Source of the DNA: Escherichia coli
GTDB lineage: Bacteria > Pseudomonadota > Gammaproteobacteria > Enterobacterales > Enterobacteriaceae
Assembly: GCF_003334305.1 (NCBI RefSeq)
Contig: NZ_QOWS01000026.1
Reading direction: 5' to 3' (one strand)
Length of the DNA stretch: 64,000 nt
Shown: positions 1 through 64,000 of the stretch, piece by piece
Numbering within the stretch: the first letter of the stretch is position 1
Layout of the letters: the number at the start of each line of letters is the position of its first letter
The notes under the pieces: model-generated
The model's database searches: none
Told to the model about the DNA's origin: nothing
What the model saw: the letters and a program-made list of their open reading frames with translations, nothing else
Position numbers and translations under genes: made by a program

Positions 1-639
1 CTTGCCGCTCAGTCGGCGCTTTTGCATCGTCCGCGTCCAGCTTTTCGATAACCCGGCGGCGGAGAGTAAACGGTGATATTGATCGTCATCAAACGGCATA
101 TGCCATGCGATGGCGGCAGCCTCCTGCACGGTCACATCGCTGACACGGGAAACCAACTCCAGCGGCGCGTCCGCAGACACTTTCCCTGGCGCTATCACGC
201 TATACAACCACCCCACCTTACCTGTGTTTTGCATCAACTGCGCTATATCGCTGATATCAAAATGGTAATTGAGTTTATAGCAAGGCGAGCGCGGCTGGCT
301 GACCTGAATTAATGCCTCTCCCCAGCGGAAAATATCGCCCATATAAACATTACTTTCCGTGAGACCGTCGGTTGAGAGATTTTCGCCAAACGCAGGCGCA
401 ACAAACAACTCCGCCTGTTCCGGAAATTCCCGCGCCCAGTAGAGATAATGCTCACGAGGATAATGACACAGCGCTCTGTCTGGTCCGCCGTGAACCTTTT
501 TCTCCGCCTGCTCGTCACCTTCCAGCCCCAGCTCCGTCAGCATCAACTCACCATCAACCTGGATTTTGGCAATTGCGCTGGGTTTGCCTTCGGGATAAGC
601 CTGAATCTTGCCTGTGTATACATCAACCGGATATCGCAT
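1..639 (-). CDS. yiiM: MOSC-domain protein YiiM, 5' part only (runs off window start)
   Basis: Minus-strand frame from ATG at 639 is open to position 1; translation begins MRYPVDVYTGKIQAYPEGKP, recognised as YiiM. Not in ORF track because it has no stop in window. Confidence 0.85.
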   Translation of the reverse strand, partial: MRYPVDVYTGKIQAYPEGKPSAIAKIQVDGELMLTELGLEGDEQAEKKVHGGPDRALCHYPREHYLYWAREFPEQAELFVAPAFGENLSTDGLTESNVYMGDIFRWGEALIQVSQPRSPCYKLNYHFDISDIAQLMQNTGKVGWLYSVIAPGKVSADAPLELVSRVSDVTVQEAAAIAWHMPFDDDQYHRLLSAAGLSKSWTRTMQKRRLSGK

Positions 640-730
640 CTGTTCCCTCTCCACGAGAAATTTCCCCATTAGACCATATTTATTTTATGTCAGGCGTGCT
701 GTTTTCGCGGTAAGTATCCAGGCAGGAACT

Positions 731-764
731 CAATAGCAAACCGGACGAACGTTAGTTCATCCGG
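731..764 (-). terminator. Possible kdgT terminator hairpin
   Basis: Imperfect inverted repeat ccggacgaac/gttcatccgg just downstream of kdgT stop, followed on minus strand by a T-rich tract. Confidence 0.35.
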
Positions 765-787
765 CTGTGGGGATTAAGGAAGCAGGT

Positions 788-1771
788 TTATTTCACCGTA
801 CCTAAAATTTCGATTTTCGCTGCTCTGGCTTTGACTTTACGTGACCAGATAGAGGTAAGAATTGGCACCAGAATCGAAGTCACAATGACCGCCGTCGCTA
901 CCAGCGAAGTTGCTGCCGGAGCCATCGGTTTAAACGCAGGCACCATTTCTGCAATCAGCACAGGTGTCGCTACCGCGGCCCCTGCGGAACTGGAAGCGGC
1001 AATTCCGGCAGTGCCATCGCCACCGCCAATCAATTTATCGGCGATAATCAACGGAATACCGGTCACGATAATTACTGCCACACCCAACAGGATCCCCAGC
1101 AAACCAGTCTGGGCAATCACAGTCAAATCAATGGTATTGCCCAGCGCGAAGGCAAAGAATGGAATCAGCGTTTGCACCGCTTTGCTGAAAAATTCTCGTA
1201 ATTCAGGGTCAAGGTTCCCCAGGGCAAAGCCCACCAGGAACGGTAATACTGCGCCGACGAAAACATGCGGTTCAAACGAGGCAATCCCTGCAGTGCCCAG
1301 AATAATCATCGTCATGAGCGGCCCGGACTCCAACGACATCAACACAAATGCCCCAGCTTCTTCTTTTGTGCCGTACTGCTGCATGATGGAAGCGTAAAGT
1401 CCGCCATTGGTCATATCCATCGCCGCCACCAGCGCCAGCGTTGAAAGTCCGGCAAAGAATCCAACTTCAACACCATGTTCCGGAATAATGCGCGAGGCAA
1501 TTGCCGCAACCACCCACGCGACGGCAATTTTTGTTACCACCAGCGTACCGGATTTACGCAATACCGTTCCCGTCGCGCTTAATTTTATTGACGCCCCCAT
1601 GCAAAAAAACCACACCGCCAGAATGGGCACCGTACCGGTAATCATCCCGTTGGTGAATGATCCAAAATATTTCCCCGCCCCCGGCGAGAAGGTGTGGCAC
1701 AGTGCGCCAAGGAATAGCGGGACGAGCATCATCCCCCCCGGGATTTTCTCAATCGAGCGTTTTATCTGCAT
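788..1771 (-). CDS. kdgT: 2-keto-3-deoxygluconate permease
   Basis: ORF 788..1813; protein from internal Met [13 protein letters not shown] (327 aa) matches KdgT; polytopic membrane protein. Confidence 0.93.
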
Positions 1772-1890
1772 TTCCATCACCTGTCGGCATATTTTTAAGG
1801 GCTGATGCGTCATTCCTCAATGGAGCATCAGTGTTGATGGAAACGAAGATAGACATTCATTTAATCAATAAAAGTGATCAAAACCACATC

Positions 1891-1910
1891 AATTGAAACA
1901 CTGTTTTATT
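1891..1910. promoter_or_regulatory. KdgR operator-like site upstream of kdgT
   Basis: aattgaaacactgttttatt resembles the KdgR box (TGAAACA-N-TGTTTCA), about 120 bp upstream of kdgT start. Confidence 0.5.
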
Positions 1911-1947
1911 TTTATCGGATCATTGTTTTTATTTTGAAATTGATCAC

Positions 1948-1983
1948 AAAAAAACCACCGCCGTTGGCGATGGTTCATTTTTT
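1948..1983 (-). terminator. sodA rho-independent terminator (bidirectional hairpin)
   Basis: Stem ccaccgcc/ggcgatgg with gtt loop, flanked by A-run and T-run; downstream of sodA stop. Confidence 0.6.
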
Positions 1984-2030
1984 AAGCTGATATGCGGCCT
2001 ATACGCCTCATTGCAGCAGGCGGCAAATGA

Positions 2031-2651
2031 TTATTTTTTCGCCGCAAAACGTGCCGCTGCTTCGTCCCAGTTCACCACGTTCCAGAACTCTTTAATGTAG
2101 TCCGGACGGCGGTTCTGGAATTTCAGGTAGTAAGCATGTTCCCACACATCCAGGCCCAGAATCGGGAAGCCGGAAGCGCCAGAAATAGCTTCACCCATCA
2201 GCGGAGAATCCTGGTTAGCAGTAGAAACCACCGCCAGTTTATCGCCTTTCAGCACCAGCCATGCCCAGCCGGAACCAAAGCGGGAAGCTGCCGCTTTTTC
2301 AAATTCTGCTTTGAAGTTATCAACGGAGCCGAAGTCACGTTCGATAGCCGCTTTCAGGTCACCCTGCAGGGTGGTGCCTTTTTTCAGACCTTTCCAGAAC
2401 AGGCTGTGGTTAGCGTGACCGCCAGCGTTGTTGCGCAGTACGGTTTTCTTGTCTGCTGGCAGCTGGTCCAGTTTGGTGATCAGCTCTTCAACCGGCAGGT
2501 TGGCAAATTCTGGCAGGCTTTCCAGCGCCGCGTTGGCGTTGTTTACGTAGGTCTGATGGTGTTTGGTGTGGTGGATTTCCATGGTCTGCTTATCGAAGTG
2601 CGGTTCCAGGGCATCGTAAGCATACGGCAGGGATGGCAGGGTATAGCTCAT
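2031..2651 (-). CDS. sodA: Mn superoxide dismutase
   Basis: Translation [36 protein letters not shown]..., 206 aa from second in-frame ATG. Confidence 0.96.
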
Positions 2652-2721
2652 ATTCATCTCCAGTATTGTCGGGCGGCCGATTGTTAATGCCGCGTAAGCA
2701 GTTGGTTCATTATAGTTAATT

Positions 2722-2746
2722 AAATGATATTGAAAATGATTATCAA
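2722..2746. promoter_or_regulatory. Fur-box-like site in sodA promoter
   Basis: aatgatattgaaaatgattatcaatg resembles the GATAATGATAATCATTATC consensus, about 70-95 bp upstream of sodA. Confidence 0.45.
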
Positions 2747-2935
2747 TGCCGTACTTTTCGTAAGGGTATGGTTTTGCAGGAAAATGCCCGAGATGTGAAG
2801 CAAATCACCCACTTAATGCCGTGATTGCCAGTAAATCGACAACGGCGGCAACAGGCGAAAGGTTAATCGACAGCACGATTTTTACACTCATCTCGTCGGA
2901 GATGTGAAGCGACGAAAAATGATGAGGATAAGAAG

Positions 2936-3970
2936 ATGAGTAACGCGATTACGATGGGGATATTTTGGCATTTGATCGGCGCGGCCAGTGCAGCCTGTTT
3001 TTACGCTCCGTTCAAAAAAGTAAAAAAATGGTCATGGGAAACCATGTGGTCAGTCGGTGGGATTGTTTCGTGGATTATTCTGCCGTGGGCCATCAGCGCC
3101 CTGTTACTACCGAATTTCTGGGCGTATTACAGCTCGTTTAGTCTCTCTACGCTGCTGCCTGTTTTTCTGTTCGGCGCTATGTGGGGGATCGGTAATATCA
3201 ACTATGGCCTGACCATGCGTTATCTCGGCATGTCGATGGGAATTGGCATCGCCATTGGCATTACGTTGATTGTCGGTACGCTGATGACGCCAATTATCAA
3301 CGGCAATTTCGATGTGCTGATTAACACCGAAGGCGGACGCATGACGTTGCTCGGCGTTCTGGTGGCGCTGATTGGCGTAGGGATTGTAACTCGAGCCGGG
3401 CAGTTGAAAGAGCGCAAGATGGGCATTAAAGCCGAAGAGTTCAATCTGAAAAAAGGGCTGGTGCTGGCGGTGATGTGCGGCATTTTCTCTGCCGGGATGT
3501 CCTTTGCGATGAACGCCGCAAAACCGATGCATGAAGCCGCTGCCGCACTAGGCGTCGATCCACTGTATGTCGCTCTGCCAAGCTATGTCATCATCATGGG
3601 CGGCGGCGCGATCATCAACCTCGGTTTCTGTTTTATTCGTCTGGCAAAAGTGAAGGATTTGTCGCTAAAAGCCGACTTCTCGCTGGCAAAACCGCTGATC
3701 ACTCACAATGTGTTACTCTCAGCACTGGGCGGGTTGATGTGGTATCTGCAATTCTTTTTCTATGCCTGGGGCCACGCCCGCATTCCGGCGCAATATGACT
3801 ACATCAGTTGGATGCTGCATATGAGCTTCTATGTATTGTGCGGCGGTATCGTCGGGCTGGTGCTGAAAGAGTGGAACAATGCAGGACGCCGTCCGGTAAC
3901 GGTGTTGAGCCTCGGTTGTGTGGTGATTATTGTCGCCGCTAACATCGTCGGCATCGGCATGGCGAATTAA
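2936..3970 (+). CDS. rhaT: L-rhamnose:proton symporter
   Basis: 344 aa [29 protein letters not shown]..., recognised as RhaT; GAGG Shine-Dalgarno 8 nt upstream. Confidence 0.96.
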
Positions 3971-4815
3971 TCTTTCTGCGAATTGAGATGACGCCACTGG
4001 CTGGGCGTCATCCCGGTTTCCCGGGTAAACACCACCGAAAAATAGTTACTATCTTCAAAGCCACATTCGGTAGAAATATCACTGATTAACAGGCGGCTAT
4101 GCTGGAGAAGATATTGCGCATGACACACTCTGACCTGTCGCAGATATTGATTGATGGTCATTCCAGTCTGCTGGCGAAATTGCTGACGCAAAACGCGCTC
4201 ACTGCACGATGCCTCATCACAAAATTTATCCAGCGCAAAGGGACTTTTCAGGCTAGCCGCCAGCCGGGTAATCAGCTTATCCAGCAACGTTTCGCTGGAT
4301 GTTGGCGGCAACGAATCACTGGTGTAACGATGGCGATTCAGCAACATCACCAACTGCCCGAACAGCAACTCAGCCATTTCGTTAGCAAACGGCACATGCT
4401 GACTACTTTCATGCTCAAGCTGACCGATAACCTGCCGCGCCTGCGCCATCCCCACGCTACCTAAGCGCCAGTGTGGTTGCCCTGCGCTGGCGCTAAATCC
4501 CGGAATCGCCCCCTGCCAGTCAAGATTCAGCTTCAGACGCTCCGGGCAATAAATAATATTCTGCAAAACCAGATCGTTAACGGAAGCGTAGGAGTGTTTA
4601 TCGTCAGCATGAATGTAAAAGAGATCGCCACGGGTAATGCGATAAGGGCGATCGTTGAGTACATGCAGGCCATTACCGCGCCAGACAATCACCAGCTCAC
4701 AAAAATCATGTGTATGTTCAGCAAAGACATCTTGCGGATAACGGTCAGCCACAGCGACTGCCTGCTGGTCGCTGGCAAAAAAATCATCTTTGAGAAGTTT
4801 TAACTGATGCGCCAC
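3967..4815 (-). CDS. rhaR: AraC-family rhamnose regulator RhaR
   Basis: ORF track gives 3967..4989; the 282-aa form starts at GTG 4815 (..[12 protein letters not shown]..) with GAGG SD; AraC-type HTH at C-terminus. Confidence 0.9.
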
Positions 4816-4888
4816 CGTGGCTACCTCGGCCAGAGAACGAAGTTGATTATTCGCAATATGGCGTACAAATACGTTGAGAAGATTCGCG

Positions 4889-5725
4889 TTATTGCAGAAA
4901 ACCATCCCGTCCCTGACGAATATCACGCGGTGACCAGTTAAACTCTCGGCGAAAAAGCGTCGAAAAGTGGTTACTGTCGCTGAATCCACAGCGATAGGCG
5001 ATGTCAGTAACGCTGGCCTCGCTGTGGCGTAGCAGATGTCGGGCTTTCATCAGTCGCAGGCGGTTCAGGTATCGCTGAGGCGTCAGTCCCGTTTGCTGCT
5101 TAAGCTGCCGATGTAGCGTACGCAGTGAAAGAGAAAATTGATCCGCCACGGCATCCCAATTCACCTCATCGGCAAAATGGTCCTCCAGCCAGGCCAGAAG
5201 CAAGTTGAGACGTGATGCGCTGTTTTCCAGGTTCTCCTGCAAACTGCTTTTACGCAGCAAGAGCAGTAATTGCATAAACAAGATCTCGCGACTGGCGGTC
5301 GAGGGTAAATCATTTTCCCCTTCCTGCTGTTCCATCTGTGCAACCAGCTGTCGCACCTGCTGCAATACGCTGTGGTTAACGCGCCAGTGAGACGGATACT
5401 GCCCATCCAGCTCTTGTGGCAGCAACTGATTCAGCCCGGCGAGAAACTGAAATCGATCCGGCGAGCGATACAGCACATTGGTCAGACACAGATTATCGGT
5501 ATGTTCATACAGATGCCGATCATGATCGCGTACGAAACAGACCGTGCCACCGGTGATGGTATAGGGCTGCCCATTAAACACATGAATACCCGTGCCATGT
5601 TCGACAATCACAATTTCATGAAAATCATGATGATGTTCAGGAAAATCCGCCTGCGGGAGCCGGGGTTCTATCGCCACGGACGCGTTACCAGACGGAAAGA
5701 AATCCACACTATGTAATACGGTCAT
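4889..5725 (-). CDS. rhaS: AraC-family rhamnose regulator RhaS
   Basis: 278 aa [44 protein letters not shown]..., recognised as RhaS. Confidence 0.95.
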
Positions 5726-8738
<3,013 letters not shown>

Positions 8739-8743
8739 ACACT

Positions 8744-8869
8744 GCCGGATGCGGCGCGAGCGCCTTATCCGGCCTACAGGTCGGCAACAGTTGTAGGCCT
8801 GATAAGACGCGACAGCGTCGCATCAGGCATTGATTGCCGGATGCGGCACGAGCGCCTTATCCGGCCTAC
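8744..8869. repeat. REP/BIME cluster (three REP units)
   Basis: gccggatgcggcgcgagcgccttatccggcctac at 8744..8777, an inverted copy at 8793..8828, and a third at 8836..8869. Confidence 0.85.
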
Positions 8870-8912
8870 GGGTCGTGCATCTGACAACACCGAATTTACA
8901 GGAACACAGAAC

Positions 8913-9737
8913 ATGCAAAACATTACCCAGTCCTGGTTTGTCCAGGGAATGATCAAAGCCACCACCGATGCCTGGCTGAAAGGCTGGGACGAGCGCAACG
9001 GCGGCAACCTGACGCTGCGCCTGGATGACGCCGATATCGCGCCTTATAAAGACAACTTCCATGCACAACCGCGCTATATCCCGCTCAGCCAGCCCATGCC
9101 TTTACTGGCAAATACACCGTTTATTGTCACCGGCTCCGGCAAATTCTTCCGTAACGTCCAGCTTGATCCTGCAGCTAACTTAGGCGTCGTAAAAGTCGAC
9201 AGCGACGGCGCGGGCTACCATATTCTCTGGGGGTTAACCAACGAAGCCGTTCCAACTTCTGAACTTCCGGCTCACTTTCTCTCCCACTGCGAGCGCATTA
9301 AAGCCACCAACGGTAAAGATCGGGTGATCATGCACTGCCACGCCACCAACCTGATCGCCCTCACCTATGTACTGGAAAACGACACCGCGGTCTTTACTCG
9401 CCAACTGTGGGAAGGCAGCACCGAGTGTCTGGTGGTATTCCCGGATGGCGTTGGCATTCTGCCGTGGATGGTGCCCGGCACGGACGAAATCGGCCAGGCG
9501 ACCGCACAAGAGATGCAAAAACATTCGCTGGTGTTGTGGCCCTTCCACGGCGTCTTCGGCAGCGGGTCGACGTTGGATGAAACATTCGGTTTAATCGACA
9601 CCGCAGAAAAATCAGCACAAGTATTAGTGAAGGTTTATTCGATGGGCGGCATGAAACAGACCATCAGCCGTGAAGAGTTGATAGCGCTCGGCAAGCGCTT
9701 CGGCGTTACACCACTAGCCAGTGCGCTGGCGCTGTAA
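8913..9737 (+). CDS. rhaD: Rhamnulose-1-phosphate aldolase
   Basis: 274 aa from ATG 8913 ([33 protein letters not shown]...); track ORF starts upstream inside the REP cluster. Confidence 0.95.
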
Positions 9738-9746
9738 GGAGCAAAC

Positions 9747-10061
9747 ATGATCCGCAAAGCCTTTGTCATGCAGGTTAACCCCGACGCTCACGAAGAGTAT
9801 CAGCGTCGGCATAACCCCATCTGGCCGGAACTGGAAGCAGTGTTGAAATCTCACGGTGCGCATAACTACGCCATTTACCTCGACAAAGCGCGTAATCTGC
9901 TGTTTGCCACGGTAGAGATTGAATCTGAAGAGCGCTGGAATGCGGTTGCCAGTACTGATGTTTGCCAACGTTGGTGGAAATATATGACCGACGTCATGCC
10001 CGCGAACCCGGATAACAGCCCGGTGAGTAGCGAACTGCAAGAAGTGTTTTACCTGCCGTAA
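9747..10061 (+). CDS. rhaM: L-rhamnose mutarotase
   Basis: 104 aa [33 protein letters not shown]..., recognised as RhaM (YiiL). Confidence 0.93.
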
Positions 10062-10068
10062 TTGCCTA

Positions 10069-10104
10069 ATGTGCCGGAGACGCCTCCGGCACAATATTTT
10101 TAAT
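10069..10104 (+). terminator. rhaBADM operon terminator
   Basis: Perfect stem gtgccggag/ctccggcac followed by aatattttta. Confidence 0.7.
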
Positions 10105-10373
10105 TTCGATTTGAAAAATAAACATATTACACCTTCAGTTAATATATCCCGGTAACTTATATTTCCCCGATGCATTGTGAGTAAATCACAAAAATAATGA
10201 ATAACTCATTAATGATTCATGTGGTTTATTTAAATAACCATTATGTGCATTACTCCGCAAATCTGACCTTTCACTCTGTCTCAAATTGTCATTGTTTACC
10301 GACATATCGCCTCTCATCACTTAATCGCTCCACCATTACAATTGATTAAAATATATTTCATGGAGTCCGATTA

Positions 10374-10820
10374 ATGGCAGCTCTTACTGCAAGCTGTATT
10401 GACCTGAATATTCAGGGCAATGGCGCTTATTCCATTCTGAAGCAGTTGGCGACAATGGCGTTACAAAACGGTTTTATCACCGACTCACACCAGTTCCTGC
10501 AAACCCTGCTGCTGCGCGAAAAAATGCACTCTACTGGATTTGGTTCCGGCATCGCCGTGCCGCACGGTAAAAGCGCCTGCGTTAAACAACCGTTCGTGTT
10601 ATTCGCCCGCAAAGCGCAGGCTATTGACTGGAAAGCCAGCGATGGCGAAGACGTCAATTGCTGGATCTGCCTCGGCGTGCCGCAAAGCGGCGAAGAGGAT
10701 CAGGTCAAAATCATCGGTACACTGTGTCGCAAAATTATCCACCAGGATTTTATTCACCAACTGCGACGAGGCGACGCCGACCAGGTGTTTGCCTTGTTAA
10801 ATCAAACCCTCAGCTCATAA
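10374..10820 (+). CDS. frvA: PTS fructose-like IIA component
   Basis: 148 aa ORF MAALTASCIDLNIQGNGAYSILKQLA...; PTS EIIA fold with His in GSGIAVPHGK. Confidence 0.92.
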   Translation: MAALTASCIDLNIQGNGAYSILKQLATMALQNGFITDSHQFLQTLLLREKMHSTGFGSGIAVPHGKSACVKQPFVLFARKAQAIDWKASDGEDVNCWICLGVPQSGEEDQVKIIGTLCRKIIHQDFIHQLRRGDADQVFALLNQTLSS

Positions 10821-10830
10821 GGAAGTGGCG

Positions 10831-12282
10831 ATGGAGTCATCCTTACGTATTGTCGCGATCACCAACTGCCCCGCCGGGATCGCTCACACCTACATGGTGG
10901 CGGAAGCCCTGGAACAGAAAGCCCGTTCTCTCGGCCATACCATAAAAGTGGAAACTCAAGGGTCCAGTGGCGTTGAAAACCGCTTATCCAGCGAAGAGAT
11001 TGCCGCTGCCGATTACGTCATTCTCGCTACCGGGCGTGGCCTGAGCGGCGATGACCGGGCGCGGTTTGCCGGGAAGAAGGTTTATGAGATTGCCATCTCC
11101 CAGGCGTTGAAAAATATCGACCAGATTTTCAGTGAATTACCAACAAACTCGCAGCTTTTTGCCGCAGATAGCGGCGTGAAGCTCGGCAAACAGGAAGTAC
11201 AAAGCGGCAGCGTAATGAGCCACCTGATGGCGGGCGTCTCTGCGGCGCTGCCGTTTGTTATCGGTGGCGGTATCCTGGTGGCGCTTGCCAACATGCTGGT
11301 GCAGTTCGGCCTGCCGTATACCGATATGTCGAAAGGCGCGCCGTCGTTTACCTGGGTGGTTGAATCCATCGGTTATCTCGGCTTCACCTTTATGATCCCC
11401 ATCATGGGCGCTTATATTGCCTCGTCGATTGCCGATAAACCCGCTTTCGCTCCGGCGTTTCTGGTTTGCTATCTGGCGAATGACAAAGCCCTGCTCGGCA
11501 CCCAGTCAGGTGCGGGATTCCTCGGCGCGGTGGTGCTGGGGCTGGCGATTGGCTATTTCGTCTTCTGGTTCCGTAAAGTGCGCCTTGGCAAAGCATTACA
11601 ACCGCTGCTCGGTTCAATGCTGATCCCGTTCGTTACTCTGCTGGTTTTCGGCGTGCTCACTTACTACGTTATCGGACCGGTAATGTCCGACCTCATGGGC
11701 GGGTTGCTGCACTTCCTGAACACCATTCCTCCATCAATGAAATTTGCGGCAGCGTTTCTGGTCGGTGCGATGCTGGCGTTCGATATGGGCGGCCCCATCA
11801 ATAAAACCGCCTGGTTCTTCTGCTTCTCACTGCTGGAAAAACACATTTATGACTGGTACGCCATCGTCGGCGTTGTCGCGCTGATGCCGCCCGTCGCGGC
11901 GGGTCTTGCGACGTTCATTGCGCCCAAACTGTTTACCCGACAGGAAAAAGAGGCTGCCAGTAGTGCCATTGTGGTCGGTGCCACAGTCGCAACCGAACCG
12001 GCTATACCTTACGCTCTGGCAGCTCCGTTGCCGATGATTACCGCCAATACGCTGGCGGGTGGCATTACCGGCGTGCTGGTGATCGCTTTCGGAATCAAAC
12101 GTCTGGCACCTGGTTTGGGTATCTTTGACCCGCTGATCGGCCTGATGTCGCCGGTGGGTTCGTTTTATCTGGTGCTGGCGATTGGCCTCGCGCTGAACAT
12201 TTCATTCATTATCGTCCTGAAAGGATTGTGGTTACGCCGCAAAGCGAAAGCCGCGCAACAGGAGCTTGTCCATGAACATTGA
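10831..12282 (+). CDS. frvB: PTS fructose-like IIBC component
   Basis: 483 aa from ATG 10831 (MESSLRIVAITNCPAGIAHTYMVAEALE...); IIB Cys motif then polytopic IIC domain. Confidence 0.92.
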   Translation: MESSLRIVAITNCPAGIAHTYMVAEALEQKARSLGHTIKVETQGSSGVENRLSSEEIAAADYVILATGRGLSGDDRARFAGKKVYEIAISQALKNIDQIFSELPTNSQLFAADSGVKLGKQEVQSGSVMSHLMAGVSAALPFVIGGGILVALANMLVQFGLPYTDMSKGAPSFTWVVESIGYLGFTFMIPIMGAYIASSIADKPAFAPAFLVCYLANDKALLGTQSGAGFLGAVVLGLAIGYFVFWFRKVRLGKALQPLLGSMLIPFVTLLVFGVLTYYVIGPVMSDLMGGLLHFLNTIPPSMKFAAAFLVGAMLAFDMGGPINKTAWFFCFSLLEKHIYDWYAIVGVVALMPPVAAGLATFIAPKLFTRQEKEAASSAIVVGATVATEPAIPYALAAPLPMITANTLAGGITGVLVIAFGIKRLAPGLGIFDPLIGLMSPVGSFYLVLAIGLALNISFIIVLKGLWLRRKAKAAQQELVHEH

Positions 12283-13342
12283 GTTACTGCAACAGTTGTG
12301 CGAAGCCAGCGCCGTCAGCGGCGATGAACAGGAAGTTCGCGACATTCTGATAAACACGCTGGAACCTTGCGTTAATGAAATCACCTTTGATGGTCTGGGC
12401 AGCTTTGTTGCCCGTAAGGGGAATAAAGGTCCAAAAGTTGCCGTTGTCGGGCATATGGATGAAGTCGGCTTTATGGTCACCCACATCGACGAGAGCGGTT
12501 TTCTGCGCTTCACCACCATTGGCGGCTGGTGGAATCAGTCGATGCTCAACCACCGGGTAACCATACGCACACACAAGGGATTTAAAATCCCTGGTGTGAT
12601 TGGTTCCGTCGCGCCTCATGCGTTAACGGAAAAGCAAAAGCAACAACCGCTGTCATTTGATGAGATGTTCATTGATATTGGCGCGAACAGTCGCGAAGAA
12701 GCGGAAAAGCGCGGCGTTGAAATTGGCGATTTTATTAGCCCGGAAGCCAATTTTGCCTGCTGGGGCGAAGATAAAGTAGTCGGAAAGGCGCTGGATAACC
12801 GCATCGGCTGCGCGATGATGGCGGAGCTACTACAGACAGTAAATAACCCAGAAATTACGCTGTACGGCGTTGGCAGTGTGGAAGAAGAAGTTGGGCTACG
12901 CGGGGCACAAACCTCGGCGGAACACATTAAACCGGATGTGGTGATTGTGCTGGATACCGCTGTCGCAGGTGATGTTCCGGGCATTGATAACATTAAATAC
13001 CCGCTGAAACTGGGCCAGGGGCCGGGGCTGATGCTGTTTGACAAGCGCTACTTCCCCAACCAGAAACTGGTAGCAGCGTTTAAAAACTGTGCCACGCAGA
13101 ATGATTTACCGCTGCAATTTTCCACCATGAAAACCGGAGCGACGGATGGCGGGCGCTACAACGTGATGGGCGGCGGGCGTCCGGTTGTCGCGCTGTGTCT
13201 GCCAACTCGTTATCTGCACGCCAACAGCGGTATGATTTCAAAAGCCGATTACGATGCTCTGCTCACGCTGATACGGGGTTTTCTGACCACCTTAACTGCG
13301 GAGAAAGTCAACGCGTTTAGCCAGTTCCGTCAGGTGGATTAA
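12272..13342 (+). CDS. frvX: M42-family peptidase/endoglucanase-like FrvX
   Basis: 356 aa from ATG 12272 (MNIELLQQLCEASAVSGDEQEVRDIL...), overlapping frvB stop by 11 nt. Confidence 0.92.
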   Translation: MNIELLQQLCEASAVSGDEQEVRDILINTLEPCVNEITFDGLGSFVARKGNKGPKVAVVGHMDEVGFMVTHIDESGFLRFTTIGGWWNQSMLNHRVTIRTHKGFKIPGVIGSVAPHALTEKQKQQPLSFDEMFIDIGANSREEAEKRGVEIGDFISPEANFACWGEDKVVGKALDNRIGCAMMAELLQTVNNPEITLYGVGSVEEEVGLRGAQTSAEHIKPDVVIVLDTAVAGDVPGIDNIKYPLKLGQGPGLMLFDKRYFPNQKLVAAFKNCATQNDLPLQFSTMKTGATDGGRYNVMGGGRPVVALCLPTRYLHANSGMISKADYDALLTLIRGFLTTLTAEKVNAFSQFRQVD

Positions 13343-15090
13343 TGCTAAACGAACGCCAGTTAAAGATTGTCGATCTGCTGGAGCAACAGCCGCGCACGCC
13401 TGGTGAGCTGGCGCAACAGACTGGCGTTTCAGGCAGGACCATCCTGCGTGATATTGACTATCTCAACTTTACCCTTAACGGCAAAGCCCGCATTTCCGCC
13501 AGTGGTAGTGCGGGCTATCAGCTGGAAATCTTCGAGCGCCGCAGCTTTTTTCAGTTGCTGCAAAAGCACGATAACGACGATCGGCTGCTGGCACTGTTAT
13601 TACTGAATACCTTTACTCCCCGTGCGCAACTCGCCTCGGCGCTTAATTTGCCAGAAACGTGGGTCGCAGAGCGTCTGCCCCGGTTAAAACAGCGTTATGA
13701 ACGCGCTTGTTGCCTGGCCAGCCGCCCCGGTTTGGGCCATTTCATTGATGAGACAGAAGAGAAGCGCGTTATCTTGCTGGCGAACTTGCTGCGCAAAGAT
13801 CCGTTTTTAATTCCGCTGGCGGGCGTAACACGAGACAACCTTCAGCATTTATCCACGGCCTGCGACAACCAACACCGCTGGCCGCTCATGCAGGGTGATT
13901 ATCTCTCCAGCCTGATTCTGGCGATTTACGCCCTGCGTAATCAACTGACCGATGAGTGGCCGCAATATCCCGGTGACGAGATAAAACAAATCGTTGAACA
14001 TAGCGGTCTGTTTCTTGGTGATAACGCTGTAAGAACCCTGACAGGTTTGATAGAGAAACAGCATCAGCAAGCGCAGATAATTTCTGCCGATAATGTGCAG
14101 CGGTTGCTGCAAAGGGTGCCGGGCATCGCGTCATTGAATATTATTGATACGCAGCTGGTTGAGAACATTACCGGGCATTTATTACGTTGCCTTGCCGCAC
14201 CGGTGTGGATTGCTGAGCACCGCCAAAGCAGCATGAATAACCTGAAAGCCGCCTGGCCTGCGGCCTTTGATATGAGTCTGCACTTTATTACGCTACTGCG
14301 TGAACAGCTCGATATTCCCCTTTTCGACAGCGATCTGATCGGTTTGTATTTTGCCTGTGCGCTGGAACGGCATCAAAACGAACGCCAGCCGATCATTTTG
14401 CTCTCGGACCAGAACGCGATTGCCACTATTAATCAGCTCGCCATTGAGCGCGATGTTTTACATTGTCGGGTGATTATTGCCCGTAGCTTAAGCGAACTTG
14501 TTGCCATTCGCGAAGAGATTGAGCCGTTATTGATCATTAACAACAGCCATTATTTACTGGATGACGCGGTAAATAATTACATCACCGTAAAAAATATCAT
14601 TACGGCTGCCGGTATCGAACAAATAAAACATTTTCTGGCGACGGCATTTATTCGCCAACAGCCGGAGCGTTTTTTCTCTGCCCCCGGAAGTTTTCATTAT
14701 TCGAATGTACGCGGTGAAAGCTGGCAACATATTACCCGGCAAATTTGTGCGCAATTAGTCGCACAACACCATATTACCGCCGATGAAGCACAACGCATCA
14801 TCGCCCGCGAAGGCGAAGGTGAAAACCTGATTGTTAATCGCCTCGCCATCCCACATTGCTGGAGCGAACAGGAGCGACGTTTTCGTGGATTTTTTATTAC
14901 CCTCGCCCAACCAGTTGAGGTGAATAACGAAGTCATTAACCATGTCTTGATCGCCTGCGCCGCCGCCGATGCGCGTCATGAGCTAAAAATATTTAGCTAT
15001 CTGGCAAGCGTATTGTGTCAGCATCCGGCAGAGGTTATTGCCGGGTTAACAGGATATGAGGCATTTATGGAGTTACTTCACAAGGGGTGA
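13342..15090 (+). CDS. frvR: frv operon transcriptional regulator
   Basis: 582 aa ORF MLNERQLKIVDLLEQQPRTPGELAQQTGVSGRTILRDIDYL..., N-terminal HTH; start overlaps frvX stop (TAATG). Confidence 0.92.
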   Translation: MLNERQLKIVDLLEQQPRTPGELAQQTGVSGRTILRDIDYLNFTLNGKARISASGSAGYQLEIFERRSFFQLLQKHDNDDRLLALLLLNTFTPRAQLASALNLPETWVAERLPRLKQRYERACCLASRPGLGHFIDETEEKRVILLANLLRKDPFLIPLAGVTRDNLQHLSTACDNQHRWPLMQGDYLSSLILAIYALRNQLTDEWPQYPGDEIKQIVEHSGLFLGDNAVRTLTGLIEKQHQQAQIISADNVQRLLQRVPGIASLNIIDTQLVENITGHLLRCLAAPVWIAEHRQSSMNNLKAAWPAAFDMSLHFITLLREQLDIPLFDSDLIGLYFACALERHQNERQPIILLSDQNAIATINQLAIERDVLHCRVIIARSLSELVAIREEIEPLLIINNSHYLLDDAVNNYITVKNIITAAGIEQIKHFLATAFIRQQPERFFSAPGSFHYSNVRGESWQHITRQICAQLVAQHHITADEAQRIIAREGEGENLIVNRLAIPHCWSEQERRFRGFFITLAQPVEVNNEVINHVLIACAAADARHELKIFSYLASVLCQHPAEVIAGLTGYEAFMELLHKG

Positions 15091-15091
15091 A

Positions 15092-15120
15092 CTGTGTCGG
15101 ATGCGCCGCATCCGACACTG
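15092..15120. terminator. Bidirectional terminator hairpin between convergent frvR and yiiG
   Basis: Perfect inverted repeat gtgtcggatgcg/cgcatccgacac immediately after frvR stop and before yiiG stop. Confidence 0.6.
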
Positions 15121-15139
15121 CATTTATCATCAAAAACGT

Positions 15140-16180
15140 TTAACGCAGGCTATTATAGTCATCAACCATTTCGTTGTACTCGCGTAATGCTCTCGGGAAA
15201 GAGTCGTCGACCATCCAGCTTGAGTTTGCGTCCTGCAGTTGCTCTTTATCCCAGTCAGAGTACGGGACTTTATCTCTGACGCGGCGAACGTATTTTTTAG
15301 CCTCGAGTTGATACTGGCCTGCCGAATTAATAAACGAGAAATTCATGCCGCCTTTATCCGCTTCTTTGGCCTGCGCCACCAGCGTTTCCAGTTCAGACAC
15401 TTTCTTCATTGCCGCTTCTGCATCAAACTTATCTTGCGATATCAGGTTATTAATTTGTTTCGCTGAAATCATGACTGCCAGAGAGTAATAGTGGAATGTT
15501 TTCCCTTCTCTTTCTTCAATATTTTTCAGTTCCGCAAGCTGGCGCTTATCGTTAATTTCCTGAATCGCCGCATGATAAGATTCTGCTACAGGTTCAAAGG
15601 CTTCCAGATTTTTTAAGAATGTCTGGTGCAGCGTTTTCCCTTTCGCAAACGCATCGTCTTTATAATTTTCCTGGGTGTAATATTTATCCATTTCGTTAAT
15701 GGTATTACCCAACGCCACGGCAGCATCGATATAACTCACCGCCACGCCATCAATTGGTTGCAGCGCAGGCGTTAACGCCACAGCACTTTTTACGCCTTTT
15801 TCACACTCAGCGAGGTTGGATTCACTAATGCCGTAGATGCCATAAACAGTACGCTCTTCACCGGTAGGCCCCTGTTTAAAATCTTTCAGCCAGTCAGCAT
15901 AACGCGCCAGACTGCTCTGTACAGGGATCTGTAACTTGTTATAGCACTTGATATAGACATCCATTTTTTCGTCGAAAACCGCTTGTTCATCGACCACCGG
16001 TTGCGCAGGTGTTTCAGGTTTAGCTTCTGCTTTTGCAACGGGAGCTTCAGGAGCTGGTGCGGCAGGTTGACTATTGGCAGGCGGGGGCGTTTCTGTTTCG
16101 GCTTTTTTATCATCACAACCCGTCAGACCGAGGGCCATGATGGCGACTATAATAGCGGAAGATAATAAATTCCTTTTCAT
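15140..16180 (-). CDS. yiiG: DUF3829-type lipoprotein YiiG
   Basis: 346 aa ORF MKRNLLSSAIIVAIMALGLTGCDDKK...; lipobox LTGC, then a Pro/Ala-rich linker. Confidence 0.9.
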   Translation of the reverse strand: MKRNLLSSAIIVAIMALGLTGCDDKKAETETPPPANSQPAAPAPEAPVAKAEAKPETPAQPVVDEQAVFDEKMDVYIKCYNKLQIPVQSSLARYADWLKDFKQGPTGEERTVYGIYGISESNLAECEKGVKSAVALTPALQPIDGVAVSYIDAAVALGNTINEMDKYYTQENYKDDAFAKGKTLHQTFLKNLEAFEPVAESYHAAIQEINDKRQLAELKNIEEREGKTFHYYSLAVMISAKQINNLISQDKFDAEAAMKKVSELETLVAQAKEADKGGMNFSFINSAGQYQLEAKKYVRRVRDKVPYSDWDKEQLQDANSSWMVDDSFPRALREYNEMVDDYNSLR

Positions 16181-16288
16181 TTAATTGCCTTATAAATATA
16201 TAGATAAGAGAATGAACATAATAAATGAAAAAAGAAAACACCACTACACGCGTTTTATTTATAAATAAAATAATAAAATTCACGAAAT

Positions 16289-16332
16289 GAATAAGTCCTG
16301 CAATTTAATATATATCGCAGGACTTATTTTAA
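16289..16332 (-). terminator. fdhD terminator hairpin
   Basis: Inverted repeat aataagtcctgc/gcaggacttatt with AT-rich flanks directly downstream of fdhD stop. Confidence 0.5.
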
Positions 16333-17166
16333 TTAATTGCTCAAACGCTGCGGATGGGTATAAACCGTTGCCCGACCCGGTTTACAAAAACCTACCAGTG
16401 TCAGATTACAGCGCTCAGCCACTTCTACAGCAAGCGTGGTCGCGGCAGACACCGCAAACAAAATCTCTACGCCGCACATCGCCGACTTTTGCACCATTTC
16501 ATAACTGGCACGACTGGAAACCAGTACCGCACCTTGCTGCCAGCTTTCCCCTTCTTGTGACCGGCGGCCTAACAGTTTGTCCAGCGCCACATGGCGACCC
16601 ACATCTTCATGCCCGCCGACCAGTTCGCCAGATGGCAACATCCAGGCAGCGGCGTGAGTACAACCAGTCAGTTGCCCCACTGGCTGAAAATCGTTGAGAT
16701 GACGTAATGCATCATCCAGTTTGTTGAGATCAAACGTCTGGGTGAACGGTAGCGGCTGCACCGGTTTTCCGATGTCATTAAGTTGCTCCACGCCGCATAC
16801 GCCACAGCCCGTACGTCCCGCCAGCGCCCGGCGGCGCTCCTTCAACCCCATAAAGCGGCGGCTGGAAAGCTCAATTTGTACTTCAAGACCATTACAGGAA
16901 GGAACGACATCCATGCCGAAGATATCGCGCGGACTTTCTATTATCCCCTCGGAAAGCGAAAAACCGAGCGCAAAGTACTCAAGGTCTTTGGGCGACGCCA
17001 TCATCACCACATGCGAAATGCCGTTGTAGACCAGCGCAACGGGAACTTCTTCCGCGACCTCATCTAACCGTGGGTGTTGTAAATCATCACGCCGCCATAA
17101 CTCAATTTGACGAACACCTGTGATATTTGTCACATTTTCGATTTCTTTTCGCTGTGTTTTTTTCAC
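16333..17166 (-). CDS. fdhD: Formate dehydrogenase accessory sulfurtransferase
   Basis: 277 aa [31 protein letters not shown]..., recognised as FdhD. Confidence 0.95.
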
Positions 17167-17359
17167 TTTCTCTTAACCGGATAAGAACACACACACCAAC
17201 ATTATAGTATTCTGTTACAAACCCTTCCTGGATGGAGGGAAATTGAGCCAATTCTGGACCTTTGCGGCCCCTTCCGCAAAGAAAAATAACTCCCACTCCC
17301 TGCACACGCAGCAAGCGAATGTAAATGGGACGTGACAATGTCGAAACAAGGAGCAATCC

Positions 17360-20300
17360 ATGCAGGTCAGCAGAAGGCAGTTCTTTAAGATCTGCGCTGG
17401 CGGTATGGCAGGCACCACGGCAGCGGCACTGGGTTTTGCACCCAGCGTAGCGCTCGCGGAAACCCGGCAGTATAAACTGCTGCGCACCCGCGAAACCCGT
17501 AATACCTGCACCTATTGTTCCGTAGGCTGTGGGCTGTTGATGTACAGCCTCGGTGACGGAGCAAAAAACGCCAAAGCATCTATCTTCCATATCGAAGGCG
17601 ATCCGGATCACCCGGTCAACCGCGGTGCACTTTGTCCGAAAGGCGCTGGCCTGGTGGATTTCATCCACTCCGAAAGCCGTCTGAAGTTTCCGGAATACCG
17701 TGCGCCAGGTTCTGATAAATGGCAGCAAATCAGTTGGGAAGAGGCGTTTGATCGCATCGCCAAACTGATGAAAGAAGACCGCGATGCTAACTACATTGCG
17801 CAAAACGCCGAAGGCGTGACTGTTAACCGCTGGCTCTCCACCGGGATGCTGTGTGCTTCCGCGTCGAGTAACGAAACCGGCTATTTAACGCAAAAATTCT
17901 CCCGCGCGCTGGGTATGCTCGCGGTCGACAACCAGGCGCGTGTCTGACACGGACCAACGGTAGCAAGTCTTGCTCCAACATTTGGTCGCGGTGCGATGAC
18001 CAACCACTGGGTCGACATCAAGAACGCCAACCTCGTCGTGGTGATGGGCGGTAACGCCGCTGAAGCTCACCCGGTCGGGTTCCGCTGGGCGATGGAAGCC
18101 AAAATTCACAACGGCGCGAAGCTGATTGTGATCGATCCTCGCTTTACGCGTACGGCGGCGGTAGCTGACTACTATGCCCCTATTCGTTCCGGTACTGACA
18201 TTGCTTTCCTGTCAGGCGTATTGCTGTACCTGCTGAACAATGAAAAATTCAACCGCGAATACACCGAAGCCTATACCAACGCAAGCCTGATAGTGCGTGA
18301 GGATTACGGCTTTGAAGATGGCCTGTTCACCGGCTACGACGCGGAAAAACGCAAGTACGATAAATCCTCCTGGACTTATGAACTGGACGAAAACGGCTTC
18401 GCCAAACGCGATACCACGCTGCAACATCCGCGCTGCGTGTGGAACTTGCTGAAACAGCACGTTTCCCGCTACACGCCAGATGTGGTTGAAAACATCTGTG
18501 GTACGCCAAAAGACGCGTTCCTGAAAGTCTGCGAATACATCGCAGAAACCAGTGCTCACGATAAAACTGCCTCGTTCCTCTATGCCCTCGGCTGGACGCA
18601 ACACTCCGTTGGTGCGCAAAACATTCGTACGATGGCGATGATCCAGCTGCTGCTCGGCAATATGGGGATGGCCGGCGGCGGCGTTAACGCCCTGCGCGGT
18701 CACTCCAATATTCAGGGGCTGACGGACCTGGGGCTGCTGTCGCAGAGTCTGCCAGGTTACATGACGCTGCCAAGCGAGAAGCAGACCGATCTGCAAACCT
18801 ACCTTACCGCCAACACGCCAAAACCGCTGCTGGAAGGCCAGGTAAACTACTGGGGCAACTACCCGAAATTCTTCGTCTCTATGATGAAGGCCTTCTTTGG
18901 TGATAAAGCGACGGCGGAAAATAGCTGGGGCTTTGACTGGTTGCCGAAGTGGGATAAAGGCTACGACGTCCTGCAATACTTCGAGATGATGAAAGAAGGC
19001 AAGGTCAATGGCTATATCTGCCAGGGCTTTAACCCTGTTGCCTCATTCCCGAACAAAAACAAAGTGATCGGTTGTCTGTCGAAACTGAAGTTCCTCGTCA
19101 CCATCGACCCGCTGAACACTGAAACCTCTAACTTCTGGCAGAACCACGGTGAGCTGAACGAAGTTGACTCGTCGAAGATCCAGACCGAAGTGTTCCGTCT
19201 GCCATCGACCTGCTTCGCAGAAGAGAACGGTTCAATCGTTAACTCAGGTCGCTGGTTGCAGTGGCACTGGAAAGGTGCGGACGCCCCGGGGATTGCGCTG
19301 ACTGATGGCGAGATCCTCTCCGGTATCTTCCTGCGCTTGCGCAAGATGTATGCCGAACAGGGTGGCGCGAACCCGGACCAGGTGCTGAACATGACCTGGA
19401 ACTACGCCATTCCGCATGAGCCGAAGTCGGAAGAAGTAGCGATGGAGAGCAACGGTAAGGCGCTGGCCGATATTACCGATCCGGCAACCGGTGCGGTTAT
19501 CGTCAAGAAAGGCCAACAACTTAGCTCGTTCGCCCAATTGCGCGATGACGGTACAACCTCCTGTGGCTGCTGGATTTTCGCCGGTAGCTGGACGCCGGAA
19601 GGCAACCAGATGGCGCGTCGTGATAACGCCGATCCGTCTGGCCTCGGTAACACGCTGGGCTGGGCATGGGCATGGCCGCTTAACCGCCGCATTCTGTATA
19701 ACCGCGCCTCCGCAGATCCGCAGGGTAACCCGTGGGATCCGAAGCGTCAGTTGCTGAAATGGGACGGCACTAAGTGGACCGGCTGGGATATTCCGGACTA
19801 CAGCGCAGCGCCTCCGGGTAGCGGCGTCGGGCCGTTTATCATGCAGCAGGAAGGCATGGGGCGTCTGTTTGCCCTCGATAAGATGGCGGAAGGTCCGTTC
19901 CCGGAACACTACGAGCCGTTTGAAACGCCGCTGGGAACTAACCCGCTGCATCCAAACGTTATCTCGAACCCGGCTGCACGTATCTTTAAAGACGACGCCG
20001 AAGCATTGGGTAAAGCCGATAAGTTCCCGTATGTCGGAACCACCTATCGTCTGACCGAGCATTTCCACTACTGGACCAAACACGCGCTGTTGAACGCGAT
20101 TTTGCAACCAGAGCAGTTTGTGGAAATCGGGGAGTCGCTGGCGAATAAACTTGGCATTGCCCAGGGCGATACCGTGAAAGTCTCCTCCAACCGTGGCTAT
20201 ATCAAGGCCAAAGCGGTGGTGACCAAACGTATTCGTACACTGAAAGTGAACGGCAAAGATATCGATACCATCGGTATTCCGATTCACTGGGGCTATGAAG

Positions 20301-20410
20301 GCGTAGCTAAAAAAGGCTTTATTGCCAATACGTTAACGCCATTCGTTGGTGATGCGAACACGCAGACGCCGGAGTTTAAGTCCTTCCTTGTGAATGTGGA
20401 AAAGGTGTAA
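17360..20410 (+). CDS. fdoG: Formate dehydrogenase-O catalytic subunit (selenoprotein; in-frame UGA at 17945..17947 read as Sec)
   Basis: ORF track shows 17360..17947 and 17996..20410 in the same frame, split only by TGA; flanking residues ..VDNQARV-U-HGPTVASLAPTFGRG.. match the Sec site of FdoG; twin-arginine signal SRRQFFK at N-terminus. Confidence 0.95.
17945..17990 (+). other. UGA-Sec codon and putative SECIS hairpin
   Basis: In-frame TGA followed by a short hairpin (gcaag/cttgc) within the ~40 nt window where bacterial SECIS elements lie. Confidence 0.65.
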
Positions 20411-20422
20411 CGGAGACGACAT

Positions 20423-21325
20423 ATGGCTTATCAATCTCAAGATATCATTCGTCGTTCCGCGACTAACGGTCTGACCCCCGCGCCTCAGGCGCGGGACTTC
20501 CAGGAAGAAGTGGCGAAACTCATCGACGTCACCACCTGTATCGGCTGTAAAGCCTGTCAGGTGGCGTGTTCAGAGTGGAACGACATTCGCGATACCGTCG
20601 GCAATAACATTGGGGTGTACGACAACCCCAATGATTTAAGCGCCAAATCGTGGACGGTAATGCGCTTCTCGGAAGTGGAGCAGAACGACAAACTGGAATG
20701 GCTGATCCGCAAAGACGGCTGTATGCACTGTTCCGATCCAGGCTGCCTGAAAGCGTGCCCGGCGGAAGGTGCAATTATTCAGTATGCCAACGGTATCGTC
20801 GACTTCCAGTCCGAGCAGTGCATTGGCTGCGGTTATTGCATTGCGGGCTGTCCGTTCGACATTCCGCGCCTCAACCCGGAAGACAACCGCGTCTACAAAT
20901 GTACGCTGTGCGTTGACCGCGTGGTGGTTGGGCAAGAACCAGCCTGCGTGAAGACCTGCCCAACGGGCGCGATTCACTTCGGTACGAAAGAGTCGATGAA
21001 AACGCTGGCGAGCGAGCGCGTTGCTGAGCTGAAAACCCGCGGTTACGACAATGCGGGTCTGTACGATCCGGCAGGCGTCGGTGGTACACACGTCATGTAC
21101 GTGCTGCACCATGCTGACAAGCCAAATCTGTATCATGGCTTGCCGGAGAACCCGGAAATCAGCGAAACCGTGAAATTCTGGAAAGGCATCTGGAAACCGC
21201 TCGCGGCTGTTGGCTTTGCGGCTACCTTTGCGGCCAGTATCTTCCACTACGTGGGTGTCGGTCCGAACCGTGCGGATGAGGAAGAGAATAATCTGCACGA
21301 AGAGAAAGACGAGGAGCGCAAATGA
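20423..21325 (+). CDS. fdoH: Formate dehydrogenase-O iron-sulfur subunit
   Basis: 300 aa ORF with multiple CxxCxxCxxxCP ferredoxin motifs and a C-terminal TM anchor. Confidence 0.95.
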
Positions 21326-21957
21326 AACGACGTGACACCATCGTGCGCTACACCGCGCCGGAACGTATCAACCACTGGATCACCGCCTTCTGCTTCATCC
21401 TGGCGGCGGTGAGCGGGCTGGGCTTTTTGTTCCCGTCCTTCAACTGGTTGATGCAAATCATGGGCACACCGCAGCTGGCGCGAATTCTGCACCCGTTTGT
21501 CGGCGTGGTTATGTTTGCCTCGTTCATCATCATGTTTTTCCGTTACTGGCATCACAACCTAATCAATCGGGATGATATCTTTTGGGCGAAGAATATTCGT
21601 AAGATCGTCGTCAACGAGGAAGTAGGTGACACCGGGCGTTATAACTTCGGTCAGAAATGCGTTTTCTGGGCGGCGATTATTTTCCTGGTTCTGCTGCTGG
21701 TGAGCGGCGTGATTATCTGGCGTCCTTATTTTGCGCCTGCTTTCTCAATCCCGGTGATCCGATTCGCGTTAATGCTGCATTCATTTGCCGCAGTGGCGTT
21801 AATTGTGGTTATCATGGTGCATATCTACGCCGCCCTTTGGGTGAAAGGCACGATTACCGCCATGGTGGAAGGATGGGTTACCAGCGCCTGGGCGAAGAAA
21901 CATCACCCGCGCTGGTACCGTGAGGTCCGCAAGACAACGGAAAAGAAAGCTGAATGA
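21322..21957 (+). CDS. fdoI: Formate dehydrogenase-O cytochrome b556 subunit
   Basis: 211 aa polytopic membrane [26 protein letters not shown]...; ATGA overlap with fdoH. Confidence 0.95.
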
Positions 21958-22883
21958 GTATTCGCATAATCCCGCAAGATGAGCTGGGTTCAAGCGAGAA
22001 ACGTACGGCGGATATGATTCCGCCGTTATTGTTCCCTCGGCTCAAGAATTTATACAACCGCCGCGCCGAGCGTCTGCGCGAGCTGGCAGAAAATAATCCG
22101 CTGGGTGATTACCTGCGCTTTGCTGCGCTTATCGCCCACGCCCAGGAAGTGGTGCTGTACGACCATCCGCTGGAGATGGATCTGACCGCGCGCATTAAAG
22201 AAGCCAGCGCACAGGGCAAGCCCCCGCTGGATATTCACGTTCTGCCGCGTGATAAGCACTGGCAAAAGCTGCTGATGGCGCTGATTGCTGAGCTGAAACC
22301 TGAAATGAGCGGCCCGGCGCTGGCAGTGATTGAGAATCTGGAGAAGGCATCGACTCAGGAGCTGGAAGATATGGCCAGCGCACTGTTTGCCTCTGATTTC
22401 TCATCCGTCAGCAGCGATAAAGCGCCGTTTATCTGGGCTGCACTGTCGCTCTACTGGGCGCAGATGGCCAATCTGATCCCCGGCAAAGCCCGCGCTGAAT
22501 ACGGCGAGCAACGTCAATATTGCCCGGTTTGTGGTTCTATGCCGGTGTCCAGCATGGTGCAAATTGGCACCACTCAGGGTCTGCGTTACCTGCACTGCAA
22601 CCTGTGTGAAACCGAATGGCACGTAGTGCGCGTAAAATGCAGCAACTGCGAGCAGAGCGGCAAACTGCATTACTGGTCGCTGGATGACGAACAGGCCGCG
22701 ATTAAAGCCGAAAGCTGCGATGACTGTGGCACTTACCTGAAGATTCTTTATCAGGAAAAAGAACCGAAAGTTGAAGCCGTGGCAGATGACCTCGCTTCTC
22801 TGGTACTGGACGCGCGAATGGAGCAAGAAGGCTATGCCCGCAGTTCCATCAACCCGTTCCTGTTTCCGGGTGAAGGGGAGTAA
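21954..22883 (+). CDS. fdhE: Formate dehydrogenase formation protein FdhE
   Basis: 309 aa ORF with paired CxxC motifs; ATGA overlap with fdoI. Confidence 0.95.
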
Positions 22884-23127
22884 TCTCTGACGTTTTCCGG
22901 GTGGCGCTGGTCGCCCGGATTACAGCTCATAGGGTGTGACGACACCATCTCTCGTATTCCGCGTTACCCATTCAAGATCATGCCGCAATTGTCTGTTTGC
23001 CTCGTTCTTCCCTCCAACACATCGATAAGGTTATGGGTATGTCACTGATGACAAGCGTATGATTGCCTGATGCGCTGCGCTTATCAGCCCTACCAATAAA
23101 CTTCAATATATTGAATTTGCATGACTT

Positions 23128-23161
23128 TGTAGGCCGGATAAGGCGTTCACGCCGCATCCGG
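23128..23161. repeat. REP element
   Basis: gtaggccggataaggcgttcacgccgcatccggc, between convergent fdhE and yiiF. Confidence 0.75.
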
Positions 23162-23212
23162 CATGAACAACGCGCACGTTGTCAGCAATCTGATTGACAT
23201 CATTTTTTCCCA

Positions 23213-23431
23213 TTACCATTCCTCGCGCAGCTTACGCTGATATTCGACACCATCTTCCTCACACCCTTGCCAGATGCCAGGAACACTGGTTCTTGCTGTT
23301 TGCGATTGATTTATCAGGTATTGATCTACCGCTTCCCTTAATAGGTCCGCACGAGGAAGATTACGCTGCACCTCGAGATCATCAAGTTGCTTAATCACCT
23401 CATTCGATAAATCGAGTAAAATTCTGCCCAT
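23213..23431 (-). CDS. yiiF: Ribbon-helix-helix (CopG-like) small protein YiiF
   Basis: 72 aa from ATG 23431 ([39 protein letters not shown]...); the in-frame ATG at 23455 is an alternative start. Confidence 0.8.
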
Positions 23432-23540
23432 ATCTATACCTGCCAGAGAGTTCATAAATATCTCGCCAATATCATTTTTGAATCTATGGAGAGAAAAGTA
23501 CCCTTGCCGAATCTTTAAAGAAAGCTCATTTACGCATCAT

Positions 23541-23590
23541 TTTTTATTTTTGCGAGGCGTTTTCCAGATACGATGTAACAGTTGCAGTTA
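23541..23590 (-). repeat. Conserved upstream element, copy 1 (before yiiF)
   Basis: Core tttgcgaggcgttttccaga at 23549..23568 (plus strand); shares an extended ~45 bp match with copy 2, including gttgcagtt. Confidence 0.6.
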
Positions 23591-23673
23591 TTATAAGTTC
23601 AAGTAAAACAGCCTTGTATTAATACCAGAATAAGGGCATCTGTTTTTTTATATTCAAGAATGAAAAATTTTTT

Positions 23674-23892
23674 TCATTCCTTATGCTCCTTACACTGATC
23701 ATCAACACCAACTGTCTCACCCCTTTGCCTGCCTCTCTTTGCTTTACGCACCGGAAATTGCTGCCGCTCCAGATATTGCTCAACCGCTTCGCGTAAAATT
23801 GCAGATCGTGAAACCTTACGCCAGCCCCGAAGCTTGTTCAGCCGTTTAATTGCCTCTTCTGATAAATGAAGAAAAACCGTATTCATCGCCAT
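23674..23892 (-). CDS. yiiE: Ribbon-helix-helix (CopG-like) small protein YiiE
   Basis: 72 aa from ATG 23892 (MAMNTVFLHLSEEAIKRLNKLRGWRKVSRSAILREAVEQYL...) with AAGGTGG SD 5 nt upstream. Confidence 0.85.
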   Translation of the reverse strand: MAMNTVFLHLSEEAIKRLNKLRGWRKVSRSAILREAVEQYLERQQFPVRKAKRGRQRGETVGVDDQCKEHKE

Positions 23893-23979
23893 TACCACCA
23901 CCTTACATATATTACTCATTAATGTATGTGCGAAAATTACGCCGGAAAATCATTTAAAAAAAGCGGATTTTTGCATGTT

Positions 23980-24029
23980 GTTTTGTTTTTGCGAGGTGTT
24001 TTCCAGAAATAATAAGAGTGTTGCAGTTG
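23980..24029 (-). repeat. Conserved upstream element, copy 2 (before yiiE)
   Basis: Core tttgcgaggtgttttccaga at 23988..24007, then gttgcagtt at 24020..24028. Confidence 0.6.
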
Positions 24030-24318
24030 TTTCATTTATTACTCAAAAATGGTTTAGTTATCGCCCAGGATGAGTTATGGATGCTATGAATATATTATAT
24101 TCAGGGATGTTTATTTTTTGATTGGATCTTTATTTGCATAATCTGAATGGTGTACCCGAAAAATGTCAGCATCCTAACAGCACCCGGATTTAAGGTGAAA
24201 TTAATCATCCATCACAGACCGGTCAGTACTGCCACCAACCGGTCTTTACTTGTTCATCGTTATAATTTTGTTGGTAACAGTTCGGGAAACAAGGAATTCC
24301 TTCCGGAACCCCCCGGTA

Positions 24319-24411
24319 TCATCCGATAGCATTGACGTCAATCATCAGCGCGACGATGAGTTTTTTTAATCGCATCATAGGGTGGCGACGTTCAGCACGA
24401 TTACGGGTCAT
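24319..24411 (-). CDS. Hypothetical 30-aa ORF downstream of antitoxin gene
   Basis: ATG at 24411 preceded by CAGGAG with a 7-nt spacer; translation MTRNRAERRHPMMRLKKLIVALMIDVNAIG. Below the ORF-track size cutoff; no homology assessed. Confidence 0.25.
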   Translation of the reverse strand: MTRNRAERRHPMMRLKKLIVALMIDVNAIG

Positions 24412-24496
24412 AGCAAAACTCCTGGGCAGGCGACCACTATGCCGCTTTCACAGGAGTTCTGAATGCTAGTGCTTTCTGTATGGCATAACCATGCCT

Positions 24497-24787
24497 CTAA
24501 CGGTTAAGTGCTTGCAGCACATGTTGCGGATCATTGGCAATCGCTCGCAGCAAAGCCTTTGCAGGCCCGGTCGGTGAACGTCGCCCCTGCTCCCAGTTAC
24601 GCAACGTGTCTACGCTTACAGAAATAAGATCGGCAAATTTAGATTGTGACAACCCTGAAGCGCGGCGTATTTCTTTGATTTTCATAGCATCAACTTCAAA
24701 AGTCCGCGAAGGCTGTCGCGTTCCTTCAATAATTTCATTCATCTGGGCCATGCTGTGAGTCAACCGCTCAAAAAGTGCCTTATCCAT
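24497..24787 (-). CDS. XRE-family HTH antitoxin-like protein (HigA-like)
   Basis: 96 aa ORF; ..IKEIRRASGLSQSKFADLISVSVDTLRNWEQGRRSPTGPAKALLRAI.. is a typical XRE helix-turn-helix; start directly abuts the toxin ORF stop. Confidence 0.75.
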   Translation of the reverse strand: MDKALFERLTHSMAQMNEIIEGTRQPSRTFEVDAMKIKEIRRASGLSQSKFADLISVSVDTLRNWEQGRRSPTGPAKALLRAIANDPQHVLQALNR

Positions 24788-25099
24788 TTACCACCTCGTA
24801 TTTAACAACCGGAGCATTGCTTTTTCCTGGGGAGACAGATCATCTTTAATACCCTTACGATAAATAAGCAGTAATCTGATCTCATAATGTTTAACCTGAT
24901 GAAAGTAAATAACCCTGACACCAGCACGTTTCCCCTTTCCTCCTGAAACCCATCGAACCTTTCTTAACCCACCAGTTTCAGGTATTACCTCACCATAGTC
25001 AGGATTCAAGGCCAGGAAAAACTGAAAACGACTGAATTCATCGTCGGTCAGCAGTTTTTGAACATCTTCAGTAAAAATTTCCGTTTCGATGAAGAGCAT
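24788..25099 (-). CDS. RelE/ParE-superfamily (HigB-like) toxin-like protein
   Basis: 103 aa ORF MLFIETEIFTEDVQKLL...GGLRKVRWVSGGKGKRAGVRVIYFHQ...LLLIYRKGIKDDLSPQEK...; motif pattern matches RelE-like toxins that pair with a downstream HTH antitoxin. Confidence 0.7.
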   Translation of the reverse strand: MLFIETEIFTEDVQKLLTDDEFSRFQFFLALNPDYGEVIPETGGLRKVRWVSGGKGKRAGVRVIYFHQVKHYEIRLLLIYRKGIKDDLSPQEKAMLRLLNTRW

Positions 25100-25136
25100 A
25101 ATTATACGCCATTGGCTTAGAGTAACAATCCTTTTT

Positions 25137-25153
25137 GTACGTCATTGACGTAC
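25137..25153. promoter_or_regulatory. Perfect palindrome, candidate operator of the toxin-antitoxin operon
   Basis: gtacgtcaTtgacgtac (8-bp arms) 38 bp upstream of the toxin start codon. Confidence 0.4.
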
Positions 25154-25215
25154 CCTTGAAACCACTAGCTTACTGATAGTGCTCCAGCAAAACCACGTCT
25201 CTGCCGGGTTTGTCT

Positions 25216-25240
25216 TTAGATTTGCGAGGCGCTTTCCAGA
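25216..25240 (-). repeat. Conserved upstream element, copy 3 (before toxin gene)
   Basis: Core tttgcgaggcgctttccaga at 25221..25240, about 120 bp upstream of the toxin ATG, in the divergent intergenic region shared with the esterase gene. Confidence 0.55.
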
Positions 25241-25327
25241 TTTTTCACGCCCGTGAATTTCCCTGTATCCATCCAGCAAAAACGGGTGTATAAGACTGTA
25301 CATTCATACAGCAAAATAAGTTCTACT

Positions 25328-26236
25328 ATGGCACTGGAAAAAGGAATTGCAGAGTTAGTCGAAAAGTTTATCGCTGCGGGTCGCCCCTCATCGCGTCAAC
25401 AAAGTATTGCGCAGCGCAGGGAGGGCTATATCGCCAGCGCTGTCCTTGCGGGTGAGACAGAAACGCGGGTAGATATTCAGACTATCGAACTTGAAGGGAT
25501 GACCTTACGAATAGTGTCGCCGCTGAATGCCCCGACATTACTCCCGACGATAATTTATTACTACGGTGGCTGTTTTGTTAGCGGCGGGTTCGCAACTCAC
25601 GACAACCAGCTGCGCCAGTTAGCCTATTACGGGCAATGTCGGGTTATTGCCGTCCAGTATCGGCTGGCACCGGAACATACTTTCCCCGCCGCCCATGATG
25701 ATGCGCAACGAGGTGCAGAAATAGTCTGGCAACACGCCGAACGACTCGGCGTTGATAAACAACGTATAACTCTTGCCGGTGACAGTGCGGGCGGACATCT
25801 GGCGCTGGTAACTGCTTTGCGATTAAAGCGTGCTGGCGAGTGGCAACCGGCACAACTCATCTTAATTTATCCTATGCTTGATGCGACTGCGCATTTCGAA
25901 AGCTACATACGCAATGGTCACGATTACATCATCACACGCGACACTTTACTGAGCGGCTTTGAGATGTATCTGCCAGGCATTGAACGCAGGCATCCTGAAG
26001 CCAGCCCTCTTTGGCGCGATGATTTCAATGGCTTGCCACCTGTACATATCATTACCGCTGAATACGACCCACTTTGCGATGAAGGTGAAGCGTTGTATCA
26101 CCGCATGACAGGGCAAGGAGTGCAATGCACCTGCCAACGCTACCTTGGCGTTATCCACGGATTTTTTCAGTTAGGTGGTATCAGCGAGGCCGCGCGATCG
26201 GCACTACGGGATGTTGCCTGGAGAGCGGGAAGGTAA
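25328..26236 (+). CDS. Alpha/beta-hydrolase fold esterase/lipase (HSL-like family)
   Basis: ORF track 25253..26236 (GTG); first ATG at 25328 (MALEKGIAELV...). Contains GDSAGG nucleophile elbow, acidic residue in EYDPL and His in GVIHGF; oxyanion-hole region reads YYGGCF rather than HGGG. Confidence 0.7.
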   Translation: MALEKGIAELVEKFIAAGRPSSRQQSIAQRREGYIASAVLAGETETRVDIQTIELEGMTLRIVSPLNAPTLLPTIIYYYGGCFVSGGFATHDNQLRQLAYYGQCRVIAVQYRLAPEHTFPAAHDDAQRGAEIVWQHAERLGVDKQRITLAGDSAGGHLALVTALRLKRAGEWQPAQLILIYPMLDATAHFESYIRNGHDYIITRDTLLSGFEMYLPGIERRHPEASPLWRDDFNGLPPVHIITAEYDPLCDEGEALYHRMTGQGVQCTCQRYLGVIHGFFQLGGISEAARSALRDVAWRAGR

Positions 26237-26251
26237 CTTCGGACCTGGGCC

Positions 26252-26284
26252 CTGAAAAGGTTTTCAGATTGAAAACCTTTTCAG
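26252..26284. terminator. Strong inverted repeat between convergent esterase gene and yiiD
   Basis: 12-bp perfect arms gaaaaggttttc / gaaaaccttttc with loop agatt; no clear U-tract on either strand. Confidence 0.35.
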
Positions 26285-26299
26285 TCAAGTAAAACGCCC

Positions 26300-27289
26300 C
26301 TACTCTTCTTCGTTCCCGCCCTCTTCATACGGGCCAAATGGCTTCGCGGGCAGAACGATATACGTGCCTTCAAACACTGCACCCGGCGTCTCGTCGCCAA
26401 AGATTTCAACTTGCATCTGCACCCGTGCTTTTCGTCCGCGCGCCAGACGGTCGAGATCGCCGCTTAAGGCACCAAGGTCGGCTATCGCATGAGGTTTACC
26501 GCTAATCGGCTTGCTGTAGCGGATATGCGCATCCGCCAGAATAATCGTTCCGCCGAGATGGCGTTCGCGCAGCATCAGCCAGATAAGCCCCCAACCGGTG
26601 AGCGTCGCCAGCGAGAATAAACTCCCGGCAAACAGCGTATGGTGCGGATTCTGATTGCCGGTTTCCGGCATGGTGGTGATAAATTTTTGCCCGGTATATT
26701 GTTGAATGCGCACGCCCATTTTTTCGCTTAATGGAATGTGTTCATACCACGCCTGTTGCAGCTGGGCGCACCAGTCACCGCGATGCAGAATATCATCCAG
26801 AGTGGCAACGGGTTTAATCATCAAAAAATGGCGAATCGGCGTGGTAGTTGGGGTGGTGATCTCCCCCTGATTAATGAATCCCAGCTTGGCGAAAAACTCC
26901 ACCGCGTCTTCACGGGCGCTACAGGTCACGCGCTTAACGCCTTCCTGACGCGCCACCGACTCCAGGGTCATCGCCATCAGCGTTCCTAACCCTTTGTCCT
27001 GCACGTCGGGATGAACGGCCATAAAGCGAATGGACGCTTCATTGTCGGCATTAATATACAATCGGCCTACCGCCACCAGATTACCCTGCTCGTCGACGAC
27101 CATCTGGTGATGCGCCATCGCATCCCACGCGTCGCGTTCCGAACCTTTTGGTTGATGCAGGGGCTTACGCAACATTTCCCAGCGAAACTGATAGTAACGC
27201 TCTAATTCTTCTTCTGTTTGTGGAACCCGAAGGTGATACATAGCGATACTCTCTCTTGTTTCCCGTGACAACCCTGGAAGCTGGCTCAT
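26300..27289 (-). CDS. yiiD: GNAT acetyltransferase / thioesterase fusion protein YiiD (FabY)
   Basis: 329 aa [43 protein letters not shown]..., recognised as YiiD. Confidence 0.92.
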
Positions 27290-27723
27290 ACCTGCAACCA
27301 GAATGTCACGGGGCCATCATTGACCAGCGATACCTGCATATCGGCAGCGAAGCGTCCTGTTTGCGTGTTCATCTCTTGCTGGCGGCAGCGTTCGACGAAA
27401 TAGTCATATAACGCCTCTGCGCGATCCGGTGATGCGCCTTTGGAGAAACTTGGGCGCATCCCTCGTTCGGTATCTGCGGCGAGGGTAAACTGGGAAACCA
27501 CCAGTACACTGCCGCCCGCCTGTTGCACGTTGAGATTCATCTTGCCTTCGGCATCGCTAAAGATGCGGTAGCCGAGCACACGCTCGCACAGACGGTTTGC
27601 TTTCTGTTCGTCGTCATCCTTTTCGACACCCAATAACACCAAAAGTCCCGCGCCAATTTCGCCCGTCACTTCTCCCTCCACGGTGACGCTGGCACGGGTT
27701 ACGCGTTGAATTAATGCAATCAT
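27286..27723 (-). CDS. dtd: D-aminoacyl-tRNA deacylase
   Basis: 145 aa [40 protein letters not shown]...; 4-nt overlap with yiiD. Confidence 0.95.
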
Positions 27724-28592
27724 GGTTCGTCGTCTTCTTCTTGTTCAGCTGCTTGTTTTAGTTTGCGGTATTCCCCGAGAGTGACAGTAATTTCCGCGCC
27801 AAGCAAGACGATACACCATGTCCAGTAGACCCAAACAAAGAGAATGGGGATCACCGCCAGCACGCCGTAAATGAGCTGATATGACGGGAACATGGTGATA
27901 TAAAGCGCGAAACCTTTCTTTCCTGCTTCGAACAGGAGTGCAGCGACAAACGCGCCGACAATCGCGTCGCGGTTAGGTACGCGGATGGTAGGAACAATGC
28001 TGTACAGCAACCAGAAGGAGATCCACGACAACAGCAGCGGAAAAATACGCAGCACGTTGTCGATGACAGTATTGAGATCGCTCGCCCAGCGCAGGGAGAG
28101 CAAATAGGAACTGATCGCCAGACTGGCCCCTGCCAGCAGCGGCCCCAGCGTTAAAATCATCCAGTACACGGCAAACGAGTAAATTTTTGGTCGCGCTCGT
28201 TTACTGCGCCAGATGGTATTCAACGCGCTATCGATGGAGTACATCAACAATAATGCGGTGACGATCAGCCCGCACGCGCCAACGGCGGTCATCTTGTTGG
28301 AATTGGCAACAAATTGTTCGATATACCGCTGAATAACATCGCCAGTAGCAGGCAGAAAGTTGGCAAAAATAAAGTGACGCAACTGAATGCTGACGTCGGA
28401 AAACATGGGAAAAGCGGCGAAAAGCGCAAAAACAACGGCAACCAGCGGCACTAATGAGAGCAAAGACACATAGGCAAGGTTACCTGCCAGGGTTGTCATG
28501 TTGTCCTCATCAATACGTTGCCAGAGTAGTTTTAGCCAGGCCCATAGTGGACGAGTACGGTGCCTGGCTTTGTCCTGAATGGTTTTTAGCAT
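27720..28592 (-). CDS. yihY: YihY/BrkB-family inner membrane protein
   Basis: 290 aa polytopic membrane ORF; overlaps dtd start by 4 nt. Confidence 0.9.
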
Positions 28593-29185
28593 AACACCTT
28601 CGCGAAATAGTCCGGGATGGTGGTTTTATCTTTCACCAGAATACTGGTAATGCCCAGCTGATTGGCTCCTTCTATATTATCGGCGTTATCGTCGAAAAAG
28701 ACCGTATCGCTGGGTGAAAAACCTTCCGCCTGCAAAACATGCTGGTAAATTCGTGCTTCAGGTTTGCGCATCCCCAGATCTTGCGACAGATAGATATGGT
28801 CAGCAGCATCACGAATTTCCGGGTATTCTTCCGGCCAGAAGGTGGTATGCAGGCGGTTGGTATTGGAAAGCACCACCACGCGATGCCCCTGCTCACGCAG
28901 TTTATGCATGATGGCGATCACTTCCGGGCGCAGCGCAACAAACACCGCCTGCCAGCCGTGAGAGAACTGCTCGTAGCTTAGCGGTAGAGCCATCTCATGA
29001 CACAGCGCCTCTGCGAACGCTTCGTCGCTAATTTCCCCACGCTCATGCTGATGAAACGCCTCCCCCATATGAAAACTCTTCTTAAGCGATGCCAGCGGAA
29101 TACGCGTTAAATCGCTCCAGGCTCCCAGCACACGGTTAAAGTCGATATCGACAATCACATTACCTAAATCAAAGATATAGAGCAT
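28586..29185 (-). CDS. yihX: HAD-family alpha-D-glucose-1-phosphate phosphatase
   Basis: 199 aa from ATG 29185 ([19 protein letters not shown]...) with GGAGG SD; HAD motif DxGxV at N-terminus. Confidence 0.92.
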
Positions 29186-29283
29186 TTTTGCCTCCTTTCG
29201 CGCCACAAGAAATTAACTGTAGCGGGAAAGGATGGGTTTGGCTATGTGGCAAGGTATGAAGCCAGGTTAACGGTCACAAAAAT

Positions 29284-30069
29284 CTACGCGTCTTCCTGGG
29301 GAAGAATGATTTCAATTTGGCTGTCTTGTAAGCGTGATTTTAGCGCAGCGGGCGGCAGCTCGTCGGTAAAGAGCGCAGTGACCTGTGCCACGTTACCAAT
29401 TTCAACCGCCGCCGAAGCATGATACTTAGTGTGATCGGCGACCAGCAGAATATTTCTCGCGTGCGCCATCATCGTTTTCACCACGTTAGCTTCGTTTACA
29501 TCAAACTCCATCAACGCGCCATCGCTCTCAATCGCCCCAACGCTTGTTACCAGATAATCAGCACGAAAATCAGCCACAAAGGACGCCGCTGAAGGGCCAA
29601 TGATCCCGCTATTATGAGAGCGCAACGTACCGCCGGGCACCATCACTTCAAAGCGCGGGTTGTGGTAAAGAATATGCGCCACACGCAGGCTGTTGGTGAT
29701 TATCCGCAAATGATTATGGTTAAGTAACGCCCGGGCAACATGCTCAACAGTCGTACCAATGGTGATAAATATTGTTGAACCATCAGGAATATAGTCTGCC
29801 ACCGCTTCGGCAATCGCTTTTTTTTCCTCGGTTTGCGAAACCTCACGCTGCTCGAACGCCGTATTAACGACGCTGGAAGCCCGACCCGCGCCACCGTGAT
29901 GGCGCGTAATCAGGCCTTGCTCGCTTAATTTACGAATATCCCGGCGGACCGTCTGCGTGGAGACATCCAGCAGATTTGCCAGCTCATCAATATTCATATA
30001 CCCACGCTCGGCGATCAGCATGAGGAGTTGGTCGTGCCGCGGGTTACCGGTTAGTTCGGTAAGGCTCAT
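29284..30069 (-). CDS. csqR: DeoR-family repressor of sulfoquinovose catabolism
   Basis: 261 aa from ATG 30069 (MSLTELTGNPRHDQLLMLIAERGYMNIDELA...); DeoR HTH plus sugar-binding domain; K-12 yihW. Confidence 0.92.
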   Translation of the reverse strand: MSLTELTGNPRHDQLLMLIAERGYMNIDELANLLDVSTQTVRRDIRKLSEQGLITRHHGGAGRASSVVNTAFEQREVSQTEEKKAIAEAVADYIPDGSTIFITIGTTVEHVARALLNHNHLRIITNSLRVAHILYHNPRFEVMVPGGTLRSHNSGIIGPSAASFVADFRADYLVTSVGAIESDGALMEFDVNEANVVKTMMAHARNILLVADHTKYHASAAVEIGNVAQVTALFTDELPPAALKSRLQDSQIEIILPQEDA

Positions 30070-30102
30070 GAAAATTCCTCGAAAAACCATCACCCTGGCA
30101 TT

Positions 30103-30999
30103 TTATACAAAAAGTGACAAAAAAGATCGGGTTTGATCACAGTCAGGGATCCCGGCTCGTCCACCGGGACGTGTGCATTTTAACGCCGCTACACCGCTGG
30201 CGAAGCGGACTGACTCCGCTAAATCCCCACTTGTTGCCAGCGCCACCGCCAAAGCGCCGTGAAAAACATCACCCGCACCTGTGGTATCTACCACATCAAC
30301 TTTGAAGGCCGGTTGATGCTGACGCCCACCATTTTCCAGCCAGTCGCAGCCTGCGCTACCCTGGGTCACATAGACATGACCATTTGTGAGCGTTTGTGCC
30401 TGTTTTAGCGCACTGGCCATCTCTTTCACGCCCGTTAAGCGCGCCAGACCCGGTTCTGAAAAGGCCGCGTGATCGCTTAATGCCACCAGCTCACTGATAT
30501 CCTGCGGCGTAATGTCCCCGTCCAGAACGGTCATCACACCCGCCTGACGGGCCAGGGTGAAGGCTTTTTTAGCGCCGTCGTGCCAGCGTACATCTGCCAG
30601 CACAACATCCCACTGAGAGAAATCAATTTCCTCCAACCACTCTGCGTCAGGCAGCAGATCCGGGCTGGGGTAGTTAATGATTATCCGCTCGCCTTTGGTA
30701 TCCACCATGATGGCGGATTGCGAAGATTTCGCCTGGTTATACCGTTTGGTGTAACGGGTGTTAACGCCCCAGGATTCCAGCTCTGCCAGCAGGCTGTTGC
30801 CCGTGTCGTCATCACCTACGCGACCAATAAAATCGACCTGCGCCCCCAGCCTTGCCGCCGCAACCGCTGCCGTCGCCGCTGGCCCGCCACCAACTTCCGT
30901 ATAATTTCTCGCCACGTATTTACCGCTCTCCGTCGGTAACCCTTCCACGTAATAGATGCGATCCATCACGGTTATACCTACACAAGCAACACGAATCAT
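30103..30999 (-). CDS. yihV: 6-deoxy-6-sulfofructose kinase
   Basis: 298 aa from ATG 30999 (MIRVACVGITVMDRIYYVEG...), PfkB-family kinase. Confidence 0.93.
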   Translation of the reverse strand: MIRVACVGITVMDRIYYVEGLPTESGKYVARNYTEVGGGPAATAAVAAARLGAQVDFIGRVGDDDTGNSLLAELESWGVNTRYTKRYNQAKSSQSAIMVDTKGERIIINYPSPDLLPDAEWLEEIDFSQWDVVLADVRWHDGAKKAFTLARQAGVMTVLDGDITPQDISELVALSDHAAFSEPGLARLTGVKEMASALKQAQTLTNGHVYVTQGSAGCDWLENGGRQHQPAFKVDVVDTTGAGDVFHGALAVALATSGDLAESVRFASGVAALKCTRPGGRAGIPDCDQTRSFLSLFV

Positions 31000-31052
31000 G
31001 GTCATTCCTTAAACATTTTGGGATGCGTTCATTTTAATTTCACCAATTGTTT

Positions 31053-31147
31053 AAAAAGTGACGGCTGTCAATTTTTTGACGATAAATTACAAATACGATC
31101 AAAAACAGACAAGCAAAGCATGTCATAAATGACAAAAAGTGACATCA
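31053..31147. promoter_or_regulatory. Repeated AAAAAGTGAC-type palindromic motifs in yihV/yihU divergent region
   Basis: aaaaagtgacggctgtcaatttttt at 31053..31077 and tgtcataaatgacaaaaagtgacatca at 31121..31147; a third copy at about 30108..30125 upstream of csqR. Confidence 0.5.
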
Positions 31148-31166
31148 CTGTATTCAGGAGAGGGTT

Positions 31167-32063
31167 ATGGCAGCAATCGCGTTTATCGGTTTAGGACAAA
31201 TGGGTTCGCCAATGGCGAGCAATTTATTGCAGCAAGGGCATCAACTTCGCGTCTTTGATGTGAACGCCGAAGCTGTGCGGCATCTGGTAGACAAAGGTGC
31301 GACTCCCGCCGCCAACCCAGCGCAGGCCGCTAAAGATGCCGAATTTATCATTACCATGTTGCCGAATGGCGATCTGGTGCGCAACGTGTTGTTCGGTGAA
31401 AACGGCGTTTGCGAAGGCTTATCTACCGATGCGCTGGTCATTGATATGTCCACCATCCATCCGCTGCAAACCGATAAATTGATTGCCGATATGCAAGCCA
31501 AAGGCTTCAGCATGATGGATGTTCCGGTAGGCCGTACTTCTGCAAATGCCATTACCGGTACTCTGTTACTGCTGGCTGGCGGCACCGCTGAACAAGTTGA
31601 ACGTGCCACACCGATCCTGATGGCGATGGGCAGTGAGTTGATCAACTCTGGCGGTCCGGGCATGGGGATCCGCGTTAAGCTCATCAACAACTACATGAGC
31701 ATCGCGCTCAATGCGCTTTCGGCAGAAGCCGCCGTTTTGTGCGAAGCCCTGAATCTTCCCTTCGATGTTGCCGTCAAAGTGATGAGCGGTACCGCCGCCG
31801 GTAAAGGTCACTTCACCACTTCCTGGCCAAACAAAGTCCTCAGCGGAGATCTTTCTCCCGCCTTCATGATCGATCTTGCCCATAAGGATCTTGGCATCGC
31901 CCTTGATGTCGCCAACCAGCTGCATGTGCCAATGCCGCTGGGGGCCGCCTCACGGGAGGTTTATAGCCAGGCGCGCGCAGCGGGTCGCGGTCGCCAGGAC
32001 TGGTCCGCCATTCTGGAACAGGTCCGTGTCAGTGCCGGGATGACTGCCAAAGTAAAAATGTAA
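31167..32063 (+). CDS. yihU: 3-sulfolactaldehyde reductase
   Basis: 298 aa [36 protein letters not shown]..., NAD-binding Rossmann motif GLGQMG. Confidence 0.95.
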
Positions 32064-32086
32064 CGACTGGATAAAGGAATAAATGA

Positions 32087-32965
32087 ATGAATAAGTACAC
32101 CATCAACGACATTACGCGCGCATCGGGCGGTTTTGCCATGCTGGCGGTCGATCAGCGCGAAGCCATGCGCATGATGTTTGCCGCGGCTGGGGCACCCGCT
32201 CCGGTAGCCGATAGCGTTTTAACTGATTTCAAAGTTAACGCTGCAAAGGCCCTCTCGCCTTATGCCTCGGCGATTCTGGTAGATCAACAATTCTGCTACC
32301 GCCAGGTGGTTGAGCAAAACGCGATTGCCAAAAGTTGCGCCATGATTGTCGCCGCCGATGAGTTCATTCCTGGCAACGGTATTCCGGTCGATAGCGTGGT
32401 TATTGACCGCAAAATCAATCCGCTACAGATCAAACAAGACGGTGGCAAAGCCTTAAAACTGCTGGTGCTGTGGCGTAGTGATGAAGATGCGCAGCAACGT
32501 CTGGATATGGTGAAAGAGTTCAACGAACTGTGCCACTCACACGGTCTGGTAAGCATCATTGAGCCAGTCGTCCGCCCACCGCGTCGTGGCGATAAATTCG
32601 ATCGCGAACAAGCGATCATCGATGCCGCCAAAGAGCTGGGCGACAGTGGCGCTGACCTCTACAAAGTTGAAATGCCGCTTTATGGCAAAGGTCCGCAACA
32701 AGAGCTTCTCTGTGCTTCACAACGTCTGAATGACCATATCAATATGCCATGGGTGATCCTCTCTTCCGGTGTCGACGAAAAACTGTTCCCGCGTGCCGTA
32801 CGCGTGGCAATGACGGCGGGCGCATCGGGATTCCTGGCAGGCCGTGCAGTCTGGGCATCGGTCGTCGGTTTACCAGACAACGAGCTGATGCTGCGTGACG
32901 TTTGCGCACCGAAATTACAACAACTTGGCGATATCGTCGACGAAATGATGGCTAAACGCCGCTAA
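32087..32965 (+). CDS. yihT: 6-deoxy-6-sulfofructose-1-phosphate aldolase
   Basis: 292 aa ORF, class I aldolase family, recognised as YihT. Confidence 0.93.
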
Positions 32966-32981
32966 GATGAGGATAAAAGGA

Positions 32982-34223
32982 ATGAAATGGTTTAACACCC
33001 TAAGCCACAACCGTTGGCTGGAACAGGAAACCGACCGCATCTTTGATTTTGGTAAAAATTCCGTAGTGCCGACTGGTTTTGGCTGGTTAGGCAATAAAGG
33101 GCAAATCAAAGAAGAGATGGGCACCCATCTGTGGATCACCGCTCGTATGTTGCACGTTTATTCCGTTGCTGCGGCGATGGGTCGACCTGGCGCTTACTCG
33201 TTGGTTGATCACGGTATCAAAGCCATGAACGGCGCACTGCGTGATAAAAAATATGGCGGCTGGTATGCCTGCGTGAATGACGAGGGCGTGGTGGATGCCT
33301 CCAAACAGGGCTATCAACACTTCTTTGCTCTGCTGGGTGCCGCCAGCGCCGTCACAACGGGTCACCCGGAAGCGCGCAAGCTGCTCGATTACACCATTGA
33401 AATTATCGAGAAATATTTCTGGAGCGAAGAAGAGCAGATGTGCCTGGAATCCTGGGACGAAGCCTTCAGCAAAACCGAAGAGTACCGCGGCGGCAATGCC
33501 AATATGCACGCGGTGGAAGCTTTCTTGATTGTTTATGACGTCACTCACGACAAAAAATGGCTGGATCGCGCGATTCGCGTGGCTTCCGTGATTATCCACG
33601 ACGTCGCCAGAAATAATCATTATCGCGTTAACGAACACTTCGATACCCAGTGGAATCCGCTGCCGGATTACAACAAAGATAACCCGGCGCATCGCTTCCG
33701 CGCGTTTGGAGGTACACCAGGCCACTGGATCGAATGGGGCCGTTTAATGCTGCACATCCATGCTGCCCTGGAAGCCCGTTGCGAACAACCACCAGCATGG
33801 CTGCTAGAAGATGCCAAAGGTCTGTTTAACGCCACCGTGCGCGATGCCTGGGCACCCGATGGCGCGGACGGGATTGTTTATACCGTTGACTGGGAAGGAA
33901 AACCGGTGGTCCGCGAACGTGTACGTTGGCCTATCGTCGAAGCAATGGGTACGGCCTACGCGCTCTACACCGTCACTGGCGATCGCCAGTATGAAACCTG
34001 GTATCAAACATGGTGGGAGTACTGCATTAAGTACCTGATGGACTATGAAAATGGTTCCTGGTGGCAGGAGCTGGATGCGGACAATAAGGTCACCACCAAA
34101 GTCTGGGACGGCAAACAGGATATTTATCACCTGCTGCATTGCCTGGTGATCCCGCGTATCCCGTTAGCGCCCGGCATGGCTCCAGCGGTTGCAGCGGGTC
34201 TGCTGGATATTAATGCGAAATAA
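32982..34223 (+). CDS. yihS: Sulfoquinovose isomerase
   Basis: 413 aa from ATG 32982 ([21 protein letters not shown]...), AGE-family fold. Confidence 0.93.
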
Positions 34224-34261
34224 CTGATCTGAAAATAGGGTGCGGGTTTTCCCCTCACCCT

Positions 34262-34310
34262 AACCCTCTCCCCAAAGGGGCGAGGGGACCGTCCGGTGCA
34301 GTTTTTGGGT
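34262..34310 (+). terminator. GC-rich inverted repeat after yihS
   Basis: ccctctcccc-aaa-ggggcgagggg at 34265..34288, then a T-run at about 34303..34307. Confidence 0.4.
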
Positions 34311-34336
34311 TTGACATCAGCCTCACGGGAGGCTGT

Positions 34337-35263
34337 ATGTCGTTAATTAAGGTGCCTTGTATGCAAATCACCAATATGCATTGCAGTGGACAGACCGTTT
34401 CACTTGCCGCGGGGGATTATCACGCGACCATTGTGACCGTCGGTGCTGGTCTGGCTGAATTAACCTTTCAGGGTTGTCATTTAGTCATCCCGCACAAACC
34501 CGAAGAGATGCCGCTGGCGCATCTGGGTAAAGTGCTTATTCCGTGGCCGAACCGGATCGCCAACGGCTGTTACCGCTATCAGGGGCAGGAATATCAGTTA
34601 CCCATTAATGAACATAGTTCAAAAGCCGCTATTCACGGGCTGCTTGCCTGGCGAGACTGGCAAATTAGTGAATTAACCGCCACCAGCGTTACCCTGACAG
34701 CTTTTCTGCCGCCCAGTTACGGCTATCCGTTTATGCTGGCTTCACAAGTTGTTTATTCGCTCAACGCACACACGGGTCTTTCCGTTGAGATCGCAAGCCA
34801 GAATATCGGCACTGTCGCAGCGCCTTATGGCGTGGGTATTCATACTTATTTAACCTGCAACTTAACATCTGTTGATGAATATCTGTTCCAGCTTCCGGCA
34901 AACCAGGTTTATGCCGTTGATGAACACGTAAATCCGACAACGCTTCACCACGTTGATGAGCTGGATTTAAATTTCACGCAGGCGAAAACAATAGCCGCGA
35001 CAAAAATCGACCACACCTTTAAAACCGCTAATGATCTGTGGGAAATAACCATTACCCATCCACAACAGGCGCTTTCGGTTAGCCTTTGTTGCGATCAACC
35101 CTGGGTACAAATTTATAGCGGTGAAAAATTACAGCGTCAGGGACTGGCAGTTGAACCTATGAGTTGCCCGCCTAACGCCTTTAATTCAGGTATCGACTTA
35201 TTATTACTGGAACCAGGAAAACCGCACCGCCTGTTTTTTAACATTTACGGACAGAGAAAATAA
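34337..35263 (+). CDS. yihR: Aldose-1-epimerase family mutarotase
   Basis: 308 aa ORF MSLIKVPCMQITNMHCSGQTVSLAAGDYHATIV...; GGGAGG SD upstream. Confidence 0.93.
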   Translation: MSLIKVPCMQITNMHCSGQTVSLAAGDYHATIVTVGAGLAELTFQGCHLVIPHKPEEMPLAHLGKVLIPWPNRIANGCYRYQGQEYQLPINEHSSKAAIHGLLAWRDWQISELTATSVTLTAFLPPSYGYPFMLASQVVYSLNAHTGLSVEIASQNIGTVAAPYGVGIHTYLTCNLTSVDEYLFQLPANQVYAVDEHVNPTTLHHVDELDLNFTQAKTIAATKIDHTFKTANDLWEITITHPQQALSVSLCCDQPWVQIYSGEKLQRQGLAVEPMSCPPNAFNSGIDLLLLEPGKPHRLFFNIYGQRK

Positions 35264-35461
35264 CTTGTATTGATTAGCAGTCAAAATCATTGAAGAACAT
35301 TTCACTCGCTAAAGGCAACATTATGTATCTTCAATTTATTAAGTTAAAAACAGCTCAGCTTCTGTAAAGTTTTTATATATCAGTTTTATGAGAATCATTT
35401 TACATAAGCCTGTAATAACAGGAAGGCAACAATCTCGTTCTCAACTCTATGGAGATTAGTT

Positions 35462-37498
35462 ATGGATACGCCACGTCCACAGTTATTAGATTTTCAATTT
35501 CATCAGAATAACGACAGTTTTACCCTACATTTTCAACAACGTCTTATTTTAACCCATAGCAAAGATAATCCTTGTTTATGGATTGGCTCAGGTATAGCGG
35601 ATATCGATATGTTCCGCGGTAATTTCAGCATTAAAGATAAACTACAGGAGAAAATTGCGCTTACCGACGCCATCGTCAGCCAGTCACCGGATGGTTGGTT
35701 AATTCATTTCAGCCGTGGTTCTGACATTAGCGCCACGCTGAATATCTCTGCCGACGATCAGGGCCGTTTATTGCTGGAACTACAAAACGACAACCTTAAC
35801 CACAACCGTATCTGGCTGCGCCTTGCCGCTCAACCAGAGGACCATATCTACGGCTGCGGCGAACAGTTTTCCTACTTCGATCTGCGTGGCAAACCGTTCC
35901 CGCTATGGACCAGTGAACAAGGCGTTGGTCGCAACAAACAAACCTATGTCACCTGGCAGGCCGACTGCAAAGAAAATGCGGGCGGCGACTATTACTGGAC
36001 TTTCTTCCCACAGCCTACGTTTGTCAGCACGCAGAAGTATTACTGCCATGTTGATAACAGTTGCTATATGAACTTCGACTTTAGTGCCCCGGAATACCAT
36101 GAACTGGCGCTGTGGGAAGACAAAGCAACGCTGCGTTTTGAATGTGCTGACACATACATTTCCCTGCTGGAAAAATTAACCGCCCTGCTGGGACGCCAGC
36201 CAGAACTGCCCGACTGGATTTATGACGGAGTAACGCTCGGCATTCAGGGCGGGACGGAAGTGTGCCAGAAGAAACTGGACACCATGCGTAACGCGGGCGT
36301 GAAGGTCAACGGCATCTGGGCGCAGGACTGGTCCGGTATTCGTATGACCTCTTTTGGCAAACGCGTGATGTGGAACTGGAAGTGGAACAGCGAAAACTAC
36401 CCGCAACTGGATTCACGCATTAAGCAGTGGAATCAGGAGGGCGTGCAGTTCCTGGCCTATATCAACCCGTATGTTGCCAGCGATAAAGATCTCTGCGAAG
36501 AAGCGGCACAACACGGCTATCTGGCAAAAGATGCCTCTGGCGGTGACTATCTGGTGGAGTTTGGCGAGTTTTACGGCGGCGTTGTCGATCTCACTAATCC
36601 AGAAGCCTACGCCTGGTTCAAGGAAGTGATCAAAAAGAACATGATTGAACTCGGCTGCGGCGGCTGGATGGCTGACTTCGGCGAGTATCTGCCCACCGAC
36701 ACTTACCTGCATAACGGCATCAGCGCCGAAATTATGCATAACGCCTGGCCCGCGCTGTGGGCGAAATGTAACTACGAAGCCCTTGAAGAAACGGGCAAGC
36801 TCGGCGAGATCCTTTTCTTTATGCGCGCCGGTTCTACCGGTAGCCAGAAATACTCCACCATGATGTGGGCGGGCGACCAGAACGTCGACTGGAGTCTCGA
36901 CGATGGCCTGGCGTCGGTTGTCCCGGCGGCGCTGTCGCTGGCAATGACCGGACATGGCCTGCACCACAGCGACATTGGCGGTTACACCACCCTGTTTGAG
37001 ATGAAGCGCAGCAAAGAGCTGCTGCTGCGCTGGTGCGATTTCAGCGCCTTCACGCCGATGATGCGCACCCACGAAGGTAACCGTCCTGGCGACAACTGGC
37101 AGTTTGACGGCGACGCAGAAACTATCGCCCATTTTGCCCGTATGACCTCCGTCTTCACCACCCTGAAACCTTACCTGAAAGAGGCTGTCGCGCTGAATGC
37201 GAAGTCCGGCCTGCCGGTTATGCGCCCGCTGTTCCTGCATTACGAAGACGATGCGCACACTTACACCCTGAAATATCAGTACCTGTTAGGTCGCGACATT
37301 CTGGTCGCTCCGGTGCATGAAGAAGGCCGTAGCGACTGGACGCTCTATCTGCCGGAGGATAACTGGGTCCACGCCTGGACGGGTGAAGCGTTCCGGGGCG
37401 GGGAAGTTACCGTTAATGCGCCCATCGGCAAGCCGCCGGTCTTTTATCGCGCCGATAGCGAATGGGCGGCACTGTTCGCGTCGTTAAAAAGCATCTAA
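35462..37498 (+). CDS. yihQ: Sulfoquinovosidase (GH31 alpha-glycosidase)
   Basis: 678 aa ORF MDTPRPQLLDFQFHQNNDSFTLHF..., GH31 catalytic region WxDxGE. Confidence 0.95.
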   Translation: MDTPRPQLLDFQFHQNNDSFTLHFQQRLILTHSKDNPCLWIGSGIADIDMFRGNFSIKDKLQEKIALTDAIVSQSPDGWLIHFSRGSDISATLNISADDQGRLLLELQNDNLNHNRIWLRLAAQPEDHIYGCGEQFSYFDLRGKPFPLWTSEQGVGRNKQTYVTWQADCKENAGGDYYWTFFPQPTFVSTQKYYCHVDNSCYMNFDFSAPEYHELALWEDKATLRFECADTYISLLEKLTALLGRQPELPDWIYDGVTLGIQGGTEVCQKKLDTMRNAGVKVNGIWAQDWSGIRMTSFGKRVMWNWKWNSENYPQLDSRIKQWNQEGVQFLAYINPYVASDKDLCEEAAQHGYLAKDASGGDYLVEFGEFYGGVVDLTNPEAYAWFKEVIKKNMIELGCGGWMADFGEYLPTDTYLHNGISAEIMHNAWPALWAKCNYEALEETGKLGEILFFMRAGSTGSQKYSTMMWAGDQNVDWSLDDGLASVVPAALSLAMTGHGLHHSDIGGYTTLFEMKRSKELLLRWCDFSAFTPMMRTHEGNRPGDNWQFDGDAETIAHFARMTSVFTTLKPYLKEAVALNAKSGLPVMRPLFLHYEDDAHTYTLKYQYLLGRDILVAPVHEEGRSDWTLYLPEDNWVHAWTGEAFRGGEVTVNAPIGKPPVFYRADSEWAALFASLKSI

Positions 37499-37543
37499 TC
37501 ACATCCGCCCGTGGGGAAACTCATGGGCAAAGGGAGAACATCG

Positions 37544-38929
37544 ATGAGTCACATCACAACGGAAGATCCAGCAACTTTACGCCTGCCCTTTAAAGAGAAA
37601 CTCTCTTACGGTATTGGCGACCTGGCCTCTAACATCCTGCTGGATATCGGTACGCTTTATCTTTTGAAGTTTTATACCGACGTTCTGGGGCTGCCAGGCA
37701 CCTATGGCGGCATTATCTTTTTGATTTCAAAATTCTTTACTGCGTTTACCGATATGGGTACCGGCATTATGTTGGATTCCCGACGCAAGATCGGTCCAAA
37801 AGGTAAGTTCCGTCCTTTTATTCTGTATGCGTCATTCCCGGTCACCTTACTGGCGATCGCCAACTTTGTCGGCACACCGTTTGATGTCACCGGTAAAACG
37901 GTGATGGCCACTATTCTGTTTATGCTTTACGGACTGTTTTTCAGCATGATGAACTGCTCCTACGGCGCAATGGTTCCCGCTATCACCAAAAACCCCAACG
38001 AACGCGCCTCACTGGCGGCATGGCGTCAGGGCGGCGCTACGCTGGGCCTGCTGCTGTGCACGGTGGGATTCGTGCCAGTGATGAATCTTATCGAGGGTAA
38101 TCAGCAACTTGGCTATATCTTCGCCGCCACGCTGTTTTCACTGTTCGGCCTGCTGTTTATGTGGATCTGCTACTCAGGCGTGAAAGAGCGTTATGTCGAA
38201 ACCCAACCAACCAATCCGGCGCAAAAGCCTGGCCTGTTGCAATCTTTCCGCGCAATTGCCGGTAACCGCCCACTGTTCATTCTGTGTATTGCCAACCTCT
38301 GCACCTTAGGGGCGTTTAACGTCAAGCTCGCCATTCAGGTCTATTACACCCAGTACGTACTTAACGATCCCATCCTGTTGTCGTATATGGGATTTTTCAG
38401 CATGGGCTGTATTTTCATCGGCGTGTTCCTGATGCCTGGCGCAGTCAGACGTTTTGGTAAGAAGAAGGTCTATATCGGCGGCCTGCTGATTTGGGTGCTG
38501 GGCGATCTGCTCAACTATTTCTTCGGCGGCGGCTCGGTCAGCTTTGTGGCGTTCTCCTGCCTGGCGTTCTTCGGCTCAGCGTTTGTTAACAGCCTGAACT
38601 GGGCGCTGGTTTCCGACACCGTCGAGTACGGCGAGTGGCGCACCGGCGTGCGTTCGGAAGGAACGGTCTACACCGGTTTTACCTTCTTTCGCAAAGTGTC
38701 TCAGGCGCTGGCTGGTTTCTTCCCCGGCTGGATGCTGACGCAAATTGGCTATGTGCCGAACGTCGCACAGGCTGACCACACCATTGAAGGGTTACGCCAG
38801 TTGATCTTCATCTACCCAAGCGCACTGGCGGTAGTCACCATTGTGGCGATGGGTTGCTTCTACAGCCTGAACGAGAAGATGTATGTCCGCATTGTGGAAG
38901 AGATAGAAGCCCGTAAACGCACGGCGTAA
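37544..38929 (+). CDS. yihP: GPH-family sugar:cation symporter
   Basis: 461 aa from ATG 37544 (MSHITTEDPATLRLPFKEKLSYGIGDLASN...) with AGGGAG SD; track ORF starts at upstream GTG 37511. Confidence 0.88.
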   Translation: MSHITTEDPATLRLPFKEKLSYGIGDLASNILLDIGTLYLLKFYTDVLGLPGTYGGIIFLISKFFTAFTDMGTGIMLDSRRKIGPKGKFRPFILYASFPVTLLAIANFVGTPFDVTGKTVMATILFMLYGLFFSMMNCSYGAMVPAITKNPNERASLAAWRQGGATLGLLLCTVGFVPVMNLIEGNQQLGYIFAATLFSLFGLLFMWICYSGVKERYVETQPTNPAQKPGLLQSFRAIAGNRPLFILCIANLCTLGAFNVKLAIQVYYTQYVLNDPILLSYMGFFSMGCIFIGVFLMPGAVRRFGKKKVYIGGLLIWVLGDLLNYFFGGGSVSFVAFSCLAFFGSAFVNSLNWALVSDTVEYGEWRTGVRSEGTVYTGFTFFRKVSQALAGFFPGWMLTQIGYVPNVAQADHTIEGLRQLIFIYPSALAVVTIVAMGCFYSLNEKMYVRIVEEIEARKRTA

Positions 38930-38971
38930 TAATAATAAACGACGCCCTGCGGGGCGTTATAAGGAGTGATT

Positions 38972-40375
38972 ATGTCTGACCATAATCCACTGACATTAAA
39001 ACTGAATCTGCGGGAAAAAATCGCCTATGGTATGGGCGACGTCGGTTCGAATTTAATGCTCTGCATCGGTACTCTGTATCTCCTCAAATTTTATACCGAT
39101 GAATTAGGGATGCCTGCTTACTATGGCGGGATTATCTTTCTGGTGGCGAAGTTTTTTACCGCGTTTACCGATATGCTCACCGGATTTTTACTCGACTCGC
39201 GGAAAAATATTGGGCCTAAAGGCAAATTTCGTCCCTTTATTTTATATGCAGCGGTTCCGGCGGCGTTAATTGCAACGCTCCAGTTTATCGCCACCACCTT
39301 TTGTTTGCCGGTTAAAACGACGATTGCCACCGCGCTGTTTATGATGTTTGGACTTTCATACAGTCTGATGAACTGCTCGTATGGTGCGATGATCCCGGCA
39401 ATTACCAAAAACCCGAATGAGCGCGCGCAGCTCGCGGCTTACCGCCAGGGTGGTGCAACCATAGGGCTATTGATTTGTACCGTGGCGTTTATTCCGTTGC
39501 AGTCGCTTTTTTCTGACTCAACCGTCGGTTATGCCTGTGCGGCACTTATGTTCTCCATTGGCGGCTTTATTTTTATGATGCTGTGCTACAGAGGCGTCAA
39601 AGAGCATTATGTGGACACAGCGCCAACCGGACATAAAGCCAGTATTCTCAAATCTTTTTGCGCGATATTTCGTAATCCACCATTGCTGGTTTTATGCATT
39701 GCTAACCTGTGTACTCTGGCGGCATTTAATATCAAACTGGCGATTCAGGTCTATTACACCCAGTATGTGCTGAATGATATTAATTTATTGTCGTGGATGG
39801 GATTCTTCAGTATGGGATGCATCCTCGTCGGCGTATTACTGGTGCCAGTAACTGTAAAATGTTTTGGTAAAAAACAGGTTTATTTAGCTGGCATGGTGCT
39901 ATGGGCGGTGGGTGATATCCTGAATTATTTCTGGGGAAGTAACTCTTTCACTTTCGTCATGTTCTCTTGTGTCGCCTTTTTTGGCACGGCCTTTGTAAAC
40001 AGCCTGAACTGGGCACTGGTACCAGATACCGTAGATTACGGTGAATGGAAAACCGGTATTCGTGCCGAAGGTTCTGTTTATACCGGTTATACCTTCTTTC
40101 GTAAAATTTCTGCCGCACTTGCTGGCTTCTTGCCAGGCATTATGCTGACGCAAATTGGTTATGTTCCCAACATCGCGCAAAGCGATGCGACATTACAGGG
40201 TTTGCGTCAGCTCATTTTTATCTGGCCTTGTGCACTGGCAATTATTGCTGCATTGACGATGGGATTCTTTTACACACTCAATGAAAAACGGTTTGCATTG
40301 ATTATTGAGGAAATCAACCAACGCAAAAATAAAGAGATGGCGACAGAAGAAAAAACGGCTTCCGTAACGTTATAA
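38972..40375 (+). CDS. yihO: GPH-family sulfoquinovose transporter
   Basis: 467 aa from ATG 38972 (MSDHNPLTLKLNLREKIAYGMGDVGSN...) with AAGGAG SD; paralog of the adjacent yihP. Confidence 0.9.
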   Translation: MSDHNPLTLKLNLREKIAYGMGDVGSNLMLCIGTLYLLKFYTDELGMPAYYGGIIFLVAKFFTAFTDMLTGFLLDSRKNIGPKGKFRPFILYAAVPAALIATLQFIATTFCLPVKTTIATALFMMFGLSYSLMNCSYGAMIPAITKNPNERAQLAAYRQGGATIGLLICTVAFIPLQSLFSDSTVGYACAALMFSIGGFIFMMLCYRGVKEHYVDTAPTGHKASILKSFCAIFRNPPLLVLCIANLCTLAAFNIKLAIQVYYTQYVLNDINLLSWMGFFSMGCILVGVLLVPVTVKCFGKKQVYLAGMVLWAVGDILNYFWGSNSFTFVMFSCVAFFGTAFVNSLNWALVPDTVDYGEWKTGIRAEGSVYTGYTFFRKISAALAGFLPGIMLTQIGYVPNIAQSDATLQGLRQLIFIWPCALAIIAALTMGFFYTLNEKRFALIIEEINQRKNKEMATEEKTASVTL

Positions 40376-40442
40376 ATGTCAATAGCCGCTATTTCCATCC
40401 TGGTGGGTGGCGGCCTCCCTACGTTTAAAAAATGGACTTATT

Positions 40443-41135
40443 ATGAAAAAGATTAATGCAATAATTTTATTATCTTCTCTGACCTCTGCCTCGGTATTTG
40501 CTGGCGCATACGTCGAAAACAGGGAGGCATATAATCTTGCCTCCGATCAGGGCGAGGTTATGCTACGTGTGGGTTATAACTTCGATATGGGCGCGGGTAT
40601 TATGTTAACCAATACCTACACCTTTCAGCGAGAAGATGAACTAAAACATGGCTATAATGAAATTGAAGGTTGGTATCCTTTATTCAAACCAACCGATAAA
40701 TTAACCATCCAGCCCGGTGGCTTAATTAATGATAAGAGTATCGGTTCGGGTGGTGCAGTGTATCTGGACGTCAACTATAAATTTGTACCATGGTTTAATC
40801 TGACAGTACGAAATCGCTATAACCATAATAACTATAGTTCAACAGATTTGAGCGGGGAACTGGATAATAATGACACCTATGAAATTGGCACCTACTGGAA
40901 TTTTAAAATCACCGATAAATTTTCCTATACATTTGAGCCACATTACTTCATGCGAGTGAATGACTTTAATAGTAGCAACGGGAAAGATCATCATTGGGAA
41001 ATCACTAACACCTTCCGTTACCGTATTAATGAACACTGGCTCCCTTATTTCGAATTGCGCTGGTTAGACCGCAACGTCGAACCGTACCACCGCGAGCAAA
41101 ACCAGATCCGTATCGGGACGAAGTATTTCTTCTGA
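40443..41135 (+). CDS. ompL: Outer membrane porin L
   Basis: 230 aa from ATG 40443 (MKKINAIILLSSLTSASVFAGAYVEN...), signal peptide, C-terminal ..YFF typical of beta-barrel OMPs. Confidence 0.9.
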   Translation: MKKINAIILLSSLTSASVFAGAYVENREAYNLASDQGEVMLRVGYNFDMGAGIMLTNTYTFQREDELKHGYNEIEGWYPLFKPTDKLTIQPGGLINDKSIGSGGAVYLDVNYKFVPWFNLTVRNRYNHNNYSSTDLSGELDNNDTYEIGTYWNFKITDKFSYTFEPHYFMRVNDFNSSNGKDHHWEITNTFRYRINEHWLPYFELRWLDRNVEPYHREQNQIRIGTKYFF

Positions 41136-41144
41136 TGTGAAACT

Positions 41145-41222
<78 letters not shown>

Positions 41223-41225
41223 TAA

Positions 41226-42491
41226 TTAAGCTTCAGCCGCCAGCATCTCTTTCTTACGTTGGCTAATACGCTTAACCAGCATTACGGAAACCACCGCACC
41301 ACAGAATGCGAAGCAGGCCATAATGCCAAACACGATTTTGTAGCCAATAATCCCCGGATTTAAATCCAGAATGTAGCCATACAGACTGAAGCAGAACATC
41401 GCCGGGGCGTAACCAATAAAGCTACCCAACGCCATCGCCGCGCCTGTTTTATTTTCAGCAATTTTTGCTTCGCCGATAGGTGCAAAAAATACGGCTCGCT
41501 GTGTAAAGACTATCGCGCCAAAGCCCAGCGTACATGCCATCCCTAAATAGACCGGCATACTTTCGTGCGGCAGCATAATCAACAGTACGAGCGCAGCGGT
41601 ACTGATGATAAAGGTGTAGCATAGATATTTACTCGGCGATTTCAGGATCTTATCTGAAATCATGCCACCAATCGGTCCACCAATCATTTTCAGACAGTAT
41701 TGGTTAATGATGCCGTAAGCCCCCACCAGCGCAACGGGCAATAGATAGATGTTTTTCAGGAATGGAATGAAGAATGTCAGGCCACAGTAAACCGCGTAAA
41801 CGAAGAAGACGTTAAAAGCGATAAGCCAGATGGTTTTGTCTCTCAGCACCGAGGTCATACTGGTGTTTTGCGATGCTCCGTCTTCTTTTTTCACCTCAAC
41901 GGACGGTGCCTCTTCTTTGTCATTCAGGACAAAGAAAATAATAATGCCTACGGCAATCACAATAAGGGAATAGAACCAGATGCCTGCTTTAAAACCCAAT
42001 AAGCCACTGCCAAACCAGGTAAATACTGCCAACGCAGAAAATGCCACCACGGTATCGACAATGCCACGCCCTGTTTCGAAGAAGCCAAACAACCGACCTT
42101 GTTGTTCGCTATTGCCCAATCGACTTACCGACTTGAGCAAGACCGGCCAGTTCATCATGTCGCAAGTAACGCCAAATAGCGCCCAGACAAAGAGGATGCC
42201 CCAATACCCCGGCATTGTCGTCAAATAAACACCCAGTAATCCTGTCGCAATGAGTGAGAATGACATGGTGTATCTGCGCGGTAGTTTATCGGCAAAATAA
42301 ATAGACAGAAAAAAACCCACTGTCGTGACAAATGAGTTTACCGACATAGCATTACCAATTTGACCATTGGTCAAATGGAAATATTCCTGCATCGGGATAT
42401 AAAACGCATCTTTCAGCGACGGTAATTTATAAATTGTACCGCCACACAATGTTAATAGACTAAATAACGCCCATTTCTTTTTCGTGAGCAT
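41226..42491 (-). CDS. yihN: MFS-family transporter
   Basis: 421 aa ORF, 12-TM profile, recognised as YihN. Confidence 0.9.
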   Translation of the reverse strand: MLTKKKWALFSLLTLCGGTIYKLPSLKDAFYIPMQEYFHLTNGQIGNAMSVNSFVTTVGFFLSIYFADKLPRRYTMSFSLIATGLLGVYLTTMPGYWGILFVWALFGVTCDMMNWPVLLKSVSRLGNSEQQGRLFGFFETGRGIVDTVVAFSALAVFTWFGSGLLGFKAGIWFYSLIVIAVGIIIFFVLNDKEEAPSVEVKKEDGASQNTSMTSVLRDKTIWLIAFNVFFVYAVYCGLTFFIPFLKNIYLLPVALVGAYGIINQYCLKMIGGPIGGMISDKILKSPSKYLCYTFIISTAALVLLIMLPHESMPVYLGMACTLGFGAIVFTQRAVFFAPIGEAKIAENKTGAAMALGSFIGYAPAMFCFSLYGYILDLNPGIIGYKIVFGIMACFAFCGAVVSVMLVKRISQRKKEMLAAEA

Positions 42492-42592
42492 AACATCCCC
42501 TAAGCGATTTTTAAAATCACTGTTTTAAAGGCAATAAGATACCGACCATTCATATGGAATGGTTTTATTAACTGCGTATGAGTTAAAACTTA

Positions 42593-43573
42593 TTAGTGGT
42601 TCAGAAGATGGTTTGCCTCTTGTTTGATTTGTTGTAGTACGTTACGCACATGATTTATCTGATTAATTGCATCTTCTTTTTCTTTACGTAACCGCGCATC
42701 CAGTAAATGATTTTCTGGCAATGGTGTTTCACTCATCTGGCGATAAGGGATCCACGGATTATCATCTTCGTCTTCAAAGCGGAACGCCGGCGCATAGTAA
42801 TCAACCTCTTCTTCCAGGCCATATGCCGTCACCTGCGGCTCATCATCACCCAGGCATATAAGGTGCGTTAATAACGCTTTGAACGGCATATCACCCTGAC
42901 CTGAAATACAGGCTTTATGACCCAGGCCACCCGGTTCTTTAACGATCAAGGCATCTTTGATATGGACCTGGGTAATATGCGGCGCCATCGTTTTTAAAGC
43001 GTCGATGGGATGCTCATTTGCATTGATCATGTTCGCAAAATCAAACAGTAAGGAAAGAGATTCCATCTCACTTTCTTTGACCAGCGACACCAGCTCATGG
43101 CTTTTTAAATCTTCATGCTGTTCGATCGTAAAAGTCAGGCCGCTGTCCTGATACGTTTCCCGTACATAGGCAATGTCGTTAGCGATGATCGATAATACGT
43201 CGCGCAAATTACCTTCATAACGTGGATAAAAACGTACGGACGATGCCCCAGTTTTCAACGCAATGGCGACGGCTTCGTCAATAGATGCCTTATCTGAGGC
43301 GCTGGTTTCAATATGAATATCAAGGTTCAGACGGCGGGCTTTATCTCCAAAGGCAGAGAGTTCTTTATCGTCCATATTACCAAGAGAAAAACGCTCGCCA
43401 TCCAGAACATGGATTTTGACGCCACGTAGATTATTTTCACTTGCGATATCAAGTAAATCAGCAGGCAACACTCTTTCCAGCCGCATATTTAAATGAAAGG
43501 CATAAGCATGTAAATAAAGAGGAAGAGTGTCGACACGTTGTAGAATCTTTCTTGCGTTATTTATTGTCACCAT
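42593..43573 (-). CDS. yihM: Sugar-phosphate isomerase/epimerase (TIM-barrel) family protein
   Basis: 326 aa ORF MVTINNARKILQRVDTLPLYLHAYAFHLNMR..., recognised as YihM. Confidence 0.9.
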   Translation of the reverse strand: MVTINNARKILQRVDTLPLYLHAYAFHLNMRLERVLPADLLDIASENNLRGVKIHVLDGERFSLGNMDDKELSAFGDKARRLNLDIHIETSASDKASIDEAVAIALKTGASSVRFYPRYEGNLRDVLSIIANDIAYVRETYQDSGLTFTIEQHEDLKSHELVSLVKESEMESLSLLFDFANMINANEHPIDALKTMAPHITQVHIKDALIVKEPGGLGHKACISGQGDMPFKALLTHLICLGDDEPQVTAYGLEEEVDYYAPAFRFEDEDDNPWIPYRQMSETPLPENHLLDARLRKEKEDAINQINHVRNVLQQIKQEANHLLNH

Positions 43574-43580
43574 AAAACAC

Positions 43581-44291
43581 CTACAGATTAATGATGAGGT
43601 CTACGGCCTCAAATCGCCAATATTCAATATCTATCTGGACAATATTGCCTTGCTGGTCGGCGCGATGCTTTTCAATTAAGATCGCTGGCATACCCGCAGA
43701 ACCGCCAAGATACTTGCTGATATCGCCCGGCATTCTGACGGGTTTGAAAATCAATTTTTTTACTACCGTCTCTTTTTGGTAGCACTTTTCCCAGACTGCA
43801 GAAAATGAGTGGTTTTCAAGTTGTTCAATAAAACCCGGAGCAACTTCAGGATTAATATATGTTTCGTGATAGAAAACTTTATGTCCTTCCAGCGCCCCCC
43901 AGCCGGTGATGCGATAGAGTTCAGTTGATGGTGTCACTGCAATCAGTGGCGCGAGCGTCTTGGGAATATCGCTGGTACGGTTTTTCTCGGTAAACCCCCA
44001 GGAAGGCTCTCGTCCTTGCTCAATTGCGGCCCGCTGAAAGCTCGCCGACAACTCCGGACTGTAATTAAATCGCGGCTGGGTCACGAACCACCCCTTACGA
44101 TCCTTACGGAAGATTTTGGATTCTGCCTCGAGGTTCAACAACGCCTGGCGCAGCGTCATACGTTTAATGCCCAGCAGTTCTCCCAGCTCTCTTTCTGAAG
44201 GGAGTTTTCCACCCGGCGTGGTGATGCCATCTTTCAACCACCGATCCAGTTTCTCTTTTGCATTTTCTACGGTGGATTGATTCTCCGCCAT
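43581..44291 (-). CDS. yihL: GntR-family transcriptional regulator
   Basis: 236 aa ORF with N-terminal wHTH (..ERELGELLGIKRMTLRQAL..) and UTRA-like C-terminal domain. Confidence 0.9.
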   Translation of the reverse strand: MAENQSTVENAKEKLDRWLKDGITTPGGKLPSERELGELLGIKRMTLRQALLNLEAESKIFRKDRKGWFVTQPRFNYSPELSASFQRAAIEQGREPSWGFTEKNRTSDIPKTLAPLIAVTPSTELYRITGWGALEGHKVFYHETYINPEVAPGFIEQLENHSFSAVWEKCYQKETVVKKLIFKPVRMPGDISKYLGGSAGMPAILIEKHRADQQGNIVQIDIEYWRFEAVDLIINL

Positions 44292-44455
44292 TGTTTAATC
44301 CTTTTGGTTTAAACCAGATGAAGCATCTTACGCTTACGCCAAAAAAGAAAGCAATTAACGGCGTATGACTTTGCAGATAATTGTGACAAAGCTCTCTATT
44401 GACGTAATCCCAGACTTATAAGGGAGATACTCGCATTGGTGTGCGCTCACGACAG

Positions 44456-44492
44456 GTAAAAAAAAACCTGCCAGCGATGGCAGGTTTTTTAT
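44456..44492 (-). terminator. typA (bipA) rho-independent terminator
   Basis: Stem cctgccagcgatggcagg flanked by A- and T-runs, 16 bp downstream of typA stop. Confidence 0.7.
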
Positions 44493-44507
44493 AACTAAAA
44501 AACGAAA

Positions 44508-46331
44508 TTAATCGTCTTTCGGTGCGCGGTTGGCGCGGCGACGATCGTTTTCCGTCAGGTGACGTTTACGAATACGGATAGAGGTCGGAGTCACTTCTAC
44601 TAGTTCGTCATCATCGATGAACTCCAGAGCTTGTTCCAGAGTCATGCGGATAGGCGGAACCAGAACAACGGCTTCGTCAGTACCGGAAGCACGCATGTTG
44701 GTCAGTTTCTTACCGGTCAGGCAGTTTACCGTCAGGTCGTTAGAGCGGCTATGAATACCGATAATCTGACCTTCGTAAACTTCTGCACCGTGACCGAGGA
44801 ACAGCTTACCGCGATCCTGCAGACCGAACAGCGCGAACGCGACCGCTTTACCCTGACCGTTAGAGATCAGTACGCCGTTCTGACGCTGACCCACTTCACC
44901 CGGACGTACGTCGTCGTAGTGGCTGAAGGTGGAGTACAGCAGACCAGTACCGGAAGTCATGGTCATGAACTCAGAACGGAAGCCAATCAGACCACGGCTT
45001 GGGATCACGTAGTCGAGACGTACGCGGCCTTTACCGTCTGGATTCATGTTTTTCAGGTCGCCTTTACGTTCGCCCAGCGCCTGCATTACAGAACCCTGAT
45101 GCTGTTCTTCAACGTCCAGAGTCACGTTTTCATATGGCTCTTGTTTACGACCGTCGATTTCACGGAAGATAACTTTCGGACGGGATACCGCCAGTTCGAA
45201 ACCTTCACGACGCATGTTTTCGATCAGAACAGACAGGTGTAGTTCGCCACGACCAGAAACGCGGAACGCATCAGCGTCTTCGGTTTCTTCTACGCGCAGC
45301 GCAACGTTGTGTACCAGTTCTTTGTTCAGACGATCCAGGATCTGACGAGACGTTACGAACTTACCTTCTTTACCGCAGAACGGCGAGGTGTTAACGCAGA
45401 AGAACATAGAAACGGTCGGCTCATCAACGGAGAGTGCCGGCAGCGCTTCAACGTTTTGCGTGTCGCAAACGGTGTCAGAAATGTTCAGTTCGCCAAGGCC
45501 CGTGATCGCAACGATATCGCCAGCTTCCGCCAGGTCGGTTTCGATACGTTCCAGACCGAGGTGGCCCAGCACTTTACCGACTTTCGCGTTGCGGGTTTTG
45601 CCTTCGCTATCGATGATAGTGACCTGCTGGTTCGGCTTCACTTTACCGCGCTTGATGCGGCCAATGCCGATAACGCCAACATAGCTGTTGTAATCGAGCT
45701 GAGAAATCTGCATCTGGAACGGACCGTCAAGGTCAACGTCCGGCGCAGGAACGTGGTCAACAATCGCCTGGTACAGCGGGGTCATGTCTTCCGCCATATC
45801 TTCGTGGTCCAGACCCGCGATACCGTTCAGCGCAGAAGCGTAAACGATCGGGAAGTCCAACTGCTCGTCGGTCGCGTCGAGGTTAACGAACAGATCGAAT
45901 ACCTGATCCACAACCCAATCAGGACGCGCGCCAGGGCGGTCAACTTTGTTGATAACAACAATCGGCTTCAGGCCGTAAGCAAACGCTTTTTTGGTTACGA
46001 AGCGCGTTTGCGGCATCGGGCCGTCAAATGCGTCAACCACCAGCAGCACTGAGTCTACCATGGACATTACACGTTCAACTTCACCACCGAAGTCGGCGTG
46101 CCCCGGGGTATCAACGATGTTGATACGGTAATCATTCCATTTGATAGCGGTGTTTTTCGCGAGGATGGTAATCCCACGCTCTTTCTCCAAATCGTTGGAG
46201 TCCATCACGCGCTCTTGGGTTTCGGCACGAGAGTCGAACGTACCGGATTGTTGGAGCAGCTTGTCTACCAGGGTGGTTTTACCATGGTCTACGTGCGCGA
46301 TGATGGCGATATTACGCAATTTTTCGATCAC
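44508..46331 (-). CDS. typA: Ribosome-associated translational GTPase BipA/TypA
   Basis: 607 aa ORF (M)[25 protein letters not shown]...; first codon is GTG at 46331. Confidence 0.96.
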
Positions 46332-46482
46332 AACTTTGCCTCAGGCATTAGAAATAGCGCGTTATTGTACACGGATTAATCGCACTACAAAACAGGATCA
46401 CAAACATCCTCCGCAAACAAGTATTGCAGAGTCCCTTTGTGATCGCTTTCACGGAGCATAAAAAGGGTTATCCAAAGGTCAT

Positions 46483-46573
46483 TGCACCAACATGGTGCTT
46501 AATGTTTCCATTGAAGCACTATATTGGTGCAACATTCACATCGTGGTGCAGCCCTTTTGCACGATGGTGCGCA
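46483..46573. promoter_or_regulatory. NtrC enhancer-like sites upstream of glnA
   Basis: Repeated TGCACCA/TGGTGCA dyads: tgcaccaacatggtgc (46483..46498), gcactatattggtgca (46516..46531), tggtgcagcccttttgcacgatggtgcgca (46544..46573). Confidence 0.6.
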
Positions 46574-46602
46574 TGATAACGCCTTTTAGGGGCAATTTAA
46601 AA

Positions 46603-46620
46603 GTTGGCACAGATTTCGCT
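46603..46620 (+). promoter_or_regulatory. sigma-54 promoter glnAp2
   Basis: TTGGCACAGATTTCGCT: GG and GC dinucleotides at the -24/-12 spacing, about 85 bp upstream of glnA ATG. Confidence 0.8.
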
Positions 46621-46703
46621 TTATCTTTTTTACGGCGACACGGCCAAAATAATTGCAGATTTCGTTACCACGACGACCATGACCAATCCAGGAGAGTTAA
46701 AGT

Positions 46704-48113
46704 ATGTCCGCTGAACACGTACTGACGATGCTGAACGAGCACGAAGTGAAGTTTGTTGATTTGCGCTTCACCGATACTAAAGGTAAAGAACAGCACGTCA
46801 CTATCCCTGCTCATCAGGTGAATGCTGAATTCTTCGAAGAAGGCAAAATGTTTGACGGCTCCTCGATTGGCGGCTGGAAAGGCATTAACGAGTCCGACAT
46901 GGTGCTGATGCCAGACGCATCCACCGCAGTGATTGACCCGTTCTTCGCCGACTCCACCCTGATTATCCGTTGCGACATCCTTGAACCTGGCACCCTGCAA
47001 GGCTATGACCGTGACCCGCGCTCCATTGCGAAGCGCGCCGAAGATTACCTGCGTTCCACTGGCATTGCCGACACCGTACTGTTCGGGCCAGAACCTGAAT
47101 TCTTCCTGTTCGATGACATCCGTTTCGGATCATCTATCTCCGGTTCCCACGTTGCTATCGACGATATCGAAGGCGCATGGAACTCCTCCACCCAATACGA
47201 AGGTGGTAACAAAGGTCACCGTCCGGCAGTGAAAGGCGGTTACTTCCCGGTTCCACCGGTAGACTCGGCTCAGGATATTCGTTCTGAAATGTGTCTGGTG
47301 ATGGAACAGATGGGTCTGGTGGTTGAAGCCCATCACCACGAAGTAGCGACTGCTGGTCAGAACGAAGTGGCTACCCGCTTCAATACCATGACCAAAAAAG
47401 CTGACGAAATTCAGATCTACAAATATGTTGTGCACAACGTAGCGCACCGCTTCGGTAAAACCGCGACCTTTATGCCAAAACCGATGTTCGGTGATAACGG
47501 CTCCGGTATGCACTGCCACATGTCTCTGTCTAAAAACGGCGTTAACCTGTTCGCAGGCGACAAATACGCAGGTCTGTCTGAGCAGGCGCTGTACTACATT
47601 GGCGGCGTAATCAAACACGCTAAAGCGATTAACGCCCTGGCAAACCCGACCACCAACTCTTATAAGCGTCTGGTCCCGGGCTATGAAGCACCGGTAATGC
47701 TGGCTTACTCTGCGCGTAACCGTTCTGCGTCTATCCGTATTCCGGTGGTTTCTTCTCCGAAAGCACGTCGTATCGAAGTACGTTTCCCGGATCCGGCAGC
47801 TAACCCGTACCTGTGCTTTGCTGCCCTGCTGATGGCCGGTCTTGATGGTATCAAGAACAAGATCCATCCGGGCGAAGCCATGGACAAAAACCTGTATGAC
47901 CTGCCGCCAGAAGAAGCGAAAGAGATCCCACAGGTTGCAGGCTCTCTGGAAGAAGCACTGAACGAACTGGATCTGGACCGCGAGTTCCTGAAAGCCGGTG
48001 GCGTGTTCACTGACGAAGCAATTGATGCGTACATCGCTCTGCGTCGCGAAGAAGATGACCGCGTGCGTATGACTCCGCATCCGGTAGAGTTTGAGCTGTA
48101 CTACAGCGTCTAA
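46704..48113 (+). CDS. glnA: Glutamine synthetase
   Basis: 469 aa [42 protein letters not shown]...; GGAGAG SD. Confidence 0.97.
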
Positions 48114-48346
48114 TAGTTGAAGTTGTACTACCCGGCGCAACAACGCCGGAGGTTCAAACCAGGCCCATCTGGCGTAATTGTTGCAGCCAGTTTGAACACG
48201 GACAGCGCGCAGAACCCGGAGCGTACACTGGTACGTGAGGAGTTCGAGCACTGCCCAGGTTCAAAATGGCAAATAAAATAGCCTGATGGGACTGGTTTTT
48301 AGTTGCCGTGGAAATTTCAGCCCATCTCTGCATGGGCTTTTTTCTC
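48114..48346 (+). ncRNA. glnZ: glnA 3'UTR; probable GlnZ 3'UTR-derived sRNA
   Basis: About 230 nt between glnA stop and its intrinsic terminator; assignment rests on the published location of GlnZ, not on a recognised sequence. Confidence 0.45.
48317..48346 (+). terminator. glnA terminator
   Basis: Stem agcccat / atgggct followed by tttttt. Confidence 0.7.
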
Positions 48347-48431
48347 CGTCAATTCTCTGATGCTTCGCGCTTTTTATCCGTAAAAAGCTATAATGCACTA
48401 AAATGGTGCAACCTGTTCAGGAGACTGCTTT

Positions 48432-49481
48432 ATGGCAACAGGCACGCAGCCCGATGCTGGGCAGATCCTCAACTCGCTGATTAACAGTATTTTGTTAATC
48501 GATGACAACCTGGCGATCCATTACGCCAACCCTGCCGCGCAACAACTGCTCGCCCAAAGCTCCCGCAAATTGTTTGGTACACCGTTACCGGAACTGTTGA
48601 GCTACTTCTCATTAAATATCGAGCTGATGCAAGAAAGTCTGGAGGCGGGGCAAGGTTTTACCGATAACGAAGTGACGCTGGTCATCGACGGGCGCTCGCA
48701 TATCCTTTCTGTGACGGCCCAGCGTATGCCGGACGGCATGATCCTGCTGGAGATGGCTCCGATGGATAACCAGCGCCGCTTAAGTCAGGAACAGCTACAG
48801 CACGCCCAGCAGGTTGCTGCCCGTGATTTAGTGCGCGGCCTGGCACATGAGATTAAAAATCCGCTTGGCGGTTTACGTGGCGCGGCGCAGCTGCTCAGCA
48901 AAGCGTTACCTGACCCATCACTACTCGAATATACCAAAGTGATTATCGAACAGGCGGACCGGCTGCGAAATCTGGTCGACCGTCTGTTGGGGCCGCAGCT
49001 GCCCGGTACGCGCGTTACCGAAAGTATTCACAAAGTGGCTGAACGCGTGGTAACGCTGGTGTCGATGGAACTGCCGGACAACGTGCGGTTGATTCGTGAT
49101 TACGATCCCAGCCTGCCGGAACTGGCGCACGACCCGGATCAAATTGAACAGGTCTTGCTGAATATTGTGCGCAATGCGCTACAGGCGCTGGGGCCGGAAG
49201 GCGGTGAAATCATTCTGCGTACCCGCACCGCGTTTCAACTGACCTTACACGGCGAGCGCTACCGGCTGGCGGCGCGGATTGATGTGGAAGATAACGGGCC
49301 GGGCATTCCGCCTCATTTGCAGGATACGCTGTTTTACCCGATGGTCAGCGGCCGCGAAGGTGGCACCGGGCTTGGCTTATCCATCGCTCGTAATTTGATT
49401 GATCAGCATTCAGGCAAAATTGAATTTACCAGTTGGCCAGGGCATACCGAGTTCTCGGTTTACCTGCCTATCAGGAAATAA
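48432..49481 (+). CDS. glnL: Nitrogen regulation sensor kinase NtrB
   Basis: 349 aa ORF with H-box (..[11 protein letters not shown]..) and G-box ATPase motifs. Confidence 0.96.
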
Positions 49482-49492
49482 AGGTGACGTTT

Positions 49493-50902
49493 ATGCAACG
49501 AGGGATAGTCTGGGTAGTCGATGACGATAGTTCCATCCGTTGGGTGCTTGAACGTGCGCTCGCTGGAGCGGGTTTAACCTGTACGACATTTGAGAACGGC
49601 GCGGAAGTACTGGAGGCGCTGGCGAGCAAAACGCCGGATGTGCTGCTTTCAGATATCCGTATGCCGGGAATGGACGGGCTGGCGCTGCTCAAGCAGATTA
49701 AACAGCGCCATCCAATGCTTCCGGTCATCATTATGACCGCACATTCCGATCTGGATGCTGCCGTCAGCGCCTATCAACAAGGTGCGTTTGATTATCTGCC
49801 CAAACCGTTTGATATCGACGAAGCAGTGGCGCTGGTTGAGCGCGCTATCAGTCATTACCAGGAACAGCAGCAGCCGCGTAATATTCAGCTTAACGGCCCA
49901 ACGACCGATATCATCGGCGAAGCGCCAGCCATGCAGGACGTGTTCCGTATTATCGGTCGGCTTTCGCGTTCTTCTATTAGCGTGCTGATTAACGGCGAAT
50001 CCGGCACCGGTAAAGAACTGGTCGCTCATGCCCTGCATCGCCACAGTCCGCGCGCCAAAGCGCCGTTTATCGCGCTGAATATGGCAGCTATCCCAAAAGA
50101 TTTGATCGAATCAGAACTGTTTGGCCACGAGAAAGGCGCGTTTACTGGCGCGAATACCATTCGTCAGGGGCGTTTTGAACAGGCCGATGGCGGTACATTA
50201 TTCCTCGACGAAATTGGTGATATGCCGCTGGATGTGCAGACGCGTTTGCTGCGCGTGCTGGCAGACGGTCAGTTTTACCGCGTTGGCGGCTATGCGCCGG
50301 TGAAAGTGGATGTGCGGATTATCGCTGCCACTCACCAGAATCTCGAACAGCGAGTGCAGGAAGGTAAGTTCCGTGAGGATCTGTTCCACCGCCTGAACGT
50401 TATCCGCGTTCATCTGCCGCCGCTGCGCGAACGTCGGGAAGATATTCCCCGTCTGGCGCGCCATTTTTTACAGGTTGCCGCGCGCGAACTGGGCGTAGAA
50501 GCGAAGTTACTGCATCCGGAAACCGAAGCTGCTCTGACGCGTCTGGCGTGGCCAGGCAACGTGCGCCAGCTGGAAAACACCTGCCGCTGGCTAACGGTGA
50601 TGGCCGCCGGGCAGGAAGTGTTGATTCAGGATTTGCCCGGCGAACTGTTTGAATCAACGGTTGCGGAGAGTACTTCGCAAATGCAACCGGACAGCTGGGC
50701 GACGCTTCTTGCGCAGTGGGCAGACAGAGCGCTGCGTTCCGGTCATCAAAATCTGCTTTCCGAAGCGCAGCCAGAGCTGGAGCGGACGTTACTGACGACC
50801 GCGTTGCGACATACGCAGGGGCATAAACAGGAAGCGGCGCGGCTACTCGGCTGGGGCCGCAACACCCTGACGCGTAAGTTAAAAGAGCTGGGGATGGAGT
50901 GA
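49493..50902 (+). CDS. glnG: Nitrogen regulation response regulator NtrC
   Basis: 469 aa from ATG 49493 ([25 protein letters not shown]...); receiver domain, AAA+ GESGTGKE and GAFTGA motifs, C-terminal HTH. Confidence 0.96.
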
Positions 50903-51013
50903 TTCACAGCTTGTGTGTAAAGATTGATTATTGAGCGCAAATTGCTGGTATTTTACGCTTTACTGTTCCGATAAGTTCAGTATGATCTTGCCCGGAAAAC
51001 GGGGAGAGTCATT

Positions 51014-51124
51014 ATGCTGGAATCAATAATTAATCTGGTATCGAGTGGCGCAGTTGACAGCCACACACCGCAAACTGCCGTTGCTGCCGTGCTGTGTGCC
51101 GCAATGATTGGGCTGTTTAGTTGA
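51014..51124 (+). CDS. yshB: Small membrane protein YshB (36 aa)
   Basis: MLESIINLVSSGAVDSHTPQTAVAAVLCAAMIGLFS preceded by GGGGAGAG SD; matches the small ORF annotated between glnG and hemN in K-12. Confidence 0.7.
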   Translation: MLESIINLVSSGAVDSHTPQTAVAAVLCAAMIGLFS

Positions 51125-51158
51125 GTTTCAGATTGCTGATGAAGTGCTCTTTGTTCAT

Positions 51159-51246
51159 GCCGGATGCGGCGTGAACGCCTTATCCGGCCTACAAAAGCAA
51201 TATTTTCAACAGGTTTTGTAGGCCTGATAAGCGTAGCGCATCAGGC
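51159..51246. repeat. REP/BIME (two inverted REP units)
   Basis: gccggatgcggcgtgaacgccttatccggcctac and gtaggcctgataagcgtagcgcatcaggc. Confidence 0.85.
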
Positions 51247-51313
51247 AATCTTGTTCTCAGCACATTGATGGCGCTTTCGTTTTCTACTTTGTAAACGAAG
51301 CGCCATTCACTAT

Positions 51314-52687
51314 TTAAATCACCCGTGAGAACTGCTGCATCCGCGCTTTCTGGCGCAGATAGGTATCAAAGCACATGCAAATGTTGCGGATCAGCAAGCG
51401 ACCTTTCGCCGTCACCTGTATTCCCTTCTCATCCACATCCACCAGCCCATCTTTTGCTAACGGGGCGAGCAGCTTGAGATCTTCCGCAAAGTAATCAGCG
51501 AAGTGCAAATCCCACTGTTTCTCAATAGGGGCGTAATCCAGACGGAAGTTGCAGATGAGCGACTTAATCACATCGCGGCGAATACAGTCATCACGCGTTA
51601 GCGCAATACCACGCCACAGCGCATTGCCTTGTTCATCCACTTGCTGATAGTACTGCTTCAACTCTTTCTGGTTCTGCGCGTAGCAGTCGCCAATCATGCT
51701 GATGGCGGAAACGCCCATCCCCAGCAGATCGGTATCGCCCTGAGTGGTGTAGCCCTGGAAGTTACGATGCAGCACGCCTTCACGCTGGGCCACCGCCAGC
51801 TCGTCATCCGGACGGGCAAAGTGATCCATACCGATAAACTGATAGCCCGATTGCGTCAGGAAGGCGATGGTTTCCTGCAGGATATCGAGTTTTTGCTGCG
51901 GACTCGGCAGGTCAGCATCTTTGATTTTGCGCTGAGCAGCAAAAATGGTCGGCAGATGCGCGTAGTTAAAGACACTCAGACGATCGGGGTTCAGCTCCGC
52001 CACACGTTTCAGGGTAAAGGCGAAACTCTCCGGCGTCTGTTTCGGCAGGCCGTAAATCAGGTCGATGTTGGTGGAGGTAAAACCAATCTCACGCGCATGG
52101 TTAAGCAGTGCAAAGATGAACTCTTCATCCTGCTCGCGGTTAACCAGACGTTGCACTTCTTTGTTGAAGTCCTGCACGCCCATGCTCAGGCGATTAAAGC
52201 CTTCGGCGCGTAAATGATCGAGTACATCCAGTTCGATTTCCCGCGGATCGACTTCGATCGAAATCTCCGCATCGGCATTGAACTGGAAGTTTTCGCGCAG
52301 CAGCTTCATCAGGCGGCTGATTTGCGCTTTATTCAGATACGTCGGCGTTCCGCCGCCCCAGTGCAATTGGCTGACGTGACGCCCGGCGAACAGCGGTGCA
52401 CGATGGACGATTTCTTGCTCCAGCGCGTCCAGATACTGATCGGCCTTGTGCTGCTGGCGAGTAACAATCTTATTGCAACCGCAGAAGTAACAAAGCTTAT
52501 GGCAGAACGGGATATGTACGTAGAGAGATAATGGACGCTCAGGATAGCGCGCCACGGCTTGTAAAAACGCCTGTTCGCCGAAGTCTTCTGAAAACTCCAG
52601 CGCGGTCGGGTACGAGGTGTATCGTGGCCCGGAATAGTTATATTTCTGGATCAGGGCCAGATCCCAGTCGATTTGCTGTACAGACAT
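51314..52687 (-). CDS. hemN: Oxygen-independent coproporphyrinogen III oxidase (radical SAM)
   Basis: 457 aa from ATG 52687 (MSVQQIDWDLALIQKYNYSGPRYTSYPTALEF...), radical-SAM CxxxCxxC (..FCHKLCYFCGC..). Confidence 0.95.
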   Translation of the reverse strand: MSVQQIDWDLALIQKYNYSGPRYTSYPTALEFSEDFGEQAFLQAVARYPERPLSLYVHIPFCHKLCYFCGCNKIVTRQQHKADQYLDALEQEIVHRAPLFAGRHVSQLHWGGGTPTYLNKAQISRLMKLLRENFQFNADAEISIEVDPREIELDVLDHLRAEGFNRLSMGVQDFNKEVQRLVNREQDEEFIFALLNHAREIGFTSTNIDLIYGLPKQTPESFAFTLKRVAELNPDRLSVFNYAHLPTIFAAQRKIKDADLPSPQQKLDILQETIAFLTQSGYQFIGMDHFARPDDELAVAQREGVLHRNFQGYTTQGDTDLLGMGVSAISMIGDCYAQNQKELKQYYQQVDEQGNALWRGIALTRDDCIRRDVIKSLICNFRLDYAPIEKQWDLHFADYFAEDLKLLAPLAKDGLVDVDEKGIQVTAKGRLLIRNICMCFDTYLRQKARMQQFSRVI

Positions 52688-52875
52688 GCTCACTCCTTCC
52701 GATGGCGTCTCTGGCGGCTACGGCGTACCGGCGGATGCCCGTTTCGGGTCATCAGCCGGTTGCGCAGCCACTTTTGTCGCCGCGACAACCGCTGTAGTTT
52801 AACGAATAACCACACCAGATAACATATAACCGGAAGGGTTATCAGCAGAACGGGAAGGCCCACGGCGGCAATCCG

Positions 52876-53385
52876 TTAGTTGCCCCGCAGCAGACGCATC
52901 ATGTCTTCTTGCTTCTCGTCTTCTTCCTCTTCTTCGTCATCGTCATAAGAGAGGCCGAGTTTCTGCATCAACTCATCAATACGATCCAGTTTAGCATCCA
53001 CCCAGGATTGCTCTTCGGCACTCAGGGTTTCGCCTGCTTCCAGACGTTCCAGCAGCGCATCCAGACGCTCATCCGTTTCCAGTAATTCCAACTCCGCCTG
53101 CGGTGAAAGCATAGGTTTCTCACTCTTCGGTTTGTGCTGTTTGGTGACTTTTTCAGTCACGCCCAATGGAATAGGGGTTTTACTGCCAATACGTGGATCT
53201 TTTGGTGCGTTCTGGCCTTTGCTGCCTGACGTGGTGTTTCCGCCCGCTGCGCGGCTGCCCGGCGCATGACCACGACGTTTTTTCTGACGCTTGCGATCAC
53301 GAGCTTCCTGATCCAGCTCCTCGCGTGTTTTTCGACGCGCTTTTGCATGACCTTTGCTGCGTGAGTTTGAAGATGATGGTTTCAT
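52876..53385 (-). CDS. yihI: Der GTPase-activating protein YihI
   Basis: 169 aa from ATG 53385 ([27 protein letters not shown]...), basic N-terminus and acidic C-terminus. Confidence 0.9.
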
Positions 53386-53451
53386 AATGGTTCGTCTTTT
53401 AGCCGTTTTATTCAGTATAGATTTGCGGCGGAATCTAACAGAAAGCAAGCA

Positions 53452-53696
53452 AAGAAAAAAGGCGACAGATTACTCTGTCGCCTTTTTTCCTGACTCATAA
53501 CCCTTAACGGGTCTTACAATCCTTGCAGGCCGCCAACACACCCTGTTTTTCCTTTAGCCGGAACAATCCGTGTTGATTCCATTTCCGTTTAATTACGTCT
53601 CCGGACGTTTGTCTTCCTGACAATCCTCTGTCTTCGCCTCCTGGCGCTCCTGACCCTCATCCTGAGTCATTGTTCCTGTTAGCGTCCTCGCTCTAT
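53452..53696 (-). ncRNA. csrC: CsrC small RNA (CsrA-sequestering)
   Basis: Minus-strand region dense in GGA/AGGA motifs ending in the hairpin ggcgacagagtaatctgtcgcc plus U-tract, 67 bp upstream of yihI; ends are approximate. Confidence 0.75.
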
Positions 53697-53966
53697 GGGT
53701 GCTACTTTACGCCTTTGCTTTAAACAAACAATCAACCGCCATCAGTATTTGCACATTTTCAGAGTTTTATATAAAAGCAATTCACTGATTTATATAGCTT
53801 ATTTGACATGCATCGCAGAATTTTCTCTGCTATTTCGCATAAAGACTATCGGCAATGTCTCACAAAGCGTATGGCTTTTACTTACAACGCTCACGCCGAA
53901 AAATCCGCCTTTTATTATGGTTCAGGTATAATCGCCACAAAGCTTTGACTGACGGAGACGACCGCT

Positions 53967-54599
53967 TTGACTAATTTGAATTATCAACAGACGCATTTTG
54001 TGATGAGTGCGCCTGATATTCGCCACCTACCTTCCGATACCGGAATTGAAGTGGCTTTTGCAGGCCGTTCCAACGCAGGTAAATCCAGCGCGCTGAACAC
54101 GCTGACTAACCAGAAAAGCCTGGCTCGTACCTCAAAAACCCCAGGGCGCACCCAGCTTATCAACCTGTTTGAAGTGGCTGACGGCAAGCGTCTGGTTGAC
54201 TTGCCTGGGTACGGTTATGCGGAAGTCCCGGAAGAGATGAAGCGCAAATGGCAGCGTGCGCTCGGCGAATACCTCGAAAAACGTCAGAGCCTGCAAGGTC
54301 TGGTGGTGCTAATGGATATTCGCCATCCGCTGAAAGATTTGGATCAGCAGATGATTGAGTGGGCGGTAGACAGCAATATCGCCGTTCTGGTGCTGCTGAC
54401 CAAAGCGGACAAACTGGCAAGCGGCGCACGTAAAGCGCAATTGAATATGGTGCGTGAAGCTGTACTGGCGTTTAACGGTGATGTGCAGGTTGAAACGTTT
54501 TCTTCGTTGAAGAAACAAGGCGTGGACAAGCTGCGGCAGAAACTGGATACCTGGTTTAGCGAGATGCAGCCTGTAGAAGAAACGCAGGACGGCGAATAA
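53967..54599 (+). CDS. engB: Ribosome biogenesis GTPase EngB (YihA)
   Basis: 210 aa ORF (M)[21 protein letters not shown]...GRSNAGKSS...; first codon is TTG at 53967 with GGAG 8 nt upstream; the ATG at 54003 is an alternative. Confidence 0.9.
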
Positions 54600-54620
54600 T
54601 TTTCTTGCCTTAATGCTTGT

Positions 54621-54699
54621 GCCGGATGTGGCGTATCCGGCCCGTAAATTCAATAGATTACAATTCTACCGTTGGCCTGATAAACATAGCGCATCAGGC
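54621..54699. repeat. REP-like palindromic units
   Basis: gccggatgtggcgtatccggc and ggcctgataaacatagcgcatcaggc. Confidence 0.5.
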
Positions 54700-54724
54700 A
54701 TTACGGATCTTTTCTTTCGCCCAA

Positions 54725-54833
54725 TAAAAAACGCCCCAGTCATTACTGACTGGGGCGGCTAAAATATTCAGCCAAATCCGATTACGTGAAGTAAAAGGTC
54801 TGAAAGATAGAACATCTTACCTCTGTACCCTAC
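54725..54833 (-). ncRNA. spf: Spot 42 small RNA
   Basis: Minus-strand sequence GTAGGGTACAGAGGTAAGATGTTCTATCTTTCAGACC...GCCGCCCCAGTCAGTAATGACTGGGGCGTTTTTTATT matches Spot 42 including its terminator; lies between engB and polA as in K-12. Confidence 0.88.
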
Positions 54834-54980
54834 GCGACTAACTTTACTCTTTTTTGTTCAGTTCAGAAAGCACTTTTTGTAATTTTTTTTCAGTTGTTGC
54901 ATAGGAATTTCTAATAGCCATCACAAAACGTGACAGCTTATGTTGCTTACTTACGAAAAAAGGGCATGTTCAGGCGAATC

Positions 54981-57767
54981 TTAGTGCGCCTGATCCCAGT
55001 TTTCGCCACTCCCCACTTCCACCAGCAACGGCACATCCAGACGGGTACAGTTTTCCATCAGTTGATGAATCTGCTTCGCGACGGCATCAACATCATCTTT
55101 ATGAACTTCAAATACCAGTTCATCGTGTACCTGCATGATCATACGTACACGCGGTTGCTCAGCCTGTAACCACGCATCAACGGCAATCATCGCCCGTTTG
55201 ATAATGTCGGCGGCGGTTCCCTGCATTGGCGCGTTAATGGCTGCACGTTCAGCCGCTGCACGACGAGCACCATTGCTGGATTTGATATCCGGCAGATACA
55301 GACGGCGTCCGTCCAGCGTTTCAACGTAGCCCTGCTCTTTCGCCTGAGCACGGGTGCGTTCCATATACTCCAGCACGCCAGGGTAGCGTTCGAAGTAAAG
55401 GTCCATGTACTTCTGCGCTTCTTTACGTGGAATGTTCAATTGCCGCGCCAGACCGAAAGCACTCATGCCATAAATCAGACCAAAGTTGATCGCTTTCGCG
55501 CTACGGCGTTGCTCGCTGGTGACGGTTTCCAGTGGCAAACCAAACACTTCTGCCGCCGTTGCCCGGTGGATATCTTTTCCTTCCGCGAATGCGGTCAGCA
55601 AGCCTTTGTCACGCGAGAGATGCGCCATAATGCGCAGTTCAATCTGCGAGTAGTCCGCTGAGACAATCACATAATCCTCTGGCGCAATAAACGCCTGGCG
55701 GATACGACGACCTTCTTCATTACGCACCGGAATGTTTTGCAGGTTAGGATCGGTTGACGATAAACGTCCCGTTGCAGTTACTGCCTGGTGATAAGAGGTA
55801 TGCACACGCCCGGTTTTCGGGTTGATCATCAGCGGCAGCTTGTCGGTGTAAGTCGACTTTAGCTTCGCCAGACCACGATACTCCAGAATCACTTTTGGCA
55901 ACGGATAGTCCAGCGCCAGTTCTTCCAGTACCTCTTCCGACGTTGACGGCGCGCCACCCGGCGTTTTCTTCAGCGGTTTAATGCCCTGTTTTTCAAACAG
56001 AATGGTTTGTAACTGCTTGGTGGAAGAAAGGTTAAATTCCTCACCTGCAATTTCATGCGCTTTCTTTTCCAGCTCAGCCAGACGAAGGGTGAGCTCTTCA
56101 GAATGATTGTGCAGCACTTTCGGATCGATCTTCACACCGTTACGTTCAATGCGTGAAAGCACCGGCACCAGCGGCATTTCGATATTCTCGAAGACGTTCA
56201 ACGGCCCTTTGTGTTTTTGCAGATCTGGCCACATTTTCAGATGCAACTGCAAGGTGACATCTGCATCTTCGGCGGCGTAACGTCCGGCTTCTTCGAGGGC
56301 AATCTGGTTAAAGGTCAGTTGATTTTTGCCTTTACCCGCAATCTCTTCAAAAGTGATGGTTTTGTGCTTCAACCAACGTTCCGCGAGGCTGTCCATATCG
56401 TGACGCCCGGCAACGCTATTGAGAATGTAGGACTCCAGCATGGTATCAAACGCAATCCCACGCAGCTCAATGCCGTAATTCGCCAGAATACCGCGATCGT
56501 ATTTCAGGTTTTGCCCGACCTTCAGCGCCTTTTCATCTTCCAGCAGCGGTTTTAGCAACTCGAGTGCACGCTCGCGAGAGATTTGATCGGGCGCGTCAAG
56601 ATAATCATGAGCAACCGGAATATATGCCGCTACGCCTGGCTCGATAGCAAAAGAAAGCCCGACCAGGTTAGCAGAGATGTTATCAAGGCTGTCGGTTTCG
56701 GTATCAAATGCAAATACCGGCGCTTTTTCCAGCTTCGCAATCCACGCTTTCAGTGTTTCTTCATCAAGGATGGTGACGTAGTTGTCATAAGAAATCACCG
56801 TTGCCGTCACTTCTGGTGCTTCGTCTGCAACACTGGTTTCCTGTGGCTTCGCGGCTGGTTTTGCCCCTTTGGCCTGTAACCATTTGCCCGCTTCGACATC
56901 AGCAGTCCAGCGTTTGAACTCATACTTTTTGAACAGCCCCAACAACTCTTCCGCTGCCGGTTGCTGCACTTCCAGTTGTTCACAGGTCAGCTCCAGTTCA
57001 ACGTCGGTTTTAATCGTCGCCAGCTGGTATGAGAGATAAGCAACTTCTTTGTTTTGCTCGAGCTTCGCTGCCATTGTTTTCGCGCCACGGAAGCTCAACC
57101 CAGCAATTTTTTCTGGCTCGGCATACAGCGTATCCAGCCCGCCCAGACCTTGCAGCAATGCCTGCGCGGTTTTTTCACCGACGCCCGGTACGCCAGGAAT
57201 GTTATCGGAGGAGTCACCCATCAGCGCCAGGAAATCGATGATCAGTTCTGGCGGCACGCCGTACTTATTCACCACCTCTTCCGGTCCGAGGATGGTATTC
57301 GTCATGGTATTGATAAGCGTAATATTTGGCGTCACCAGCTGCGCCATATCTTTATCGCCAGTGCTGATCAGCACCGGACGCCCGGCTTTTTCGGCTTCGC
57401 GCGCCAGAGTACCGATAACGTCGTCCGCTTCTACGCCAGAAACCGCCAGCAGCGGCAGTCCCATCGCTTTAACCATCGCGTGCAGGGGTTCGATTTGTGC
57501 TCGCAGATCGTTCGGCATTGGCGGGCGATGTGATTTGTAATGTTCAAACAGTTCATCACGAAAGGTTTTTCCCTTGGCGTCAAAGACCACCGCTGCATGC
57601 GTCGGTTTATATTGCATGATCAGACTGCGCAGCATGTTGAGGACACCATACATCGCACCGGTCGGCTCGCCTGCGCTGTTAGTCAGCGGGGGAAACGCGT
57701 GATATGCGCGATAAAGATAAGATGAACCATCTACAAGGATAAGTGGATTTTGGGGGATCTGAACCAT
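54981..57767 (-). CDS. polA: DNA polymerase I
   Basis: 928 aa [45 protein letters not shown]... Confidence 0.98.
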
Positions 57768-57890
57768 AATGTCCGTGCCTGTTTATCAGATTATGGGTAA
57801 AGGATGCCACAGACAGGATGAAAACATGAGTTTTTCACCGCTTTTCGTGAAAATCTTTTGTAGATCTTCTGGATCGCTCGCAAATCGTCA

Positions 57891-57899
57891 TGTGGATAA
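57891..57899. promoter_or_regulatory. DnaA box in polA promoter region
   Basis: tgtggataa is an exact match to the DnaA box consensus TTATCCACA on the other strand; a second near-match tgtggatag at 58032..58040. Confidence 0.55.
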
Positions 57900-58130
57900 C
57901 TTTGTGCATAAATTATTTACATCGCTTTTAATTTATTATCATGCTTTTTACAGCATGATGTTTGTCTTTGTTTTTCATGCAGTTAAAAATAAAGCCATCC
58001 CTAATAATTGAGATAATGGGATTTTTTCTAATGTGGATAGATATGAATTATTTTTCTCCTTAAGGATCATCCGTTATTTGGGTCGTTTTCTGCTAAAATC
58101 TGCGCCTTGCGCTTCTTTAGCGCACTGTCT

Positions 58131-59063
58131 ATGGCTAACCTTTTGAATAAATTCATTATGACGAGAATACTCGCTGCGATAACCCTTTTGCTGAGTATCG
58201 TATTGACCATTTTGGTCACTATTTTTTGTTCCGTCCCGATCATCATTGCCGGGATTGTAAAACTATTGCTACCTGTGCCAGTCATTTGGCGAAAGGTTTC
58301 GCGTTTTTGTGATTTTATGATGTATTGCTGGTGTGAAGGTCTGGCGGTATTACTGCATCTGAACCCACACCTGCAATGGGAAGTTCACGGGCTGGAAGGG
58401 TTAAGTAAGAAGAACTGGTATCTGCTTATTTGTAACCACCGTAGTTGGGCAGATATTGTCGTACTATGCGTGCTGTTTCGTAAGCACATTCCGATGAATA
58501 AATATTTCCTCAAGCAACAGCTGGCCTGGGTGCCATTTCTTGGCCTGGCGTGCTGGGCGCTGGATATGCCGTTTATGAAGCGTTATTCCCGCGCTTATTT
58601 ATTACGTCATCCGGAGCGACGTGGTAAAGATGTTGAAACCACTCGGCGTTCTTGTGAAAAGTTTCGCCTGCATCCCACCACCATTGTCAATTTCGTTGAA
58701 GGCTCCCGTTTCACGCAAGAAAAACATCAGCAAACCCACTCCACTTTTCAAAACTTGTTGCCACCAAAGGCGGCAGGCATTGCGATGGCGCTAAATGTAC
58801 TGGGTAAACAATTCGATAAACTGCTTAATGTTACGCTGTGTTATCCGGACAATAACCGTCAGCCGTTCTTCGATATGTTAAGCGGTAAACTGACGCGAAT
58901 TGTCGTTCATGTGGATTTACAGCCTATTGCCGATGAGTTACATGGCGACTACATCAATGACAAAAGCTTTAAGCGCCATTTTCAGCAATGGCTGAACTCA
59001 CTGTGGCAGGAAAAAGACCGACTTCTGACGTCGTTGATGTCATCACAGCGGCAGGACAAGTAA
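58131..59063 (+). CDS. yihG: PlsC-like acyltransferase YihG
   Basis: 310 aa from ATG 58131 ([21 protein letters not shown]...), acyltransferase motif ..[12 protein letters not shown].. Confidence 0.9.
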
Positions 59064-59067
59064 ATTT

Positions 59068-59097
59068 TGCTCGCCTCTGAATGAGCAGAGGCGAGTG
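59068..59097. terminator. Bidirectional terminator hairpin between convergent yihG and yihF
   Basis: Inverted repeat ctcgcctctg / cagaggcgag with AT-rich flanks. Confidence 0.55.
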
Positions 59098-59103
59098 AGT
59101 ATT

Positions 59104-60534
59104 TTAATGAACAAAACGTCCGGCACGAGACATAAATTCTTCTTCGCTCATCTCCTGTCCGTTAAAAACAACTTTACCCGGTGTATAACGCAGTTGCAGC
59201 GAGGCGGTATTGTTGTCAATCGTGATTAACTGAAACATCTGACCTAAGGTCATCATCCCGCTGATTTGTTTATCAGCCCGCTTTTGCGCTTTTTCCGCAT
59301 CCATTCCTTCAGATAAATTAAGCTGTTTTGCGGTTTCTGTGGCGACATTAAGCGGTAACTTCACATCAAAATTGAGCGATTTAATATCTTTGTTTGTGGA
59401 TGATGAAGATTTGGCTGGGTCGGCAATACTGATATCCAGATTGGCATTTAGTTCGCCGAGTGCGTTCTTCCATTTTACCGGTTGTTTAATGGTCGGCTCA
59501 CTTTTTTGTAATAACGGTAAATACTCTTTGAACAATGCAGCATTCACTTCTTGCAGAGCAACTTCATCGTTTGCTAACTCAGGGTGTGCAGCAAGCTGCT
59601 TCTGCATTGCAATGTTATACTGGATGATAAATTGGCGCACCGCTGAGGGATCAATAGATTCAGCAATCAATGACCACTCACCACTACCGAGTTGCTGATT
59701 CCCTTTTGTTAACTTATCAAGTTCGTAGGTCAGATTGACATTGATATAATCTTTGTCTTTAACGCGATCCAGCCTGGTTTTTGCAACGAAAGCATCGATT
59801 TGGGCAACGTCTTCCCCGTGATTGATAATGTTAATCTGATTAAATTTCGACTCGCTTTCACCAACCGGAAATTTCTTTTCTTCTAATCGCGCCAGAGAAT
59901 CAATGGTAAAACTTTTTGCCGTTACTTTGTTCATTGGTGATAATTGCAGAACAATATCTTCGACTTTGCCTTCAATATCCAGGTTAGACAATGAACTACC
60001 ATCACCATTAAAAGTAAACTGGCCCTCACCAAAAGAAAACTTTCCATACTCTGCAGGGGCAACATCTAATGTCGTAGAGAATGAGCCACCAAACGCGAAT
60101 CGCAATGTCGCTTCCACGGGCGATTTATTTTTCGCGGCGATAAATAGCGGTTGTGTCAGTTCATTATTCACTAAGTTCACTTTTGCCGCTGCCAGTGCTG
60201 GGATGACATTACCATGCATTAACATTGTGATGGGCAACGGACCGTGCTCAACATCCACATCAAATACAACTTTCTGGCCTGGCTTGATATTGAGATCGGG
60301 TGCACCGTTATCGAATGTCATTTGCATTTGAAAACGGGAATTAAAAAAGCCTTTGTCAAAATTTTGATAACTTAACGTCATATCGTAGGCATGTTCACCT
60401 TTCTTTTTAGCATCGTTAAAATCTTTAATAAATTTTTCGACACCAGGCTGAATTTGTGTACCTGTGTACCATGTGCCACCACCCCAGATTACGGCTAACG
60501 CAACAATAACACCTGTAGCTGACTTACGTATCAT
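59104..60534 (-). CDS. yihF: DUF945-family protein YihF
   Basis: 476 aa from ATG 60534 (MIRKSATGVIVALAVIWGGGTWYTG...), N-terminal signal/anchor. Confidence 0.88.
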   Translation of the reverse strand: MIRKSATGVIVALAVIWGGGTWYTGTQIQPGVEKFIKDFNDAKKKGEHAYDMTLSYQNFDKGFFNSRFQMQMTFDNGAPDLNIKPGQKVVFDVDVEHGPLPITMLMHGNVIPALAAAKVNLVNNELTQPLFIAAKNKSPVEATLRFAFGGSFSTTLDVAPAEYGKFSFGEGQFTFNGDGSSLSNLDIEGKVEDIVLQLSPMNKVTAKSFTIDSLARLEEKKFPVGESESKFNQINIINHGEDVAQIDAFVAKTRLDRVKDKDYINVNLTYELDKLTKGNQQLGSGEWSLIAESIDPSAVRQFIIQYNIAMQKQLAAHPELANDEVALQEVNAALFKEYLPLLQKSEPTIKQPVKWKNALGELNANLDISIADPAKSSSSTNKDIKSLNFDVKLPLNVATETAKQLNLSEGMDAEKAQKRADKQISGMMTLGQMFQLITIDNNTASLQLRYTPGKVVFNGQEMSEEEFMSRAGRFVH

Positions 60535-60639
60535 ATAAATATTCCCTGATAAAACAGCAAAACTTTGAATATCCACTTATGCTGAAATAATGTCCAGCGG
60601 CAGGATGCATTATCAGAATGTATTTATATTTATTAAATA

Positions 60640-60670
60640 ATAAAAAAAGCCCGTGAATATTCACGGGCTT
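60640..60670 (-). terminator. dsbA terminator
   Basis: Stem agcccgtgaatattcacgggct followed on minus strand by a T-run, just downstream of dsbA stop. Confidence 0.7.
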
Positions 60671-60688
60671 TATGTAATTTACATTTAA

Positions 60689-61315
60689 TTATTTTTTCTC
60701 GGACAGATATTTCACTGTATCAGCATACTGCTGAACAAAAACATCCATATTGCTGGTATCCATGCCCTGCGGATTCAGCTGATATTTACCGTTAACAAAC
60801 ATCGCCGGAACACCACGCAATTGCACGTCAGCTGCAGCTTTTTCCTGCTGAGCGACCAGAGATTTCACCACGAAGCTGTTCCACGCCGCGTCGTACTCTT
60901 CACCTTTAATACCTGCGTTGATAAATACATCGCGGATATCAGATGCTGAACGAATGGTCTGGGTTTTCTGTACGCCTTCAAACAGCGGAACAGTCACTTT
61001 GTCTTCCACGCCCAGCGCCATCGCCACAGCCCATGCCTGAGTCAGATCTTTGCCCAGGTCACCACCCATGAAGTTGACGTGGTATTTAGTCATCTTCACG
61101 CCTTCCGGCAGTTTTTTCTTCACATTATCAGAAATATGCAGAACTTCTTCAAACTGATAGCAGTGCGGACAGAAGAAAGAGAAAAACTCCAGCACTTGCG
61201 GCGCGCCAGCTACCGGTTTTTCCAGGGTAGTGTACTGTTTACCATCTTCATACTGCGCCGCCGATGCGCTAAACGCTAAAACTAAACCAGCCAGCGCCAG
61301 CCAAATCTTTTTCAT
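60689..61315 (-). CDS. dsbA: Periplasmic thiol:disulfide oxidoreductase
   Basis: 208 aa ORF with signal peptide and active site CPHC. Confidence 0.97.
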
Positions 61316-61331
61316 GATCTACTCTCTCCGA

Positions 61332-62318
61332 TTAATACATAGGTGTTAATTGTAAAGGGGGTTCTTGTAGAACTTTTGCCTGTTCTATAAAAGTCGCCGT
61401 TTGTCGCAGCCAGTAATCTTCCCCGGTTAACCACGGGAAATTTTTCGGGAACGCGGGATCAGCCCAACGCCGCATTAGCCAGGCAAGATAATAAACCAAA
61501 CGCATGGCGCGTAAAGGTTCAATCAGTCCGATTTCAGCGGTGTCGAACTCGCTAAATTCTTCATAAGCTTCAATAATAGTTTCCAGTTGCATCCGCTGCT
61601 CGGCTTTATCGCCATTGAGCAACATCCACAAATCCTGAATAGCTGGACCATTACGTGCATCATCCAGATCAACAAACATTGGACCATCGCGCCAGAGAAT
61701 ATTCCCGGCGTGGCAGTCTCCATGTAGCCGCAGAACGGTGAAGTCTTCCCGCCAGTGTGCTGTAACGGCGGCGATCAGCTCATCTGTCGCTTTCAGGAAT
61801 GCCGCTTTCAACCCGGAAGGCATCAGTGTAGCGTCCTCAAACAGCTTGCGTGGCTCAATGAGATATTCATTCAGACCGATGGTCGGGCGATGGATAAAAA
61901 GCTGTTTGCGCCCCGTCTGGTGCATACGCCCTAAATAACGCCCAACCGCTTCCATCTGATCGATATTATCAGCTTCGAACTGGCGACCACCGACGCTTGG
62001 AAAAACAGCGAAATAAAATCCCTGATGATTCAATAAAGTCTGACCGTTAAAGGCCACAGGTGCTGCGACCGGAACTTCATCATTTACCAACTGCAACGCA
62101 AATTGATGTTCTTCGAGGATTTGATCGGCTGTCCAACGTTCAGGGCGATAAAATTTGACGACAAAACGTCGACGATCTTCGTCCTGAAATTGATAGACAC
62201 GGTTTTCATAGCTGTTAAGCGGGGTAAGACCGGAATCCACCCGGATCCCTTGCTCAAATAGAGCATCCATGATGGTATCCGGGTGTAGTGTCTGGAAAGT
62301 AAAAGCGCTGTTGTTCAT
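61332..62318 (-). CDS. srkA: Stress response Ser/Thr kinase SrkA (YihE)
   Basis: 328 aa ORF MNNSAFTFQTLHPDTIMDALFEQGIRVDSG..., kinase catalytic motif HGDCHAGN. Confidence 0.93.
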   Translation of the reverse strand: MNNSAFTFQTLHPDTIMDALFEQGIRVDSGLTPLNSYENRVYQFQDEDRRRFVVKFYRPERWTADQILEEHQFALQLVNDEVPVAAPVAFNGQTLLNHQGFYFAVFPSVGGRQFEADNIDQMEAVGRYLGRMHQTGRKQLFIHRPTIGLNEYLIEPRKLFEDATLMPSGLKAAFLKATDELIAAVTAHWREDFTVLRLHGDCHAGNILWRDGPMFVDLDDARNGPAIQDLWMLLNGDKAEQRMQLETIIEAYEEFSEFDTAEIGLIEPLRAMRLVYYLAWLMRRWADPAFPKNFPWLTGEDYWLRQTATFIEQAKVLQEPPLQLTPMY

Positions 62319-62394
62319 CCCATCATCCGGAAAACATTACGAATGATGAAGGATATCATTTCACGATGATTTTGGTGGCACCGCTTACAAGCTT

Positions 62395-62664
62395 TTACTC
62401 TTTAATTACGCCACGAGCGCGTAACAGCGCCGTTTTGAAGTCTTCTTCATAATCTTTCTGCAAACCCGGGATCACCGCATCTTTCGCGGAATCACGCATT
62501 TTCAGGTGATAGATCAGAATGTCATCCGTCAAATCCGCCAGTTCGCCGTCAAAACCTGACTCTTTCGCCAGTTTCTGCAAAAATTGCAACAGGTTAAGGT
62601 CTGGCTCTTTTTGCCAGGCTGGCTGGAGGAGTTCAATAACTTCATTCAGACGTTTACATTTCAT
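62395..62664 (-). CDS. yihD: Small protein YihD (DUF1040)
   Basis: 89 aa from ATG 62664 ([29 protein letters not shown]...) with AAGGAG SD. Confidence 0.88.
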
Positions 62665-62733
62665 AGTAATGCTCCTTACTCTTGAGACAGACACGTTAGC
62701 AGGGTCAATCCCACAATAAAAGAGGCGATATCG

Positions 62734-63318
62734 GTGAATCTGATGACGACGATAACAGGCGTTGTGCTGGCAGGCGGTAAAGCCAGACGAATGGGCGGCG
62801 TAGATAAAGGATTGCTTGAATTAAACGGCAAACCATTATGGCAACATGTCGCTGACGCGCTTATGACGCAGCTCTCTCACGTCGTGGTTAATGCCAATCG
62901 CCATCAGGAAATCTATCAGGCAAGCGGTCTGAAAGTGATTGAAGATTCACTGGCGGATTACCCAGGCCCTCTGGCAGGAATGCTTTCAGTAATGCAGCAG
63001 GAAGCAGGCGAGTGGTTTTTGTTTTGTCCGTGCGATACTCCTTATATTCCCGAGGATTTAGCAGCCCGGCTTAATCATCAGCGCAAAGATGCGCCTGTCG
63101 TGTGGGTCCACGACGGTGAACGCGATCACCCGACTATTGCTCTGGTAAACCGCGCAATTGAGCCTTTATTACTGGAATATCTGCAAGCAGGAGAACGCCG
63201 GGTAATGGCATTTATGCGTCTGGCTGGCGGTCATGCGGTTGATTTCAGCGATAATAAAGATGCATTTATTAACGTGAATACGCCAGAGGAGCTTGCCCGA
63301 TGGCAGGAAAAACGATGA
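62734..63318 (+). CDS. mobA: Molybdenum cofactor guanylyltransferase
   Basis: 194 aa ORF (M)[27 protein letters not shown]...; first codon is GTG with AGAGG SD. Confidence 0.93.
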
Positions 63319-63827
63319 TACCGTTACTCGCCTTTGCCGCGTGGAGTGGTACCGGAAAAACTACGCTTTTGAAACAACTGATCCCGGCATTATGCGCCAG
63401 AGGGATCCGTCCAGGGCTGATTAAGCATACGCACCATGATATGGATGTTGATAAGCCAGGCAAAGATAGCTATGAGCTGCGCAAGGCTGGCGCGGCACAA
63501 ACCATCGTTGCCAGCCAGCAACGATGGGCCTTGATGACGGAAACACCAGACGAAGAAGAGCTGGATCTACAGTTTCTCGCAAGTCGAATGGATACCTCAA
63601 AGCTGGATTTGATTCTGGTCGAAGGGTTTAAGCATGAAGAGATCGCAAAGATTGTGCTGTTTCGCGATGGAGCCGGACATCGACCTGAAGAATTAGTGAT
63701 AGACAGGCATGTTATTGCTGTAGCCAGTGATGTGCCGCTTAATCTTGATGTCGCATTACTGGATATTAATGATGTTGAGGGGCTGGCTGATTTTGTGGTG
63801 GAGTGGATGCAAAAGCAGAACGGATAA
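63300..63827 (+). CDS. mobB: Molybdopterin-guanine dinucleotide biosynthesis adapter protein
   Basis: 175 aa ORF with P-loop GTGKTT; overlaps mobA end. Confidence 0.92.
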
Positions 63828-63830
63828 GCA

Positions 63831-63870
63831 AGAGTAGGCTGGATAAGACGCGCCAGCGTCGCATCCGGCA
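63831..63870. repeat. REP-like palindrome
   Basis: aggctggataagacgcgccagcgtcgcatccggc. Confidence 0.55.
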
Positions 63871-63889
63871 TTTTTTTCTGCGCCAATGC

Positions 63890-63916
63890 AAAAAGGCCAT
63901 CCTGACGGATGGCCTT
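63890..63916 (-). terminator. rRNA operon terminator
   Basis: Stem ggccatcctgacggatggcc followed on minus strand by a T-run, directly 3' of the 5S rRNA gene. Confidence 0.7.
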
Positions 63917-63928
63917 CTGCTTAATTTG

Positions 63929-64000
63929 ATGCCTGGCAGTTCCCTACTCTCGCATGGGGAGACCCCACACTACCATCGGCGCTACGGCGTTTCACTTCTG
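63929..64000 (-). rRNA. rrf: 5S ribosomal RNA, 3' portion (runs off window end)
   Basis: Plus strand atgcctggcagttccctactctcgcatggggagaccccacactaccatcggcgctacggcgtttcacttctg is the reverse complement of the 5S rRNA 3' region. Confidence 0.9.

What the first reader, a model, noticed from the sequence alone, without database searches (positions are those of the whole stretch)
48114..48346. Long glnA 3'UTR, probable GlnZ sRNA
About 230 nt separate the glnA stop from its terminator. A 3'UTR-derived sRNA (GlnZ) is reported from this position in enterobacteria, but I did not recognise the sequence itself.
Basis: established knowledge. Interest (0 to 1): 0.3.

Follow-up and report, generated by a model that had tools for sequence, protein, structure and literature searches.

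The report
GlnZ sRNA with inserted RSA repeat
The stretch after the glutamine synthetase gene is the already published "O111-type" form of the GlnZ regulatory RNA; it is long only because a 142-nt mobile palindromic repeat sits just upstream of its conserved target-binding sequence.

Summary
glnA ends at 48113, and an intrinsic terminator (hairpin 48319-48338, U-run to 48344) follows 231 nt later.

The interpretation also holds. The published GlnZ seed 5'-UUGCCGUGGAAA sits at 48303-48314, directly before a terminator identical to that of K-12 GlnZ. The length matches the 230-nt "O111-type" glnA 3'UTR that Miyakoshi et al. 2022 detected by Northern blot. The same stretch occurs in 993 of 5,426 complete E. 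coli genomes. So this is a known sRNA variant, not a new one.

New annotation-level points:
- The extra 146 nt relative to the 85-nt O157 type are one complete copy of a dispersed palindromic MITE. It has about 5 copies per E. coli genome and 6 in K-12, which fits the "RSA" repeat.
- The copy lies at a TTAG immediately 5' of the seed.
- K-12 carries a REP element and Salmonella an ERIC element in the same 3'UTR. Three repeat families have therefore invaded it, each sparing the seed and terminator.

Unexpected: the 26-nt apex of the RSA hairpin is identical in elements from Planctomycetota, Chlorobiales, Deltaproteobacteria, Alpha- and Betaproteobacteria and Bacillaceae. There it sits on stems that covary. 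It matches no Rfam family, and I cannot explain it.

The parts
46605..46620 (+). glnAp2 sigma-54 promoter (TGGCAC-N5-TCGCT), with NtrC-site-like TGCACC...GGTGCA repeats upstream (46485-46575). It drives the glnA-GlnZ transcript under nitrogen limitation.
   Evidence: Read directly from the sequence. The identification rests on established knowledge of glnAp2 and was not tested here.
46704..48113 (+). glnA coding sequence (glutamine synthetase, 469 aa), the parental mRNA of GlnZ.
   Evidence: ORF list. The protein is identical to E. coli GlnA. RefSeq annotation of identical loci agrees.
48114..48344 (+). glnA 3'UTR, the full-length O111-type GlnZ precursor (231 nt).
48132..48149 (+). Small hairpin CCGGCG-CAACAA-CGCCGG, shared with the O157 (EsrF) type and absent from K-12.
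   Evidence: Alignment and fold.
48153..48156 (+). Degenerate left copy (TTCA) of the TTAG target-site duplication.
   Evidence: Comparison with the empty O157 site and with the clean filled/empty pair at hemE-nfi. This is an inference.
48157..48298 (+). RSA-type palindromic MITE (142 nt), with terminal inverted repeats AACCAGG / CCTGGTT. It forms one long imperfect hairpin in the RNA.
   Evidence: 146-nt difference from the O157 type. Inverted repeats and fold. Dispersed family with a median of 5 copies per E. coli genome. Alignment with four other loci.
48216..48240 (+). Apex of the RSA hairpin: CC-GGAG-CGTAC-ACTG-GTACG-TGA-GG. This is the part conserved across phyla.
48296..48302 (+). U-rich single-stranded linker UUUUUAG, which contains the right TTAG duplication (48299-48302). 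It is the predicted RNase E entry and cleavage site. K-12 GlnZ194 starts with the same UUUUAGUUGCC.
   Evidence: Sequence comparison with the annotated K-12 glnZ 5' end. Cleavage here is inferred, not shown.
48303..48314 (+). GlnZ seed UUGCCGUGGAAA.
   Evidence: Exact match to the published seed. Complementary to UCCACGGC 43-36 nt upstream of the sucA AUG and to CCACGG about 20 nt upstream of the glnP AUG in K-12.
48319..48344 (+). Rho-independent terminator (AGCCCAT-CTCTGC-ATGGGCT plus U6). It is presumed to bind Hfq and marks the 3' end of GlnZ.
   Evidence: Terminator scan. Identical in K-12, O157 and the window. It ends where K-12 glnZ is annotated to end.

Best explanation
The region is the O111-type allele of glnZ, the 3'UTR-derived, Hfq-dependent sRNA of the glutamine synthetase mRNA.

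How it works (published for K-12, O157 and Salmonella; inferred for this allele): under nitrogen limitation, NtrC and sigma-54 activate glnAp2, and the glnA transcript ends at the intrinsic terminator at 48319-48344. RNase E, with Hfq, releases 3' fragments that keep the seed (48303-48314) and the terminator. The seed pairs with the sucA 5'UTR and the glnP translation initiation region, and in E. coli also with aceE. This lowers 2-oxoglutarate dehydrogenase and glutamine uptake, balancing carbon and nitrogen flux.

The allele is long because a 142-nt RSA-type MITE transposed into a TTAG immediately 5' of the seed of an O157-like 85-nt 3'UTR. In the RNA the element folds into one self-contained hairpin. 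The U-rich linker, seed and terminator therefore keep the arrangement of a minimal GlnZ.

I infer that RNase E cuts in the UUUUUAG linker at 48296-48302, the same context as the 5' end of K-12 GlnZ194. That cut would give a core sRNA of about 49 nt.
For: Position and strand: directly 3' of glnA and 5' of glnL.

Seed: exact match to the published seed at 48303-48314.

Terminator: identical to K-12 and O157, with the 3' end coinciding with the annotated K-12 glnZ b4836.

Length: 231 nt against the published 230-nt O111 type, whose GlnZ transcripts were seen by Northern blot and induced on glutamine, both in O111 and in a K-12 strain carrying the O111 UTR.

Distribution: 100% identical in O111:H8 and many other strains, 993 of 5,426 genomes.

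Targets: the seed is complementary to K-12 sucA (8 contiguous nt at -43 to -36) and to glnP.

Unpaired seed: after removal of the upstream part, mean P(unpaired) over the whole seed is 0.61, and its first 7 nt (UUGCCGU) are unpaired in the MFE structure.

RNase E and Hfq dependence and target validation are published.

MITE nature of the insert: the family has a median of 5 copies per genome; hemE-nfi gives a clean filled/empty pair with a TTAG duplication; the right junction at glnA is ...TTAG|TTGCC, as in the empty O157 site.
Against: There are no expression data for this strain.

Target regulation by the O111 allele itself was not reported in the text I read. Only its expression, and the lack of effect on GlnA and NtrC, were reported.

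In the full-length fold the seed is partly paired (mean P(unpaired) 0.30).

The duplex energy with the sucA leader is no better than for shuffled queries (140 of 300 shuffles were as good). Complementarity alone therefore proves little.

The allele lacks the C that follows the seed in O157 and K-12 (GGAAA-UUUC).

The left junction of the insert is diverged (GAGG TTCA against the expected GGAT TTAG). The simple insertion history is therefore not fully shown.
Confidence: 0.93

Rival explanations
1. The 3'UTR is only a passive landing pad for a selfish MITE. In this lineage the large hairpin disturbs processing or Hfq loading, so GlnZ is weakened or non-functional.
For: 63% of the UTR is repeat DNA. 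The seed is partly sequestered in the full-length MFE structure. Walling et al. note that a REP insertion in E. fergusonii MgrR abolished regulation of a known target despite an identical seed.
Against: The seed, linker and terminator are untouched and 100% conserved in 993 genomes. O111 GlnZ species accumulate and are induced by nitrogen limitation. K-12 and Salmonella GlnZ work with equally large REP or ERIC hairpins.
Confidence: 0.05
2. The main role of the long structured UTR is cis-regulatory: it tunes termination or read-through from glnA into glnLG, or stabilises glnA mRNA, rather than acting in trans.
For: The terminator lies between glnA and glnLG in one operon. Deleting the terminator slightly lowered GlnA in K-12. 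MITE hairpins (ERIC, Correia) are known to alter the stability of host mRNAs.
Against: Replacing the K-12 UTR with the O157 or O111 UTR had a negligible effect on GlnA and NtrC levels. glnL has its own promoter downstream of the terminator (sequence; established knowledge). This role would add to the sRNA function, not replace it.
Confidence: 0.1
3. The region encodes a small protein: the 54-aa ORF at 48117-48281 (+) or the 59-aa ORF at 48154-48333 (-).
For: Both ORFs appear in the mechanical ORF list.
Against: The + ORF starts at TTG 3 nt after the glnA stop, with no Shine-Dalgarno sequence. Both ORFs lie inside a repeat whose other copies differ by indels and by compensatory stem changes, not codon-preserving ones. 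Both are absent from the O157 and K-12 alleles.
Confidence: 0.01

Closest known systems
GlnZ, O111 type (Miyakoshi et al. 2022, eLife 11:e82411)
   Same: Same locus. Length is 231 nt here against 230 nt published. It has the same AGGUUCAAA direct repeats (48150-48158 and 48257-48265) and the same seed-next-to-terminator layout. It is 100% identical to O111:H8 genomes.
   Different: Nothing substantive: this is that allele. My alignment disagrees with the paper's description of 'a 98 nt insertion flanked by direct repeats'. The difference from the O157 type is 146 nt, and it is one whole repeat element.
GlnZ of E. coli K-12 (glnZ, b4836; Walling et al. 2022; class III)
   Same: Same locus, seed, terminator and 3' end. 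The same UUUUAGUUGCC sequence is at the K-12 5' end and at the window's linker.
   Different: In K-12 the seed is 7 nt after the stop codon, and a REP/BIME hairpin lies between seed and terminator. Here the seed abuts the terminator, and a different repeat (RSA) lies upstream of it.
EsrF / O157-type GlnZ (85-nt 3'UTR, class I)
   Same: Identical except for the insert: the first 36 nt, the seed, the terminator and the whole region down to glnL.
   Different: It lacks the 146-nt RSA insertion. It has GGAAAC where the window has GGAAA.
Salmonella enterica GlnZ (185-nt 3'UTR, class II)
   Same: Same architecture: stop codon, large palindromic insert, U-rich linker, seed, terminator.
   Different: The insert is an ERIC/IRU element, not RSA (ERIC identification from memory of the ERIC1R and ERIC2 primer cores). 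There is an extra G before the seed, and the terminator loop differs.
RSA repeat of E. coli K-12 (150/151 bp, 6 copies in the original GenBank annotation)
   Same: The copy number in K-12 strains is 6, against 6 in PMC5172473 Table 1. The length is 142-147 nt against 150/151. It is an intergenic imperfect palindrome.
   Different: I could not obtain an RSA reference sequence or its coordinates, so the name is an inference. The current RefSeq K-12 record does not annotate it.
ERIC/IRU and other bacterial MITEs (Correia, YPAL)
   Same: They are long imperfect palindromes with terminal inverted repeats and short target duplications. They sit in transcribed intergenic regions and are known to create RNase E or RNase III sites in host mRNAs. 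The ERIC apex (GGAG-CAUAG-loop-CGAUG-UGA in the Salmonella copy) has the same layout as the RSA apex.
   Different: The terminal repeats and arm sequences differ. The strict RSA-apex pattern does not hit the ERIC copy.

Membership tests
GlnZ (glnA 3'UTR-derived sRNA) | Encoded on the sense strand directly downstream of the glnA stop codon and upstream of glnLG. | tested here: met
   glnA 46704-48113, UTR 48114-48344, glnL from 48432, all on the + strand.
GlnZ (glnA 3'UTR-derived sRNA) | Conserved seed 5'-UUGCCGUGGAAA-3'. | tested here: met
   Exact match at 48303-48314. It aligns with the seed of O157, Salmonella and Leclercia.
GlnZ (glnA 3'UTR-derived sRNA) | Conserved Rho-independent terminator that forms the sRNA 3' end. 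| tested here: met
   Hairpin 48319-48338 plus U6. It is identical to the K-12 and O157 terminator and coincides with the annotated K-12 glnZ 3' end.
GlnZ (glnA 3'UTR-derived sRNA) | Seed complementarity to the sucA 5'UTR and the glnP translation initiation region. | tested here: inconclusive
   UCCACGGC lies at -43 to -36 of sucA, and CCACGG(UAAC) about 20 nt before the glnP AUG. The glnP duplex beats 286 of 300 shuffles, but the sucA duplex does not beat shuffles. Compensatory mutations for other alleles are published.
GlnZ (glnA 3'UTR-derived sRNA) | Released from glnA mRNA by RNase E, Hfq-dependent, induced by nitrogen limitation through NtrC. | not testable with these tools
   Published for K-12 and Salmonella. 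Northern detection of the O111 type is published. Here only the glnAp2-like promoter and the RN|WUU-like linker can be read from the sequence.
GlnZ (glnA 3'UTR-derived sRNA) | Match to a curated RNA family model. | tested here: not met
   No Rfam 15 family matches 48114-48346 at the gathering threshold, and only chance-level hits appear at E<10 (sX9, Ysr49). No GlnZ model matched, so this says nothing against membership.
RSA intergenic repeat (E. coli) | Dispersed element of about 150 bp, 6 copies in K-12. | tested here: met
   The insert family is found in 5,426 of 5,426 genomes: median 5 places, 6 in K-12 strains, about 85% identity. The published figure for RSA is 150/151 bp and 6 copies.
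RSA intergenic repeat (E. coli) | Sequence identity to a reference RSA copy. | not testable with these tools
   No RSA reference sequence or coordinates were available. The K-12 RefSeq record shows no repeat feature at the ycbX-rlmL copy.
MITE (miniature inverted-repeat transposable element) | Terminal inverted repeats, target-site duplication and presence/absence polymorphism. | tested here: met
   TIR is AGCCTGG/CCAGGCT. At hemE-nfi the TTAG is duplicated in the filled site and single in the empty site. That locus is filled in 308 genomes, and most other genomes give 234-bp two-piece matches consistent with an empty site. At glnA the site is filled in 993 genomes. Scalindua copies show variable 4-bp flanking duplications.
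MITE (miniature inverted-repeat transposable element) | An identifiable autonomous partner (transposase-encoding IS with the same ends). | tested here: not met
   A scan of 38 Scalindua loci for extra TIR copies found only further small elements, and no TIR pair enclosing a gene. E. coli was not examined.
ERIC / IRU | ERIC core sequence (…CCCCAGGAGC…GTGACTGGGGTGAGCG…). | tested here: not met
   The window insert lacks it. The Salmonella glnA UTR has it.

The most novel reading that the evidence does not exclude
The repeat inside this GlnZ allele belongs to an undescribed, very widely distributed class of mobile hairpins.

Their 26-nt apex is CC-GGAG-CGUAC-(3 to 5 nt loop)-GUACG-UGA-GG, that is, a 5-bp hairpin on a purine-rich internal loop. 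The apex is kept identical from E. coli to Planctomycetota, Chlorobiales, Deltaproteobacteria, Alpha- and Betaproteobacteria and Bacillaceae rrn-operon trailers. The terminal repeats and arms differ between lineages, and the adjoining helix covaries.

This is the reverse of a normal MITE, where the ends are conserved and the inside is free to vary. It points to a selected RNA or single-stranded-DNA module recognised by a conserved cellular factor. ERIC may be a divergent member.

If so, GlnZ alleles carry a functional module that could affect their processing or partners.
Probability: 0.3. Interest if true: 0.65.

Novelty: already known. Interest (0 to 1): 0.3.

Why it matters
For the finding itself, the result settles the annotation. 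This window carries a functional-looking glnZ allele that RefSeq pipelines leave unannotated ('none' under the match in the genomes listed). About a fifth of complete E. coli genomes share it.

It also corrects the anatomy of that allele. The insert is a whole 142-nt RSA-type MITE at a TTAG next to the seed, not a 98-nt insertion.

It shows that REP, RSA and ERIC elements have each colonised the same 3'UTR while sparing the roughly 45-nt seed-and-terminator core. This is a compact natural experiment on how much baggage a 3'UTR sRNA tolerates, and on how MITE hairpins may set RNase cleavage sites.

The cross-phylum conservation of the hairpin apex would matter more widely if it holds up. It would be a candidate structured nucleic-acid motif with no family assignment, and one testable in E. 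coli.

Tried and rejected
1. Rfam. No GlnZ family and no significant hit for the UTR or the repeat. None of the matches at gathering threshold in 13 foreign loci (rRNA, tRNA, Bacillaceae-1, SAM-I/IV) covers the motif position.

2. Similarity of the apex to the 23S sarcin-ricin loop (AGUACGUGAGGA against AGUACGAGAGGA, with CCGGAG nearby). Local alignment against a 23S 3' domain scores no better than shuffles. Rejected as chance.

3. K-turn, integron attC, REPIN/RAYT and IS200/IS605-hairpin readings of the apex. By inspection of the sequences, the bulge geometry, orientation in arrays, conserved-end pattern and presence of target duplications do not fit. No formal test was run.

4. RU-3 of Delihas 2007. 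It is a REP/BIME, not this element.

5. A relaxed apex pattern (GGAG, 5-bp stem, TGA, closing pairs) scanned over the window and the glnA loci. It found only the RSA copy itself and missed the Salmonella ERIC because of an A/C mismatch next to the loop. The ERIC relationship therefore rests on inspection only.

6. Search for an autonomous element with the same ends in Scalindua loci: none.

7. Literature search for the motif as text. The only hit was a PCR primer in the 5' exon of group IIC intron B.h.I1, at the end of B. halodurans rrn operons. MITE reviews do not mention RSA.

8. Duplex energy as evidence for sucA targeting: not distinguishable from shuffles.

9. The small ORFs in the UTR: rejected (see rival explanations).

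Full report
**What is there.** The window is an E. coli typA-glnA-glnL-glnG segment. glnA occupies 46704-48113 on the + strand and ends with TAA at 48111-48113. glnL starts at 48432. A terminator-like hairpin lies at 48319-48338 (AGCCCAT-CTCTGC-ATGGGCT), followed by six T's at 48339-48344. In K-12 the annotated glnZ gene (b4836) ends at the last T of the identical run. The 3'UTR is therefore 48114-48344, 231 nt.

**Is it GlnZ?** Rfam 15 gave no GlnZ match. Neither the gathering-threshold scan of the whole window nor a permissive scan of 47900-48600 gave anything but chance-level hits. The literature gives the test instead.

- Miyakoshi et al. 2022 (PMC9731577) define the conserved seed as 5'-UUGCCGUGGAAA-3'. 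They sort E. coli glnA 3'UTRs into a 197-nt K-12 type, an 85-nt O157 type and a 230-nt O111 type.
- The seed is present exactly at 48303-48314, four nucleotides before the terminator hairpin.
- In a three-way alignment the window equals the O157 allele apart from one block of 146 extra nucleotides and one missing C after the seed. All three alleles are identical from the terminator to glnL.
- The AGGTTCAAA direct repeats that the paper mentions are at 48150-48158 and 48257-48265.
- The 233-nt stretch is 99-100% identical in 993 of 5,426 complete E. coli genomes, including O111:H8. The K-12 type is in 1,571. About 2,560 give the two-piece match expected of the O157 type.
- For the O111 type the paper reports GlnZ species of 3'UTR size plus processed forms, induced on glutamine. 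This was seen in an O111 strain and in K-12 carrying the O111 UTR, with no effect on GlnA or NtrC levels.

**How it works.** The published mechanism is as follows. The glnA mRNA is made from the NtrC/sigma-54 promoter. RNase E, with Hfq, releases the 3'UTR. The seed then represses sucA and glnP, and aceE in E. coli. What I could check here:

- A glnAp2-like TGGCAC-N5-TCGCT lies at 46605-46620, with NtrC-site-like repeats upstream.
- The seed is complementary to UCCACGGC at -43 to -36 of K-12 sucA, and to CCACGG about 20 nt before the glnP AUG.
- By duplex energy, the glnP pairing beats 286 of 300 shuffles, but the sucA pairing does not. Complementarity alone is therefore weak evidence.
- In the full-length fold the seed is partly paired (mean P(unpaired) 0.30). 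In a fragment starting at 48296 the mean rises to 0.61, and the first 7 nt (UUGCCGU) are unpaired in the MFE structure.
- K-12 GlnZ194 begins UUUUAGUUGCCGUGG, and the window has UUUUUAGUUGCCGUGG at 48296. I therefore infer an RNase E cut in this linker, giving a core of about 49 nt. This step is inferred, not shown.

**What the extra 146 nt are.** They form one long imperfect hairpin. The inverted-repeat arms are 48156-48173/48281-48298 and 48186-48208/48248-48270. The whole UTR folds at -96.7 kcal/mol, z = -5.9.

- A sensitive BLAST shows that the insert belongs to a dispersed family. It is present in every one of 5,426 E. coli genomes, with a median of 5 copies, up to 8, and 6 in K-12 strains. 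Identity to this copy is about 85%.
- Other copies lie between nfi and hemE, between pheM and pheS, between qseG and qseE, and between rlmL and ycbX. They align end to end with the glnA copy.
- The only repeat family of that size and copy number in the original K-12 annotation is 'RSA' (150/151 bp, 6 copies; PMC5172473 Table 1). I use that name but could not check it against a reference sequence.
- At hemE-nfi the element is present in 308 genomes, and most other genomes give 234-bp two-piece matches consistent with an empty site. The empty site reads CTCC-TTAG-CGGTGA. The filled site reads CTCC-TTAG-[AGCCTGG…CCAGGCTC]-TTAG-CGGTGA. This is a MITE with terminal inverted repeats and a 4-5-bp target duplication.
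- At glnA the empty O157 site is GGAT-TTAG-TTGCCGTGGAAA. The window's right junction is …CTGGTTT-TTAG-TTGCC, so the element landed directly 5' of the seed. The left junction is diverged (GAGG-TTCA-AACCAGG).
- The glnA copy differs from the family consensus by three double, pair-preserving changes in its basal stem (AAACCAGG/CCTGGTTT against AGAGCCTG/CAGGCTCT).
- The paper's '98 nt insertion flanked by direct repeats' does not account for the 145-nt length difference. The second AGGTTCAAA is ordinary RSA arm sequence, also present in Aeromonas and Citrobacter copies.

**Three repeat families in one UTR.** K-12 GlnZ carries a REP/BIME between seed and terminator (Walling et al.; the PU sequence is visible). 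I fetched a Salmonella enterica glnA locus. Its 3'UTR carries …ATCCCCAGGAGCATAGATAGCGATGTGACTGGGGTAAGCGAAGGCAGCCAACGCAG… upstream of GAGTTGCCGTGGAAAC and the terminator. This is an ERIC/IRU element, recognised from memory of the ERIC primer cores. Leclercia has a short UTR with only a small hairpin. Neither GlnZ paper uses the terms RSA or ERIC. REP, RSA and ERIC have therefore each entered this UTR, and each time the linker, seed and terminator core was spared.

**The unexpected part.** I used my one genome-collection scan on the RSA apex (CCGGAGCGTAC-N3-5-GTACGTGAGGA). The pattern has 22 fixed bases, so about one chance hit is expected in the collection by my own estimate.

- Besides Enterobacterales and Aeromonas, hits came from two Ca. 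Scalindua MAGs (dozens of copies) and a Syntrophus MAG (12). They also came from Chlorobiales, Desulfobacterales, Myxococcales, Rickettsiaceae, Rhodoferax, Paucibacter, Devosia, Microbulbifer and Bacillus.
- In every lineage the apex tops a long hairpin whose arms are lineage-specific.
- The 4-bp helix next to the apex covaries: GAAA/TTTC, GTAA/TTAC, GTCA/TGAC, GCAA/TTGC, GGAA/TTCC, GCCA/TGGC, GAAC/GTTC, GTCC/GACC. Its four positions pair in 75-96% of sequences, against 27-64% in shifted registers. The loop is free, with 40 variants.
- Scalindua copies have variable 4-bp flanking duplications, so they transposed recently. A Scalindua subfamily shows a changed apex (GGAA…GUACU), so the apex is not absolutely fixed.
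- In Bacillus fonticola the motif lies in two rrn-operon trailers, after the 5S rRNA and beside Bacillaceae-1 motifs. The only literature occurrence of the sequence is a primer in the 5' exon of group IIC intron B.h.I1, which sits at the end of four B. halodurans rrn operons.
- The ERIC apex has the same layout (GGAG, 5-bp stem-loop, UGA). A strict pattern does not capture it.
- The resemblance to the sarcin-ricin loop is at chance level.

Conserved inside and variable ends is the opposite of an ordinary MITE. I have no tested explanation for it.

**Verdict.** The finding is a correct identification of a published sRNA allele: already known, low to moderate interest. The added value is threefold: the exact anatomy (RSA-type MITE at the seed-proximal TTAG), the three-family pattern across GlnZ alleles, and the unexplained cross-phylum hairpin apex.

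Noticed in passing
window 48216-48240; loci L011-L130: The 26-nt apex of the inserted RSA hairpin (CCGGAGCGTAC-N3-5-GTACGTGAGGA) recurs exactly in Planctomycetota (Scalindua, dozens of copies), Syntrophus, Chlorobiales, Desulfobacterales, Myxococcales, Rickettsiaceae, Beta- and Alphaproteobacteria and Bacillus. It always tops a long hairpin with lineage-specific arms and a covarying adjacent helix. It matches no Rfam family.
   Followed up: partly
L131 2611-2790 (Salmonella enterica glnA 3'UTR): The Salmonella GlnZ 'insertion' is an ERIC/IRU element. With REP in K-12 and RSA here, three different palindromic repeat families occupy the glnA 3'UTR, and all spare the seed and terminator. The ERIC apex GGAG-CAUAG-AUAG-CGAUG-UGA has the same layout as the RSA apex.
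   Followed up: partly
L006 1186-1341 vs L136 (hemE-nfi intergenic): This is a clean filled/empty polymorphism of an RSA copy: 147 bp extra, TTAG duplicated, TIR AGCCTGG/CCAGGCT. The site is filled in only 308 of 5,426 E. coli genomes. RSA has therefore been mobile within the species.
   Followed up: yes
window 48150-48158 and 48257-48265: The AGGTTCAAA direct repeats, cited in the literature as flanking a 98-nt insertion, do not delimit the insert. The second is normal RSA arm sequence. The first sits at the diverged left junction, where GGAT-TTAG would be expected.
   Followed up: partly
L137 405-460 (E. coli HS-02 glnA 3'UTR): A fourth, very short allele (about 52 nt): TAGTTGAAGTTGTTCGGGAAACTTCAGCCC…. 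It lacks the CCGGCG hairpin and has an altered seed (UUGUUCGGGAAA instead of UUGCCGUGGAAA). Its frequency is unknown. Roughly 280 genomes fit none of the three published types by my counts.
   Followed up: no
L042 47-709 and L043 1-1220 (Bacillus fonticola): The RSA-like apex lies in the trailers of two rRNA operons, after the 5S rRNA and next to Bacillaceae-1 RNA motifs. The same motif is in the shared 5' exon of group IIC intron B.h.I1 at the end of four B. halodurans rrn operons (PMC1702495).
   Followed up: partly
L017, L038, L041, L046, L060, L061 (Yersinia, Photorhabdus, Citrobacter, a soil proteobacterial MAG): Some RSA-like copies carry a second element of about 60 nt (…CTCGCTTCGCTCACCCTCTGGGCCGC…GTTCAAAATGCC…), nested right after GAGGATTTT in the 3' arm. 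Part of it resembles ERIC arm sequence.
   Followed up: no
window 48088-48104 and 48115-48131: The first 17 nt of the 3'UTR (AGTTGAAGTTGTACTAC) are an 82% copy of the last codons of glnA (AGTTTGAGCTGTACTAC), 27 nt upstream. This looks like an old tandem duplication across the stop codon. It is shared with the O157 type and absent from K-12.
   Followed up: no
window 46413-46520 (-): Rfam ES222 sRNA (135 bits) lies on the strand opposite to glnA, across the NtrC-site region upstream of glnAp2. Other Rfam hits in the window: CsrC at 53443-53696 (-), Spot 42 at 54725-54843 (-), SECIS_3 at 17942-18000 (+), naRNA4 at 8796-8866 (-), STnc370 at 44455-44523 (-).
   Followed up: no
window 48389-48410: Downstream of the terminator, TATAAT (48389-48394) overlaps the palindrome TGCACTAAAATGGTGCA (48394-48410). 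This is the glnL promoter with its NtrC operator (established knowledge). It is identical in all three E. coli alleles.
   Followed up: no
RefSeq E. coli genomes: PGAP-annotated genomes show no feature under the glnA 3'UTR for any allele type. Only the curated K-12 MG1655 record carries glnZ. GlnZ is systematically unannotated because no Rfam model exists.
   Followed up: no

Follow-up and report, generated by a model that had tools for sequence, protein, structure and literature searches.

The described proteins closest in design to YshB are MgrB, which binds the sensor kinase PhoQ, and CydX, an oxidase subunit. Like YshB, both are smaller than 50 aa, consist mainly of one hydrophobic helix and come from a small gene that stands alone, and both were tested beside YshB as substrates of the protease RseP (PMC10470546). 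There is no sequence similarity between YshB and either protein, and YshB differs from them in lacking basic residues, in carrying its hydrophobic helix at the C terminus and in having an amphipathic N-terminal helix followed by a conserved polar hinge. Peptides of the Hok family of type I toxins are also small and hydrophobic and, like YshB, were class I RseP substrates in one screen (PMC10470546); unlike YshB, they have basic residues and a longer C-terminal tail, whereas yshB belongs to the core genome, sits in one copy at a syntenic position and lacks a cognate antisense RNA. Abundant, conserved microproteins are numerous in enterobacteria, and YshB is an example. The discovery of its gene is credited to Hemm et al. 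2008, and Bomjan et al. 2019 are cited for the findings that the Salmonella homologue promotes intracellular replication and virulence and that its loss lowers fitness in host cells.

In the window (the whole 64,000-nt stretch of DNA analyzed), an ORF with an ATG start occupies positions 51014..51124 on the + strand; its 36 codons plus TGA encode the 36-aa protein MLESIINLVSSGAVDSHTPQTAVAAVLCAAMIGLFS. The initial annotation had described a 36-codon gene at exactly these positions, had located it in the glnG-hemN gap and had matched it to yshB of K-12, and all three statements hold. Upstream is glnG (ntrC; 49493..50902, +), with its stop codon 111 nt before the yshB ATG, and downstream is the convergent hemN (51314..52687, -), as given by the ORF list and the RefSeq annotation. 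An exact-sequence look-up with the window protein returned YSHB_ECOLI (UniProt) and many records named ‘YshB family small membrane protein’, and RefSeq labels the ORF between glnG and hemN ‘yshB: YshB family small membrane protein’. The NCBIfam equivalog NF033841 (small_YshB) matches residues 1-36 over profile positions 1-40, with 72.1 bits against a cutoff of 34 (E = 2.4e-20). In K-12 MG1655, yshB (b4686) lies at the same place downstream of glnG, with the same promoter and Shine-Dalgarno sequence (SD), and its product is identical, the coding sequences differing by a single synonymous third-position base in codon 36; identity also extends over the 133 nt that precede the gene. The downstream spacer differs from that of K-12 by indels in its REP elements, and the window therefore represents an E. 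coli strain other than K-12.

The yshB promoter plus CDS is found in exactly one copy in 5426/5426 complete E. coli genomes (≥95% identity), and a yshB annotation is present in every E. coli record among the matches listed. A Pfam-A scan of a library that apparently did not include PF28018 gave no family for the window protein, and PF28018 (‘YshB’) is assigned to a 37-aa homologue (P0029) in precomputed annotation. Searches of solved structures (PDB sequence profiles), defence-system families (PADLOC) and phage families (PHROGs) gave no match to YshB. The ORF is the already known, annotated gene yshB, and we regard its identity and its coding status (backed by coding statistics, the family match and detection by mass spectrometry) as virtually certain. 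The locus thereby serves as a positive control for annotation, in which a gene under the usual ORF cutoffs was recognized from raw sequence and each independent line agrees; existing knowledge of yshB is left unchanged. In our overall account, to which we assign a probability of about 0.85, yshB is a genuine coding gene whose product would be a tail-anchored microprotein of the inner membrane and would bind a larger membrane protein.

The size of the ORF alone is not beyond chance, since 68 ORFs with 20 aa or more overlap the 4.5 kb around it, and the case for yshB therefore rests on its SD and on comparative evidence. Its above-chance status comes from the SD and, decisively, from cross-species conservation. 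A profile-guided scan with one genome per species yielded 61 loci (60 of them complete and one truncated at a contig end) from four Enterobacterales families, representing the genera Escherichia, Salmonella, Citrobacter, Klebsiella, Enterobacter, Kosakonia, Pluralibacter, Phytobacter, Trabulsiella, Leclercia, Izhakiella, Erwinia, Brenneria, Serratia and Sodalis. A homologous ATG, a G-rich SD and an open frame of 35-41 codons are present in 60/60 complete loci; conservation of the reading frame in relatives, proposed in the initial annotation as a check on the gene, is thus what was found. All indels are of whole codons, with the insertions falling in the linker just before the HTPQTA motif.

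Substitution statistics over all pairs of the 61 distinct coding sequences distinguish the annotated frame (pS 0.576, pN 0.140, pN/pS 0.24, Jukes-Cantor dN/dS ~0.14, no internal stops) from the +1 frame (pS 0.218, pN 0.255, pN/pS 1.17, internal stop in 43/61) and the +2 frame (pS 0.077, pN 0.308, pN/pS 4.0, internal stop in 55/61). Diversity by codon position in the annotated frame is 8.0/4.0/19.5, with synonymous sites close to saturation. Top-down mass spectrometry has detected native YshB (PMC12529367). The ORF could in principle be a chance frame in intergenic DNA or in a purely non-coding small RNA: short ORFs are common here, and the yshB transcript is short and abundant and has a long structured 3' UTR, as do many small RNAs. 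This reading is contradicted by the codon periodicity, by a low dN/dS that is confined to the annotated frame, by the restriction of indels to whole codons and the retention of ATG and SD throughout, and by Rfam, which gave no match except one that is partial and REP-derived. Because of the frame conservation, the substitution pattern and the protein seen by mass spectrometry, we consider it refuted and give it practically no weight.

Transcription of yshB starts from a conserved sigma-70-type promoter of its own, just after glnG. A promoter consensus scan placed the -35 hexamer TTTACT at 50959..50964 (+) and the -10 hexamer TATGAT at 50981..50986 (+), separated by a 16-nt spacer. CTTTAC is invariant in the 60-locus alignment, which extends to Serratia, Brenneria and Sodalis, and the -10 region reads GTATGAT or GTATTAT in nearly all loci, with GTATCAT in one and GTAAGAT in two; this region keeps a constant distance of 28-31 nt to the ATG. 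The promoter is conserved to this degree even though the synonymous sites of the gene are almost saturated. From this promoter geometry we infer a transcription start near 50993-50994 and a leader of ~20 nt; three published transcriptome data sets yielded no measured start for yshB. The strong SD reported in the initial annotation corresponds to GGGGAGAG at 51001..51008 (+), with its GGAG core 7 nt from the ATG. Pairing with the 16S anti-SD is predicted at -8.1 kcal/mol, better than for 98.3% of the 2174 ATGs on both window strands, which places it in the best 1.7%, and a G-rich tract occupies this position in 60/60 loci.

Just upstream of the -35 hexamer, a segment conserved in most Enterobacteriaceae, AGCGCAAATTGCTGGTATTTTA (50933-50957), contains the small dyad GCAA-A-TTGC followed by a T-rich run; it could act as a UP-like element, bind a regulator or weakly terminate glnG. 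The idea that the conserved AGCGCAAATTGCTG..TATTTT terminates glnG was considered and not adopted, as it would form a stem of just 3-4 bp around a 7-nt loop. Immediately 3' of the glnG stop, at 50903-50931, is a second promoter-like site (TTCACA, 17 nt, GATTAT), part of which (GTGTAAAGATT) is conserved in the 60-locus upstream alignment.

Between the -10 hexamer and the SD, RNAfold predicts a possible stem-loop, CCCG-GAAAA-CGGG (4-bp stem; 50991..51003, +), with a 3' arm that runs into the SD. A stem-loop is predicted at this place in most Enterobacteriaceae loci; in Serratia and Sodalis it is weak or missing. Compensated variants occur at L050 (CCAG/CTGG) and L060 (CCGG/CCGG), together with a shifted stem at L026 and 5-bp stems at L034 and L054; most pairs are invariant across loci. 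RNAalifold, run on a MAFFT alignment, found no consensus pairs, in part owing to a register shift from varying loop lengths. The inferred transcription start would likely remove the 5' arm of the stem, and the segment may equally be a GC-rich discriminator instead of a stem-loop.

At the other end of the transcript, yshB mRNA is abundant and ends at a hairpin that abuts the convergent hemN. The 3' UTR contains an inverted REP pair (51159..51246, comprising 51159-51192 and 51218-51246; with a partial Rfam naRNA4 (REP-derived) match at 51153-51189), followed by a terminal hairpin (51267-51307) within the feature at 51267..51310 (+) that includes the mapped 3' end. The region downstream of the yshB stop, with the REPs and the terminal hairpin, folds very stably (z = -9.2). 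Term-seq in K-12 placed a 3' end on the yshB strand at 4053422, with means of 120,790 and 86,472 reads in two of three growth-condition sheets (PMC7815308, supp. 1). The sequence at this K-12 position is exactly the terminal hairpin of the window, where the end maps to 51310, 4 nt before the hemN stop. K-12 has an extra REP in its spacer, with its own Term-seq 3' end at 4053570. A 441-nt query matched a median of 39 sites in each E. coli genome.

The REPs of the yshB 3' spacer, which differ between the window and K-12, give way to other hairpins outside this genus: the interval of 32-100 nt that separates yshB from hemN there contains a strong GC-rich hairpin, often a textbook bidirectional terminator. 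On the hemN strand of K-12, a Term-seq 3' end lies 29 nt from the yshB stop and is weak (857 reads vs 120,790; PMC7815308). The 3'-end positions imply that the convergent yshB and hemN transcripts overlap by ~200 nt (51125-51310; K-12 4053422-4053618). This overlap, the closeness of the yshB 3' end to the hemN stop and the presence of a strong hairpin between the two genes in every genus could be read as signs that yshB mRNA is also regulatory, with its ~190-nt 3' UTR and hemN repressing each other through antisense pairing or transcriptional interference. We consider such regulation improbable: read-through on the hemN strand is weak, the spacer sequence is largely mobile REP DNA and is not conserved between genera, some lineages have another gene between yshB and hemN, and a shared bidirectional terminator explains the arrangement more simply.

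As for the protein, YshB contains no Lys or Arg, two acidic residues and one His. The single hydrophobic helix of the initial annotation corresponds to its C-terminal segment, in which residues 21-35 are uniformly hydrophobic (mean Kyte-Doolittle 2.37). AlphaFold2, run with a 40-sequence alignment, predicted helices at 2-15 and 17-35 (mean pLDDT 75). Residues 1-11 can form an amphipathic helix (hydrophobic moment 0.50) with L2, I5, I6 and V9 on one side and E3, S4, N7, S10 and S11 on the other. M1, H17, P19, Q20, T21, A22, A25 and C28 are invariant among 40 distinct sequences and are all present in the window protein, while L2, G12, T18, A24, V26, L27, A29 and A30 are nearly invariant. The window protein thus displays the family hallmark, a length of 35-41 aa with H-(T/A)-P-Q-T-A followed by a C-terminal hydrophobic helix with an invariant Cys. 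Salmonella YshB (P0003) differs from it at three residues (V23L, M31L and I32V). YshB proteins of Kosakonia, Brenneria, Serratia and Sodalis (L013-L021, L039, L056, L058, L059 and L061) have an Ala/Gly/Val-rich insertion of 4-5 residues between the helices, which indicates that the linker before HTPQTA is the only region that tolerates changes in length. A helical wheel places T21, A22, A25, C28, A29, G33 and S36 within one 140-degree sector, with the more variable V23, M31 and L34 opposite; judged from sequence, such a one-sided sector of small residues is the pattern expected for a helix-helix packing face.

RseP cleaved tagged YshB in 4/4 assays, in vivo and in vitro and including assays with purified enzyme, which made YshB a class I substrate; other unidentified proteases also cut it (PMC10470546). 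RseP substrates are normally single-span proteins with an N-in/C-out topology, and since RseP cleaves YshB, we infer the same placement and this route of turnover for YshB. The YshB used in these assays was tagged at the N terminus, and the tag may impose an orientation. TOPCONS gives the opposite topology, N-out/C-in; in Table S1 of PMC10470546, which holds no experimental topology for YshB, the span (15-35) is credited to TOPCONS, and most other entries to TMHMM. The positive-inside rule offers no guidance, as YshB has no Lys or Arg.

Within the overall account, we propose that YshB would be a two-helix, tail-anchored inner-membrane microprotein with its N terminus in the cytoplasm, made up of an N-terminal amphipathic helix (2-15), an invariant hinge (H17-T-P-Q-T-A22) and a C-terminal Ala/Cys/Gly-rich hydrophobic helix that reaches the last residue. 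The hinge and the small-residue face (T21, A22, A25, C28, A29 and G33) may pack against a larger inner-membrane protein and modulate it, intramembrane cleavage by RseP may limit the level of YshB, and the physiological output in Salmonella could be growth inside macrophages. The packing of a helix against a larger membrane protein is borrowed from MgrB and CydX, and by this analogy the specific partner-binding mechanism is a tentative proposal that we place somewhat short of even odds; the papers examined name no binding partner for YshB. A bolder version, which we see as a long shot, would make YshB a dedicated accessory subunit of a conserved inner-membrane complex, with the interfacial His17 and the mid-membrane Cys28 giving a ligand (metal, haem or redox-active thiol) or a specific contact, and/or would have yshB translation gated by the stem-loop overlapping the SD. 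If true, the accessory-subunit version would explain the purifying selection on a 36-residue peptide across Enterobacterales and its role in Salmonella growth in macrophages.

The main alternative to partner binding is that YshB has no specific partner and acts as a monotopic or interfacial peptide, its amphipathic and short hydrophobic helices changing bulk membrane properties, or as a membrane filler in the stress phase. The purely hydrophobic core of only ~15-16 residues is short for a membrane span (the AlphaFold2 helix covers 17-35), the published span came from TOPCONS and not TMHMM, the N-terminal helix is strongly amphipathic, and the predicted level of YshB is very high (>11,000 copies per stationary-phase cell), all of which would suit such a role. 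Yet an invariant polar hinge, together with a Cys on a conserved small-residue face, is more typical of a specific protein-protein interface, and cleavage by RseP indicates a membrane-embedded helix that reaches the active site. We therefore consider a non-specific role unlikely.

YshB could also be compared with Hok, TisB or Ibs, as a type I toxin-like peptide that damages or depolarizes the membrane. Its small size and hydrophobicity, its grouping with HokB and HokE among the class I RseP substrates (PMC10470546) and the finding that plasmid-encoded, C-terminally His-tagged YshB is not detectable fit this comparison. The genomic and expression data do not: yshB is a core gene present once at a single syntenic position, in every complete E. 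coli genome searched and across Enterobacterales, it has a strong conserved promoter and a very high predicted copy number, and its product is without basic residues. In Term-seq the sole nearby antisense 3' end comes from the weak hemN read-through and lies 3' of the CDS, and there is no dedicated antitoxin RNA; Bomjan et al. 2019 are cited as linking loss of yshB to reduced fitness of Salmonella in host cells. Type I toxins vary in copy number or are patchily distributed, and they come with a cognate antisense RNA; yshB shows neither feature. A toxin-like role is very improbable in our judgment, and we treat it, like the non-coding and antisense-regulatory readings, as minor beside a membrane microprotein that binds a partner.

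The neighborhood of yshB is well preserved on its upstream side, where the glnG-yshB gap is ~112-116 nt in nearly all of the 60 loci. hemN is convergent and downstream of yshB in 59/60 loci; in Brenneria it is not near yshB. In the P0029 lineage, yshB and hemN are separated by a gene for a 542-aa SBP_bac_5 solute-binding protein (L064-L066, 3795-5423, -), and yshB is still 100 nt downstream of glnG. Since Brenneria and the P0029 lineage break the hemN linkage, the stable linkage is that of yshB to the 3' side of glnG, and a necessary functional link between yshB and hemN, which synteny might have suggested, was rejected on the same grounds. The conservation map (the HTPQTA hinge, Cys28, the small-residue face, and linkage to glnG and not hemN) supplies concrete residues to mutate. 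Beyond yihI, RefSeq marks a frameshifted, short ‘hypothetical protein’ pseudogene at ~53504-53670 (-), in an identical strain (L001, 5125-5291).

Follow-up and report, generated by a model that had tools for sequence, protein, structure and literature searches.

Introduction

CsrC has been characterised as part of the carbon-storage regulatory (Csr) system of Escherichia coli since 2003. The original description, by Weilbacher et al. in that year, reportedly gave a length of 245 nt and about nine CsrA-binding elements.

Both CsrC and CsrB carry multiple high-affinity sites that sequester CsrA dimers from mRNAs (PMC7652899). For the K-12 sequence, which is identical to the one described here, binding of multiple CsrA dimers by CsrC and its antagonism of CsrA in vivo have been established experimentally (PMC7652899, PMC5876332), and evidence for the csrC transcript has been published (PMC5876332, PMC4682653), as have qRT-PCR of csrC and the effects of csrD (PMC5876332). 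K-12 studies have also reported an RNA of about 245 nt from this strand, a gel shift with purified CsrA, and effects of deleting csrC on CsrA-dependent phenotypes when csrB is deleted as well. UvrY phosphorylated by BarA activates csrC without IHF, unlike csrB (PMC4682653), and ppGpp/DksA and DEAD-box helicases also contribute to csrC control (PMC4682653, PMC5027483). The turnover of CsrC needs CsrD, RNase E and PNPase, with a response to glucose via EIIA-Glc (PMC5027483). When either of the two sRNAs is lost the other rises, through a CsrA-dependent feedback (PMC5876332). Finally, csrC is repressed by CRP-cAMP, and Spot 42 raises the level of CsrC in Salmonella (PMC7591399).

Here we describe a GGA-rich segment within a 64 kb stretch of E. 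coli DNA, the whole of which is referred to below as the window. The segment is almost certainly csrC of E. coli K-12, a CsrA-sequestering small RNA that is already known.

Identity and genomic context of csrC

The gene and its two neighbours are placed as follows.

53451..53696, minus strand: csrC gene, encoding the 246-nt CsrC RNA; +1 is 53696 and the 3' end is 53451
52876..53385, minus strand: yihI, Der GTPase-activating protein, downstream of csrC and co-directional with it
53967..54599, plus strand: yihA (engB), ribosome-biogenesis GTPase, upstream of csrC and divergent from it

In a feature-by-feature mapping, csrC of MG1655 (b4457, 246 nt) is 100% identical to positions 53451..53696 of the minus strand. 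The curated MG1655 record (NC_000913.3) describes this gene as 'ncRNA csrC, b4457, small regulatory RNA CsrC', at 4051036..4051281, with yihA and yihI on either side. A covariance-model scan of the whole window against Rfam 15 identified CsrC (RF00084) on the minus strand at 53443..53696, scoring 278.7 bits where the gathering score is 61, with E = 6.4e-88. The match covers model positions 1-255 of 255, is not truncated, and has posterior probabilities of ~1 throughout. The Rfam model runs 8 nt past the curated 3' end of csrC.

The initial annotation, made from the sequence alone, had read this segment as CsrC lying between engB and yihI, and had proposed an Rfam scan as a check. The full-length RF00084 match and the complete identity to b4457 bear out that reading, and the positions of the two flanking genes agree with it. 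The interval that it gave, 53452-53696, has the correct 5' end, while its 3' end is one base short of the curated end at 53451 on the minus strand and falls in the U-tract. The locus can be regarded as a positive control, in which a known sRNA was located to within one base from raw sequence alone.

It has been noted that csrC always adjoins yihI and yihA (PMC1488887), and in the window csrC has the divergent yihA at -270 and the co-directional yihI at about +312. Both of the spacers that flank csrC, and both flanking genes, are exact matches to MG1655. A 701-bp stretch around csrC has 100% identity to E. coli K-12 BW25113, and the locus defined by this stretch was found in all 5426 of 5426 complete E. 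coli genomes. csrC of K-12 is present both in Rfam and in curated annotation, and there is nothing new here at the sequence level. Over the larger interval 52232..55233, the window differs from MG1655 NC_000913.3 by one 1-nt indel, which is outside spf, yihA, csrC, yihI and both csrC-flanking spacers.

Orthologues and conservation

Orthologues were sought by scanning a species-representative genome collection of 298 Gb with the conserved 16-mer AGCGCCAGGAGGCGAA, followed by filtering with BLAST. The scan returned at least 120 loci, which are mostly chance matches in unrelated phyla, a 16-mer being too short for 298 Gb. Among the matches listed there are at least 16 true csrC orthologues, with 72-99% identity, from at least 8 enterobacterial genera. 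These are a divergent E. coli, six Citrobacter, two Enterobacter, Superficieibacter, Pseudocitrobacter, Pluralibacter, Pseudescherichia, Kosakonia, 'Enterobacter sp. Bisph1' and one metagenome-assembled genome (MAG); the set leaves out Salmonella, Klebsiella and Yersinia. In all those with sequenced flanks, yihA is divergent at about -260 to -273 and yihI is co-directional at about +300 to +312.

The RNA is conserved to a greater extent than the sequences around it. Between the window and the divergent E. coli, identity is 98.4% for the csrC RNA, 86.3% for the upstream spacer and 77.5% for the synonymous third positions of yihA. The corresponding values against Citrobacter are about 87%, 68-70% and 62-67% (yihA synonymous sites). 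The CsrC RNA is thus conserved beyond these neutral proxies, and is under purifying selection.

Two of the genomes deserve separate comment. The divergent E. coli is strain SCPM-O-B-8794, in which csrC is 98.4% identical to that of the window but the 270-bp upstream spacer (compared with window positions 53697..53966) is 86.3% identical. Such divergence of a spacer is unusual within one species, and it is concentrated between -130 and -20. The MAG is 'Proteobacteria bacterium OH_SBB_50', which has an Enterobacter-like csrC (1037..1292, plus strand) flanked by yihA and yihI. With a YihA that shares 91% identity with the E. coli protein, this MAG is an unclassified member of the Enterobacteriaceae.

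GGA motifs, fold and terminator

CsrA-binding sites contain GGA, and the initial annotation had singled out a GGA-rich segment of the minus strand. On the minus (RNA) strand, the interval 53452..53696 contains 14 GGA, compared with 2 on the plus strand. The mean for all 245-nt windows on both strands of the 64 kb is 3.0 (sd 1.9), so that the description as GGA-rich holds, and a count of 14 is reached only by windows that overlap csrC, the maximum elsewhere being 11-12. Mononucleotide shuffles of the segment give 7.8 +/- 2.2, and part of the excess is accounted for by its A+G-rich composition. A motif search over the window as a whole found no enrichment of GGA; the sliding 245-nt count was used instead. 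The number of motifs is stable among the 16 orthologues, with 13-15 in each.

The RNA has a minimum free energy of -86 kcal/mol, compared with -58.5 +/- 4.0 in dinucleotide shuffles (z = -6.9). From 5' to 3' its layout is five short hairpins, a long interrupted stem, a short hairpin, a hairpin free of GGA, and the terminator. The loops of the five 5' hairpins are AGGA, AGGAUGA, AGGA, GAGGAU and CGGA. The elements are listed below from 5' to 3', with the proportion of cells paired when the Rfam structure is placed on an alignment of 17 sequences.

53681..53692 (RNA 5-16), minus strand: hairpin 1, with AGGA in the loop (Rfam structure); closing pair A-U changed to G-C in 7 of 17 sequences
53651..53669 (RNA 28-46), minus strand: hairpin 2, loop AGGAUGA (Rfam structure); 72% of cells paired in the MAFFT alignment
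53635..53646 (RNA 51-62), minus strand: hairpin 3, GCGCC-AGGA-GGCGA; invariant in 17 of 17, 100% paired, no variation
53619..53632 (RNA 65-78), minus strand: hairpin 4, loop GAGGAU; 88% paired
53595..53608 (RNA 89-102), minus strand: hairpin 5, loop CGGA; 95% paired, with two compensatory pairs, U-A to C-G in 3 sequences
53534..53575 (RNA 122-163), minus strand: long interrupted stem with GGA at RNA 128 and 145 (Rfam structure); 76-81% paired
53516..53526 (RNA 171-181), minus strand: short hairpin, loop AAGGAUU; the GGA at RNA 175-177 is invariant
53500..53512 (RNA 185-197), minus strand: hairpin CCCG-UUAA-GGG, without GGA; 98.5% paired
53452..53491, minus strand: intrinsic terminator, consisting of an A-tract, a stem GGCGACAGA, a 4-nt loop and a U-tract; 98.9% paired over 17 sequences

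When the Rfam structure is projected on the sequence, 11 of the 14 GGA have no base in a pair; six of these fall in hairpin loops and the other five in single-stranded linkers. This predicted layout of exposed GGA is the architecture expected of a CsrA decoy. The terminator (53491..53452, minus strand) has a stem of 18 pairs, 7 of which are G-C, and a 4-nt loop followed by TTTTTTCTT; the strong intrinsic terminator that had been noted at this end of the segment is therefore present, U-tract included.

Support for the fold comes from the alignment. RNAalifold, applied to the MAFFT alignment, found some but not all of the CsrC hairpins, and the Rfam structure was projected and its pairs counted instead. 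On this alignment, which is blind to structure and contains 17 sequences, 89.2% of cells are paired, compared with 40-47% in slid controls in which the 3' partners were moved by 1-3 columns. Changes on both sides of a pair occur in 6 pairs (16 cells), and the observed covariation score was reached in none of 500 shuffles. Many of the stem pairs are invariant and therefore carry no covariation information.

Promoter and UvrY control region

Upstream of csrC the following elements were located.

53704..53709 (-13..-8), minus strand: putative -10 hexamer TAAAGT; all 15 aligned upstream regions have GTAAAGT
53726..53731, minus strand: putative weak -35 hexamer TTGTTT, separated from the -10 by 16 nt; all 15 aligned regions have TTGT
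53847..53864 (-168..-151), minus strand: UvrY (SirA) site TGTGAGACATTGCCGATA, an exact match to the published footprint sequence
53881..53886, minus strand: additional half-site TGTAAG, lying 16 bp farther upstream than the UvrY repeat, with spacing and sequence as in PMC4682653

A scan of 53300..54050 with the sigma-70 consensus called no promoter. We infer the -10 and -35 hexamers from their conservation and from the curated +1. The weakness of the putative -35 fits the dependence of csrC on an activator.

The sequence TGTGAGACATTGCCGATA in E. coli csrC has been footprinted with DNase I and crosslinked by UvrY in ChIP-exo (Zere et al., PMC4682653), and this published footprint sequence identifies the predicted UvrY site upstream of csrC here. 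The generic palindrome TGTRAG-N6-CTYACA, allowing up to three mismatches, has 42 hits in the window against 57 expected and has no discriminating power; the csrC site itself fits it only with three mismatches. Because the generic palindrome is not enriched, the identification of the site rests on the footprint. Half-sites at about -188 and -166, a pair that includes the TGTGAG half of the UvrY repeat, are kept in most genera.

Two further invariant blocks lie closer to yihA. The first is GATTATACCTGAA on the minus strand; read on the plus strand (53926..53931), it gives a perfect TATAAT, presumably the -10 of yihA. The second is GGTCGTCTCC, or GGAGACGACC on the plus strand (53955..53964), which is presumably the Shine-Dalgarno region of yihA.

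Open reading frames at the locus

The divergent spacer also contains an open reading frame.

53695..53931, plus strand: 78-aa ORF, judged not to be a gene; the csrC promoter, the UvrY sites and the yihA -10 all lie within it

This frame starts with ATG, overlaps the first two bases of the CsrC RNA and covers the whole of the promoter region. Were it a real protein-coding gene, the intergenic region would not be purely regulatory. The frame is open, has an ATG start, and has been deposited as a 'hypothetical protein', forming a cluster of 10 members in a collection of 15 billion proteins. All 10 are from E. coli, however, and the frame is open only in E. coli (two sequences), the second strain having a GTG start. 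In all 13 of the 13 orthologues from other genera that have enough upstream sequence, it is fragmented into unrelated short frames or absent. The two E. coli differ by 37 substitutions within the frame, distributed 14/10/13 over the codon positions and altering 21 of 78 residues, whereas YihA next door is 99.5% identical between the same two. The deposited versions are between 42 and 118 aa long, NCBIfam has no match to the frame, and it is unannotated both in curated MG1655 and by PGAP in BW25113. The conserved islands inside it are the regulatory motifs: the putative csrC -10 and -35, the UvrY half-sites and the yihA -10. We therefore consider it extremely improbable that the frame is a gene. 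The earlier suspicion that it is likely to be spurious is upheld by its restriction to E. coli, its lack of codon periodicity and of an NCBIfam match, and its absence from K-12 curation. A few E. coli submissions nevertheless carry this spurious frame over the csrC promoter as a protein.

Within the segment itself, where the initial annotation had seen no ORF, the sense-strand frames are of 22-39 aa only, none reaching 40 aa, and a 48-aa ORF on the plus strand (53354..53500) clips the terminator; the statement is correct in this sense. None of these small frames is conserved from one genus to another.

A different view of the sense strand is found in automatic annotation. In the RefSeq record of BW25113 (NZ_CP122319.1), PGAP has no ncRNA feature at csrC; the equivalent of window positions 53504..53670 (minus strand) is instead given as a pseudogene with the label 'hypothetical protein; frameshifted; internal stop', implying that the segment is a decayed protein gene. 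A 'hypothetical protein' also lies under the csrC match in 12 of the 12 E. coli genomes among the matches listed, and Enterobacter-like orthologues have a frame of 49-63 aa running through the RNA, which is probably the source of the protein evidence used by PGAP. However, the pseudogene interval consists of a 25-aa frame from ATG27 joined to a 39-aa frame from TTG. The sense frames differ between genera in start, length and presence, and Pluralibacter has none. The 16 orthologues included no intact, conserved homologue with a codon-periodic pattern of conservation. What conservation tracks is the hairpins and the GGA motifs, with compensatory changes in pairs; the curated K-12 record is an ncRNA, and the covariance-model score is overwhelming. 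There is hardly any chance that csrC is a decayed protein gene, and the pseudogene label is an annotation artefact. The RNA gene looks to be systematically mis-annotated across E. coli genomes, and there is a lesson for annotation in that an automatic pipeline turned csrC into a frameshifted 'hypothetical protein' pseudogene.

csrC being read as an RNA gene, the RNA could still have a dual function and encode a small peptide as well. Two frames are candidates.

53589..53660, minus strand: 23-aa Arg-rich frame from ATG37, candidate small ORF
53593..53670, minus strand: 25-aa acidic frame from ATG27, candidate small ORF

Of 17 orthologues, 11 have the ATG37 frame, with peptides that are almost identical, the AGGA motifs look like Shine-Dalgarno sequences, and the neighbouring Spot 42 is annotated as dual-function, encoding SpfP. 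Against this, the six most divergent genomes have lost the ATG37 frame, its length ranges from 22 to 35 aa, and the similarity of the peptides is explained by invariant nucleotides at RNA 41-67. ATG37 also follows immediately on the AGGA of the CsrA-binding loop in which it lies, with no room for Shine-Dalgarno spacing, and CsrA binding would be expected to block the access of ribosomes. The ATG27 frame is present only in E. coli and Superficieibacter. A peptide from either frame is in our view very unlikely. It is less likely still that CsrC resembles Spot 42/SpfP in translating specifically the 23-aa Arg-rich frame (53589..53660, minus strand), for which conservation is unsupportive; if it did, occupancy by CsrA would also gate the production of the peptide.

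Relation to the downstream gene yihI

The preferred reading of the segment, an independent sRNA gene, has also to be set against the proximity of yihI. On the same strand, yihI starts only 65 nt downstream of the csrC terminator, no promoter was called by the consensus scan in the spacer between them, and the arrangement of csrC and yihI is conserved in all of the orthologues. These observations would suit a GGA-rich segment that is mainly a cis-acting leader or attenuator of yihI. However, the terminator is very strong and invariant, and a discrete sRNA gene is curated at the locus. The published phenotypes of csrC deletion and over-expression act in trans, through CsrA (PMC5876332, PMC7652899). 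In addition, a -10-like hexamer, TATACT (53414..53419, minus strand), lies in the 65 nt that separate the terminator from the start codon of yihI, and could drive yihI alone. A role mainly as a leader thus has only a very slight probability, and the discussion below refers to csrC as an sRNA gene in its own right.

Other RNA elements in the window

The Rfam scan found several other RNAs in the window, the nearest being 1 kb from csrC.

54723..54833, minus strand: Spot 42 sRNA (spf), RF00021, 122.8 bits, an exact match to MG1655 b3864
54768..54815, minus strand: ORF inside spf for SpfP, the 15-aa dual-function small protein of the curated record
46413..46520, minus strand: ES222 sRNA, RF02755, a full-length Rfam match of 135.3 bits against a gathering score of 62
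17942..18000, plus strand: SECIS_3, RF01989, 84.3 bits, which implies a selenoprotein gene
8796..8866, minus strand: naRNA4/CssrE, RF02564, 73.3 bits
44455..44523, minus strand: STnc370, RF02064, 54.9 bits, barely over the gathering score of 54

From its position on the K-12 map, we take the selenoprotein gene at 17942..18000 to be probably that of a formate dehydrogenase subunit. UvrY/SirA has been found to crosslink near spf (PMC4682653).

Proposed mechanism

CsrA binding, activation by UvrY and decay through CsrD and RNase E are predicted for this locus from the literature on the identical K-12 sequence. On this basis we propose the following. Phosphorylated UvrY, the response regulator of BarA-UvrY, would bind at -168..-151 and activate csrC, whose promoter, with its putative weak -35, would start transcription at 53696 on the minus strand. 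Transcription would stop at the intrinsic terminator, with the 3' end at 53451, to give a non-coding RNA of 246 nt. About a dozen GGA would be displayed in short hairpin loops and single-stranded linkers, each of them mimicking the CsrA sites of mRNA leaders. One CsrC could in this way bind several CsrA dimers, which would be titrated off their mRNA targets, and CsrC would relieve the control that CsrA exerts on glycogen synthesis, biofilm formation, motility and related functions. CsrC would act beside the larger CsrB, and is expected to be removed by CsrD-dependent cleavage by RNase E.

Comparison with other CsrA-sequestering RNAs

The RNAs RsmY, RsmZ and RsmX of Pseudomonas work by the same sequestration of a protein on GGA loops, and are controlled by GacS-GacA, which is orthologous to BarA-UvrY (PMC1488887). 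They are, however, shorter than CsrC, and their sequence families and genomic contexts are unrelated to it; the Rfam scan found no match to any of the three in the window.

CsrB of E. coli (clan CL00106) is closer. Like CsrC, it has many GGA in hairpin loops, by which it sequesters CsrA dimers (PMC7652899), it is activated by BarA-UvrY through an inverted repeat far upstream (PMC4682653), and it decays by CsrD-dependent cleavage by RNase E (PMC5027483). It differs in being larger, with 22 GGA (PMC7652899) compared with 14 in CsrC, and in lying at a different locus, near syd. The UvrY repeat of csrB is a near-perfect palindrome and the activation of CsrB needs IHF, whereas the csrC repeat has weak symmetry and is IHF-independent (PMC4682653). 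CsrB and CsrC do not find each other in searches by sequence homology (PMC1488887).

The locus described here has the features of the CsrB/RsmB type (CL00106), as predicted from its sequence: exposed GGA, conserved hairpins, a terminator without a conserved ORF, and an upstream UvrY site. Its closest counterpart is CsrC of E. coli K-12 (b4457, RF00084), which is the same RNA, and with which the sequence, the flanking genes yihA and yihI, and the UvrY site all match.

Follow-up and report, generated by a model that had tools for sequence, protein, structure and literature searches.

The stretch of DNA analysed here, 64,000 nt in length and referred to below as the window, carries on its minus strand, at positions 54725-54833, an intact and ordinary Escherichia coli spf gene for the 109-nt Spot 42 RNA, a reading to which we assign a probability of about 0.98. 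Spot 42 is a textbook small RNA (sRNA) of catabolite repression, first described in the 1970s and regarded since 2022 as a model dual-function RNA. The gene is already known and is identical to that of the laboratory reference strain, so that nothing about it is new here; its identification matters only as correct annotation and adds no new biology.

A scan of the whole 64-kb window with Rfam 15 (cmscan, run at gathering thresholds) returned a match to the Spot_42 family (RF00021) at 54725-54843 on the minus strand, with a score of 122.8 bits (E = 3.6e-24) against a gathering score of 80. The match covers model positions 1-115 of 115, with all consensus helices formed, and because the first 10 nt of the model precede the transcription start (+1), the mature 109-nt RNA runs from 54833 down to 54725. 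The minus-strand sequence of this interval is GUAGGGUACAGAGGUAAGAUGUUCUAUCUUUCAGACCUUUUACUUCACGUAAUCGGAUUUGGCUGAAUAUUUUAGCCGCCCCAGUCAGUAAUGACUGGGGCGUUUUUUA. The original prediction had placed Spot 42 on this strand at precisely these coordinates, naming an Rfam scan and an alignment to K-12 spf as its checks; the former recovered the family at full length and the latter proved 100% identical over the RNA. The RNA can be divided into the following parts.

54725..54833, minus strand: spf, the 109-nt Spot 42 RNA, +1 at 54833 (Rfam RF00021, identity to K-12 b3864, fold)
54786..54833, minus strand: stem-loop 1, RNA nt 1-48 (MFE and centroid structures; helix as in the Rfam consensus)
54774..54785, minus strand: single-stranded linker UAAUCGGAUUUG, RNA nt 49-60 (unpaired in the MFE and centroid structures and in the Rfam consensus)
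RNA nt 61-77, minus strand: stem-loop 2 (fold)
54725..54757, minus strand: intrinsic terminator, formed by a hairpin at 54757-54732 and a U-tract (terminator scan, inverted repeat, Rfam consensus helix)

When folded, the 109-mer adopts three hairpins with a free energy of -40.6 kcal/mol (z = -5.08), a stability reached by none of 200 dinucleotide shuffles. The terminator hairpin consists of 11 pairs, 8 of them G-C, closed by a 4-nt loop and followed by TTTTTTATTG, and the corresponding inverted repeat (I1) is 100% complementary. A three-hairpin architecture with a Rho-independent terminator and U-tail, as known for the Spot 42 family, is therefore what the sequence presents, and the terminator that had also been predicted is borne out by the 11-bp hairpin and its U-tract. 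The linker at nt 49-60 is one that we take to be among the unstructured target-pairing regions of Spot 42, as reportedly assigned by Beisel and Storz (2011). The legend to Fig. 1B of PMC8916003 designates the single-stranded regions of the RNA as its base-pairing regions.

Comparison with E. coli K-12 MG1655 leads to the same identification. In that strain spf (b3864) is annotated at 4049899-4050009, that is, as a gene of 111 nt, the RefSeq feature including two extra bases of the U-tract and hence corresponding to 54723-54833 of the window; all 111 of these nucleotides are identical. The gene order in K-12 is polA, spf on the same strand, then the convergent yihA, followed by csrC, yihI and hemN. 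The same neighbours surround spf in the window, with polA upstream and yihA and csrC downstream.

54981..57767, minus strand: polA (DNA polymerase I), a 928-aa ORF differing from K-12 in 1 aa (ORF, annotation)
53967..54599, plus strand: yihA/engB (ribosome-biogenesis GTPase), a 210-aa ORF with 0 differences from K-12 YihA
53443..53696, minus strand: CsrC sRNA, beyond yihA (Rfam RF00084, 278.7 bits, full length)

The polA stop codon lies 147 nt before the spf +1 and on the same strand, and the stop of the convergent yihA/engB is 125 nt away from the 3' end of spf, so that the gene does sit in the polA-engB gap to which it had been assigned, within the canonical polA - spf - yihA - csrC synteny. 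The CsrC gene itself is identical to K-12 csrC over 246 nt. The region and K-12 are collinear over 5.7 kb (99.67% identity), and this collinearity, together with the correspondence of the polA-spf-yihA-csrC region, shows that the window is a segment of the E. coli chromosome, inverted relative to K-12 numbering and derived from a strain other than MG1655. The spf gene described here is accordingly a chromosomal copy from such a strain. The spacer of about 400 bp between polA and yihA (alignment of 54590-54995, minus strand) equals that of K-12 except for one 1-bp indel, and the differences from MG1655 come down to an extra C in the polA-spf portion of the spacer and the single amino acid change in PolA, both of which leave spf, its -10 element and its CRP site untouched. 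The extra C is located at about 54963, in a minus-strand run GCCC 16 nt past the polA stop (alignment column 32), and represents the version common to many other E. coli strains, as judged from 100% matches.

The region upstream of the RNA is likewise shared with K-12 and contains two elements relevant to transcription.

54841..54846, minus strand: candidate sigma-70 -10 hexamer TAAAGT, positions -13 to -8 (hand placement and K-12 identity)
54907..54928, minus strand: cAMP-CRP operator TTTTGTGATGGCTATTAGAAAT (equal to the published 22-mer; same in K-12)

A potential sigma-70 -10 element is mentioned for spf in the legend to Fig. 1A of PMC8916003. A generic consensus scan of 54550-55050 found no full -35/-10 sigma-70 promoter, and no convincing -35 for spf could be recognised upstream of TAAAGT; the negative scan fits a weak -35 and lends no independent support to the spf promoter. 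As for the operator, its 22-mer (54928-54907) is the E. coli spf CRP site given in PMC3295665, which cites Polayes et al. 1988, and its centre lies about 84.5 bp upstream of the spf +1. The core, TGTGA-N6-TTAGA at 54925-54910, shows 2 mismatches to the consensus TGTGAN6TCACA. Matches to this consensus with at most 3 mismatches are not enriched in the 64-kb window (186 observed, 219 expected), and those with at most 2 mismatches number 28 in the same 64 kb, for which reasons a CRP-like core would by itself be weak evidence; the site at spf carries weight because it is identical to an experimentally defined operator.

It could be argued that the stretch is only the polA 3' UTR with its terminator, the resemblance to Spot 42 stemming from shared terminator sequence. 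The same-strand position of polA just upstream and the want of a full sigma-70 promoter in the consensus scan are in line with such a view, as is the fact that the terminator scan of 54550-55050 detected no terminator-like site other than that of spf, which is thus the sole one between the polA stop and yihA; polA read-through transcripts consequently probably end there. However, the Rfam match is not confined to the terminator but takes in the 5' stem-loop and the linker, spanning all 115 model positions, and the sequence is that of a gene for which a +1 has been mapped and which has a -10 element and a CRP operator defined by experiment. Since both the Rfam match and the identity to K-12 cover the entire RNA and its promoter region, the 3' UTR explanation was rejected, its probability being close to nil. 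Serving as a terminator for polA is in any case compatible with the presence of the spf gene, as it constitutes an additional role and not an alternative one.

The one point absent from the original prediction is the dual function now known for the RNA, whose coding capacity was recognised in 2022. The K-12 annotation also places within spf a gene for a 15-aa product, spfP (b4837, "dual-function small protein SpfP"), and its K-12 coordinates (RNA position 19) were used to set the reading frame in the window.

54768..54815, minus strand: spfP, 15 codons followed by a TGA stop, MFYLSDLLLHVIGFG (translation equal to K-12 b4837)
54820..54823, minus strand: Shine-Dalgarno motif GAGG, preceding the spfP AUG by 4 nt (sequence GAGGTAAGATG at 54823-54813)

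The ORF is intact and identical to that of K-12, with the histidine at position 10 present. A frame at 54769-54816 on the minus strand, which yields DVLSFRPFTSRNRIWL, was discarded as being one base off the K-12 spfP frame. In the MFE structure both GAGG and the spfP AUG (54815) are base-paired within stem-loop 1. A Shine-Dalgarno sequence with an AUG after it is described for Spot 42 in PMC8916003. In the same study, synthesis and function of SpfP were demonstrated in K-12, the protein being made especially at elevated temperature, and SpfP was found to co-purify with CRP and to block CRP-dependent activation at some promoters, such as galE P1, with His10 being critical for this activity as judged from the phenotype of an H10A mutant (PMC8916003). 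Because the ORF overlaps the base-pairing regions of Spot 42, translation and pairing compete, and at high temperature translation interferes with base pairing (PMC8916003).

One could also imagine that in this particular strain the locus has kept a single activity, acting only as SpfP mRNA or only as non-coding RNA. Early work did conclude against an mRNA role for Spot 42, as cited in PMC8916003 and PMC3295665, and there is no specific support for a loss. Against it, the RNA and the ORF correspond base for base to those of K-12, where both activities were demonstrated. At the level of sequence, the loss of one activity, coding or non-coding, is excluded, and we consider it hardly credible, no more so than the 3' UTR explanation.

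We return therefore to the spf gene as an ordinary and complete one. All the sequence determinants of the K-12 Spot 42 and SpfP activities are present here unchanged and, since the gene is identical to that of K-12, it should work as described for that strain (the mechanism outlined below is drawn from PMC8916003 and PMC3295665). In this scenario, spf would be transcribed from its own promoter, starting at 54833 on the minus strand, and transcription would end at its own intrinsic terminator to give the 109-nt RNA. Transcription is expected to be high in glucose, with cAMP-CRP acting as a repressor from the upstream operator. The RNA would bind Hfq and, through its single-stranded regions, probably pair with mRNAs at their translation-initiation regions, the targets being transcripts for taking up and catabolising non-preferred carbon sources; that the K-12 RNA binds Hfq and base-pairs with its targets, galK and others, is stated in the introduction of PMC8916003. 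The first target found was galK, the repression of which would lead to discordant expression of the gal operon. In catabolite repression, Spot 42 and CRP would together make up a multi-output feed-forward loop. The transcript would double as a very small mRNA, with spfP presumably translated mainly at higher temperature, and SpfP would in turn bind CRP, in such a way that RNA and peptide jointly reinforce the CRP/Spot 42 feed-forward loop. For the gene in the window, CRP repression, Hfq dependence, the set of targets and the translation and activity of SpfP are thus likely properties, extrapolated from the K-12 work on an identical sequence.

A few minor departures from this picture may be conceived. 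The extra C past the polA stop, or polA read-through, might give rise to 5'-extended Spot 42 isoforms with altered regulation or activity; alternatively, two REP-like hairpins might alter 3' end formation or the convergent transcription with yihA. The data give no hint of effects of either kind, and even when taken jointly they are very improbable, if slightly less so than each of the two explanations discussed above. Nothing in the sequence argues against the spf identity. The hairpins in question, both short REP-like palindromes (GCCGGAT-N7-ATCCGGC at 54621-54641, GCCTGAT-N11-ATCAGGC at 54675-54699), lie within the 125-nt gap that separates the yihA stop from the 3' end of spf. K-12 has identical palindromes, and its feature table holds no repeat feature for them.

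The gene is distributed throughout the species. Of 5426 complete E. coli genomes, 5425 were found to carry the 111-nt spf sequence, in a single copy each and, in 5424 of them, with at least 99% identity; the remaining complete genome (1/5426) showed no spf match at all. A 391-bp stretch around the RNA is equally present in 5425/5426 complete genomes and is 100% identical in many E. coli chromosomes. Two of the 5425 spf matches fell on records labelled as plasmid. Beyond E. coli, spf is reported from numerous genera of enterobacteria and from the whole of the Vibrionaceae, in the same polA-spf-yihA/engB arrangement (PMC3295665).

No annotated feature underlies spf in 8 of the 12 RefSeq E. coli records sampled, nor in one further record that was fetched; judging from these 12, most RefSeq E. 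coli records leave the position unannotated. Recovering spf and spfP by a scan thus fills a real annotation gap, which does not amount to a discovery. The neighbouring csrC offers an observation of its own: its counterpart in the RefSeq record of strain E2865 contains an annotated pseudogene, a frameshifted "hypothetical protein" (L002 4821-4987), which is probably a spurious CDS call.

Among other known systems, a close parallel is provided by Spot 42 of the Vibrionaceae (e.g., the spf of Aliivibrio salmonicida), which belongs to the same family, lies within the same polA-spf-yihA/engB synteny and likewise displays glucose/cAMP-dependent expression (PMC3295665). In vibrios, however, conservation of the CRP site is only weak and the same intergenic region also houses a second sRNA gene, VSsrna24 (PMC3295665), whereas in E. 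coli and in the window the next sRNA, CsrC, is found beyond yihA. Other transcripts that both base-pair and encode a small protein acting in the same carbon-metabolism pathway include SgrS/SgrT and VcdRP/VcdP of Vibrio cholerae, as described in PMC8916003 and PMC8672173. Their sequences are unrelated to Spot 42, which differs from them in that its own ORF overlaps the pairing regions (PMC8916003).

The Rfam scan of the window also returned several matches away from the spf locus. An REP/BIME-derived nucleoid-associated RNA, naRNA4, was matched at 8796-8866 on the minus strand with 73.3 bits, and STnc370 was matched at 44455-44523, also on the minus strand, with 54.9 bits, a score barely over its gathering score of 54. 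A SECIS_3 selenocysteine insertion element was recognised at 17942-18000 on the plus strand (84.3 bits); its extrapolated position would fit, as we assume, the formate dehydrogenase-O gene fdoG. Finally, a full-length match to the ES222 sRNA, with 135.3 bits, is located at 46413-46520 on the minus strand and, if the K-12 offset is extrapolated, would presumably fall between glnA and typA/bipA.
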